64,000 nt of DNA. It comes from Piromyces finnis finn (taxonomy: Eukaryota > Fungi > Neocallimastigomycota). Each line of letters begins with the position of its first letter. The stretch's first letter is position 1. The translations under genes were made by a program, and so were the position numbers. Below the pieces are notes generated by a model, which ran no database searches, was not told the origin of the DNA, and saw only the letters and a program-made list of their open reading frames with translations. This document shows, piece after piece, positions 1 through 64,000 of this stretch. The stretch is from contig MCFH01000090.1 of assembly GCA_002104945.1 (NCBI GenBank), positions 61,837-125,836 of the forward strand, given 5' to 3'.

Positions 1-3000
1 AAAAAAAAATGATTATAATTAAATAAGTATTCAAAAAGGTATACCATAGTCATGACATTCTTATAAAATAGAATTTGTAGTATTAGTTTTGAAGTTTTGA
101 ATAAAAAAAAAAACTAATTTTTTGATAAAAGATAAAATTCTCTAAGTATCATCAATCTATTTAAAAGTATTAAAAAAAAAAAGTTAATACTATCAAATTC
201 ATTATAAATAGATATAGTTGTTATATTCAATTTATTAACAACAAATATATATAAAGCAAAATAGATAAAATAGATGAGTTTAATGAATAAGATAATAATA
301 TATTGAAAATACTTTATATTTTTTGTTTATTTCATTTTATAATTTTTAATTAATTTTTTTTATCATTTGTATATCGAAAAGAATTATAAAGTAATCAAGG
401 TTTTTTAATTAAAAGAATTATATTGATTACTTTTTATTGAAAAAAAAAAAAAAAAAGATATTTTATTTCTTAGTTATAATAAAATTTAATTTAAAAAAAG
501 ATTGTTTTTTTTTTTTAAAAAAAAAAATAAAGTTTGAGGTAAATATAAATAATACAATAGTGATTAGTATTGTTTTTACTGTTATTCTATTAATTATCTA
601 GTGAGGAATAAAGTTTCAATAAACTGTTACTCTAAATAATTAATGTATTGATTCCTACAAAATGTAATTCCTCTATGGATTCTTTTTATTCATATATTAA
701 AAAGATGTAAATTACTAGATTTTATTAAAATGTCATTGTACGATAGGCCTAATAAATAAACAAAAGTAAGCAATGTTAACGGACTAGAAAAATATAAAAA
801 CTACTCTTTCATTATTTTTTATCCTATTCCACATTTGTTACACAAAAACAAGTATAAATCCATTATGGACAAGCATAATTTACAATTTTATTATTTATTA
901 AAATGACTTGTTATTTTATTAAATATTAACCTTTCATTTTTTATTTCTTAAATCAAGGACCAAACTATTTTAATTCTTATGGTGTCTGGCAATTAAAAGT
1001 ATAAACTGTAATTAATGCATAGTGGATAATCTTTTTGAACCTTTTTATATTTATTATATTTAAAATTCATTTGAAAATTAATATATACATATATATATAT
1101 AATTATATGAAATACACACTATAATATATAATAAAATAATAAATAAAATAAGGATGATTTTTTTTTTAAAGTTTATATATAATAACTTTTTATTTTTTTA
1201 TCATGATTAAATTACAAGATACATTTGCAAGTAAAAATTAAAAAAGAAAGCATGTGTTGAATGTAGTATGATAGAGAAATTTCAACCTTGATTAATATTT
1301 ATTAGGGTTAGATTTATAATGAAAGGTTTTAAACTTTAAATCTTATAAAATTTGTTAATATTTTAATATCACAATACTTTAGTTTGTACGACGTACTACA
1401 TTCTTTAGGTCTAAATATTCTTTTTTATCCAATATAAAACACGATGTAGATCATACATCCACGCTCTATCCTTTGATTTAATAATAATATCATTATAAAA
1501 GTTTTATAAATATACTATGGTAACTTATCATGCTGAAAAAACAAAAGTCTGTTGTATATCATTAAAAAAAAAAGGTTTATGCAACACATAGAATTTCATA
1601 ATTTCACTAAACTTTACAAAATAATTATTATTAATATAATTATTCCTATTGTTAAAGAATGATATAAAATATATTAATTTTAAAAATGTTATTTCAGTAA
1701 AAGTAATTTCAATGATTTTAAAAACTTATTAATTATATACAAAATATACAATATTAAATAAGATAATAAATGTTATTCCTCATTTTTTCTAAAATAAAAC
1801 TAAATTCGATATTTTAAATTGAAAAGTAATTTAAATTTAGTTTACTTTTTACTCTATTAAAGGTATATCAAAGAAAAAAACAAAAATTTAATTACTTTTA
1901 AATAATAAAAATATAATTTAAATAATTATGATAATACAAAATTTAATTAATATTTCAATTCTTTACTTTCAAACATTTAATATGATTTATTTATTTCTAA
2001 TCCTCCTGTTTTATCTATAATGTATTACTTTTAAAAATGCTTTTATATATTAATTTTTTAAAACGCTTCATCTTTATTTTCAAAGTGTATTATAATTTTA
2101 AATTATTTCAATTTTTCTATTCCATTTATTAATTAATTTTCCGTCACATGTACTACTTTCAAAAAAGTAAAAAATTAAACAATAAAAAGTATTTTGAATA
2201 AAAAAATAATAGTTATATACATATAAATTCAACCAATCATTTAATAATAATATTTATGAATTTATATCTTTAACTTAAGCCTCAAATTGCCCTTTTTTAT
2301 TTTTTAGTATATTTATTATTATTATATTATTATAAGCCTATTATTCAAAGCCCAAAACAGCCCAAAAGATTTAAAATTAACGCCCAATTTTGAGCCTCAA
2401 AATTTAAAATAGAAAAAAATTAGAATAGTTTAAAATATTTTTTCTTTTTTAAAAAAAGAAGTCTTTTGACAGTTCTTATTTTAAAGTTTTGAATTATTAA
2501 TACTACAATGGAATAATATATATATTTTTAAAAAGTTTGCTTATTATTTATTTAATTTTATTTATTAAAAATTTTAAAATAAAATGTTTAATAATTAAAT
2601 CAATGTATTATATTTCAACATTTTTTTTCCAAAGTAATAAATTAAATTGAACAAAATTCAACAATATATTTTTTCCAATTAAAAGAAGATATAATTAAAC
2701 CAATATATTTCGACATATAATTGTATAAAATATATTTAAAATTTATAGAGTAAACAATTATTGAAACTGATATAAATACAATTAAAAGAATTTTATTTTG
2801 TTATTTTTTTTATAAAAAATGCTTATGTAAAGACTTGTATATAATTAAGAATTGAGGGTAGAGGATTAAATTTAATGATAAAAAAATAAAGAACGTAATA
2901 TTATAAGCAAATAAATTAGCAAACATTATAAATTACAATAATAAAATAGCAAATAAGAAAAAGACATTAATCAATTTTTATATATACAAAAGAAAAAGTT

Positions 3001-3366
3001 TATTTTTATTTTAAAGTATTAAGAAATAATAAATCAAGTTATTATGAATAATATCGTAAAAATCAAATAAAGATTCAAACTCATAAAACATAAAATTATC
3101 GTACACATTATATTTTTTATACAAAACGTAATATTATACCACTAATTTTAATATAATATATTTATTGTTCTATTTATTAATAAATATTTGTAAATATTTA
3201 ACATAAATAATAAACTATTTTTATTTAAAATTACATATTTAAAATTTGGTTATAATTATTAATTAATTTAGAATTGTAAATAAAAATCTATTTAAAGTAT
3301 TATTTTAATAAATGAGGTTTTGAGATTCGGGAAGTTATTTTTTATCTTTTTTATTGTAATAATAGC

Positions 3367-3401
<35 letters not shown>

Positions 3402-4124
3402 TAAAATTATTTTTTTTAAAAAAAAGAAAAACAAAATATTTGTAAAAATTTAAATAATCAGATTCTAATGGGTAATATATTTATTTAATTTTTAATTTTA
3501 CAAATTTAAAAAATAAGAAAGATAAATTGGAATAAATATTGGATATATTTATCTATTTACATATATTCTTGTTTTTTTTTTTTTTTTTATGTTTTTATTT
3601 AGTATATTTGGTAATGAAAATGGTGGATTGATGTTGTTGTTTTATTGTTAGGAAAGTTTTTTTTTAAAAAGTTTAAATATTGTAAAATTTTAAATTTTAT
3701 TCGAGATAAAATGCTAATTAAGAAACAATTATAAAATAATTAGATAATTTATGATAATAAATGTCAATATTATGTTGAATGTATATGAAGTGGAAAATAG
3801 ATGTTTGTATGATGGGTATTGGTTAATTAAGATTAATTTAAAAAGCTAATTCTTTAAGAAAATATTAATTATAATAATATTTTATTTAAATAAAAATAGA
3901 ATTGAAATTAAAATCCGCATATTTTAAGTTTAGTTATATTGAAATACGAAGAAATATTTGAATAAAAATTCAAAAATAAATAATATTAAAATTTTACATT
4001 TGACCTAATAATAAATAATAATAATAACAATAATAATAACAACAACAACAACAACAACAACAATAATAATAATAAAAAACTACCAAAATATTACCATAAA
4101 ATTACATAATTTATTAATGAAATC

Positions 4125-5270
4125 ATGACGGTAGTGAAATCAGATTCAGACTTTAATGATAAAGTACTGTCATCTTTAGCAAAGGATGACAAAGCAAAAA
4201 ATGTTAAAAAAGGTAAAAATCTAAATAATATAATGTTAAAATATTTTTTATATAACAAATAATAATAATAATAACAATAATAAATAAATAAAAAACATTA
4301 TTTAATCTTGTAAAATTATGTTAATTTTATAGAATTATCGGTTAATAATCAAGATGTCAATATAGCGGATTCTGTACAAGAAAATCTTCCATTAGGAGAT
4401 CTTTCGGCTTATATGCTAAATGCATTAAACCCAACATATACAGCTTCAGTACTACCTTTTGGAAATACAAATCCATCTTTAGTTAACTCTTCCCCGCAAC
4501 AAAATGATTTACAAACATTAGCTGCTGTTCAACTTCAACTACAAGCACTTCAGCAACAACAGCAACAACAACAAATACTTCAAATGGCATCATTACTTTC
4601 TTCTAATACCACTACAATGCCTTCTACGGCTACAACAACTACTACATCTAATTTAACAACATCAGAAAATTCATTAAATCCATTATCAGCGGCTATCCCA
4701 GGAGTGGAAGGGGTGAATATGAATGATTTTCAAACAATATATCTTCAAATGCTACAATATTATTATCAATTACAACTTTTAAAAACTAAAAGTCCTGGAG
4801 CTGCCACTCCTACGTTGTTAAATAATCAACTTTTATCTAATTATTCTCCTAATCTTCTTCAGCAGCAACTTCTTTCTTCATATGTACTTCAACAACAGCA
4901 ACAACTTTTAAAATCTTTAGATCTTTCAAATTATGGTGCCTTAATGAATTCATTAACTCCTGAACAGATGGCTTTATTTGGATTAAATCCATTAGTGGCA
5001 GCAACAACAACTGCCAATACAAATGCTACTTCAGCAACGGCTTCTACTTCTTCAACATTATCGTCTACTCTTCAAAAAAATACTAGTACTAAAAAATCGG
5101 AAAATAATGACAATAAATCGTCAACAAAAAAAAATAAACCATTAACAACAACAACCGAAAAAGTTCATATTTTACCGAATCTACATGATAGTAGTAAGTA
5201 AAATTAATATAAATAAAATTAGAATTTTTTTGCAATACTTATTTAAATTAGTCATATTATAGAAAAATAG

Positions 5271-5308
<38 letters not shown>

Positions 5309-7019
5309 TGCTATTAATTTTTATTTTTTTAACTCTTTTTTTTTTTTTTTCATTTTAATTTGATTATGGTAAAAACCAAATAAACAAATTAAAAATAATT
5401 ATTTAAAAGGCTTATTATTAAATGATGATAAATCTAAAAATTTCATATTTGATCCTTTATTTCAAGCATCAAATTTACTATATCAATATCCCTATTCATT
5501 TCCATTGGTGCCGATTTTACCACAACATGGTCATGATATGCTTTTATCTTCTTCTATCAAAAAAATCCAACCTAATAGTGATGGTCCTATTTTAAAATGC
5601 CCAGAACCAAATTGTAATAAAGTTTTTACGAGAGCTTATAATTTAAAATCGCATCAACTTTCTCATTCTGGAGTAAGGCCTTTTAAATGCAAGTAAGTAT
5701 CTAATGGAATCATAAATTACTATTAGTCTCGTCAAATTTTTATATATTCACCCATATTTATCATCCTTTTCCTTTCAAATATATATATATATATATTTAT
5801 AAATCAACAACAACAATAATAAATTAGAACTTGTCAAACATCTTTTGTAAGAAAACATGATTTAAAGAGACATGAAAGACTTCATACTGGTGTAAAACCA
5901 TATGTTTGTTCTGTATGTCATAGAGGATTTTATAGAAGTGACGCGCTTTCTCGTCATGAACATTCAGGTACATGTAGTATGAATACTCTATCTCGGTCAA
6001 AAAGTTCTGTATCTGCCGTTCGTACTCATAAAAGCTCTTCTACTTCTGCTGCTATAAACGCAGCGCCTTATCCACCAGTAAATACAGTAACAAATGCTTT
6101 ATCCCTCCCATCAACCACTTCTTCATCTTCCTCCACTTTATTACCTGCATCATTATCTTCCACATCAACGTTGACCAATACTATTTCTACTCCTGCAACT
6201 GCTACTACATCCACAACTAAGGCATCCACACCAATAGCGACTACTAGTACACCAGGTTCTTCAAATGCTCGATCAACGCAAACCTCTAAAATTACCCCTG
6301 CAAAGATTTTACCTTCAACAGCAAATTTATTAAATTCAAAATCATTACTTGATACTTTAAATGCTAATCTTTTTATGAATAATGAAATTCAGAATGTGAA
6401 ACCTGCAATATCAACAACAACTGAGTTATTATCATCTTCACTCCATCCTTCTTCAAATAGTCTACTGAATCCCCAGCTATCTTCATTAGTTAATACAGAA
6501 ACTCTTTTATCTTCTAAATTGAATTCCTTAGAAGATTTACTACCCACAACTCTTTCATCATTATCATCTGATACGTCATCACTCTTTGTTCATAGTTTAT
6601 CAAATTTAAATACTACAAATTCATTAATTCCTACCACACTTCCTTTAAGCGTATCCACAACGGATGATTCATTATTGGCAGTTGCATCGTCTTCTATACC
6701 AACAACAACGGAACCATCGGAAACTTCTTTGGCAACGACCGTAGTATCCTCTTCAGATACACCTTTTAGTCTTTCGACAGCTCTATCTTCCATAAAATCT
6801 GATCTTCACTCTATCACTGAGGATCATTTAGAAAGTTTAGCCAATGGATTAACTCATTCGACGCATCCAACATCAAATACTACATCTTCTGATACAAGTT
6901 TTTTACCAATCCTTACTCATCATGATGCTAATTTAGCAGAATCAGTTTTGTCTATGCATCAACATTTGGATGCTTCTTTAAAGTCTTCAGGCGAATCTAT
7001 TTTAAAACAAGAAAAATAG
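4125..7019 (+). CDS. C2H2 zinc-finger transcription factor (3 fingers, Crz1/CrzA-like), ~807 aa
   Basis: Hand-spliced exons 4125-4212, 4333-5193, 5410-5692, 5828-7019 (GT-AG, 2424 nt, in frame). Fingers: CPEPNCNKVFTRAYNLKSHQLSH-SGVRPFK-CKTCQTSFVRKHDLKRHERLH-TGVKPYV-CSVCHRGFYRSDALSRHEHSGTC. The FTRAYNLxSH / xHDxKRHExLH / RSDALxRH pattern resembles fungal Crz1/CrzA fingers from memory. The flanks are Q-rich and S/T-rich. Orthology is not established. Confidence 0.9.
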
Positions 7020-8120
7020 TTTTCTTTTTCTTTTTTTTTTTTTTAATTTTCAAAAAATTTTATTTTTTTTTTATTTTTTAATTTTTTTGAAGCATCATCA
7101 TCATCATCATCATAAGTAATATATAATTATTATGATAATAAGTATTATAAAAAAAAAAAAAAAAAAAAAATAGAATGATATAATTTATATTATTTATAAA
7201 TCGAATGGGAACTATGTATTATATTTATTTTTATTATATATATGTATACTTTTTTTTTTATATATATATATTATATTATTATTATTATTACTATTTAAAA
7301 TATTTATTATCTATTAAAAAATAAAACTTTAAAAAACAAACTTAAAACCATCTTTTAATAAATATTTGTAATACACTAAATCTATGTAAAAATATAAACA
7401 TTTATTGTTAAGGGTATATAGGAGGATATTTTTTTTTTTAATATTTAATATTTTATTAGCCTAATTAAGTTTAAGTTTCAAAGACTCAAAATTTATAGAC
7501 TTTTATATACATTATATACCCATTTATTTCTATTTTTATAATGTCAAATTATTATCATAAAAAAAAAAAAAAGATGAATCATTATAAATACAATTTAAAA
7601 AAAAAAAAAAAAAAAAATTCATTGACTTTAATAAAAATTCTTAATTTTTACATTACACAAAAATTTTTTAATTAAATTTTATTTTATTTTTTTTATATAT
7701 ATTTTATTTTTATTATTTTATTTTTTTAAAAAAAAAGGAAATAAATCCATTGTCAAAAAAATAATTAACCATAATATTATACATATATATATATACATAT
7801 ACATACTTATTTAATCATTATTATACAATGAATATTTTCATTTTTAAATTTACAAGAATAAAACATCGTTAAGTCAATAATTCTACTATCTTTTATTAAA
7901 AACAATCATTTAAAATTAATTGTTAAAAATCAAATTTCCAAATTTCCAATTTCCAAATTCAAATTGATTATATATTCTGTAAAACTATTATCAAAGAAAC
8001 CATCAATAAACAATAAAAATAAAATCAATTAAAAATACATTCAGAAAAAAAATACTTTCAGTAAAATAAATAAATAAAAAAAAAAAAAAATCTATTAATA
8101 TCATTTTATTTAAATAAGAT

Positions 8121-11100
8121 ATGGCACCTTTATTAGCATCAGCGGATTCCAGTGTGATAAAATTATGGAATTGTGGATATAACAAAGATAATGCTAAAGG
8201 CAATTTATTATTTCAATTAAGAAACACTTTTTCACCGTTTGATTCTTCTCATAATATTAGTTGTATTGAATGGAGTCAAGATTGTAAGAATTTATAAATT
8301 AAATAATAATAATACTATAAGAAAATTTAAAAACTCATATAAAATATTACATTTTAAAATAAAAAAAAAAAAAAAAAAAAAGAAATTATTTTATATTAAC
8401 TCTATCTTTTCCTTTTTTTTTTTTTATTATTATTATCATTAATAATTTTATCTTATCTATTATTTTATATTAATAATATTATGATTTTTACTTTTCAAAA
8501 ATCTAATTTCGTTTTTTAATTCCATTTATTTTATCCATATTTATTTCTATTGCAATGGAAACACAAATTAGCAACAAAACTTGTTATTGGAACCATTGAA
8601 GGAGAAATTATTCTAATTGATTTTGAAAATTCAACAACTAACAAAATATTAATTGTAAATATCATATCAAAATAAAAAAAAAAAATATTTAAAAATTTCA
8701 AAAAATAGTTGAAAGAAATTTTTATGTCTTTTTTTTTTTTTTATAATGCATTAAAATTATCCATTATTATCATTGAAAAAAAAAAAAAAAAACCTTCACA
8801 TATGATATATAATAAAATAGAATTTATTGATATTATTTTATTTTTTTTTCTTATATATTCATAACCTTGATATCTATATTAATTTAATTATTAATATGCT
8901 TTGCAGGGAAAAGAAAAAATATATTCAGTTCGATTCTTTCAAAAATCAAAGTACTTGTTAATTTCAGGAAACAAAAAGATTATCAGATGGGATATCAAAA
9001 ATAAAAAATTTCTAAATTCTTTAGCTGTAAATTTCAAATTAAGAATATATATAAATTTTCAATTTTATAATTGGAATTTAATACAAATTTTATTAATAAT
9101 TTTTTTTCATTTTATTTATTTTTTGAATTTCATTTATGAAATGCTTTTCTTCCTCTTCTTTTTTTTTTTAATAATATAAATTTTTTAATGGTATAAAAAC
9201 ATCTTTAGGGTAACAAAACTTCTGCAATAGTATTAATATCAACAAATCCAGAAGAAACACAAATTGCTGCTGGATCTAGTGACGGAAGCGTTTTACTCTA
9301 TAATTTTGAAAGTGGAACAAAAAAACTATTAAAAAATAATAATAAACAAGTAATTATAAAAAAATAGATATAAACCTTATCATTATATTTAATATAAATT
9401 ATAATATGATTATATCTATTTTTTTTATATATATATTTTTATTTAAATAAATTTTTTTTTTTTGTATCTATTATAATATATATATATTTATTAATGAACA
9501 ATAGGCTACTAATTGCATTGAATTTTCTAAACAAAAAACACATAGCCTAGCAACTGCTGGTGATGATGGAAATATTTATATTTATAGTATACGTCAAAGT
9601 AATAGACCGTCAACCATATTAGAAAATGTTCATTATGCTCCAATACAAAGTATTCAATTTGATCCCAAGGATAAAAATATTATTTTTAGCGTTGGACTTG
9701 ATAAACGCATAGTAATTTCCTCAATACAAGATAAAAAGCCTTTAATGGTTTTTGAAACACCATATGCTTTAAATCATGTAACTACTAATCCTGAAGGAAA
9801 TGTATTAGCATGTAGTACTGAAACAGGTACTTTATATGTTTTAGATATAATATATAATATATATATAATATACAAATACATTTTTAAAAAAAGTATTTAT
9901 TTTTTTTATTTATATTTTAATCAACATAATGTATTTTTTTTTTTCTTTTTCAATTAAAAAAAAAAAGGTGAAATCTTATTTTATGATATAAGATTTAAAC
10001 GTTTGGTTGGTACAATACCCGCACACGAAAATCAACCAATAAAAGGATTATTATTCCAAGTAAATTGAAAAGTTTCATTATGAGTTATAATAAATAAATA
10101 ATTTTTTTTTTTTAACATTTTATATTACAATATATATATATATATTATATTTGAATATAGTATACCAAAGTTTCACCTGCTATTTTAAAACAAATGTCAA
10201 AGATACCAGTAAATTCAGTTGATTCAAAAGATACTTCTAATATAGGTAATTATTTAATAATAATTTTATTTATCTGATTTATAGATATTATGATATTCAC
10301 AAATTTTTAATTAAATACTCTCAATACTATATATATTAAAAAAAAAAAAAAAAAAAGATTCATTATTAAATGCCAAGGTATTATAAACTAAATTATTAAT
10401 TAGTATTATTGATGCTTTAAGGAAAATAAGCAAAATATCTATTATTAATTTTTTTTTAATTTTTTTATCAACTTTATTTAGATTGAAAATAACAACAATA
10501 ACAACGATAATAATACCAATAATAATACTTCAGGTATTACACATATAATATTTATTTAGGATGAATAAATAGATGTATAAATAGCCAAATAAAAAAATAT
10601 TATGTTGATGAATGATATTTAATAATAATTGATAAATAAATGATTTATATATTCTAACAATAACAATACTCTTTTTTAACATAATTCAAGTGATGAGTAT
10701 ATTTTCACCTTTAAAAAATGAAGATGAAATTAAAGAAAATAACAACCCTTCCACCACACTAAAAAACAATATTGAAAAAACCACAAAGTTAATTTCTAAT
10801 GAAATTAAATATTCCATACCAACTGCTAATCATTCCATGAACAAAAGATCTTCAATTTCCTCACTTTCTCTTAATAAAAAATCAAATGAAAGTTTTGATT
10901 TTAATCAAAATTCAATGGATCTTCAGGAACAAATTAATAGGATGTCACCAACAATTTCACCTTCGCCTGCAGGCAGTGGTAGTGGTAGTAATTACTTTAC
11001 TAATCATAGTCGTCGAGGAAGTGCTTCCAGTATAAATAGTTTTCTTAGTAATACAGAATCCATTAATAAACAATATCAACGTCAAAAACGTATTGAACAA

Positions 11101-13016
11101 CTTCGTCAGCAACTCAAATCAAATAGTAATACCAGTATGAATGATAGTTTAACTGCTCATTTAACAAAAGATAAGACTTCTAATGATTCAATATCTCTTT
11201 CTTCTTCCTTCAATAGTAACAAAAGTGCTAGTCTAGTTAACATGAAACCAGAGAGTGATAAAGATAAAATGTCACCCACCTCATCAAATACCTTTTCTAA
11301 CGCAAAACTATTCTCACTTGAAAAACATAATAGCTTTAGTAATATAAAATCGCATACTTCTAATCTCACAGGTCTCGTGTCTTCGTTGAAGCGTTCTCAA
11401 TCCCTTGTCGATAAATCAAAAACAAAACAACAACAAAAGTTATCCATGTCCCCAAACCTTTCCAATGCCTCCTTTCTTACACACGATTCCACTATTAATA
11501 ATAATAGTAATATTGCCACCAAGGGTTCTATTAAGAATATAAGAAGACCTTCTACAGCCTCTTTTCGATCTACTTCCGACATTGATATAGATATGGATGT
11601 AGGCAGTCCTTCTCTTTCATCAGTGGCTTCACCCTATACCTCACATTCGAGATTAGGACCAAAAAATCTTTACACTTCCTCTTCTTCTCAAGCTATTTCA
11701 TTAAGTGAAGATCTTGCTATTACTAATAAGATCAATTCTCTTTCCGCTTCCCTTTCCTCTTCCTCTCTTAAACAATCTCAACTTCAATCCTTCTTCAAAT
11801 CTAAAATTGGTGATGATTCTGAACCTATTTTAGGACAACCTACTCCACATTCTAATGCTTCTGAATTTATAAAACCTCCACCCCAACAACCCAAAATAAC
11901 ATCCATGCCACCTCGTTCATCACCATCACCATCACCATCACCCTCACCGTTTATGACTTCACCCTTCTCTAGTACCTTTAATATGCCAATGGCAATGGAT
12001 GGACTAAATTTTGATAATCCAATGTATCATCCATTAGTTCATTCTTATACAGAGGATCAACTTTCTCAAAATAGTAGTGATGGTGGCTATAATTCAACCA
12101 TAAAAATGGATAATGATAAATTGCCTACGACTACCACAAATTATAATAATATTTTTGCTACTGGTTTAGGTTATGGTTCGACCTCCAATAATAATAAAGG
12201 GGTTTTACCATATATCGAAGGGGATAGTATTATTTCAGATACAAGTACCATTACATCGACAATGGTGAAAAAACGATCCTCTCATCATGTTCAGCCTTTC
12301 CATCCTTCTCCACCCGTCATAACTTCCTCCCTTCAACTTCCACTTCCAAAAATGAATAGTATCAATGATTTTCTTCAACAACAAGAATTTAGAAATCAAG
12401 CCCTTCTTACTCAAAATGAAGAAACCATAAATGATAATCCTTATACCTCTGTTCCAACTACCAATTTTTCTGGAACTAATGTAAATAATACCTTTTCCCA
12501 AGGAAATGTAAAAGGTTTAGAAGGAGATTATATTAGTGTAGAAGATGTTCAAGCTCTTGCCACCCATTCAATTCCACATAAAATGTTACTTCAAGCTTTA
12601 GAAAAGTCTGTAGAAAGTATTCGTGATGATTTCCAAGAAGACATTACCAATATCCATTTAGAAATTATTCGTCAATTTCATATTCAAAAGGTATTTTTTT
12701 GATTCATTAATATCGAAAAAGTTTTTTTGACCTTTTTTTTTTTTCTTTTCTTTAATTAATCAATATAAAATAGAATTTTTATTATAAAATAACTAACTAT
12801 TTTTTTTTTCTTCTTCTTTTATGAATAATTTACTATTCATTTTTCGTATATATATTTATATCTACCCTTTTTTAATTTTTTTTTTTTTTTTTTCGATAGA
12901 TTGAATTTGAAACCATGTTTCATCAATATTCAGTTATTGACAACATTCAAAAAGAAATTAATTATTTACGCGAAGAAAATAAACGATTAAAAAATTTTCA
13001 ACCTCATACCAACTAA
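8121..13016 (+). CDS. NEDD1: NEDD1/GCP-WD gamma-tubulin ring complex targeting factor, ~1064 aa
   Basis: Exons 8121-8283, 8572-8654, 8907-9026, 9209-9349, 9505-9826, 9968-10059, 10161-10245, 10358-10377, 10482-10533, 10691-12690, 12900-13016 (3195 nt, in frame). N-terminal WD40 repeats (LATAGDDG, HYAPIQSIQF, SVGLDKRI, GEILFYDIR) lead into a long S-rich disordered middle. The C-terminal helix IRDDFQEDITNIHLEIIRQFHIQKIEFETMFHQYS...EINYLREENKRLK matches the NEDD1 gamma-tubulin-binding tail. Confidence 0.88.
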
Positions 13017-13269
13017 TTTATTTATTTATTTTAAGATTGATTTTTAAAAAACATAAAGTCATAATAAAATTCTTTATATATATAAAATAAATTAAATTAT
13101 TAAACAATATTCCACACCTTTTTAATAGATATTTATAGTATACTATATTCATAAAATTATCATTATCATTATTATTATTATTTTATTTTTGCCTTAGAAA
13201 ATAAATAAAAAAAGAAAATATAATCATATATCATAAAAATAGACCATTCTAAATAATAAAGAAAGAAAT

Positions 13270-13302
<33 letters not shown>

Positions 13303-14110
13303 CATAATAAAGATTTTATATAATTATTCTTTTTATTAATTAATATATATAATTCTTTATATTAAAAAGGATATTAAATGGTCGGTGTAGGAATTATACT
13401 ATAAGGAAAAATGGATCATCCACGTGTCCTAAGAAAATATAAAAATAAAGGCATAATAAATTAAATTATTAAAATAGGAATAGTTTTAAATCTAGTAAAG
13501 AATTCTTTTTTTTTTTTGAAAATTTATATAATTGATCTTTACTACGATGTTGTGTATCGTCACTTTTAAAAAGTATCTTTTTATAATTTAAATATAAAAT
13601 TATATGAATTGCATATGTTGTAGTATTAATAAAAATTAGGATTTATTTCCAATATTATGACTACTTTTTTAATTCAACTTTTTTTTGTAAATTTTCTGTC
13701 ACAAAAAAATTTAACTTTTATTTTTCCAGAAATTGTTTCCAAACATTGAAATTAAAAAGATAACCTTATTTATATTATAACATATATTACAATATATTAT
13801 TTTAATATAATAATATATTAAAATAGTTTGATTGAATAATTAAATTTTTATATGTCAATTCTTATCTTATCATAAAAACTTTCGATTAGAATTTTATTTG
13901 ACTATATCAATTATATATGTTATAATATATTGCAATGTACTTGTAATATATTATAACATTTATTTCATTAAAGATTTTTGATAGTAAAAAAAAATAAAAT
14001 TTGATATATTACAATATAATACAATATATATAAGTATAAATTAATTGTTTTTTTTTGGTTAAAAATAGGACAAAGAAATGTTTTTATTTTGAATTCTTTT
14101 TTTGATAGGT

Positions 14111-14111
14111 A

Positions 14112-14150
<39 letters not shown>

Positions 14151-14165
14151 ATATATATATATATA

Positions 14166-14224
<59 letters not shown>

Positions 14225-14226
14225 AT
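14111..14226. repeat. (AAAT)n microsatellite interrupted by a short (AT)n run
   Basis: Read directly: two AAAT blocks separated by atatatatatatatat. Confidence 0.95.
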
Positions 14227-15417
14227 TTCTCAAATGTTTTTTTAATTATTAATTTATAAAATATTAAATTTTAATTTTTTTTATTATAATAATAAATAAA
14301 AATTTATTTCTTTTGTTTGAACAACAATTACTATCCCTTTTTAGGAAAAAAAAGATATAAAAAAAGGTTTTTTAAAGTGGGAATATTTCATATTTTATAA
14401 TAATTTATTATTATTATATTATCATTTTATTTGGTATTTTATTAGCAATTTTTTATTTTATTATTTCTCATATTTTAAAATTAGTAAAATTTGGAGGATG
14501 GCAAAGTTAAAATTAATAAATTAGCATAATCAGCAATGAACGAGTGGTGAAAATATTTTAATTTAAATTTTAAATTTTAATATTTAAAAAAAAAACATTG
14601 AAATAAAAGTGGTATTAACAAAGAAAATAAAACAAACTATCATTCTTTAAGTAGGTTACCACTAGTAAAATACTTAATATAATTAATTATAAAGGATCAA
14701 TATTAATACCAAAAAAAAAAAAAAAAAAAGCGGTCTTTTAAACAGCTTTTCAAGATTTTGATAAATCAAGAATTTTCTTTTATCCTAATTTATGATTGGT
14801 TGATTATATATCAGAGTATACTTATAATATATTAAATTTAATTTTTCTATTTTTTTTTTTTTTTAGGTTAAAAATTTTTTTTATTCTATTTCCTTTCAGC
14901 TAAATGAAGTAAAGAGAGCTTTAAAAAATAAAATTTTGATTAGTAAAAATATATTTTAATGAAATATAGGAAGGTGTAAAGAAAAAGAAAAAAAGGGAAT
15001 ATAATTATATATAACAAAAATTTAATAAATATATAAATATTTAACAAAATTAAAAAAAAAAAGTCTTTTTGATTTCAATAATTTTAATTATTGTATATAC
15101 CAAAATTTAAAATTTAACTTCAACTGTATACCATTGTAATTATGTTATTTTTAATTTCAATGAAACAATAATTTATTTAATAATTCATAATTAAAACTTA
15201 TTTATTCCATTAAAGAAAATTCATAAAAATTCAAAAATTCAGAAATTTAAAATTTAAAATCGAAGAAAGAATTTTTTTATTTCTATATATAAAAAAAAAT
15301 TCAAAAATTATTTATATATCATAAAATAGATTAAAAATAATTTAACAGTATTCAAATTTAGATACATATAATAATCAATATTCTTCAAAATTATTTAAAG
15401 AAAAAGAATTAAAAAAA

Positions 15418-16983
15418 ATGTTATCCGCTTTACATGTTATAGGTATATTATTTACCATTATTGTTATTGCCTTAGTTGGTTATTTCTCTGGTAAAAAGGT
15501 TAAAAATGCCAAAGATTTTGCTACCGGAGGAGGACAAGCTGGTATGTTTATCATCACTGGTATTATTTTAGGTACATTAATTAGTGGTCAAGCTACAATT
15601 GGTACTACTCAATTAAGTTTTGCTAATGGTATTTGTTCAATGTGGTTTGTTATTGGTTGTAGCTTGGGTTGTTTAATTCTTGCTATTCCATATGCTATTC
15701 CACTTCGTCGTAGTAAAAGTACAACACTTATGGAAATCATTTCAAAGGAATTTGGTCGTAAAACTGAATACTTATGTTCCGTACTTTGTTCCATTGGTAT
15801 TTTCATTAGTGTTATTGCCCAAGTTATCTCTGCTAATGCCCTTTTAACTACCATCTTCCCAATTAGTAATATTGTATCCTCAATCATTGCTATTATATTA
15901 ATGGCAGTTTATGTTATCTTTGGTGGTGTATGGGGTGCAGGTTATGGTGGTATTGCCAAATTATCCTTAATTTATATCACTTGTATCATTGGTGGTATTA
16001 TTGTATGGGTTAAGAATAATGGTTATGGTAATCTCATTCCAGAAATTATTAATAAAATGAATGGAACTCCTCTCGGTGCTTCAAACAATCTCCTTAATTA
16101 TGATGATGCCTCTTTCCACTATAAAAATGTTGTTGCTAGAGGTGCATTAAAGGATATTGGTAATGGTCTTTCCGTTGCTCTTGGTATCATTTGTACTCAA
16201 ACCTATGCTCAAGGTGTCTTTTCAAGTAAGAGTAATCGTGTAGCTATAAGTGGACCAATCCTTTCAGCTATTTTAATGCCACCTGTCTGTATTCTTTGTA
16301 TGATCATTGGTTTCTATATGCGCGCCAATTTCATTACCTCTGAAGAAGCAGATTTTATTACCAAAATGGGTAAAGCCGTTCCAAATAACATGGAAGTTAT
16401 AGAAAGATCTTCTCAAGCTTTTCCAATGTTTGCTTATCATAAAATGCCAGATTTCATTGGTGGTGTTACTTTAGGTACTCTTCTTGTTACTGTTGTTGGT
16501 GGTGGTGCTGGTTTATCCCTTGGTGTATCTACTATTATACATAGAGATATTATTTCTAAAGTATTCAAAATTGAAGATGCAAAGAAATCTCTTATTATTA
16601 TTCGTGTCATTATTTTAGTTATTTTAATTACTGCTGCTGTAATTGCTGATTTAATGCCAGGTACACTTATTAATGATTATGGTTTCTTATCCATGGGTTT
16701 ACGTGGTACTACTGTACTTTTACCACTTTCTGCTTCCCTCTTTTTCAAAAACAAAATTAATAGTATTTTCTGTTCTGCCTCAGTTATTCTTGGACCTCTT
16801 TCTGTTTTAATAAGTAAATTTGTATTCAAGGTTTCCTTTGATCCATTATTTGTTGGTCTTGGTGTTTGTTTAATATTATTTATTATTGGTTACTTTGTAG
16901 GTCCAAAGAAGGTAAAGGAAGAAGTAGAAAGAACAGAAGATGAAATTATTGTTGGAAAGTTAAAAGAATCTGGATTTTTATAA
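15418..16983 (+). CDS. Sodium:solute symporter family (SSF/SLC5-like) transporter, 521 aa, intronless, bacterial-like
   Basis: Single ORF with about 13 hydrophobic helices and SSF hallmarks (KDFATGG, GTLISGQATIG, WFVIG, TLMEIISKEFG, VIFGGVWGAGY, STIIHRDI, GLRG). No introns, unlike most neighbouring host genes. Substrate unknown. Confidence 0.9.
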   Translation: MLSALHVIGILFTIIVIALVGYFSGKKVKNAKDFATGGGQAGMFIITGIILGTLISGQATIGTTQLSFANGICSMWFVIGCSLGCLILAIPYAIPLRRSKSTTLMEIISKEFGRKTEYLCSVLCSIGIFISVIAQVISANALLTTIFPISNIVSSIIAIILMAVYVIFGGVWGAGYGGIAKLSLIYITCIIGGIIVWVKNNGYGNLIPEIINKMNGTPLGASNNLLNYDDASFHYKNVVARGALKDIGNGLSVALGIICTQTYAQGVFSSKSNRVAISGPILSAILMPPVCILCMIIGFYMRANFITSEEADFITKMGKAVPNNMEVIERSSQAFPMFAYHKMPDFIGGVTLGTLLVTVVGGGAGLSLGVSTIIHRDIISKVFKIEDAKKSLIIIRVIILVILITAAVIADLMPGTLINDYGFLSMGLRGTTVLLPLSASLFFKNKINSIFCSASVILGPLSVLISKFVFKVSFDPLFVGLGVCLILFIIGYFVGPKKVKEEVERTEDEIIVGKLKESGFL

Positions 16984-17526
16984 GCTAATCGGGTTTTTTT
17001 TTTTTTAAATCATTTTTATTATTACTTTTTATTTATTTATTGCTATCACTATGAAATAAATAAATAAAAATATAAGAAAAAAAGAATGTTTTTTTTTTTT
17101 TTTTATAAAAATAGCATTTTTATATTTATTAATTTAATAATATAAAAAAAAAATTAATTTATTTTTTCTTTTCTTTTTACACCAATTTATTTTTATTTTT
17201 ACATTTATACCATAAAAAAAAAATTACTAATAGAAATTAAAGAAATTATATTTATTTATTCCAAATATTTTAGTCTACTGTATAGAAATAAAAAAAAATA
17301 ATAATAATAATTAAAAAAGTAAACATTCTTAAAAATAATTAATAAAACTATTTTTTATATTTATTTTTTCTACTTTTTAAAAATTATTTAATAAAACAAT
17401 AAAAATTAATAACAATAATAATTTAATAATAAAACCTAATTTGGTTTTTTTTTTTTTTTTTTTTTTTTATTTTATTTTATTTTATTGTTGATTTACTTTT
17501 TAAAATTTTATTTTATCTTTATATAG

Positions 17527-17557
<31 letters not shown>

Positions 17558-17678
17558 TTTTTTTGCTACTGCTTTTATTATTATTTTTATTATCATTACT
17601 TTATCTTTGTAGAATGTAATTATTTACTTTTTTTTTTTTTTTTATTTTTTTTAGAGTATTAACAAATATGGTTTTAAA

Positions 17679-17720
<42 letters not shown>

Positions 17721-18040
17721 CTAAAAAAATAAAACTATATCTACCTATTGTATTATTACATTTAACTTTTTTTAATCTAAACAAATAAAAAATGATTTGT
17801 AATGATAAATGTAGGTGTGTTTGTGTGTGTGTTGTATGTGTTAGGTAATGGAAATAAAGATAGCTATAATATTTTTATAATGGTATTTATAGTAAAATTT
17901 TAAAAAAAAAAAAAAATTATATAAAATTATATATGTATTAAAAAAAAAAAAAGGAAAAAAAAAATAATAAAAATGATTTAAAAAAAAAATGATTAGCTTA
18001 TAAAAATCCAGAATCCTTTAACTTTCTAGCAATAGCTTCA
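16941..18040. repeat. Imperfect inverted repeat: arms 16941-17023 and 17963-18040, joining the 3' ends of the symporter and the RasGEF
   Basis: 16941-16990 versus the reverse complement of 17991-18040 gives 44/50 identities, including 22 exact nt (tctggatttttataagctaatc) across both stop codons. After a T-run there is a further exact 18-mer, taaatcatttttattatt (17006-17023 vs rc 17963-17980). Confidence 0.93.
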
Positions 18041-21031
18041 TCATCACTTTCTCTTGGTTCTGCAATAAGAGACATACTATACAAGGTAGCTTCATCAACG
18101 GTTTCATTAAGGAATTTTAATATAAAGTCACTTATTCCTTTTACATAATTTAATTTATAGGGTTGGTTTTGATATTGTTGAATTTCTCTAATAACTTCAG
18201 CAGTTTTGGTTTGCTTACTAAAGTTAATAAGCTGATTATTTGATTTTAAATTATTGGTATTACCATCTTCAATAAAAGTTAAATCAGTAAGGTAAACACC
18301 AAGGAATGGTACACATGGTGGATTAACAGAATGAAGATTTTCACGATAATGAGCATAGTTCTTTTGTGGATTCATAACACTTTCAATATTATCAAACATC
18401 ATTTTCACCTTATTAGATAAATGATCCCAAGTACGTTTTAATCTATGAATTGGTGAAGAGTTAAAACCAGCAAGAATTGACATGACGGTATTGAAATTAT
18501 TTAAGGAATAGCATCTATCAGCAATTAAAATAAAGTGCTTTAAGATATTACAACGACGCTTTATATCACTTTCACCTAAAATAGAGGTTGCTACCCAACC
18601 AGTAGTTCTATTGGAAAATTCAATCATAGCTTTAACATTAACAGCTGGTGAATTTTCTTTTTCTGACCAAGCTTTATTTAAGCATTCAATTGGTTGAATT
18701 TGAGTGTAAGTCCTTGATTCCAAAATAGTTAATTGTCTTGCTATTTCTAATGGATCAATATCAAGGAATTTGAAATTATTCATGTTTTTGGGTAAAATTG
18801 GTGGTGGAGCATCTTTACTGCTAACACTTATGGATATCTTCTTGACAATACCTGCATCCTGTGAAAATTATGTAAAATACATAAAATCAATAATCCATAA
18901 ATAAATTTTAATGCAATCACTTTATTTCTTAAAAACAATTACATATATATATTATGCTTATCATCGCCTATTCAAATACTTACTCTCTTTTCTAATGTCT
19001 TTAAAATAGTGTTGGCAATATTAGCATGTTCACCAACAGTTTGGGAGGAGAAGAATTGACGAACGGCATCCATTGCCTTTGCATCATCAGCATTACCTTG
19101 TAAATCAAGGGAATAAGTTTCAATCCATGACTTTAAGACATTACAAACACGAAGACGAATTGGCATAGCCTTCTTTTCATTCCATATCTTAAGGTCTTGT
19201 GGATTATTTAATTGTGGTGGTGGTTTAATACAGAAACGCTTAATTAAGGCATCAATAACTTCCATGGAAGATGCAAATGAACGATATGTTAATAAGAAGG
19301 ATTGAGTAAAGTTAGTATCATGGGAATCGTGAATAGTTAAACGTTCAATTAAAGCTGGGAAAGTGGCACCCTTGACCTTTCCTTCCATATTAAATACAAT
19401 ATCCTTATTACTATAATCATAGTTTAAGTACCATGGTTTAGAATTTAAGTCAGGGGCAGAAGCTGATGTTTCAGTTAAAATTTCATCACCAAGTAATTGC
19501 TTTAACTTATTTTTACTAGTTTTTCTTTCATTTATAAATCTTGGATCATTTGGTGGACCGTTAATGTTAAACTCAGCAAATTGTTGTTCAAGAGTACGAC
19601 CTGGAGACATCATATTGCTTGGCATTCTTTGAGAGTAAGCACGTTCTCTACCTTCTTCTTGAGCACTGATACATTTGTCACCACTTTCTGGGATGTCACT
19701 CATATTAGAATTAATGGCAGAAAGAGATTGGGAACGACGTCCACGATTCTTCATTTGTGGATCCATATAATATTGTTCTGATACAACAGATGGACGTCTG
19801 TTATATTCATTAAACATCATTTGGTAGTGTTCTTGTTCACCAACTTCCTTTTCTTGTAAAAGATATTTTACAGAAATCATAAAGTCCTTAACACCCTTTT
19901 CAACTAATCCAGCACCAAGAATAACTTGTTCATTAGCATTATTTGGACGAATTGGGCTAACTGAATTTTGTGCTGCAGTGACTAAACCAGAAATATTGTT
20001 ACATAAAGCAATACGATTAACCTTAAATTCACGAGTTGCTTCAGTATTCATATTATCATATTGAACTTCATCAACAACAGAAAGTAAACGACCAACATCA
20101 GTAACAATTGATCTTGTTTGAGTAATTAAGAAACTAGTTTGATAATCTGGTTGGCGTAAATTTGATATTAATTTTTGAGTACTTCTGAAAATTTCTTGAG
20201 AACATTGTTCTAATTGTGCAAGTAATTCAGAACTAGCTTGAGCTGGTTCTTCTTGAGCATCGCGAACTTCTTCTGGACGAATATCAATCAATGATTTATC
20301 TAATTTTATATCAACATCTTGAGCAGCCATTATAAATTGACGAACAGCGCCTAATACATCATTAGCTGTTTGTTGCATTTTAATAGCAGCATCTGGTGGT
20401 GGCCAGACTTGAGATGCTGTCTTTGTTGCCAAAACTAATAAATTTAATGTACGCATAATGTTTTTATTTAATTGTTTAAGAACATTGTAATTTGGATAGT
20501 GTTGAATATCATGATTAACTGTTCCAGAAGCATAAAGCATTAATCTAATAATTTCAACAATAGTTGTTGATTGTTGAACATATAAACCTTTTTGCTTTAA
20601 TTGAGCAGATTGGTTAAGTTGTTGAACACTGTGAGTAATTTCTTGTAACAGAATATTCCATGTTAATTCAGATTCAAGAATTCTTGAGGTTATAGAACGA
20701 TAATCAGAATCTCCACTATTTGAAATTGGTCTTTCTTGTTGTGGATCAACAGATCTTGAAGACATCTTTTATTTATAACAGTTAAACGTATATTTCATTA
20801 TGAAATTTTTAAAAGTCGTCAGTGCAACAAAATAAAACAATTTTTAAATATTATAATAGTGTATTATTATTCATATAGTATTCGTATTGTTATAATTATT
20901 TGATATTTTTTTTCATTATGATTAGGTAATGTTATTCAATTATTTATATGATTCATCATTGATTCATAAATCATGGTTTATTTAAACATGTATTATATAT
21001 AAAATATTATTAAAAATAAAATATCATCATT

Positions 21032-21072
<41 letters not shown>

Positions 21073-21963
21073 ATTCATTCCAAAAAAAAAAAAAAAATCA
21101 TATAAATTGTATTGATAAATGATATTTACAAGTTCACCGGTTTCTGGATTGATTTCATCAATATCCCAGCAAGTTTCATCTGTAATCTTATTGAAATAGT
21201 AGACTTGACCATCATAAGTGGTTTTCTTTCCCCATTGTGGTGGTAACTAAATTTTATAGGAATAAATAAAAATCTTAATATTAAAGAAATTTTTTCTTTA
21301 TATATTTTCATAACTATAAAAAATTGACGAATTCCTACTCTTATTCCACTATCACCAGATCTTCTTGATGACTCTGATAATCTATGTCTTCTTCCTTGTT
21401 GAATATCAAATTCTTCATATCTTTATAAAATAATTATATATTAATAAAGAAGTATTGCAATGGTGATATTTATAAATCATTAATAAAAGAATATTACAAT
21501 ATTTAGACTATAATTATATTAATTACTTACTCTTCTTGATTATTCATTTCATAACCCATTTCTTGTGGTGGAATCATATTTCCTTGTCTTTGTTGCTTCT
21601 AATTTCAAAATATATTTATAAAATTTTTATATGAATTAATTTTATGAGCTATTCACCAAAATTTTAATTTATATTCAAACTTACAGATATATCAATATCT
21701 TGAACATAATTTGATGGAAACCTTTGTATTCGTAATTATCGTATTATATGCAATATTTATAACTTTAAATTTTATTCTTTAAATATTTTGAAAAAAAAAT
21801 AAAAATAAATTGAAATTTACCATCCACGGTTACCGTTACAAATACCGTCCCACCAACCAGAACTTAATCTACTAATAACTTGAATAATATCACCTTGTTT
21901 TAAGGATAATTGAGAATCATCTTGAGCCTCAAAATCAAATTTTGCTTCGACATGTGAAGACAT
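17998..21963 (-). CDS. CDC25: Cdc25-type Ras guanine-nucleotide exchange factor (SH3-WW-REM-RasGEF), ~1029 aa
   Basis: Minus-strand exons 21963-21821, 21721-21685, 21598-21531, 21420-21339, 21246-21130, 20765-18984, 18858-17998 (3090 nt, in frame). Domains: SH3 (AKFDFEAQDDSQLSLKQGDII..SGWWDG..RGWFPSNYV), WW (LPPQWGKKTTYDGQVYYFNKITDETCW), REM (VKGATFPALIERL, FLLTYRSF, RLRVCNVLKSW) and CDC25 GEF (DPLEIARQLT, NNFNTVMSIL, PCVPFLGVYLTDLTFIEDGN, INFSK). Confidence 0.95.
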
Positions 21964-22034
21964 TATGATTTATTTTTATATTTATACTGGTCTTAAAAAA
22001 ATTATTTCTGATTGTATTATATTAAATTATTTAA

Positions 22035-22065
<31 letters not shown>

Positions 22066-25000
22066 GTCAATAATCATATAATATTTACCCTAGATATAAT
22101 AAAGTGTTTATAAATAGGTTTATATATTCTACTTTAATAATTTCCATTTATCACTTTTATTCTTTTTATACATATATATATTATAATCCTCATTCTCATT
22201 AATATTTATAATGCTCTATTTTTACTATTTTGTTTATAGCCATCTTTTGCTTATCAATTTTAAATATACTATATTCATTTTGTTCAATACTTTTGCTTTT
22301 TTTTTTTTTTGTACTTTCAAGTATTTTAAAATTTCAGCTTCCCCCACATACTATTTTTTATTGCTTATTATTTACTTTAAATTTGTTTGTTGAGATTAAG
22401 TGATAAAATATTATATATCCTGTATATATATATACTCTTTTGTTTACTTTTCAAAAGGTTATTACTTTTCAAAATAATTATTCATTATTTATTGATCCAT
22501 TGTTTATTTATTTGCTGAATATTTATTTACTTTTACTGTTACTGAACTTTTAATTTCGACTCGATAATTTTTATTTTTATTTATTTACTTTTTTTTTTTT
22601 TTTTACTATGTTTATTTTCAAAATATATTTCCTCACACCAATCCAAAAATTACAAAAAAAAAAAAAAAAAAAGATCATTTATCGTTATTTATTAACACTA
22701 TATTTAGATTTAGATATATTACTATCTCTTTTTTTTTTTTAATAATAATGATTATTTACTTTTATTTTATTTTTAGTATATAACTCCTTATTTATATATT
22801 TTTTCTTGTTTAGTTTTTATATACTTTATGTTGTTTTTATTTTATTTTTCAGTAATTCATATTTAATATTATCCTTATTAAAGAAAAAATTAATAAATAT
22901 GGGAAAAAAATATTGTAAATAGTGATAATATACCTATTTATTCTATATTTTTTTTATTATTAATAATTTTATTAAATTAATTTACATTTATTATTTAATA
23001 GAGTTTATTATAAATTAATATCAAGAATTTGAAATATTTTTAGTATAATAAACTATAAATAAAATTAAGGTTTTATATGTTTGATAGCAATACTTCTTGT
23101 ATTTTTAGTAGTTTTTTTTTTTTATATATATAATTTCCCAACCTTTTTACTAATATCTCAAAAGTTAAAACAATAAGGAAAAAAAAAGTTTTAAAACTTA
23201 CCAAATAGAAAATACTTAATAGATATTGTTTTTTTTTATTATTATTGATTATTGTTTAAAAAAAAAATCTAATTTTTTTTTATTATTATTTCTCTAAAAA
23301 AAATAATTTTTACTATTGGTTTAAATATACGATTTTATACTAACATTTATATACATTAAAATAAAAAAAAAAGTATACAATTATAAAATATTTATTATTA
23401 ATTTCTCTAAATATTTTAATTGCTTTTTATTATTATACAATTTTTAATTACCTCTAAAAAATCAAATCCGAATATATTACTCTTTTTTTTTTTTTTTTGT
23501 ATATTCAAACTTTTCTTTTTATAAAGCGTTTAAATATGAATTGATGGTTGTATATATACACAAAAACAAATATTTTTTTTAAATATATTTTTTTGAATAA
23601 TTTATTATATATATTATTTATAATACAGGAACGCTTTCAATTGAGAATATATATAATAAAATAAATAGAAAATGAATGATTTCTTGTGCTATTATTAATA
23701 TACAATTTTTTTTTGTTACTGTTGTTTATTTTGATTTTAGAGATTTATTTCTCTTATTTATAGTTTAAATAATTTAAATAAACAATCTAACACATTTTTA
23801 AAATAAAATATTACAACTAAAAGAAAAGATTTTATTTATATATATAGATATATAAATAATCCTCTATATTCAGTTTTTGTAATTGCTTTATTTTTTCTTT
23901 TCCTTTTGCAAAATCTATTTTATATTATAACTACAAAAAAATAAATTTAAAATAGATAATGAAACAAAAAAAAAAAAAAAAAAAAAAAGAGAAATGAAAT
24001 ATTTAAATAAAATTTTAAAAAAAAAATTAACAAATAATTATAATTAAAAAAAATTAAATATATATTGATATATTTAATATATAATTAATTAATCATAATT
24101 TTTTATAAAAAATTTTAATAAATTAGAAAAGGGAAAAAAGGTTGGCAAATGAGTTGCTTTTTTTTTTAATACTTAAATCATAGAGTTTTTTCAAGGTTTA
24201 AAATATATGTACTCATTTGGTTTAGGAATGAATTAATTGTAAGTAAAGAATTACCTCTTTTCTAGTGTAAATAAAAGTTTCTATGCATAAAAAAAATTGC
24301 TTTTAAAATGAAGCCATATATCTTTTTATTAAGGAATAGAGTTTGAGGTTTTTATTATTTATTAAAGTTTACTTCTTTTTGATTATGTAAATAAAATGAT
24401 AAACCTTATTTATTATTAAAACTCTCGATAGATAAAAAAAAATTAAACATGTTTTATATTTAATAATATATATGGGGAACTATTGATTTAATTGACTATT
24501 AATATATATTGTTTTAATTACAATGTAATATTCTATTATATATAAAAATAGGCATTGTGTAATACAAAAGATAATATAAAATAATAATTTCTTATATAAA
24601 ATTAAATAAGAAAAGAATTTAATTGATGAATATTATGTTTTATATATTAAAATATATTAAAATGAATTAAATAAATATATATTATTTAAATTATTTAATA
24701 TTAAATCATAATGAAATGATCCATTGGTATGGATAACTCTTCATCGATAGGTTGAACTAATAGTAAAATAGTTTTTCAAGTATTATTATAATAATGTAGA
24801 ATGAAAAGTATTATTAGGTTACTATAATAATAATGTATAATTAATATTTAGAATTTTAGAAAATATTATTATTTATTATAATATTTTGTATTTTATATAT
24901 AAATTTACTTTTCCTTTTGGTATTCATTTTTTTTTTAAAAAAAAAAAAAATTTATATTGTACAGTCGGTACAAAAACAATATACTACAAAAATTTTAAAT

Positions 25001-25741
25001 ACAAAAATGTACATAAAAAATTTCATTGTAGCCATCTTTATTCAGTAGACAAAATAGGTAGGAAAACTCATAAATTATATTGATCCTATATACATGAAAA
25101 TTACCAAAGAGCTGACACAACACAGTTAAACTACATTGGATTTTTTTTTTTTCTTTTTTTTTATTTATTTATTTATTCTATTACCTAAAATTTTAAATAG
25201 TTTAAATATATAATAATATATATTATAATTTTTTTTATTTTTAATTATTCTATAGTATTATTATAAATTAACGAATAAATTTTTTTTTTTTATTTTTTAT
25301 TTATTTTCCAAAATGTTTTGATAGTTATAATTTATAGGTTGATTTTAAAGCCTTTTTTTTTCTTTTTGATTTGTTTTAAATGTTGTTAAATTTTTTCTTT
25401 TTTTTAAAAAATTAAAAAAAAGGCTTTAAAATCTTTATATTTTTTCATGTTGAAAAAAGTAAAAATAGTAATTTAATAGTATTAGTATTTTTTATTCATA
25501 TAAAAAAAATATATATTTCTTTTATAATAAATTATATTAATAATGGGAAAATATTTTTAAAAGTTTTTTTTTTTTATATATTATTATTATTTTATTAGTT
25601 TGTATGTATATTGATGCTTATAATTAAAAATTCTATAAAATATAAATGGGTGATGTATTTTTTTAATTTATACTTTTCGTTAATAATGAAAAATAAAATT
25701 AAAAAAAAAATAGTTTAAATTATTGAGTATAATATCAATTT

Positions 25742-28700
25742 TTAATAATTTTTATCCTTTGGCATATCCATGACTATACCTTGTTCCATTTCTTGTTGAT
25801 TTTTTAAAAGTTGCTTTTGTAATTGTAAAATTTGTTGTTGTTGTTGCTTAATCAATTCTTCTTGTTGAAACATTCTTTGTTGTTGTACGGATTCATAATC
25901 CATCATATCTTCCATTGGATTCATCATTGGATTATATTGATTTGGATTATAACCGCCAAGGTAAGGAGAACTAATCATATTAATTGATTTTTGTTTTGGT
26001 GAAAGAAGTGGAGATGCCATACCAGTTGATGGCATACCAATTGTTTCTGCACCTAAAAGTGGAGAACGTCTATAGGTTGGTCCACCAATTGACTTTGGAG
26101 TTGCTATAATTGATGGAGAGTGTGAAGTGGATGGTAATGACATTGGTGGTAATGTTGGACTAGTGAGACTAAAATCATTTAATGGTTTTGTGACTGGAGA
26201 ATATGGAGAATATTGTCCTTTTAATAATGGTGTAGAAGAAACCATGGGTATCATTGATTGTGAATTCATTCTTGGGGTTCGGCTACCATTCATGGCGCTT
26301 AAATTTGGTGATTTAATCATATTCATATTTGAATAGTGTGGCTTAAAAGATTCTTTACGAACTGGATGCTTTGTTATACGAATATTCTTAACTTGTGGCT
26401 TTTTAACAACATTTGCTTGACCATTAATTGGAACCATTAATGGAGATGTTACTGGTTTTTCTCCATAAGTATGACTTCTTTCAATACCAGATGGGGCCAT
26501 GCTTGAATTATAACCAGTAACATCATCGTAAAGAGATCCTAAATCGCCACTCATGCCCTTATTGTACAAAGAATGTGGACGTCCATTACTAAAATTGGTA
26601 TTATTATATAATGGCGAATTGACAGGATTTGGATTAATAATACTAACATTTCCTATGTCTAAGTCTTCTTCCATACTATTTGGCTTTGGTGGTAACTTGG
26701 CGTTACTAAATTTATCTCTAGCAACGAGACTCTTAATGGAAGTGACCCATGATTGGCATTTTTGTTTATTATCACAACCAATGATTATATATCTCTTAGA
26801 ATCAGAATCTTCTGGCTTGGATATAATTTCGACAAAATATGGAACGATGTTTATTGGATCAAAATATTCTTTTACAATTGTATTTGAATTAATTGGAACT
26901 GCAATAATAGCATGATTCTTTGGATCATTAGAAACAAAGCAATAAATCCAGCTATCTTGAGTTAAAACAGTAAAACGTCTCTTCCAGCCTTTAAGAATAC
27001 CATGAGTACTGTAATAAAGATTATCTGTTAAAATAGGTTTAAGAGAAGCTAAGGTTGGAGTCAAATTACGATTAACTTCTTTAACTTCTTCAAATTCCTT
27101 CATCTTTTCTCTCTTACTAGATTTTGCATTCTTCTTACCATCTATATAATCAGGTTTCTTTAAAGGAGTAGTTGGTGTTGGTGGTGGTGGTGATGAAGAG
27201 GTAGTATCTTCCAAACCAATGATTTTTAATGCTTTAGAACTAATAATACCGTTAACTTGATTTTCACCATCATTTATGGAATAGCGAGAAAGATTTAAAT
27301 TATCAACTGGAAGACTGAATTGTTGATGTGGAGATGAAATTCCTACATTTGGAGTTCGTGGAGACATTGGATTCATTTCATTATTCAAGCTATTCATACT
27401 ATTCATACTGCTCATAGTGTTTCTGTTATTCATACCATTCATATTGTTCATATTGTTCATATTATTCATCATGGAAAATTCATATTCAGAAAGTCCAAAT
27501 ACCTTTTTCACTTTTTGACTCATAGCAAATGAATTATTACCAACACTGTTAAAAGAGTTATTTGATTTAATTGATCCCATGGTCAACATGCTTGGATCTC
27601 TTGTTAAGTCATCATTATCATCATTAAGAAGATTTTCTACTTCTTCTATTTCTTCTAATGACATTGGTCTTTCATTCATATTTCTACCCATTTCATGGGA
27701 TGGATATACTGGCATATAATCTTCAGTTTGAGGTTTAGATGAACTACTACCATTACGACCATGACCTTTATTCATTATATGTGGGCTTGTTATTGGAGCA
27801 GCGTTAAGCATTGCTAATTCTCTTTCATCAAATTGGAAATTAGCAAATTCATCTCTTTCATCTGGAGCATTCATTCCAAGCATCTTAAGAGCTTTAGCAC
27901 TCATGTTTGAAATAGAATGGTTTTCAACACCAACTAACTTTAAAGCCTTTGTACTAATTACTGGACTTGGAGCTGGATTCTTCTTACTTATCATAGAAGA
28001 TGGATTAACAGAACTCTTTAAAATTTTTAAATTGTTATTTAATGATTGATCAATATCGAAATCATCATCCATATTATACATAGGAATGATGTTATTGTTA
28101 CCAACTAATGGAGGATGTAAAGCACTTTGAATGGTAATATCATGAACAGATTCTGGTGACATTGGACCACCTTCAATAACAGCTGGTAATGGTAAAATAT
28201 CTGGATCATCACTCATGACACTTTCAGTATAATAAGATTGTCTTGTGTAGGATGAAACTGGTCTTTGATTTAAATTATTCATATCCGGATTTGGATTTTC
28301 AATAAATAATGAATTAGTTAAAAGTTGATTTCTTTTATTATTTGACTTATTCCTCATACGTCTAGTTTCATCATCACCTTCATAGCCATCAATTGTTGGA
28401 TCCACGGACTTTAATTTTGGAGTTTTAAAACTTTGTATCTGATTATCTAAGTCTTCTAATAAATTTTCAATATTTGAAAAAGTGTCTTTTAATTTTTTAC
28501 TAGAAGTTTTAAAAGCTTCTGCTTTATTATTAATTTCATCTTTTAATGAATTCGTTTTCTTAGTTTCTTTGTTTTCATCTTCTTCCTTTTCTTCAACAGG
28601 TTTGTTTATTGAATTTGACTCTTCTTTTTCTTCAACACTTTGAACTTCAGCTTTAAGTGATTGATCATTACCAGAATCTTCCTTAGTCGATACATCATCT

Positions 28701-30688
28701 TCGGAATCAAAATTATAAACAATAGCTTGTAATGGTTGATTATTATTTGATTTCCTCTTAATTTTAATTGAATCAGATTCATTTACACTTTGTATAGTGA
28801 CTGTTTGAACATTAGAATTAAGTGGAGTTGAATTATCAGTAGTGAGAGATGTACTGGATTGTCTTTTTTGTTGATCTTCTTCTTCATCTATATTAATAAC
28901 TTCAGTTAAACGACCTAATGATAAGTGTTGTAAATGACCCTTGGATTTTTCATTTTCTTTTGATAATATACTTTGATTATCATCTTCCTTAGTTCCACCA
29001 AGAGAAAATTGAGGAGGTACAGGAACTTGAGGAGTTGGAGGTAATGGGGTAGCTGGTGGTGGTTGTGGTGGAGCAATCTTAAGATGAAGATTAGCTCCAC
29101 TTTGACCTTTATTAGAAACAGACTTTGTTTCTAAGGATTCTTGAGGAGAAGAATGATTTAATAATTCTATTTCATTATTATTTTTTAAACTCTTATTAAT
29201 CATTTTCTCTATAGCATCAGAATTTGAAATTAAAAATTGTTTTTCAGCATTATTTATATCATTAATTGATTTTAATGCATTAGAAAATTCATTTAATTCC
29301 TCTTCTGCAGCATAACTGTCATCAATAGAGGTATCTTTAGCTTCTATTTCAGACATATTATTTTCATTTTCTACATTTTCAATATTTTGGTTACTTTCGT
29401 TATCAATTTCACTAATATTTGATTCATTTATAATTAAAGATGATTCATGTTCGGAAATTGAATCACTACCAGTAACAATGACTTGAGATAATTGAGAAAT
29501 GATTGAACCCTTTTTCATTATTTCACTTACATAATCATTTTCTTCTTCTTCTTGAGTTTCCTTTACTTTATCGTCAACATCGATAATTTCTTTTTCTTCA
29601 ACTAATCTTTCATCTTTATTTATTTCTTCAGATTGTTCTTGTTTTTCTTCACCATCTTCAATTTTTTCTTCTATATTTTCTATATTCTCAATAGTCTCAT
29701 CTTTTTCCTCTATATTTTCACCAACGTCAACCTTTTCTTCTACGGTTTCTTCTTTTTCTTCAACAATATCTTCAGAATTTTCTTCTTCGATAACTTTAAC
29801 TTCTTCAACCTTTTCTTCAGAATTTTCTTCTTCAATAACTTTAACTTCTTCAACCTTTTCTTCTAAACTTTCTTCTTCAACAACTTTAACTTCTTCAACC
29901 TTTTCTTCAGAATTTTCTTCTTCAATAACTTTAACTTCTTCAACCTTTTCTTCTAAACTTTCTTCTTCAACAACTTTAACTTCTTCAACCTTTTCTTCAG
30001 AATTTTCTTCTTCAATAACTTTAACTTCTTCAACCTTTTCTTCTAAACTTTCTTCTTCAATATTTTCAACATTTTCTTCAAAAGTTCCTTCTTCAGCAAC
30101 TTCAACTACATCCATTTTATCATTACTTAATTCTTCATTGACATTTTCATTAATTTCTTCAATTAAAATGTCTTTTTCTGATTCAGGCAAAACTTCTTCA
30201 GATACATTAATCTTATTTGATTGGTTATCTATTTTTTCATCTTCACCTTCTGCTATTTCTTTTTCAATCTCAACAATATCTTCTTTTTCTACTTCAGTTA
30301 TTTTTTCTTCCTGTATTAAAGTAGGTTCTTGCAACTCTTTATATTGTTCTATTGGAATATTGTTGATTTCAATTGAGATATTATCATTTCTTTCTTTTTT
30401 ACCACCATAGATTATATGTTTTTCAAGTTTTTTAATCATATTTTTTACCTTATTCTTTTTTTTACCCTTTTCACTTTTTGTACTCTTGGTACTTTTTACA
30501 GAAGTTTCACTAGTAAAACTAGCTGTTTTATTCAATAATTTTATTCTATCAGATACTGATATAGAATTAGAAGAAGTCGCTTTATTTAATGTCATATTTA
30601 CATCTTGACTATTTACAGAGATATTATTAGAAGAAATGTTATTGACATTATTTGTTTCGTTCATTTTTGATTCTATATTATCACCCAT
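25742..30688 (-). CDS. Large intrinsically disordered protein with a C-terminal-half PH domain, 1648 aa
   Basis: Single uninterrupted ORF with an acidic repeat N-terminus and Pro-rich motifs (PPQPPPATPLPPTP). PH-like segment YYSTHGILKGWKRRFTVLTQDSWIYCFVSNDP...YIIIGCDNKQKCQSWVTSIKSL. C-terminal Q-rich coiled coil. No ortholog recognised. Confidence 0.8.
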   Translation of the reverse strand: MGDNIESKMNETNNVNNISSNNISVNSQDVNMTLNKATSSNSISVSDRIKLLNKTASFTSETSVKSTKSTKSEKGKKKNKVKNMIKKLEKHIIYGGKKERNDNISIEINNIPIEQYKELQEPTLIQEEKITEVEKEDIVEIEKEIAEGEDEKIDNQSNKINVSEEVLPESEKDILIEEINENVNEELSNDKMDVVEVAEEGTFEENVENIEEESLEEKVEEVKVIEEENSEEKVEEVKVVEEESLEEKVEEVKVIEEENSEEKVEEVKVVEEESLEEKVEEVKVIEEENSEEKVEEVKVIEEENSEDIVEEKEETVEEKVDVGENIEEKDETIENIENIEEKIEDGEEKQEQSEEINKDERLVEEKEIIDVDDKVKETQEEEENDYVSEIMKKGSIISQLSQVIVTGSDSISEHESSLIINESNISEIDNESNQNIENVENENNMSEIEAKDTSIDDSYAAEEELNEFSNALKSINDINNAEKQFLISNSDAIEKMINKSLKNNNEIELLNHSSPQESLETKSVSNKGQSGANLHLKIAPPQPPPATPLPPTPQVPVPPQFSLGGTKEDDNQSILSKENEKSKGHLQHLSLGRLTEVINIDEEEDQQKRQSSTSLTTDNSTPLNSNVQTVTIQSVNESDSIKIKRKSNNNQPLQAIVYNFDSEDDVSTKEDSGNDQSLKAEVQSVEEKEESNSINKPVEEKEEDENKETKKTNSLKDEINNKAEAFKTSSKKLKDTFSNIENLLEDLDNQIQSFKTPKLKSVDPTIDGYEGDDETRRMRNKSNNKRNQLLTNSLFIENPNPDMNNLNQRPVSSYTRQSYYTESVMSDDPDILPLPAVIEGGPMSPESVHDITIQSALHPPLVGNNNIIPMYNMDDDFDIDQSLNNNLKILKSSVNPSSMISKKNPAPSPVISTKALKLVGVENHSISNMSAKALKMLGMNAPDERDEFANFQFDERELAMLNAAPITSPHIMNKGHGRNGSSSSKPQTEDYMPVYPSHEMGRNMNERPMSLEEIEEVENLLNDDNDDLTRDPSMLTMGSIKSNNSFNSVGNNSFAMSQKVKKVFGLSEYEFSMMNNMNNMNNMNGMNNRNTMSSMNSMNSLNNEMNPMSPRTPNVGISSPHQQFSLPVDNLNLSRYSINDGENQVNGIISSKALKIIGLEDTTSSSPPPPTPTTPLKKPDYIDGKKNAKSSKREKMKEFEEVKEVNRNLTPTLASLKPILTDNLYYSTHGILKGWKRRFTVLTQDSWIYCFVSNDPKNHAIIAVPINSNTIVKEYFDPINIVPYFVEIISKPEDSDSKRYIIIGCDNKQKCQSWVTSIKSLVARDKFSNAKLPPKPNSMEEDLDIGNVSIINPNPVNSPLYNNTNFSNGRPHSLYNKGMSGDLGSLYDDVTGYNSSMAPSGIERSHTYGEKPVTSPLMVPINGQANVVKKPQVKNIRITKHPVRKESFKPHYSNMNMIKSPNLSAMNGSRTPRMNSQSMIPMVSSTPLLKGQYSPYSPVTKPLNDFSLTSPTLPPMSLPSTSHSPSIIATPKSIGGPTYRRSPLLGAETIGMPSTGMASPLLSPKQKSINMISSPYLGGYNPNQYNPMMNPMEDMMDYESVQQQRMFQQEELIKQQQQQILQLQKQLLKNQQEMEQGIVMDMPKDKNY
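29771..30058 (-). repeat. Coding 45-bp tandem repeat x6.4 (EEESLEEKVEEVKVI / EEENSEEKVEEVKVV)
   Basis: Six 15-aa units plus a partial seventh are visible in the translation. Two unit types alternate. Confidence 0.95.
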
Positions 30689-32622
30689 TTTTTATGTATT
30701 ATTAACAAAAATATTTGTAAAAATTAAAAAATATTATATTTCCTTAAATTATAAAATAAAATATATTCTTTGAATATACTTTTTTAATATGTATTTAAAA
30801 ATTATATATATATAACTATTTAATAAATATTTTAAAACGTTTTATTAATAATTCTATATACGTATTTTATATTTAATTTTTAGCTTTATTGTTTTTATTT
30901 TATTGTTTTTGATTTAGTTATTTATTCGAATGAAAAATTAAAGTTTTATTTTTTATTTTGGATTTATTTCCTTTTAAAATATTTAAATAATTTATTAATT
31001 AGATGGCTAAAATATTTCGAGTGTGATTATGATTAATAGTGATTTTTATTTTTATTTAAATGAGTTGTTATGTAGTATATTGTTTATTTTTATTTATGAT
31101 TGCATATGTTTTTTTTATATTTATTAAATATGTTTTTTTTTATCGGTTTGCTTATTTTTGGAAATGTATAACAAAATTATTTAAATAATAAAACATAAAT
31201 ATTATTTAAATAATTTTTATCGTTTCTTTTTTTTAAAAAAAAAAGACTGTAAGACTCTAATATTTCTTAATAAATTATTAAATATTAATAAATTTATTTG
31301 TTATTGACGTAATAATTTTATGAATATCACTTTTTTTTTTTATTTTATTTGTTGTTTAGTTTTAATTTGATAACATTTGATTTCAAATCGTAATTTAGTA
31401 TTATTGGTAGAGAGGAAATTGATATAAATGAAATTTAAATAACATCTTTATAATTTTTTATTTTTAATTTATATATATGATTCTTTTCTTTTATTTTTTT
31501 TATTCTCTTTCTTTTTTCTTCTTTATTATTTTTATTATGAAATAAAGATATTTTACAATATAATAATAAATAATATATATAAAGAAAAGAAAGAAAGAAA
31601 GAAAAAGGTATAAAAGAAAAGATATAAAGTTTATTTCAAAACTTTTTAAATAAATAAAAAATTATAAGAAATTGAATTAAAAAAATTTGAAGAAAAGAAA
31701 AAGAAAAAAAATTTTTTTTTTTTTTTGAATATTATTTTTTCCTCACACTTTCTTTTTTTTTTTTTTTCTCAAACTATTATTATTGATAATTATAATTATA
31801 TTATTTCATATTATTTTAATATATTATTAATAATATATAAATTAATACCAATCGGTCTATATAAATAAAAAATGAAAAAAATAAAATGATAGAATACCAA
31901 AAAGTTTAATTTTCAATATAAATTAACTTTATAAAATTAATATAAAATAATAAATTTATTATATTATAATTATATTACAACTAATATTTTTTTTAAATCA
32001 AATAAATTAATTATATTATTAAATAAAGTTTAGTCGCTAATAAAATTTTAGTGATGAGCAAAAGTGTTACAAAACAAAAAGTATTCAATAATCAGTTTAA
32101 TATTAATTTATTTAATTTTATTATAATATATGTATAATTATAATTTAATATATATCAATAATTAATATAGTAAAAATGCCTTAATATTTAATATATTATT
32201 AATATAAAAAATTATATTAAAATAGAAATAGTTTTTGTGCAACTTTAATTTTAATATAGAAATAAACATTTTTATAACAATATTATTAAAGTTTAATTGT
32301 TAATATATTGATTGTTTTAGAAAACTTTATTTTATAAAATAATATAAGATAAAGTTTCATTTTTTAGATGTATATTTACTTTTGTGTAAATAATTATTAA
32401 TAAATATAAATAGAATAGAATCTATAGATAAGATATATATAAAATAATTAAAATTAATCCATAAAAAAATAGTATTATGTGTTTATATATAATCTTAACA
32501 ATAAATAATAGAATATGGTTATAATATTCTATTAAATAGTATCTATTATTATCACCACATTTTATTCCCAACAATCAATTATAATGTGTTTAACTATACT
32601 AGACTTATTGGTGGTACTATTA

Positions 32623-32691
32623 GTTGTATATCTAGTAATTATGGAATTATGGTAGGCTTGTTGGTTGTATATCTAGTAATTATGGAATTAT
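32623..32691. repeat. 28-bp direct repeat x2 (gttgtatatctagtaattatggaattat)
   Basis: Exact copies at 32623-32650 and 32664-32691. Confidence 0.9.
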
Positions 32692-33466
32692 ATTATTAAT
32701 ATTTATATGAAATATAATAATCCTTATTTCTATAAATTTATTTTCAAAAAAAAAAAAAAAGGATTTATACTTTTTGTATTGACTTTTTAATAAAATGGCA
32801 TTTATTTCATATATTACACTTTTATACTATATAAATATTTTTAATATTCTAATCCACAATTGATTAAACCACAACCATAAAATATTACCAGAAAAAAATC
32901 CACACAAAGCAACATTTAATAGCAGGAATAATATTAAAATTTGATTAAAGAATATAAACTTTATTATATATTAAAAATGATTTAATTTTTTAAAACTGCC
33001 CAAAGTATCTTTGAAAGATGAATTCTTTCCCATAGAATAAAATAATTCCACATATTATGTTATATAGTATTGTTGAATATTAAGTGTGCTACCTTTACTA
33101 AATATTAAATATTTTTAAAAAAATATCATTGTCAAAAAAGAAATAAAAAAAAATATTCTATTGATATACAACATAAAGATATTCTTTTTTTTTTTTTGAC
33201 ATTTTCAATTGGAAAAAAAATATATTTTTTATTAAAAAAAAGTATCATAATAATGATGGTAGTACAAATAATAAACTTTTCCTTTTTCTCTAACAATATA
33301 ATAATGGTGGTGGGAATATTTTTTATTCTATAACAAAATAATAATGATGGTGGATTTAGAAAGAAATTTTATTAAATAAAAGTATTACAGTAAACGTTAC
33401 ATGTATTAAATAGGATTAGAATGGATAAAGCAGTATGGTTTAAATTAAACAGTTTTTTTTATCTTG

Positions 33467-33603
33467 AAAAAAAATTCACCAAAAAAAATTAAAATTTATT
33501 TATTTATTATTTATTCATTCATTCATTTTATAGAAAAAAAATTCACCAAAAAAAATTAAAATTTATTTATTTATTATTTATTCATTCATTCATTTTATAG
33601 AAA
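33467..33603. repeat. 67-bp tandem duplication
   Basis: The attcacc anchor occurs at 33474 and 33541, and the two units read identically. Confidence 0.9.
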
Positions 33604-34473
33604 TACATCTGAGTTACATATTGTATTTTATCACCCAATCAAATAGTTAAGATGACTACTTAAACTATAATAGAAATATATTAATAGTTTATAATGTAAT
33701 AAAATCAATAGGATGGAATAAAAATGGGATTTAGTATTCATTTAATAACTTCTTATTTCTAACATTAATAATAATAATGATGATGATGATGATGATATAA
33801 ATATATATATATACTCTTTTTTTTATTACATTATTTGGTAGTAATAATCAAATCTTTGTATAAATCCGTTGGTTTTTAATTGTATATATTGTATTGTATA
33901 CAAAAATGAAAATGTACCACAAGAATGTAGCTTAAAAAAATTTTTTTTTAAAAGATTTATTATTATTAATAAATAAAATCCCTATTCATTTTAACAATGA
34001 ACAAATTAAAAAAAAAATCTTTTTTTTTTTCAAATTTAAAAAATTAATAAATAAATAATTAAAAGATAAAAAAAAAAAGATAAAAATAATTATTTTATCA
34101 AAAAACAAACACCCATTAAAATTAAGATTTCTTTTCTTTTTTTTTTTTTTTTTTTTTACTAGTATTCTAAGCTAAAGAAAAGAAAAAAAAAGAAAAAAAA
34201 AAAAGAAAACATTTAAATATTTACAACAAACACTTCATTACAAGAATTATTGTAATTTTTGGTTAAAAAAAAATAGTGAAAAAAAAAATTAATTATTCTT
34301 TATTTTATTTTAAAAATTTAATCTATATATAAAATTATTATTATATTAGTAATTAAATCATCATAATTAATTAATCATATTTAAAAATAAATCGAATATT
34401 ATTAAATAATTAAGGAAATAAAAAAAAAAGGTAAAATTGATATTATATATTTTATTATATTAATATAATGATA

Positions 34474-34510
<37 letters not shown>

Positions 34511-34800
34511 ACATTTAATATCTCTTTCATTTATATTTAATTTTTATTATTAATAAATTATTTATTTGCTTTTCTTTCACTTTTATTTTATATATGTAGG
34601 TTGTTTTAATAGCAATAATTAAGAAGTAATAATAATTATCAATAATCAAAATACAAAAATAAAATAAATAATTCTTATTGAGATAAATATATTACGAAAT
34701 ATAAATTAATAAATTTCATAAAAAAAAAATCATTCTTTAATAATACCTTAAGAAGTTAAAAGTAAAAAAAAAAAAAAGTTTAAATTTTATATATATAAAA

Positions 34801-36614
34801 ATGGTATCACCGCCAAAACCATGGGAAAGAGGTTATGTTAAAAATGCTGCTGGTTCATCAGCTACACCAATAGCTGATACCACCGCAGTAGCATCAACAG
34901 CAGCTGATATTAAGGATAGCGCAGCAACAGATACTACTGCTGTTGCCACTACATCTTCAACACCAGCTTTACCACCAAGACCAACAAATTCTTCTTTAAC
35001 AAGATCAGGTAATTATTTTAAAAACAATACAATGGTGTTAAATATTAAAATATAATTAAACTATATTTAGTGTGATACTCTGAAATTTAATAATGAAAAT
35101 CAGATTTTATTAAATGAATAATAAATTCATATAATAAATATAGAATGAATAGTGGGAAAAATGAGGATATTAAATTTTAAATTTATACAAAATTAAATTA
35201 CAAATGAAATGATTATTTTTGTTAATCCATAATTAAATCAAGATTAGTATTGAAATAATAATAAAATTGAAAATGGAAAAATAAAAATTGAAAAAAAAAA
35301 AAGAAAGAAAGAAAGAAAATACTTAAAAGATACATAAATTTGAAATGGAAATAAAAAAAATAAATAGAAAAAAAAATAGTTGCAAAAGAATATATATTTG
35401 TGGCAACATTTTCAATAACAACAAATGTATTAAAATCAAGATGAATTAAACTTTAATTTATTATTAATTTCTAGGACTCGATTATGACACTTCTTATGGA
35501 TCATCATTGGGTTATAATTCATTAGGTTATAGTGGTTATGGAAGTTCATATGGATATGGAGGTTATAGTTCATATTCACCATATAGTCGTTTTGGTAGTT
35601 ATGGTAGTTATGGAAGTTATGGTGGTTTAGGCTATTCTTCTTATGGAGGTCTCGGTTACGGTTATAATAGAATGGGTTATGGTTACCCAGGAATGATGAA
35701 TAATGAATTATCATTAACAAGACAAATGGAAGAAAGTACCCAAACAGCCTTCCAAACTATGAGTTCAATTGTTCAAGCATTTGGAGGTTTCGCTCAAATG
35801 TTAGATTCTACCTTTATGGCTACTCATTCATCCTTCATGGCAATGGTTGGTGTTGCTGATCAATTATCCCATTTAAGAGGTAATCTTGGCGATGTTTTTT
35901 CAATGTTTAATATAGTAAAATATATAAAACGTTGGCTCGGTTATGAAAAGCCAGAAATTAATTCCTCAGAATTTGAATCCTTCAGTAAAGATTCATCAAA
36001 ATCTCAACTTGTGAAGAGTGGCAAACGCCAAAATGGTAAACCAGTCATTTTATTCATGTTATTTATGTTTGGACTTCCATATTTAATGACCAAAGTTATT
36101 AATATTTTAAAGAGACGTCAACAACAACAACAAATGGGTATGCTTCCAAACAACATGCCAATGAATCCAGCCTTAGCTGGTTCTCAATCCCTTTCTTCCT
36201 TCCCAAGAAATGCTGAAGGAAAACCAATTATTGAATTTGCCAGATGTTTATACGATTTCCAAGCCCAAAGTCCAATGGAATTAGATATTAAAAAGGGTGA
36301 TATTATCGCTATTATCTCTAAATTAGATCAAAATGGACAACCATCCCAATGGTGGAAAGGAAGATTACAACATGGTCCAACCGGTATTTTCCCATCAAGT
36401 AAGTTTTTTTTTTCTTTTCTTATTTTCTTTAGTGTATTATTCTTATTCCTATTCCTATGAAATTAAAAAAAAAAAACTAAAAAATTTTTACATTTTAACA
36501 GATTATGTCGAATTGATACCAACTAAACAAGAAAAGAAAGAAAATGTAGAAACACCAGCAGAACCAATAAAACAAGACATATCTTCATCTGATGCTTCTG
36601 TTGCCTCCTCCTAA
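34801..36614 (+). CDS. PEX13: Peroxisomal docking/translocation protein Pex13, ~414 aa
   Basis: Exons 34801-35008, 35475-36398, 36502-36614 (1245 nt, in frame). N-terminal MVSPPKPWER, YG-rich region, conserved core (MEESTQTAFQTMSSIVQAFGGFAQMLDSTFMATHSSFMAMVGVADQL), TM segment (LFGLPYLM-like) and C-terminal SH3 (ARCLYDF..ELDIKKGDII..WWKGRL..GIFPSNYVE). Confidence 0.96.
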
Positions 36615-37529
36615 AATCCCTAATATATTATATATTATTATATATATATAATTTTTTTTTTTTAATATCATCGTTATCGTCAAAAAAAAAAAAAAAAAGA
36701 AAAAAGAAAAAAAAATTAAATTATTAATAATGAATACTATTATCTCGTTTAACTTTTTTTTTTTTTTTTTTTTTATTGTTTTAATTAAATAAAATTTAAG
36801 AAAACTATTTTTAATTCTATAAACTTTTTTTTTTTTTCTTTTTTAATCCTATTATAAAATATTTTTTCTTTTTTTTTTTTTTTAATCTAAAAAAAAAAAA
36901 AGTTTTTTCTTCTTCATCTTTTTTAAAATTAATAAAGCTAAACAATAAAAAAAAAAATAATAATAATAAATTAAAAAATTAAAAATAATAATAGTAATAG
37001 AAAATAGATATATCATAAAAAAAAATAGAAAGAAAGCTTTTTAGATTTATACATAAAAATAAAAAATAAAAAATAAAAAAAAAAAAAAAGACATAACCTA
37101 TACATAATAAAAAAATAAATCAATATTAAATAATAAACCTTTTTTTTTTACTTTTACAAATAAGAAAATGTAAAATTAAAAATAATCTATATAATATTTT
37201 ATTTAAAAGTTTTTTTATATTTATTTATTAAATTGCTTTTTTTTTTTTTTTTTTTTTTTTTTCTTAATTGTTTATTCCTCTTTTTCAAAAATAAAAAAAA
37301 AAATAAATAAATTATAAAGGATACAGTTCTTTTATATATTGATATATTTGCTAATGTATTTATTTTTTGTTTTTGTTTTTTTTATTTCTTTATTTTTTTT
37401 TAGATGTTTAATACTTTTTGTTGTTGTTCCATAATTTTTTTTTTTTTTAAAAAAAAGTAGATATAAATTAAATTTTTTTTTATTACTTTATTTTTATTCC
37501 ATGAACAATTAATTTATTACTTGCTTTTT

Positions 37530-39583
37530 TTAAGATTGTCTAATGTAGGTAGCATCAATTTGAATTAAAGATGGGAAAGCTAATTTAAGCTTAAGACGAT
37601 AGGATTGAGCATTATTCTTTTGTACTGGATTACCTTCAAAGTAAACGGTAGCAATCTTTTTATTATTTGATAAACCTTCAATAACATTTTCAAAGGAATC
37701 AATTTGATTATAGGATGCCCATAATTCTTCTAAATCAGCTAAATGGCTTAAATTTTCAACCTTTTCAATACGATTATTAGAAACATCAAGGACTCTTAAT
37801 TTTTTATTATTTTCTAAACCTTCAATCTTTTGAATACCATTATGACTAATGTATAATTCTTCTAAATTAATTAAACCACCCAAGTTTTCAAGTTTAACAA
37901 TACGATTACTTTGAATACTTAAAATGGTAAGATTAGCAAGATGATCAAAACCACCAAGTTGTCTAATCTTATTCTTACCAAGCCATAATTGTTCTAATTT
38001 AACTAATTTATCCAATCCATCAATAACACGAATACGATTACCACCTAATTCTAAATTAGTTAATTCTGTAAGACTATCTAAATTTTCAATAACAGAAATT
38101 TTATTTTGAATGAAATAAATATCTTTTAATTTAGTGAGAGTGGAAACATTTTCGATTTGTTTGATCTTATTGAAGGATAAATCTAATGATCTGTATAAAT
38201 GTATTATTGAGGAGTGATAGATAAGGGTTATTGATGTTGGATATTATTTGTCAAATGGAGATATGAATTGTTTATTATATAGATATACATATATAATAAA
38301 AATGAAATACATATAAAAGAATTTATATATTATTAGTATGGTAGGTACAAAGGTAAAGCCATATAACTTTTTATATATATAATAAAGAAATGTATTTAAA
38401 TTAAAAGATAAAAAAATAAAAAATAAATTACTCCAAGTTGGTTAAAGTATCTAAATTTTCAATATGCTTAATTCTGTTATCATATAAATCTAATTCTTCT
38501 AAATTTACTAATTTATCAAGACCACTAATTCTAGTAATAACATTTTGGCGTAAAGAAAGGGTCTACCGTTTAATATATATATATAGAATTAATTGTTTTT
38601 TTAAAAAAAAAAAAGATAAAAAATAAAAAAAAGAAAGAAAAAGAAAAAAAAAAATTAAAAAAACGCACATAATATAATGTTATAATTTATAATTATAATG
38701 TTATAAACTATAAATTTATAAATGGATATTACCTTTAAAAGAGTAAAACGATTAATATTTATCTTTTCTAAATCTGAGATTTGAGTGTGAGTAAGATCGA
38801 GATCCTGAATGTTTTTAAAATTTGTATTTTATATTTATTTAAAAAAATAAATGTATTTTACATAAAGATTTTCCAACAATCAATGGTATTTAAAATTGAT
38901 TTGTATCATTTTTAATGATAATAACGATACATATAATGTTTTAATTAAATGTTAAATAAAGAGATAAAGTTGTTTATTGATATATGAATGAATTGAAAGA
39001 AAAAGTAATTTCAATAAAGTTTATATGAAAATCATATTATTGATTACATTCATTTACAATAATATATATAATATAAATAATATAGATATTAGTAAATAAT
39101 AATTAAATAAAAACTATAATAAAAATTATAATAATATCACTGTTATTAGAATTTTATATTACTTCAGAATCTGGACTAACATCAGCTAAGAATTCTATTT
39201 TAATAATAATAATAATTGAAATAGAAATTGTAAGAAAAAAAAAAATTAAATATTTTAATTGCATAAAGGTAATAACGAAATGTGGAAATTTATATAAATT
39301 TTGGTTTTGTAAAAAAAAATTAAGTATTTTTTTAACATTTATAAAAATAAATTGTTGTTATTTTTAATTATAATCTAGTATGTAGTTTTATAGTTTATAC
39401 TACTTTTTATAATTTTGTTAATATACCTGAACCAAGTTCTTTAACTTGTTCATTTGCTTCTTCTTCATTATTACTGTCAGAAGAATAATTATCTTGTTCA
39501 GCTTCTTTTTTTACTACAACTTGTTCTTCCTTTTTTTCAACGTTTTGTTCTATTTGAGAATTTTTATTAGCTTCACCTTCCAT
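37530..39583 (-). CDS. SDS22: Protein phosphatase 1 regulatory subunit Sds22/PPP1R7 (LRR), ~350 aa
   Basis: Minus-strand exons 39583-39427, 39194-39163, 38804-38733, 38562-38432, 38190-37530 (1053 nt, in frame). 22-aa SDS22-type LRRs (TLSLRQNVI, ELDLYDNRIKHIENL, LDLSFNKI, LELGGNRIR, LWLGKNKI, LSIQSNRI) and an LRR cap ending LIQIDATY. Confidence 0.94.
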
Positions 39584-40566
39584 TGTTTATTATTTTAAAA
39601 AGAGTCTTTAACTTTTGTTGGTAAAAAAAAAAAAAAAAAAATTATTAAAATTATATTATTAATAATTTATTAATTTATTATTCACTTTTTTTTTTTTTTT
39701 AATTAAAAAAAATGATATAGCAGCAGCAGCAGCCTATTCATTTTAAATTTATTAATAAAACCTTTGGTGAATGGTGGTGGTGATTATTTCGTTTGGTGGG
39801 TGGTGGAAAGGTGGTGGAAATAAAAATGATGATTTAAATTAAAATTAAATAGCATGCGCCACATTAAATAATATAAAAAAAAGGCCTATTTAATAATAAA
39901 CATCTTTTGGAAATATAATAGTATATATATTTATAACCTTTATATATTTATAATTTATAATATATTTATATGTATAAAAAAAAGAGTTTATCATCAATTT
40001 ATCACTTTTTAAAATAAAAAAGAGATTTTCTTAATTTTTTATAAAGTCATCATTGAATAATCTAATCCTTTATATTGATTTGATAAAAAGTATGGTGGTA
40101 TCAACAACACTTTTTTTTTTATCAATGTTTCAACCGTAATAATGAATCAAAAGAAATATTTTATACGATTTTATTTATTTACATATATATATATAACATA
40201 TTTATTGATATATAATATTAATTAAAAAAAAAAAAAAAAAGAGCTTTTTATTTGATACATAATATCTATAAAATTTAAAAAAAGAGGTTAAAGTCAATTC
40301 TTTTAAATATAATAATGTATATTCAATTACTTTATAAAAGATACACTTGTGTTATGGTAGAACATTATATAAAAATAAGAAAAATTTATAAATAGTTTAA
40401 CTTTTATAAATAATAGATAATAAACATTATTAAAAAAAATGTTTACTTAAAATAGATATATAATCATTATTCAGAGTTATACAGTGTCATACAGTACTAT
40501 TCAAAGGTATACAGTGCGATTCAAAGTTATTCAATAGATACTTTTAGTATGCATAGGTTTATTATC

Positions 40567-40612
40567 CATAATTCATTAGACATAATTCATTAGACATAAT
40601 TCATTAGACATA
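40567..40612. repeat. 14-bp tandem repeat x3.3 (cataattcattaga)
   Basis: Exact units at 40567, 40581 and 40595. Confidence 0.9.
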
Positions 40613-41516
40613 TTGATCTATAATCCATGGTTTCACTATATCTTTTTTATATCTTTTTATTTACACTTTTAACCATGAAAAATTCTAATAAAAATTGCTT
40701 TTTCTCTGGTTGTTTTAATCCTAATCAAAAAAAGAAATTTTTATTTTTTGATAGTTTTTTTTTTTTGATAATAATTTCTGATATCTAAAACCAAATAATT
40801 ATAAAAATTTATAATTAAATGATCAAATTATATTAAATTATATTGTAATATATGAACATCCATATATTAAAAAATAGCTATCAAAAATAAATTTTAATCT
40901 TTAAAAAAAATTTAAATTAAAAAAAAAAAAAAAAGAACCGTTTTTTTTTCTAATTTTTTTTTATAAAAAAGTTGAAAGATTGATTCTTTTTTTAAATATA
41001 AAAAGAAAGGGTGTTTATTTGTTCATTGTTTTGTAATATTTATTATAATAATTATTTCAATATCTTTTATTATAATACATAATATATATACCAAAATATA
41101 TTTATTTAAATATTTCATTCAATTTCCAATTTAGCAAATTTTATTTTCTATTTGTTTATTAAATAATAGTCAACTTTTTTGGTGGTCATTGGGTTTATTA
41201 ATAAATAAACAATTCAATAAAAATTAAATAACAATAAAAAAAAAAAAAAAAACCCTCACAATTATAAAATATATTATTATACAGTATTAACAGTACAATA
41301 CACAAGTGAAATAAAATAAATTTTTTTAAAGCAATTAAAATTCAGAAATTATATTATCAAATTAAATTTTCAATAAAACACCAGTATAACTCTCAAGTAC
41401 CTACTTTTTATTTTTATTGAGAAAAAAAAAAGTATTTGAAATTAATATTAAAAAATTACAATAATCTATCGAAATAATTTTAAATAATATATATAAATAA
41501 TATCCTGTATATAAAA

Positions 41517-42718
41517 ATGTTTGTCATTGGATTAACTGGAGGTATTTGTTCTGGAAAATCAACTGTTGCCAAATTATTACATGAAAGAGTAATTATAACA
41601 TAATATTAATACAATTTTAATATATTCAATAAAAATATGAAATATATTGTAATAGGTTTTATTTAAAATGAAAAAGTGGAAATTGTTTAATAATGATTGA
41701 ATTATTTTATATATTTATATCCATTGCCTATATATTTGTAAATTATTCTAAAAATTGAAATAATTAAAATAATTTACAAAATAGTTAGGTATAAAATATA
41801 TAGATGCTGACAGAAAAGCACACGAAGTTTACAAACAAGGAACCCCAACCTATTACGAAGTAAATATTAAAAACAATAATAACAAAAAGTAATAAAAAGA
41901 AATTTTGAAATTAACCCTCATTAATACTTTATATAATAAAAAGTTAATAAAGGTTTTCGGTGTCGATATTATAAATCCAGAAACTAAAGAAATAGAAAGA
42001 AATGCTCTCGGAAAAGTAATATTTTCTTCAAAGGAAAAGGTAATAAAAAGTAAAAAATTAATTGGCCTAATAAATTTTTTTTTCAATGATTAAAAGTTAC
42101 TTACATTACCCTTAAATTACACTATTGTATATGACAGAGAGTAGAATTAAATAATATTGTATGGCCAGCAACAAAAGAAATTGTTAGAAAGGAAATTGAG
42201 GAACATTCAAAAGATAATGTATTAATTGTTTTAGAAGCTGCATTGTTAATTGAAGCTGGTTGGGATGATTTATGTGGTAAATATAAATTATTATATAGAT
42301 AGAATAATAGAAAATCAATATCGAATATATATAAATATAATAATAATAATAATATATTGATTGCTTCAATCGTTCAATAACTAATATCAATATCAAATGT
42401 TCAATAACTATTTCCTAATCCTTTACATTGTTTGATCCTATTTAATGAATCCTGAATCTGTGTATTTTTAATTAAAAAATAAAAGATGAAATTTGGGTTA
42501 CCGAAACCGATAAAGATATAGCAATTATGCGTTTAATGAAACGTAATCAATTAACTAAGGAAGAAGCCATAAAAAGAATGAATTCACAGCTCTCCAATGA
42601 AGAAAGAAATAAACATGCAAAAATTATTATAAGAAATGATTGTAACGATATCAATGCTTTATGGTACCAAGTAAAGAAATCAATACACTTTTCTCAAAAG
42701 AAAAGTGCTCTTCTTTAA
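41517..42718 (+). CDS. coaE: Dephospho-CoA kinase, stand-alone, ~204 aa
   Basis: Exons 41517-41588, 41785-41859, 41944-42039, 42138-42276, 42486-42718 (615 nt, in frame). P-loop VIGLTGGICSGKST, YIDAD, LNNIVWP, LEAALLIEAGW, RLMKRNQLTKEEAIKRMNSQ. Confidence 0.94.
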
Positions 42719-44502
42719 TGCCAGGAAAGAAAAAAAAAAGTAGATGTCTTTATAAAAGCAACATGAAAATATATATAATTTATTAACCCTTTATAACACC
42801 AAAATAATCCCAATCAATAACTAAATCACTATTAATTAAAAAAAAAAGATAATAATAAAAATAATAAAATGAATACCTAAATATATATAGATTTATTTTT
42901 ATTATTAAAAAAAAACACAACAAATTATACATTTAAAAGTTAAAATATCGAACATTATTATAATTTGTTTTTATTAGAAAAGTAAACATATAAATAATCA
43001 TTTTTGAGTTTATATTACATATATATATATAACAAAAAAAAATTTATATGTTATTACCAATATACTATTAATACTATTATTACATTAATTTATTTGTTAT
43101 GCTTTTATTGTTAATCTATTATTAATTATTTTATTTTCACCTTTTTTTTTTTTTTTTGTTAAAAAAATACCAATCTATAACTATTATTGTAAATCATATT
43201 ACTATTATAATATACATGAAGCATCACTGAAAAAATAAAGAATAAAAAAAAAAATAAATAAATAATAGTTATAATAAGTCTTTTATTTTTTAGACTTTTT
43301 TTCAACGTAAAGTTTTTTTTTTTTTTTTAAATAAAATTAACAAAATATATATATATTTTGTGTAACCTGTTTTCTATTTTAAATGAGGGAACAAAAAAAA
43401 AAAAGGTATAAAATCCTAGATATTATTTTTATAATCCTCTCTTGGATGATAAGACTATCTTTTTTATATATGACTATTATTATAAATATTATTTTTATTA
43501 TTATAATGATTCATTAATATAATGTTTTCTTTAGTTATGGTGACATTATTCTAAAGTGCTTTATAACTTTTTTTTTTAGTTAAAAAAGAAAACAATAGCT
43601 TTATTATGATGATAATAAATACTTTTATTTTTATTAAAACTAATAAATTTTAAAGGTATTTTATTGGCTAAAAAAAGTTCAAAATCATCAAATTTTAAAG
43701 ATTAAAAATATTAAACACTATATATATATAAAAGATAAAAAAAAAAAAAAAAAGAATGTATAATAATATTTTGAAATAAAAAGAAAGTTTTAATTATTTT
43801 GTTTTACATAAAAAAAAGAAAAAGAAAGAAAGAAAAGGAAAAGATAATTACTAAAGAAAACATCAATTTATTTAAATTAATATAATTTTGTGTTTTTATA
43901 TTAAAATCTTTTTAAAAAAAATAATGGATTAAGTATAAAAAAAAATATACTAAAACTCTATAAAATATTTTCCTCAATTTCTTAAAGTTATCACTTCCCT
44001 CAAAAATAAAAATAATAAAGGAAAAAGAAAGGAAATTTTATTCAAAATATTATCTATCGTTATAATTTATAATTAAACAATATATATATACCAATAATTT
44101 CATTTATTTCAATTATCTTGTTTTTTTTTTATTATTATTATTATTAGTATTAGTATTGTTATTACTTTAGTTTAAATACTAATCAATAAATTAATAAAAT
44201 ATAAAATCGACATATATAATAAAAAGTTTTACATTTCTACATTTAGCACGTTTTATATCAAATTATATATATTCATTATTTACCACATTTCAGAATCTGA
44301 TTTCAAAATTTGAATCTTACATTAAAAAAAAATATTTGCCCATTTTTTAAATTCATTCGATAAAATTTATCAAAGTCTATACTATTTACAAAATATAAAA
44401 TATTTAAATAATAAATCAGTTTATTTTTTTTCTAATAGTACAACTCAAAACAAATTAAAATTTTCTCTATCTATCTATGTAAAGTAAAAAAAAAAAAAAA
44501 AA

Positions 44503-45832
44503 ATGTCATCACAATTTTCACTAGAATATTTACAGCATTTATCCCAAAGTCAACAATCTTCTCAAAATCTATTTAGAAAAAAACCTGTATGTCCAAAATG
44601 TAAAACAACAAAATTTAAAAAGAATCTTCAAGGTCATTTAGTTTGTATTCATGGTCACGAACTTCCAGTAAGTATTATCTTTAGGGTTTTTTTAAAGATG
44701 TACTTTTTATTTTTATACCTATTAAAAATCTTTTTTTTTTTTTCATCAATTACTATCTTTTTCATATATGCAATAGAATTATAGAACAGAAGTAGCAGAA
44801 GAATTTGATCCCACATATTCAAACGTAACTATTAGAAAGAAAAATGGAAAAAAGAAAAAAGAAATAAAGGCATCTCTAATAGGTATGATATACAATATTT
44901 AATAATAAATTAAAAAAACAGTATTAATTTGATTTAGCATAGTTTTAAACTATTTAATTAACAATACTATTAAATATATATATATATATATTATATACTT
45001 GTTTGTTTAAGATGAAATTGGGGAAAACAGGAAAATGTTAGTATTTGAAGCATTTCAATTTATACTGAAAAAACAAATTGAAATTTTACAAATTGAAATG
45101 AATTTTCCGGAAGAATTATCGGTAAATATATATCTCTATACCTATATCCATATATTGTTATTATTTTATGGATTTTGTAAATTCCTATAATAAAAATGAA
45201 TAATTAATTTACAACTATGTAAATAATAATTTATGCATATATGTTATATACATAATATATATATATTACTTTTTTTTTTTATTTTTATTAAAATAAAAAG
45301 AATATTGTAAAAGATATATGGATAATGTATGTTACTGCTACAAAAACTTATTATATTCGCAAAGAAGTAAAAGAAAAAAATAAAAAAAATGAAGAAGATG
45401 AAGAAATTAATCGAATTTTAAAAGAAGCTGGAGTTTCTGATTCAGATACAGAATCTGATTCTGGTTCAGACGTTCATTCAAATTCTGGTTCAGACATAGA
45501 TTCATCAGACCAAAGTACGAATATTAATAGTAGTTCAGATGAAACTGTAATTGAAAGTGAAAATGACGAAGAAAATTCAAATTCTACCGCAAAACGTATA
45601 AAAGAATCTCACCATTCCCATCCAAAAAAAAGAAAATCAAAGAAACATAAAGCAAAATCTAAAGAAACGATGATTGAAGAAATTCATCAGCACATAACTA
45701 TGCCACCCCTTCATGATTCCCTTATTAAACTTTCCGTAATCTTTATTTATATGGGATGTTTATGGCTTAGATTACCTGTAACCATTAGTGACTTTCATAC
45801 GTAAGTCTTTAAAAAAACATTTATTAAAGGGG

Positions 45833-45894
<62 letters not shown>

Positions 45895-48431
45895 AATGTA
45901 TATGTATAGTATGTATATTATATATATATGATACATATTCCATTTATTATATTTATTGTTAGCATTATTTTTATTGTAATTATTATATTTGAATACACAT
46001 CTAATTAATGTATACGTATATTATATATTTCATTTATTATTATTTAATATAGATGGATCTCTAATGAGGATATACCCTTTCTTTCGGCCATTTATTGCAT
46101 TCCATATAAAATCAAACAATTATTAAAAAAGAGAGAAATTTATCTTCTTACCCCAAAAGTAAATATGCATTAACTAAACTCACTTGACAAATTAAATAGT
46201 TTGATATTTTCATAATTATAAAAATAAAATATTTTAACTTATATTTTATTCCATCATTAAATAGACCATACCAACTTGTGCATGGTTAAATTCACGTACC
46301 GCTTATATTATTCATTATTATGAAAAAACATTCAAATTTTCTTTTCCACCAATAAATTACCCAGTAATTGCATGTCGTATGTTAAGTTTACTTTCTTTAC
46401 CAGGTAATAATAATATGAATAAAGATGAAGAACGGTGTTGTTATTATTGTTAATCCCATTTTTAACGTTTTTTTTTTTTATGCCTATTAACCAAATTTAA
46501 TAATCAATGTATTGTTATCCTAGCTGAAGCCTATCTTTGTTTCACCAGACTTGTACAACTTACAAAATTAAATTTTGCTTATAATAACATTCATGATTAT
46601 CCACAAATTAATCTTGTTGCTTTAATTGTTATTGTTGTAAAGTTAATATATGGTCTAGATAATGAACCAAGGTATGTATAAAAAAAAGATTATTTCTTTC
46701 ATCTTAACGTAATTTAAGGCGTACTAATATAACTATAAATTTATATACCTATTAATTTAAATAATTATAATTTAAAAAAAAAAAAAAAAAAAAAAAGAAT
46801 TTCAGACGAATTTTGTAAAAACTTTTATCCCTTAGATCGATGGATGGATTGTTTGTTACAAAGAAGAAAGGAATATGATAATCATGGATTACCATTATAT
46901 GAAAAGTAAATATTGTTTTTTTTTAAAAAAAAAAAAAGGTTCCTTTTAAAAAAAAAAAAAAAGTTTATTAACTCTATATAATTTATTATTACAGTGATTA
47001 TTTAAATTTTATTACTAATAATATGGAAAAGTTTGTTGAATATTGTCAAAAGACATTCATTGATCGACATGATGCTAATAATTACAGTCAAAAGAGTAAG
47101 CCAAAATCTATATTTATTTATATATATACATTCATATTCTTTTAAGCATTTTTTTTTTTTTTTTCAAATTTTTAACTCTATATTCATTTTTATTTTTATT
47201 AACATGAATAGATTATAAAATATTTAAGGATATCGTAAAATTTATAAAAAAAGAAAATAGTAAAAAGGAACATCATAATCCTTCCAAAAAGGAAACAAAT
47301 ACAGAAGAAGATGCAAAGAAAGAAATGTTAACTTTTAATTTAGAAAGTTCAGTAGAATCCGACCAAAGGATCACTAAAATTATTAGTGGGTTTAAAACAT
47401 TACCAGAAATGAAACGTAAAAACTCAAAAAATAGTAAAAGCAAAAAACATGATGATGACAAGGATAATGATGAAAAGGATGAAAGGAGTGATGAAGATGT
47501 GAAATCTTTAGATACCATAGCAGCATCCATATCCGCTATTATGAATTCCTCTCAACCAAAGAAAAAATATAATAAAAATAGGAAGGTGAAGAAGGAAGGA
47601 AGTGACGTAACCGATATTCCTTCCAACAAACCTTGTAAAAGAAAATACCCAGGTGATCATTATGTTACCTATCGTTCTTATGATCAAGGAGGTGAATATC
47701 ATACCTATTATGCCATTCTTCTTCAATATTGTCAAGATGTTCTTCTTCGCCTTCACAACGACCGACTTCAACACAAAATTAGTGCTCTAGAAAATGTTCT
47801 TAAAAAACATGAATTATGGCTTGAAGAATATTTCAAACAAGATAAATTTATAAATGAAAAAGATCAAAACACCGTGTCATCATCACGCCCACCTAAATCA
47901 ATAAATTCTACTAAAAATGAAGCTCCGGAAGATATCTATGAAGATATTTTATCCATGACAGCCATCAATAATAATGGTAATAAAAATAATAGTGGTGATG
48001 GTGAAGACGATGATAATGATGGCGATAATAAGGATAATAATAATGGTGAGGATGGTGATAGTAATAATGGGGATGATGATGCTAAGAAAGAAGACATAGA
48101 AACAGTAGAGGACCAAAATCAAGAAACACAAAGTCTTGAAGAAGAAGAAAAAGAAGTCATTGAAGATAGTGAAACCGATTCAGAACTTGACAATATTGAA
48201 AAAGAAGTCATTTCATTAAAAAGTGCAACTACCAAGTTAAACAATTCTCGTGAAACAGTTTCAAAGGATGAAATAAAGGAAGTGGTGAAACCAACAGAAG
48301 AAAAGGAAGACAAAGCTATTGATGAAAAAAATGACCATACCAATGATGATGTAAAGACCTATGAAGAAGATTTAATTGAAGTATTGATGCAGTATGAAGA
48401 GAAAGATGAAATTGAATATCCCTATTATTAA
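44503..48431 (+). CDS. RRN7: RNA polymerase I initiation factor Rrn7/TAF1B, ~900 aa
   Basis: Ten exons: 44503-44667, 44777-44882, 45012-45121, 45301-45800, 46053-46158, 46265-46403, 46524-46671, 46798-46905, 46995-47095, 47212-48431 (2703 nt, in frame). N-terminal Zn ribbon CPKC..GHLVCIHGH. Cyclin-fold motifs EAFQFILKKQ, IYMGCLWLRLPVTISDFHTWISNEDIPF and VKLIYGLD. Acidic tail. Confidence 0.85.
45838..45893. repeat. (ATT)n microsatellite in RRN7 intron
   Basis: Pure ATT run read directly. Confidence 0.9.
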
Positions 48432-50422
48432 AAAATATCACATTAAAGTTTTAATAATAATAATAATAATAATAATAAAATAGATCTATATAAACTTACA
48501 TTTATTTTTTTTTTTATTTTTTTTATTTAGTAATCATTAGAAATCATAATTACCACACACAAAAAAAAAAAAGTCTAGATATTATTTATTTTTATTTTAT
48601 TTAGTTATTTTATTTATTTAGAAATAGAGAAAAAATTCTTTTTCATATATATATTACTATTATTTTGATTATTATTTTTTGTTTCAAAGAATAGAACTAA
48701 AAAAAAAAAAAAAAAAAAAAATTTTTTTTTATTTTAATTTTCAAAAAATTCCTAATGGAATATCCTCATTCTATAAATCAAATTTCATTATTTTTTAAAT
48801 AAGAATTTAATCTTTTTTTTTTTTCTACAACTATTCTTAATAAAAATATATCTATATCTATATATATCTATAGGTATTGGTTTTTTTAAAAAAAAAAAAA
48901 ACCGTAGAATTATAAATGAAATAAAAAAAAATATAAAATATATAAATACCTTATTTTTTACATTATAAAATAAAAAAAAACTACCAATTAAAAAATAATA
49001 ATAATAATAAATAAATAAATAAAAAAAGTTAATCTAATATATATAGGGTTATGAAATGCAGATATTCATTTAAGAGTATAAAGGAAATATTATTCATAAA
49101 TTTTATATCCAATTTAAACCTTATTTAAAATTAAAAAATAATAATAATAAAATATATTTTCTACCTTAAACTAATATATAGTATAAATGTTTTTTTTTTT
49201 TTCTAACGACTAGATTATTGCTAGATTCTACTTTATTTTTTTAAAATAACAATAGAAATTACTAATAATGTCACTGTTTTATATTAAAAATAAAACACAC
49301 AAATACATTATTTAATTTTCATATGAAAAGGTATGAAAAATTTTTTTTTTAAATTGTTTCAAATTTTATTTTTAGCATGTGAATTTTTTTTTAATCTATT
49401 AAATTATTTTTTTGAATATACAGAAAAATTTTGATCCTTTTTTTTTATATTCTTATTATTATTAATTAAAGGAGGAATAAATACCCATCTTATATAAAAA
49501 AAATATTAATAGGTTACTTTATATATTTTATTAAAAAGGATTATTATCATATTATTTATTGATCCATTCATTCATTTACTATAATATTTTATTCCTATTT
49601 AAATTTTTATAGTTATTGGTGTTCATCATCAAATGCAATATAGTATATACCTGTATATTTATCTATTTGTTTATCCTTTTTTTATTATTATTATTATTAT
49701 CAAAATAGTAATAATGTAAATTTTTAAAAAGTTGAATGTGTAATTCGTAATTCTATTATTATTAATAAACATACTCTTTTTTTTTTTTTTTTTTGAAATA
49801 ACATGTAGGATGATATTTAACAACACACCTTAAAAGCAAAGAGATACAAATGATGTAAAAAGTCAAGGTAATTTAAAGGAATATTTTATTTGATTAGTAT
49901 GTAAGAAAATAAATGATTCATTACATGAATGCATGAAAATAAACCAATGTCCTTATAATAAAATTAAAAACTTTTCTTTTCATCCTTTAAAAATTATTAA
50001 ATAATTTTTTTTTGTTGGTTTATTTTTAATTTTATTCTTGATTAAAAATCTCGTGAAATTAAATTTCTTTTTTTTTTTTTTTTTAATCTGAATATTTTTC
50101 TTTTATCAATCATTATTACTCTCATTTTATATTTAAACCTCTTTAATATTTGATATTATTAAATAGAACAAAAAAAAAAGTAATACTATGATTATTCATT
50201 CATCAACAATGTAAAAATTAAATTCTCAAAACACTACTGCTACTATTTTTTTTTTTTTTTGTATTTCATCTAGACATTCATTTCTCTCTTTTTTTTTTTT
50301 TTTAATAAAATAATATTCTATTTATTTCCAATAGTTTAATATATTATATTAAATACTAAATGGAATATTTTAATTTTATTTTATTTTACTAATTTTTATA
50401 AATGAAATTTTAAATACAATTT

Positions 50423-50544
50423 ATCTATTTATTCATTTATTTAGTTATCTATTTATTCATTTATTTATTTAGTTATTTAGTTATTTATTTAGTTATCTAT
50501 TTATTCATTTATTTATTTAGTTATTTAGTTATTTAGTTATTTAG

Positions 50545-50591
<47 letters not shown>

Positions 50592-50592
50592 T
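50423..50592. repeat. Compound microsatellite/minisatellite (ttagttatctatttattcatttat units grading into ttag/ttat and (TTTA)n)
   Basis: Three ttatctatttattcattta blocks, then ttatttag units, then a (TTTA)n run. Confidence 0.85.
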
Positions 50593-51921
50593 ATTTTTAA
50601 AATATCTTATGATAATAAAATGAACTATTTTTTATCCAGAATAAAATATATTAAATATAAATTAATTAACATATGAAATAAGTTTTAATAATTATCTTTT
50701 TAAAGGATGTTTCATTTTTAGCATCCCCTTGTTTTGACTGTAATTTAATATTCAGTAATTATACCTTTTTTTTGGCCTACTAAAAAGTTGAGTCATCTTT
50801 ATGAGGAGAGTAGTAAGGATGATGACTTTATAAACTTTATAAGATATATTCATATTATTCATATATATAAATTATCAGAGTAGTTTAAAATATCTTTTTT
50901 TAAAAAAAATAGTTGACATTTCAATTTAGAATTTTTTATTGAATTGTAATATATTCTATTTTATTTTTACAATTTAAATTAATATATTATTTAATATATA
51001 TTATATAGTATATTAAAAAGAATTTGCTTTGGTTCAAGTAAAAAATTTGTTTTCATATGAAAATTTTAAAATTTTTATTTTTAGTTAATAAATAAAATTT
51101 AAAAGTATAATTCAATTCAATTTTTAAAATTAAATATATTGTTAAGTATATTATAATATATTGGTTAAATAATCTAGATAATAAATTAGTTTAAATTAGC
51201 ATTTCATTTTGAAAATAAAGCAAATTTTCAATCGTGTAAAAATAATTATCTTTATATAAATTATAATTAAATTTTGTATTTTAGCCTATAATAAAATATT
51301 ATTAGCTGATGTATCGTGGATATAAAATTTAATTATAAAAAAAAGTTCCTAATGTATAGCATGATTTGTCGTAAAATTTTATATATAAAGGACGAATATC
51401 TTTTTTTTTTTTTTTACTTTTCTTTTTTTAATTTTGAAAATAATATTATAATTAATTAAAAATAATAATAATAATAATAGTACGAATAATACGATTAAAA
51501 AGTATTATTGTATAAAAATAATAAGAAAGTAATAGGAAAAAGTAAATTAAAGAAAATAAAATATTAAACAAAACTAGAAAAATTAGTATAAACATACGCA
51601 AAAAAAATAAACATAATAAGAAAATTATAAATACGCAAATATACTATTATTATTTATATTTTTGAAATAACAAATAATAATAATTCTTAATATTTTACAT
51701 TATTACAATAACGCACTTTACAAAAAAAAAAGGTAAAAAATATATACATTTTTTTTTTAAGTTTTAATAAAAAGTGCTATTAAAAATAATAATTAATTAA
51801 TATGTATTATTGTATTGTATTTTATTATATAACAATATAAATAGAAACTTTATATATATATATAAACCTACGCATTAACAAAAAAATAATAATTTAAAAA
51901 AAAAAAAAAAAAACAGGAAAA

Positions 51922-53421
51922 ATGGGCTTAATTGAAACTATAGAAAATTTTAAAATGAGCAAGAAGTTTAAATATATCTTCTTTGGTATGCTCTGTGTTT
52001 TATTTCCATTAGTTATTACCATTTATGGTATTGTATACTTTGGAGGTTTATGGGATCCATTAGGTAAATTAAAGAATCTCAAGGTTACTATTGTCAATAA
52101 GGATGTTGGTTGTCCACCAGATACAAATCTTTTATGTTTAATACTTTCATCTCAATTACCACCAACTATGCCAATTCAAGCCATTAAAATTGGTGACACT
52201 ATTGTTGAAAGTATTAAGCAAAATGACCAAGCCAAGGATATATTTAATTGGCAATTTGAAGATTTAACCTACGAACAATCAAAACAAACTGTTGAAGATT
52301 ACGATCGTTGGGGTGTAATTTACATTCCAGAAGATTTCACCCAAAATATTCTTTCCCAAATTGATAAATCTGGAATGTCCAATGTCACTGCTATTATCAC
52401 TCCAATTCTTCAAGCCACTGGTATGACCCAAGTTGATTTAATTAAAAAATACGGTCCAAATGCTCTTGCTTCATTAGCTGAATCTACTCAAGCTTCTATT
52501 GATTATATTTACGATACCGCTCGTAGTTACACTTCTGTTACTTTTGTTACTACTGTTTTCGAAACAATTGATAAAACTTTAAAAAAGGGTGTTTCTCTTA
52601 ATTTATATCAAAAAGTTGTTGCCACTGGATTAGCTAAATTCAATAACAAGTTCTACTTAAATGCTTACGATTCCAACTACGTTGATATTCATCCATTGAA
52701 TAACTTTGGTCAAAACTTTGCATCCTTTATGTTATTCCTTATCATCTATATTTCTGCTATTGCTACTAATTTAGTTTACAGAAAATACCGTCCATTCAAC
52801 AATTATATTCAAACCAAAAAAACTAATGGTTCTATCATTACTTCAGCATTTGCAAAAATTGGTATTAACATGATTTATATGTTGGTTGTTTGTGCCTTTA
52901 TGATGTTAGTTATGTTTATGTTTGGAAAAGCTCAACATGAAAAGAATACCTTCTGTATCTATTTAATATTTGTTTTATGGGCTTTTATTAGTTTAACCTT
53001 CTGTCATATCATTTCAAACCTTTTACCACTTTTACCATTCCTTGGTATTTGTGTTATTTTCCTTGTTGTTCAATTAGCTACTTGTGGTGGTATTATTGCT
53101 AACCAATTACAACCAGGTTTCTGGAATGTTGGTAAGGCTTTCCCAATGTATTATGCTACTGCTGAAATGAAATATCTTCTCTTTGGTACTGGTGGTAGAT
53201 TCAATGGAAGAAATATTCTTGCTTTACTTCTTTGGGCTGTTGGATTAGCCGTTGTTGATCTTTTAACTTGTATATTCCAATTAAGAAATATTAGAAAGGC
53301 TGCTCCATCTGAAACAACTGATCTTGAAAAACAAAATACTATTGAAACTCAACAGCAAAATGCAAGAGTTACCCAACAAGATATCGAAGATAATGAAAAC
53401 GATATCACAAATATGAAATAA
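51922..53421 (+). CDS. YhgE/Pip-like (DUF3533/Sng1-like, ABC-2 permease-type) membrane protein, 499 aa, intronless
   Basis: One N-terminal TM, then YFGGLWDPLGKLKNLKVTIVNKDVG (YhgE/Pip N-terminal motif), a large soluble loop, HPLNNFGQNFASF, and five C-terminal TMs with GFW..GKAFPMYY..E...LLFG. Confidence 0.75.
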   Translation: MGLIETIENFKMSKKFKYIFFGMLCVLFPLVITIYGIVYFGGLWDPLGKLKNLKVTIVNKDVGCPPDTNLLCLILSSQLPPTMPIQAIKIGDTIVESIKQNDQAKDIFNWQFEDLTYEQSKQTVEDYDRWGVIYIPEDFTQNILSQIDKSGMSNVTAIITPILQATGMTQVDLIKKYGPNALASLAESTQASIDYIYDTARSYTSVTFVTTVFETIDKTLKKGVSLNLYQKVVATGLAKFNNKFYLNAYDSNYVDIHPLNNFGQNFASFMLFLIIYISAIATNLVYRKYRPFNNYIQTKKTNGSIITSAFAKIGINMIYMLVVCAFMMLVMFMFGKAQHEKNTFCIYLIFVLWAFISLTFCHIISNLLPLLPFLGICVIFLVVQLATCGGIIANQLQPGFWNVGKAFPMYYATAEMKYLLFGTGGRFNGRNILALLLWAVGLAVVDLLTCIFQLRNIRKAAPSETTDLEKQNTIETQQQNARVTQQDIEDNENDITNMK

Positions 53422-56379
53422 ACTAAAAAAAAAATTCATTAAATTTTAAACATCCCTTCAATATCATAAATATATAATTTTACGCCACTATATTAAAATA
53501 ATACTACTATAGAATTAATGAATCAAAGGGAACTAAATAAACTAAATATAAACTAAATACATGCATATATATATATATATATTTAATATATCAAGAAAAA
53601 AGAAATTAAGATTTTTTTTTTTCTGAAAAGTATAATTTATCATGATAAAATATATATATATAAATCTTTAATTTATAGTTATTTATATTGATGATATAAC
53701 AACTCTATATTATTTACATACGCAACTTATCATTATAACTTATTATTGTATTATTACTTAATATCATTTTATTTATATATAAAAAAAAATATTTTTAAAT
53801 TTTTGAGATAAAAAAAAAAAAAAAGAAAAAAATAATAATAAATGATATTAAAAATATATTATATTTTAAACTAATACTATTTCTTTTTATTTTTTTTTTT
53901 TTTTTTTTGACAATTAATAAGCAACGAAATAAAATTAAAATGCATATATTTATATAATTTAATTTAATATTTTATACATATATAAAGTGTAATATTTTTA
54001 TTATCATTATTATTATAATATTTTATTTTATATCCAAGATTTTTTTTTTTTTTTTTTTATTTTGATGCAAAGAACTCAAAATTTTATTTAGTAAAAAATA
54101 GTAGTTCACATTAAACAAGTATAGATTATAAAAATTATTACAATATGTTCAAAATATATAACATAAATATAATAAAAATAAAATTTTTGAAATTCTTGAA
54201 TTCTTGTAATACAAATATAATCAAAATAATAAATAAATAATAAAATTGTTATTCCAATTCATCCCAAATAGGATTAAAATTATATACTTTTTTTTTTGAT
54301 TTTATAATATACATTATAATTTTTTCTATTTCATAAAAGGTATTATAAATTTAAAAAAAAAAAAAAAAACGCAATCCAAAATAATATCATCTTGTCTCCT
54401 AACCATTTTTTGAAATATTTTAGCAAGTTGAATTTTTCAAAAATACATTTACTAAATACATAAATTATATAATACATTTATAATACATTTATAATACATT
54501 ATGTAGATTTCAAAAAAAAAAAAAAGAATAATTATATATACATATAATAATATTAAAAAAAAATATTATTTATTAGTTACTGGTAAAAAGTTATAATTAT
54601 ATATTTTTACTATTCATTATTATGTGTTATTATCTATTTTATGCAGAAAAATGAATTATAAAATATAAATTTTATAGCATTTTTAGTGAAGGCCTACAAA
54701 AACTGTATAGATTCTAACCCTATATATTTATGATAAGGGTTAGAATACATTACAATAAAAAATATTTACTAAAACTTTTATTGTAAATTTTGATAATGCT
54801 ATTTTAATTATAATATTGCTAACTTAAAAAAGAATATGTCTTTTATATATTCTTTAAATATTATAAATAAAAAATTGAAAATGTTTTTAATTTATATATT
54901 TACAATTTAAATTTAATTAAGAGATTAAAAAATAGACATATACAAAGAAACTATAAACTAATCCAAAAATATAAACATTCATTTTAATAAAAAAAAAAAG
55001 TTTACAAATTTTACAAAAGCTATTAAATTTACATATCATATATTACATCATGAATTAAATTAGAAAGTTCATTAAACATCTTGTATAAAGATTAAAAATT
55101 TTATAATTTTTTTACTTTTTATAAATAAAAATAAAAATAATAGTAAAATTTATAGAAAATTGTTAGTAAATAAAAATCAATCAATCTTAATTATAAAGTA
55201 ATTTATGTAATGATTATTTCCTTGGAAGTTTTTATATTTTCATTTTATTTATATCATCAATTTATAATAAAAAGGTTAGTTTCAAAGTATATTTCATACT
55301 ATAAAGTAATGAAACTATTTTATAACAATTATTTTTTTTTATTTTCCCTTTTAATAATATAGTAATATTATATGTAAAATAAAACTATATGTAAGTTTCT
55401 ATTGTATTTTTCTTCTATACAACTAGTTATCTTTGGTAATACAATTTTTTAGTTTTGGATGACATCAAACTAAGATATTGGAGACAAAATTTTATTATCA
55501 CCCCTTTATTAATTATATACAGAAAATTTATATTCTTGAAAAATATATAAATTTTAAATTTTCTTATAAATTTAAATACGAAACACACTTTAAAAAGAAA
55601 TAATAAAAGAATTTATTGCTATAAACTATTATTATTTCAATGAATTTAAAAGAGATTTTTTTTTCTTCTCTATATTATGAAAATAAGACACTATTAGAAA
55701 AAAAAAAAAGTCTATCATTTTAATTTTGATTCAGGTAATATTTCACGTAATAAGAAATTTTCAAATTAAAAAAGTTTAATGAATTAAAAAATATATATAT
55801 ACACACACATATAAAGCATAGCTATATATTTTAAAATACTTATACAGTTTCTTAATTCAAAATGTGTCATTATTTTATTTTATTTTATTTACAAGATGAA
55901 TGATCATTTTTTAAACCTTTGAAAATACCGTTTTATAATCTTTGTTTATTCAAAAATTTAAACGTAGTCTTTTTAGGTTAAGAAAAAAATAGAAAAGTCA
56001 CCTTTTTTTTTTTTTGTTTTATAAATTTAATTGGGTTAAGATTGATGTTTAATAACTAATCAATTATACAATACAATACAATATATATAAAAGGTAGAAA
56101 TGTATATTTATTATTAAAAATATAATAAGTTATTATAGAATGAAAAAATAGATAATAATATATAATTAGGGAATTGATTAAATCTTTCAATTTAAAATAT
56201 TTTTTTTTTCCACATTTTCTTTATTTCTAATTTAAAGCTGACACACACACACCACCATCAAATAAAAATGTTAATTGTGTAAAAAATATTTTTTAATTTT
56301 TTTTTTTGTATTACCTTTAACAATAGCAAAAAAAAATAAATTAAATGTTAATTTTTCCATAAAATTTGATTGCTTGATC

Positions 56380-56410
<31 letters not shown>

Positions 56411-57710
56411 CAGTTGGGCTTTTTTTTTTTAATGAATCAATCAATAATTAAAATAAAAAAAAATTAAAGTTATACTCTAGAGGAAATTGAAAAGCAAACC
56501 ATAATCATTGAATTAAAAATCGTATAATAAAATGTTTATATTAGCCATTTTAACCATTTTAAAAAATAGAGTCTATTTTATTTATAGTCTATTATTTGAT
56601 ATTCTCGTGTATGTATATCGCATAAAGATATTCCAGTTTAAATGTAACGTTTTCAACTTGAACCTTTCTTAAAAGTCCATTCTATTAAAAGATTTTTTTC
56701 AGTCACTACTCAATAATTAAAAAAAAGCTTATTTTATTTGTAACAATGATCCCTATTATAATTAATTCTTAACAATATATTAAATTAAATCGTAATATAT
56801 ATTATTAGTATATTTCATTTAAATTAATATTATTAAATAGACTAATTTTTTTTTTCAATAAAACTTTATTATATTAAAATTTAATAATTATTTTGCTGCT
56901 GAAGAACTTACCCACAATTTATTTTTTTTCATTAAAAAAATAAAAAATCAAGTAAAATAATTATAAAAATGTGTATAATTTTATTTTTTAGCTTTTCCAT
57001 TATAAATTATGTCATTGATGTTTTTTTGCTGATAATTATTTTATATGAAAAAAATAGTTTATTTTTTTATTTTTTTTTTACCTAAGGAAGTGCTGTTTAG
57101 TTTTTTTCCTTTGTGTAGAAATTACATAAACGCTATAGAATCTTAATCATTTTAATACATTTATTAAAGCCATTCATCTTTATTACAATTACAATAGAAA
57201 AAATAATCATATCCGTTTTTTATGTATGGAGATATTATGTAACAATAGTAATAAAAAAAGGAAATATAAACAATTTTTTTTGATATATAATTTAACTAGA
57301 TATAATTGCTATTGAAATAATATATGAATTCATATATTTTTAGTTATTTGGTATATAGTCTTTTTAAATATTTGATTAATTTGATATATAAAATGTCATG
57401 TCATTTATAAAATAAAATAATATATTAATTAATAGATCAATATTACTGCGATATATTGTATCAATATAAAAAATTCATTTTATTATTCAAAACGATTGGC
57501 CAAAGTTTTTTTTTTTTGAATAAATTTATATTAAAAATTTAAAATTTATAGAAATATTAAATTCAATAGAGTTTAATATATGGATGTGTATACTACATTT
57601 TAATAGATACTTAAATTAAAAATTTTAATCCAATAATAAAATAAAAAAATTTTTGTTTAAAAAATTACATATCCAATCATTGATTTTTTAATCAAAGCCA
57701 TTATTTTTCT

Positions 57711-58056
57711 TATATAAATATCGGTTTAATCTCGAAATTTTTTTCATCATCACAAATTTTTAATTACATTTTATTATTAAAAATATAATCAAGGTAAGTT
57801 TCTAGAAAAGGAAACATAATTAACATTTTGTAATTTAAATAAATTAGTTTAGAAATAGAGTATAGTAATTTATGTATTTAGTAAAAGATTTAAAAAAAGT
57901 TAATTAGATTAATTAGAAGATTAAATATCTAAATATAAAATTAGATTTAGAAAGTATTTTTAACAAAATTGAATTAAAAATATATTATGTTAAAATGAAT
58001 GTATTATTTAAAATGTAAAAAATGATTATTAATTATTATTTTTTATAAATTTATAG
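57711..58056 (+). promoter_or_regulatory. TEF1 promoter TATA box (57711-57720) and 5'UTR intron (57794-58056)
   Basis: TATATAAATA lies about 70 nt before the strong donor AAG|GTAAGT at 57794. The acceptor TTATAG ends at 58056, one base before the ATG. Confidence 0.7.
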
Positions 58057-58057
58057 A

Positions 58058-59413
58058 ATGGGTAAGGAAAAGACTCACGTTAACGTTGTCGTCATTGGTC
58101 ACGTCGATTCTGGTAAGTCCACCACTACCGGTCACTTAATTTACAAGTGCGGTGGTATCGACAAGCGTACCATTGAAAAGTTCGAAAAGGAATCTGCTGA
58201 TCTTGGTAAGGGTTCCTTCAAGTACGCCTGGGTTCTCGATAAACTTAAGGCTGAACGTGAAAGAGGTATTACCATCGATATTGCCCTCTGGAAGTTCGAA
58301 ACTCCAAAGTACTACGTTACCGTTATTGATGCCCCAGGTCACCGTGACTTCATCAAGAACATGATTACTGGTACTTCTCAAGCCGATTGTGCTATCCTTA
58401 TTATTGCTGCCGGTACTGGTGAATTCGAAGCTGGTATCTCCAAGGATGGTCAAACTCGTGAACACGCTCTTCTTGCCTACACTCTTGGTGTCCGTCAAAT
58501 CATTGTTGCTGTTAACAAGATGGATACTGCCAAGTGGTCCGAATCTCGTTTCAAGGAAATCGTTAAGGAAGTTTCCTCCTTCCTTAAGAAGACTGGTTAC
58601 AACCCAAAGACTGTTCCATTCGTTCCAATTTCCGGATGGCACGGTGATAACATGATTGAAGCCACTACCAACATGCCATGGTACAAGGGATGGAACAAGG
58701 AAACTAAGGCCGGTTCCTTCACTGGTAAGACTTTATTAGAAGCTATTGACTCCGTCGAACCACCAGCTCGTCCAGTCGATAAGCCACTCCGTCTTCCACT
58801 CCAAGATGTCTACAAGATCGGTGGTATTGGTACTGTCCCAGTCGGTCGTGTTGAAACTGGTGTCATCAAGCCAGGTATGGTTGTTACTTTCGCTCCAACT
58901 GGTGTCACCACTGAAGTTAAGTCTGTTGAAATGCACCACGAATCCCTTGCTGAAGGTGTTCCAGGTGATAACGTCGGTTTCAACGTTAAGAACGTTTCCG
59001 TTAAGGAAATTCGTCGTGGTAACGTCTGCTCTGACTCCAAGAGAGACCCAGCCAAGGAAGCCGCTTCCTTCACTGCTCAAGTTATTGTCATTAACCACCC
59101 AGGTCAAATCGCCAACGGTTACTCTCCAGTTCTCGATTGTCACACTGCTCACATTGCTTGCAGATTCGCTGAAATCCAACAAAAGATGGACCGTCGTTCC
59201 GGTAAGGTTCTTGAAGAAAACCCAAAGTTCATCAAGTCTGGTGATGCTGCTATGGTTAAGTTAATTCCATCCAAGCCACTCTGTGTCGAAACCTTCGTTG
59301 AATACCCACCACTCGGTCGTTTCGCTGTCCGTGATATGAGACAAACCGTCGCTGTCGGTGTCATCAAGGCCGTCGAAAAGGTTGACAAGTCTGCCGCTGG
59401 TAAGAAGAAGTAA
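58058..59413 (+). CDS. TEF1: Translation elongation factor 1-alpha (canonical eEF1A), 451 aa
   Basis: [63 protein letters not shown]. Strong C-ending codon bias typical of a highly expressed gene. Confidence 0.99.
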
Positions 59414-59843
59414 ATTGCTTAAACAATTATTTAGCGAATAAATGAGCGTAGAACACATTTTTTAAATATTTATTCAAACAATTTCAAATAATTGATCCAT
59501 TTGAATTTATGTTTTTAATTTATGCACATAAAAATATAATGAAATTTTCATATAATTTTAAAAATGTAATTAGAATTGCTATTAAATATAAAATTAAGAA
59601 AAAATAATGGAAAATGAAATGTAAAAAATAAATAAAAAATAATTAAAAATTAAAAAATAAAAGTTTTTAATAATTGATGTGTAATATTTTTAAATTAATA
59701 TAATAATTACAATTATAAATAGTATTTTTCTTTGTGAAAATGGTTATTAAGTTTAAATTTTATGAAACAATTTTAGAATGAAGTCATTAAATTAGATAGA
59801 ACAAATTTTTTTCATTTGATTTATTTCTATATTTGAAAGAATT

Positions 59844-59915
59844 GCCTGTTTGGCTTAGTGGTAGAGCGTCGCTCTTGTAAAGCGAAGGTCGGTGGTTCAA
59901 TTCCGTCAATAGGCA
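59844..59915 (+). tRNA. tRNA-Thr (anticodon TGT), intronless
   Basis: Cloverleaf: acceptor GCCTGTT/AATAGGC, D arm GCTT-AGTGGTA-GAGC, anticodon arm TCGCT-CTTGTAA-AGCGA, variable AGGTC, T arm GGTGG-TTCAATT-CCGTC, discriminator A. A T-run terminator follows. Confidence 0.93.
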
Positions 59916-59951
59916 AATTTTTATTTTTTTATTTTTATTAAAAAAGCATTT

Positions 59952-60128
59952 CCCTCTTGGGAACGTGCCTTCATTTATTTAATCTCTCTTGGGAACGTAC
60001 CTTCATTTATTTAATGTCCCTCTTGGGAACGTGCCTTCATTTATTTAATTTTTATTTATTTTTAATTTTTTATTACATGTATTATAATTTTAATTAAATT
60101 AATAATAAAGTTTAAAATATTTGATGCC

Positions 60129-60167
<39 letters not shown>

Positions 60168-60461
60168 TTATTTAATAAATGTAGTTTCTCAAGGGGGTCT
60201 ACTCATGCTCATAAACCCTCTTGGGAACGTGCCTTCATTTATTTAATAAATGTAGTTTCTCAAGGGGGTCTACTCATGCTCATGGTACTGAGAGAGTAGA
60301 AAGAATTAAATCCAAGTATTGCGCAATGGATGCTTGGTGCCCTCTTAGGAATGTGCCTTCATTTATTTAATAAATGTAATTTCTCAAGGGGGTCTACTCA
60401 TGCTCATGGTACTGAGAGAGTAGAAAGAATTAAATCCAAGCATTGCGCAATGGATGCTTGG
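59952..60461 (+). repeat. Nested repeat ladder sharing a common left end (ccctcttgggaacgtgccttcatttatttaat...)
   Basis: 32-nt units at 59952, 59984 and 60018. A 49-nt internal unit at 60164-60212 follows an A32 run. 122-nt units at 60216-60337 and 60340-60461 differ at 4 positions. Confidence 0.95.
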
Positions 60462-61105
60462 TTAGTCTTCAAGGGAAAATTATTAGGACTAAGCTCATGG
60501 TACTGAGCGATTAAAAAACATTTTATTCATCAAATTTAAGTATTTGATGAATAAGTGAATGTTTGATTTTTCAGGTAAGTTTGTATAGTATTTAATTAGA
60601 AGAGTAATACATTTTGTTGCTGTATTTTTTCTTTTATTCATGTATTCATGTAGTACTACTCTTCTCTTGTAAGAATCCAATGTAGTCAACTTTAGCATTT
60701 GCATTGTACTTTTATATTCATGTAGCTATTGTTGTATTGTTTCTTGTAAGAGACTGATTCACTCTACATCATGTAAAAATACTATTCACAAGCTTTCTGG
60801 TGTCGACATTCTTGATTCAAATTTTTTACCAATTTAAATATTTAATGAAAAATAAAGTCAAACAAGTTTAGTGTCAAAAAGCGAATCGAATTTACTAACA
60901 ACAAACCAAAACTAGAATTTTTAAAGAAAATTTACAACTAGAATTCAAAAAAAGAAACTTTAAACAAAGCATCGTAACAATTTTTGTACTATCCAGTACT
61001 TTTAAGAAGAGAGAGAGAGACAGATTTTTTTCCATATACGTTATATTTGTAATTTTTATTAGTATTTATTTTATATTCAATATTTTTTAATTAGAATTTA
61101 TTATC

Positions 61106-64000
61106 ATGTCAGTCCTTTATATTAAAGATAAGAATTATATCAGACGTGGTACCCGGTCTTATGGTATCCCCTTAGATGATATTCGCTCCTTCTTTATCCG
61201 TGGTATTCGATCATGGTCAGTAAATATGCTATGGGAAAAACTCGAGGTTATTCTAGAAGATAAATTTAATTCAGTTATTAGTGTTAAATATTTTCAGACT
61301 TTCAATGATCACTTTTTCTTAGTCAAGGTTCATGGTTCATCAAAAGATTGTATTAAAATCTTACACATGTTAAAGAAGAAACTTTCAGTTACCTCAATTT
61401 CCTTTTCAGCTCGTAGTAGAAGGAATCACAAATACACTTTTTCCACTCTCAAACGTAAAATTTTAGTTTCTAATAAACATCAACAATCATTTCAACAATC
61501 ATTTCAACAATCAGTTCAACAATCAGTTCAACAATCTCATCAACAATCCGATCTTCAACAAGATCTTCAACAGGATCTTCAACAAGTTTCCCATCATGAA
61601 AATATTCCAGATCTACAGCAAACACAATTTCAATCTCAACATTCAACAATTAATTCTAATAGTTCTATCAACTCTGATAACAGTTCAATAGTTGATAGTT
61701 CTTCAGTTTCACAGCCATCTAGTAATAGTTCTACTTATTCCTCTGATGCATCATCCATTAATAACGATGACTTTAATAATAATAATAATAGCAACGATTC
61801 TTCCTCATCCAACAAGCCTGATAACTTTTCTTTTTGTCTTAGTTGGAACACCAATGGGTGGAATCATGAAAAGAGAGATAGTATTAGCTATTTCACAGCT
61901 ATTTTCAAACCATTATTCTTATGTTTCCAAGAAACTGGTAATGGTTCTGGATCGAATACAGATTATCCTTGTCGTGTTACTTTGCGAAACTATAGACACT
62001 TTTTCAAGAAAGCTGACGAATCAGTTCCGGGAATGAGAGGTTTATATTTAGGTTTTCACAATTCGTGTCAAGCCTCACTTGAAAACTTCTCTGGAAAGTA
62101 TATTATTTCTATTTATACTTTTAGTCTCTGGAATAGATTCAAATGCTCGATTGGAAATGTTTATATGCCTCATAGTCATCACAACATCTATGTTGATCAT
62201 GCAAAGTTAGAAGTTCGCTTGTGGTTACAAACTCATTCATCCCATCCATCGATTCTTGTTGGTGATTTTAATATGTCTAAAGTAAAATTATCCAACTGGT
62301 TATCAACTAATGGATTAGGAGATTGGGAAATTCTTCCGCTTAGAGGGTCTACTATCTCTTGGACTCGAGGTGATCAATCTTCCGACATTGACCATGCTCT
62401 TATCAATTCGAAGATGAAAGATCTTATTCACTCAGGATCATTTATAAATAATTTTTATCCTGTATCAGACCATAAGCCACTTCTTATTAATGGTAAAATT
62501 ATTCCTATGGAAGATTTTTCTAATGACTTTAATGTTCCTAAGAAAATTCTGAAATGGAATAGATTAAAATGTATTGAGGAAAAGGAATCTATTCTCAGTC
62601 ATAATAAATTCCAAATACTTTCAGCAAAATTCAACGATCCTAATGTTTCTACAGATGAACTTTCCAAAGAGTTTACTTCAACTGCTTTTTCAATTGCAGA
62701 CGAGCTCAGTATTACCTCAGCAAATAATGTTATAAAGTCTTCATTTCATATTTCACAACAAATTTTTAATCTCCAAAAAATCAAAATGAAGTTGTATAAG
62801 AGATTTAAAAAAGAAAGAATTTATGATATAGATGAATTTATTAAAAGAATTAAAATCTACCGTAAGCTCATTGATTACATCCACAAAAGATGTAATGAAT
62901 TTAGGAAGCAAGAATATCTTCATTGGATTAAAACAGGATGTGAGTATATGAAGAGTCATAATCCTAAGAAGGCCTGGAAATGGATCAAGAAAACTGCAAA
63001 AATTGGAAAAGATTCTTTCTTTATTGCTCAACCAATTAAAAACAAAAATGGAGAATTAGTTGTTGCTACGGAAGAACAACTAGATGTGTGGCATGATCAT
63101 TTCGAAAAGCTTGCATCAGATCCAAGTGGTGTAAGTCTTGATTTGGAGCATTGGTATGAAGAACCAACGAATAAACGTTTTTCACTCCCTATGCTTGATG
63201 AATGGGATATCAACCAAGATATTAGTATTGATGAAGTCAAGTCAGCTATCCTCTCTACTCCGAATTATAAAGCATCAGGTCCGGATGGTATTCCAATTGA
63301 ATTTTACAAAGCATTAATTCCATCAAGTAATGATTCTAATAATGCTACAGATAATAATTCTTCCGGTAATACCACTTCAGATAATGATGCTTATGGTTTA
63401 AATTTTATTCTTAAATTATTCAACCGTATTTGGGATGGAGACTTCCCCAACTCATGGAATGAATCCAGTATTGTTTCTATTCCTAAGAAGGGAGATTTGA
63501 CAGATTGTGATAACTATCGAGGTATATCACTTATCAATAATGGTATTAAGTTGATTTCCAAAATTGTCACCACTAGAATCTCAGAATATGGTCTAAAGAA
63601 TAATTTCATTAGACCTGAACAATTTGGTTTTCGAAAAAAGGAAGAAAGTATCAGTCTTTTCATTTCAATCCAAGAAATATGCCGTAGACGTCAATTAGAT
63701 AATAATGAGACATATTTGGCCTTTTTAGATCTCAGGAAAGCATACGATTCAGTCCCAATCGGTAATATTCTCCATAAATTAGATTGTTTAGGAATCCGAG
63801 GTAAGAGTTTACAATTCATCAAAAATTTATATTTAACATCTAAGGCTAATGTCAAATTAGATGGACAATTCTCGAAATCTTTTGATGTGAAGAAAGGAGT
63901 CCGTCAAGGATGCCCTCTTTCTCCTATTCTCTTTAATCTCTTTATTAATGATATATTTAAAGAGTGTGAAGATCTCGGAGTCAGTTTAGGTGACACTCGA
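61106..64000 (+). mobile_element. Non-LTR retrotransposon (LINE-like) single ORF: N-terminal domain + AP endonuclease + reverse transcriptase; truncated by window end
   Basis: Frame open from the ATG at 61106 to the window end (>=965 codons). It is missing from the ORF track, presumably because no stop is reached. APE motifs SWNTNG (61841), CFQET, ILVGDFN, DIDHALI, SDH (62465). RT motifs KASGPDGIP, WNESSIVSIPKKGD, NYRGISL, EQFGFR, FLDLRKAYDSV, GVRQGCPLSPILFNLFINDI. Clade (RTE-like vs L1/L2-like) not resolved by eye. Confidence 0.95.
61481..61588 (+). repeat. Coding 12-bp tandem repeat x9 (QQSF/QQSV/QQSH/QQSD/LQQD...)
   Basis: Nine 12-nt units built on caacaa inside the retroelement ORF. Confidence 0.9.

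Follow-up and report, generated by a model that had tools for sequence, protein, structure and literature searches.

Introduction

Chimeric genes formed by partial duplication of a neighbouring gene have been described in Drosophila and other eukaryotes, and staggered-break duplications are known at Drosophila inversion breakpoints. In yeast, locally templated inverted insertions made at breaks via microhomology are documented, mostly 5-34 bp long and in experimental systems (Yu et al. 2024, PMC11724301), and template switching mediated by microhomology has been described as MMBIR (PMC2621351). Domesticated bacterial genes are a further relevant class in Neocallimastigomycota (Murphy et al. 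2019).

The locus analysed here, in a window of 64 kb (the whole stretch of DNA studied), belongs to the first of these classes, and we consider it likely that it is a lineage-specific chimeric gene in which an inverted copy of ~110 bp from the 3' end of a RasGEF gene replaced the tail of a symporter. As in other partial-duplication chimeras, a gene fragment is fused in frame to another gene and gives it a new C-terminus, the donor remaining intact; unlike them, the fragment is tiny (about 110 bp), inverted and taken from a convergent neighbour, and it amounts to no more than the final 17-20 codons, their stop and the proximal 3'UTR, a tail being replaced and no domain added. With templated or foldback insertions and template switching the locus shares an inverted nearby copy at the junction, purine-rich microhomology at the left edge and the apparent deletion of the original sequence; unlike the yeast insertions, the patch is longer (about 110 bp), fixed and present in RNA data, and we infer its mechanism. 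Two inverted copies bracket one segment, as in staggered-break inversion duplications, but no relic of the displaced tail was found at this locus and inversion of the spacer stays hypothetical. Finally, the symporter resembles the domesticated bacterial genes of Neocallimastigomycota (Murphy et al. 2019) in being intronless, in having Clostridia as nearest non-fungal relatives and in its host-like G+C, whereas the tail swap is later, confined to one lineage and separate from domestication. The text and one supplement of that study (bioRxiv 10.1101/487215) do not mention this symporter.

Two convergent genes with shared ends

The features of the locus are as follows, in window coordinates.

15418-16983, plus strand: SSF/SSS sodium:solute symporter gene, an intronless ORF of 521 aa with a chimeric 3' end
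15418-16920, plus strand: native part of the symporter, with all transmembrane (TM) segments to ...GYFVGPKKVKE, collinear with the fungal orthologs
16922-17041, plus strand: left (recipient) arm, with 17-20 final codons derived from the GEF, a TAA stop at 16981-16983 and some 58 nt of 3'UTR, from local alignment and a four-way alignment with GEF orthologs
17042-17946, no strand: spacer between the arms, AT-rich intergenic DNA (9-18% G+C, long T/A runs), from sequence and composition
17947-18055, minus strand: right (donor) arm, with the RasGEF's own last codons, its stop (18000-17998) and proximal 3'UTR, from the alignment and the tail motif ancestral in fungi
about 18819-17998, minus strand: last exon of the Cdc25-type RasGEF, with the catalytic RasGEF domain and the fungal C-terminal extension (PF00617, E 3.8e-68)
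18978-20765, minus strand: preceding RasGEF exon, with DUF7783 and RasGEF_N (Pfam), collinear with L007 and L008
21124-21963, minus strand: upstream RasGEF exons of the SH3 region, from tblastx with the SH3-bearing exons of L007

The symporter matches PF00474 (E 4.5e-24; 85.5 bits vs a Pfam cutoff of 22.8), which places it in the SSF/SSS family. NCBIfam gave superfamily-level matches only, with every equivalog below cutoff, and we therefore leave the substrate unassigned; a Piromyces ortholog is listed in UniRef as 'Na:solute symporter'. Among the best 120 matches, the top 8 belong to gut fungi (7 besides the window's own entry); all the others, at 47-52% identity, come from bacteria or metagenomes, and those with names are Clostridia/Bacillota. 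Within this set, the nearest homologs beyond Neocallimastigomycota are bacterial, without other eukaryotes. A reading made earlier from the sequence alone (the sequence-only reading) had proposed an intronless gene of probably horizontal origin, which accords with the uninterrupted ORF and with nearest non-fungal relatives in Clostridia/Bacillota at about 50% identity. The G+C content (32-35%) is like that of host genes, and with 83-87% amino-acid identity vs 39-45% four-fold-site differences, the symporter core is by these measures under strong purifying selection.

The convergent neighbour is a Cdc25-type Ras GEF, having both the PF00618 RasGEF_N (REM) and the PF00617 catalytic domain, with SH3 upstream recognised via L007 and L008. 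The ORF of its last exon spans 18783-17998 (-), tblastx of L007 against this exon extending to 18819, and the SH3 exons match L007 at 21963-21814 (96%) and 21258-21124 (93%), again by tblastx. The last exon is 83% identical to PIROE2DRAFT_54633 of Piromyces sp. E2; its AF2 model has a pLDDT of 92, and the predicted fold resembles RalGPS1a, RasGRF1, SOS1 and one fungal Cdc25 (Z 27-31). Solved Cdc25 domains align with residues up to 243-254 of 261 only, and the copied segment is the fungal-specific extension, past the portion of the Cdc25 domain that solved structures cover.

The symporter ends in ...KKVKEEVERTEDEIIVGKLKESGFL and the RasGEF in ...EPRESDDEAIARKLKDSGFL, and the two ORF ends bear out the initial observation of collinear tails, with 11/20 residues identical and a TAA stop in common. 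In DNA, the arms at 16922-17041 (+) and 18055-17947 (-) are identical at 96/109 aligned bases, with three small indels, and lie about 905 nt apart. The 22-mer spanning the stop, TCTGGATTTTTATAAGCTAATC, has exactly two copies in 64 kb, at 16969-16990 (+) and 18012-17991 (-), a pair seen in 0/100 shuffles, and the 3'UTR 17-mer AAATCATTTTTATTATT is found only at 17007-17023 (+) and 17979-17963 (-). Counted with its preceding T run, this 3'UTR match reaches 27 nt and is the longest exact run common to the arms. The 11/20 residues, the 22 exact nt, the exact 18-mer and the distance of about 0.94 kb given by the sequence-only reading were essentially right. The local alignment scores 119, compared with control maxima of 53 (1410 windows from this 64 kb) and 51 (1000 shuffles); the whole window has one other pair of inverted 16-mers containing G+C and at most 5 kb apart. 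As the sequence-only reading held, the two ends descend from one DNA sequence, its non-coding part as well.

The secure core of the left arm starts at 16936, its left edge (16918-16936) being blurred by purine-rich low complexity, and homology to L001 ends at 16905-16919 by tblastx/tblastn. The left junction sits in GAA/AGA-rich sequence, which, with the edge blurred, is no more than suggestive of microhomology. Searches of the spacer at 17042-17946 gave no Rfam family and no tRNA.

The left arm could also stem from a mis-join or from a long read that was chimeric and palindromic, and the assembly may have been built from the best DNA run. Palindromes that arise as artefacts should have identical arms, however, and these arms differ at 13/109 positions and by three indels. 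With no exact run longer than 27 nt in common, the arms can be told apart by junction 31-mers. As k-mer shares in Logan contigs, with run types guessed by the tool and all runs from the same organism, the 31-mers over 16860-17040 reach 1.00 in a DNA run and in an RNA run from another study, and 0.69-0.77 in three further RNA runs from two other studies; words from 15400-19000 reach 0.72-0.78 in RNA runs, roughly the genic share. The chimeric junction thus occurs in RNA data, in four runs typed as RNA by that tool and from three studies, and this, together with the divergence of the arms, makes an assembly artefact extremely unlikely.

Direction and timing of the copying

Dozens of Cdc25 homologs from Neocallimastigomycota, Chytridiomycota, Mucoromycota, Zoopagomycota, Ascomycota and Basidiomycota end in EPREREDEKIARLLxESGFL, and the ...KL.ESGFL motif is among the best-conserved portions of fungal Cdc25, so the ESGFL tail is typical of fungal Cdc25-type GEFs, as the sequence-only reading supposed. 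The 3'UTR of the Piromyces E2 GEF opens with GCTAATCA, as do both arms in the window. The gut-fungal symporter orthologs (P0002-P0008 and L012-L014, 73-85% identical) have a different, conserved tail of 50-70 aa, ...DITSQ...NTNVEIDIH, and 3'UTRs of their own, one of which shows A runs; the contigs behind several of these orthologs are of transcript size. Bacterial homologs stop just past the last TM segment, which agrees with the supposition that SSF transporters usually do so. The SGFL tail is missing from every other gut-fungal symporter ortholog recovered and the symporter-GEF junction pattern from the metagenome contigs searched; among the loci recovered, the copied tail occurs at this locus only. 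The locus combines three marks of a partial-duplication chimera: DNA homology, a segment ancestral in the donor family and its absence from the recipient's orthologs. Because the ESGFL tail is ancestral in fungal Cdc25 and the start of the UTR is common to Piromyces E2, the direction of copying is, on these comparisons, from GEF to symporter, the direction first proposed.

In a tree of the symporters the fungal clade has 100/100 support, with the topology ((window,(P0002,P0003,P0004)),P0005) and the window protein nested three nodes deep among gut-fungal sequences; the root was placed at the midpoint and a long stem (1.36) leads to the fungal clade, so that nesting of this clade within bacterial diversity is only putative. 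Since the window protein is nested in the gut-fungal clade, the symporter had been expressed as a fungal gene before its tail was exchanged. In the four-way alignment, both arms have an AAG and a K (CAA to AAA/AAG) that are derived by comparison with the GEFs of E2 and L008, and the event is therefore later than the split from the nearest available relatives. At two sites the GEF has changed to GAT while the symporter arm retains the ancestral GAA, and these ancestral GEF codons, surviving in the copy, help to date the event. Divergence between the arms, about 0.13, is much lower than the four-fold-site divergence from relatives, 0.35-0.68. Judged from these comparisons, the tail swap is later than the bacterial-to-fungal transfer and is a single-lineage event.

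These data bear on a further model, from the sequence-only reading, in which the GEF 3' end was the landing site of a bacterial gene and an inverted duplication there gave that gene a tail and a terminator, and with them its first expressibility. That the symporter is intronless with bacterial closest non-fungal homologs, and that the copied piece does carry a stop and 3'UTR, would suit such an origin. Yet in no fewer than four further gut-fungal lineages the orthologs have another tail, conserved and of eukaryote-stage origin, with their own 3'UTRs and other genomic contexts; the window copy is nested among these orthologs; the arms have lineage-derived states in common and differ from each other far less than the orthologs do; and the G+C of the symporter (32-35%) is host-like. 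A second, independent bacterial acquisition is argued against by the 100/100 fungal clade. We judge this model very unlikely, and with it fall both the proposed integration at the GEF 3' end and the proposed footprint of a foreign gene becoming expressible, given the different tail and the 3'UTRs of the orthologs, the nesting of the window copy and a swap later than the split from relatives. The moment at which the bacterial gene became expressible in a eukaryote was earlier, with the tail common to the other recovered gut-fungal orthologs. Synteny of the flanks with L001 and L007 was nil.

Proposed mechanism of the exchange

We propose that in a gut-fungal ancestor, past the split from its nearest sequenced relatives, about 110 bp of the GEF 3' end was copied in inverted orientation into the 3' end of the convergent SSF symporter, about 1 kb off. 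The copied piece, running through the fungal-specific extension (...EPRE to SGFL) and the stop codon into the 3'UTR, of which it took the first 45-58 nt, was joined in frame directly past the last transmembrane segment (...GPKKVKE|), replacing the symporter's own 50-70 aa cytoplasmic tail, stop and proximal 3'UTR. The putative trigger is a break or stalled fork within the symporter tail-coding region, from which a 3' end would have invaded the nearby inverted template via purine-rich microhomology (GAA/AGA repeats); copying of about 110 nt, followed by rejoining with the native tail deleted, would amount to a templated inverted insertion or template switch. From the structure of the arms and of the left junction, a templated inverted repair patch seems the most likely route of copying. 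The locus would then offer a clean natural example, with its direction known, of a very small locally templated inverted copy, in which one step gave a symporter a new C-terminus, stop codon and proximal 3'UTR and the product survived.

A staggered-break micro-inversion would have inverted the ~1 kb between a break in the symporter tail and staggered nicks at the 3' end of the GEF, the two genes being convergent, and would have duplicated ~110 bp. It predicts inverted copies exactly at both ends of one segment, as is found for the segment of about 905 nt, and it predicts the native tail inverted beside the right arm (about 17750-17946, minus strand), where tblastn with seven native tails found nothing credible. 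No recognisable match to a native tail relic was found in the spacer in any frame, and none that was credible between the arms on either strand, a weak negative because ~12% divergence in indel-prone AT-rich DNA could erase such a relic. On this balance we regard the inversion as unlikely. As for the templated patch, its length of about 110 bp exceeds that of yeast foldback insertions, mostly 5-34 bp, which is a point against the mechanism.

Possible roles of the new tail

The new tail probably serves the symporter as a short cytoplasmic end in place of the old one, and signals for 3'-end processing may come from the copied 3'UTR. Compatible with the templated copy from the GEF, the tail, the 3'UTR or both may have been kept by adaptive co-option, as a sorting or ER-export signal, for a partner shared with Cdc25 or for post-transcriptional co-regulation with the GEF. 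The copied motif is among the best-conserved portions of fungal Cdc25, the KL.ESGFL end and the reading frame have been kept despite about 12% arm divergence, purifying selection on the symporter core appears strong, and the chimeric junction is present in RNA data. Against co-option, all three substitutions in the symporter-arm core are non-synonymous and change conserved motif residues (A-R became V-G), which fits relaxed constraint, and chance survival of a 60-nt frame is unremarkable. In the AF2 model, moreover, the tail helix has a pLDDT of 84-88, a value more typical of a segment that packs against its own domain than of a free motif. We therefore find co-option unlikely. More specific proposals, in which ...KL.ESGFL-COOH acts as an autonomous sorting, membrane-association or partner-binding motif that places the symporter with a Ras activator in a transceptor-like manner, or in which the shared 3'UTR co-regulates both convergent genes, strike us as quite improbable.

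The comparison also draws attention to two protein elements, the widely conserved C-terminal extension of fungal Cdc25 and the gut-fungus-specific DITSQ...NVEIDIH tail of the symporters.

Shared 3′ end of two convergent genes

At the locus studied here, a sodium:solute symporter family (SSF) gene and a Cdc25-type RasGEF gene converge on one another. The symporter gene is chimeric, the product of a small inverted copy made by partial duplication or by templated insertion. The two genes are annotated as follows.

15418-16983, plus strand: SSF symporter gene, intronless, 521-aa ORF (PF00474, E 4.5e-24)
~21963-21124, minus strand: SH3 exons of the multi-exon Cdc25-type RasGEF gene
20765-18978, minus strand: RasGEF exon with DUF7783 and RasGEF_N
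~18819-17998, minus strand: last RasGEF exon, encoding the catalytic domain

The last residues of the symporter are ...KKVKEEVERTEDEIIVGKLKESGFL and those of the GEF ...EPRESDDEAIARKLKDSGFL, with 11 of 20 residues identical and TAA as the stop codon of both. The sequence-only reading had described this likeness together with an inverted repeat at the DNA level and had attributed both to common descent, and on each count it is borne out: in a gapped local alignment, 16922-17041 on the plus strand (the left arm, at the symporter 3′ end) matches 18055-17947 on the minus strand (the right arm, at the GEF 3′ end) at 96 of 109 positions with three small indels. This alignment scores 119, whereas no score exceeded 53 among 1410 control windows from the same sequence or 51 among 1000 shuffles. 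An exact 22-mer across the stop codon occurs only in the two arms within the 64 kb (two matches arose in 0 of 100 shuffles), and an exact 17-mer in the 3′UTR, which its T run extends to 27 nt, is likewise confined to them. The shared ends are real and far beyond chance; collinear and statistically extreme non-coding identity rules out coincidence and convergence. A MITE or TIR element is also ruled out, as the window has no further copy of the arms, one of which is the orthologous coding end of the GEF. Across the whole window, just one other pair of G+C-containing inverted exact 16-mers lies at most 5 kb apart (25341-25356 / 25418-25433), a short hairpin-like repeat directly downstream of a 1648-aa ORF (25742-30688, minus strand).

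Direction of the copy

To establish which gene was the donor, we surveyed the best 120 homologs of the GEF last exon, which span Neocallimastigomycota, Chytridiomycota, Mucoromycota, Zoopagomycota, Ascomycota and Basidiomycota. Every complete C-terminus among them reads ...EPREREDEKIARLLxESGFL, and the three closest orthologs among the matches listed, including that of Piromyces sp. E2, read EPREREDEVIARKLQESGFL. The 3′UTR of the E2 gene begins GCTAATCA, as it does in both window arms. From the fungal-wide tail and the E2 UTR start, we conclude that the tail and the first UTR bases belong to the GEF lineage; the proposed ancestry of the tail in fungal Cdc25 proteins and the direction from GEF to symporter are thus confirmed, and transfer in the reverse direction is ruled out.

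The AF2 model of the GEF last exon (pLDDT 92) matches solved Cdc25 domains (RalGPS1a, RasGRF1, SOS1 and a fungal Cdc25) with Z scores of 27-31, the matches reaching just residues 243-254 of 261, and the tail is a predicted helix (residues 247-257, pLDDT 84-88) beyond this matched core. The EPRE at which the canonical domain closes is also where the copied piece begins, so this piece corresponds to the fungal-specific C-terminal extension. In this motif, otherwise near-invariant across fungi, the window GEF tail (17998-18060, minus strand) departs from the three closest gut-fungal orthologs by four replacements (R->S, E->D, V->A and E->D) and additionally by Q->K, common to the symporter copy, which retains the ancestral E at two of the four replaced sites.

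Integrity of the assembly at the left arm

That the left arm is an artefact of assembly is argued against by the arms themselves, since a palindromic artefact would leave no differences between them, and they have diverged by 12% and carry indels as well. The 31-mers of the left junction are all arm-specific (the arms share no exact run longer than 27 nt) and are present in DNA and RNA runs: all 13 sampled across 16860-17040 were found in one DNA run and in one RNA run of a different study. In three further RNA runs from two other studies the share of sampled words was lower, at 0.69-0.77, which would be consistent with transcripts or contigs that stop close to the T run at ~17000; across 15400-19000 a share of 0.72-0.78 of the words is present in the RNA runs, approximately the genic fraction. 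All of this evidence consists of k-mer shares in runs from one organism, and the run types (DNA or RNA) are guesses. Very long T homopolymers also lie between the arms, at 17440-17470 (~27 nt) and 17670-17720 (~40 nt); assemblies of short reads or transcripts are likely to be interrupted there, and the DNA may be fragile at these sites.

Loss of the native symporter tail

The best matches to the symporter fall into two groups, the first comprising seven gut-fungal proteins at 73-85% identity (P0002-P0008, one named 'Na:solute symporter, Piromyces sp.' in UniRef) and the second an unbroken bacterial and metagenomic run at 47-52% identity, in which the named members are Clostridia/Bacillota. The chimeric symporter gene itself is probably a bacterial acquisition of gut fungi. 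In the alignment, bacterial homologs end a few residues past the last TM segment, and all other fungal orthologs carry a 50-70 aa tail conserved among them. Two blocks of this native tail, ...E(V/I)DITSQ... and the terminal ...NTNVEIDIH, are kept in P0002-P0008, in the symporter locus of a relative (L001) and in three transcript-sized metagenome contigs (L012-L014), and are absent from the bacterial homologs. The window symporter diverges from its orthologs directly after ...GPKKVKE and is GEF-like from there, the only protein among the bacterial and gut-fungal homologs recovered to have such a tail. The three metagenome contigs (3/3 related loci found) end in the native tail followed by unrelated 3′UTRs, and a search of metagenome contigs for the chimeric junction gave 0 matches.

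In a maximum-likelihood tree the fungal symporters form a 100/100 clade with the placement ((window,(P0002,P0003,P0004)),P0005), outside which fall P0006, P0007 and L014; all but the window protein carry the native tail. Parsimony on this tree makes the native tail the ancestral state of gut fungi and the window lineage the only one to have lost it. Judged from these comparisons, this tail is a eukaryote-stage addition.

These results do not support, and in fact contradict, the headline interpretation of the sequence-only reading, in which the GEF 3′ end was the integration site of a foreign gene that became expressible by gaining a host tail and terminator. The symporter gene already belonged to fungi and had a eukaryote-stage tail in several genera, its orthologs have their own 3′UTRs and other genomic contexts, its G+C content of 32-35% is that of host genes, and the tail swap is limited to one lineage. 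In L001, from the metagenomic gut fungus carrying P0004, an ICMT/PEMT-family methyltransferase (11506-12177) lies 3′ of the symporter on the same strand, as in L002-L006, with no RasGEF there. L001 and the E2 GEF locus (L007) each have nothing but the gene itself in common with the window, and no symporter was found within 10 kb of the E2 GEF; gene order around the symporter is not conserved between genera. The symporter goes unmentioned in the Murphy et al. preprint and in a supplement to it.

Age of the copy

We aligned the two window arms with the GEFs of E2 and another relative (L008). Relative to these GEFs, two derived states are common to both arms: a synonymous AAA -> AAG in the K of RK/GK, and CAA (Q) -> AAA/AAG (K). 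Because the arms share these states, the copy was taken from the GEF of its own lineage after the split from the available relatives. At two codons the symporter arm keeps the ancestral GAA and the window GEF has GAT (REDE->SDDE; ESGFL->DSGFL); both copies have changed since copying. Divergence between the arms is 13/109 (~0.13 corrected), whereas at four-fold sites the window and its relatives have diverged by 0.35-0.36 in the GEF and by 0.55-0.68 in the symporter, implying that the event is much younger than the splits from these relatives, yet not recent.

Proposed mechanism of tail replacement

The geometry of the locus (an inverted copy of ~110 bp, a source ~1 kb away, an in-frame joint and a native tail that is gone) is consistent with repair by a templated patch. 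In this scheme a break or stalled fork would have arisen where the symporter tail is encoded, its 3′ end would anneal through microhomology to the inverted GEF template close by, and copying would then proceed from ~18055 leftwards to ~17947 before rejoining. At the left joint, the native ...AAG GAA... meets the GAA/AGA-rich ...GAA CCA AGA GAA AGA GAA... of the GEF. Locally templated inverted insertions via microhomology are documented at yeast breaks, although these are mostly much shorter than the ~110-bp patch here (PMC11724301).

The main mechanistic rival, a micro-inversion of the spacer between the arms at a staggered break, would be expected to leave remains of the native tail, inverted, next to the right arm. 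Neither tblastn with seven native tails nor six-frame reading recovered such a relic between the arms, only low-complexity noise, although decay in a spacer of 9-18% G+C could have erased it. Scans for Rfam families and tRNAs in the spacer found none. A GT-rich island without an Rfam match (17795-17850, tgtaggtgtgtttgtgtgtgtgttgtatgtgttagg) stands out in the otherwise 9-14% G+C spacer.

Function of the chimeric protein

The symporter core is strongly constrained, with 83-87% amino acid identity versus 39-45% differences at four-fold sites, and because its words are also present in RNA runs the chimeric gene is very probably functional. All NCBIfam equivalogs scored far below cutoff for the symporter and so provide no substrate. 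The core of the new tail has three substitutions, all non-synonymous, two of which turn the conserved motif A-R into V-G; such changes would fit relaxed constraint. The symporter copy retains the KL.ESGFL end, and the persistence of a 60-nt frame through such divergence is no evidence of selection. A literature search on what the C-terminal tail of Cdc25 does gave nothing usable. In yeast, the Cdc25 C-terminus may contribute to membrane association, to which we give no weight here. Were the Cdc25 tail to prove an autonomous sorting or binding motif, the interest of the swap would grow.
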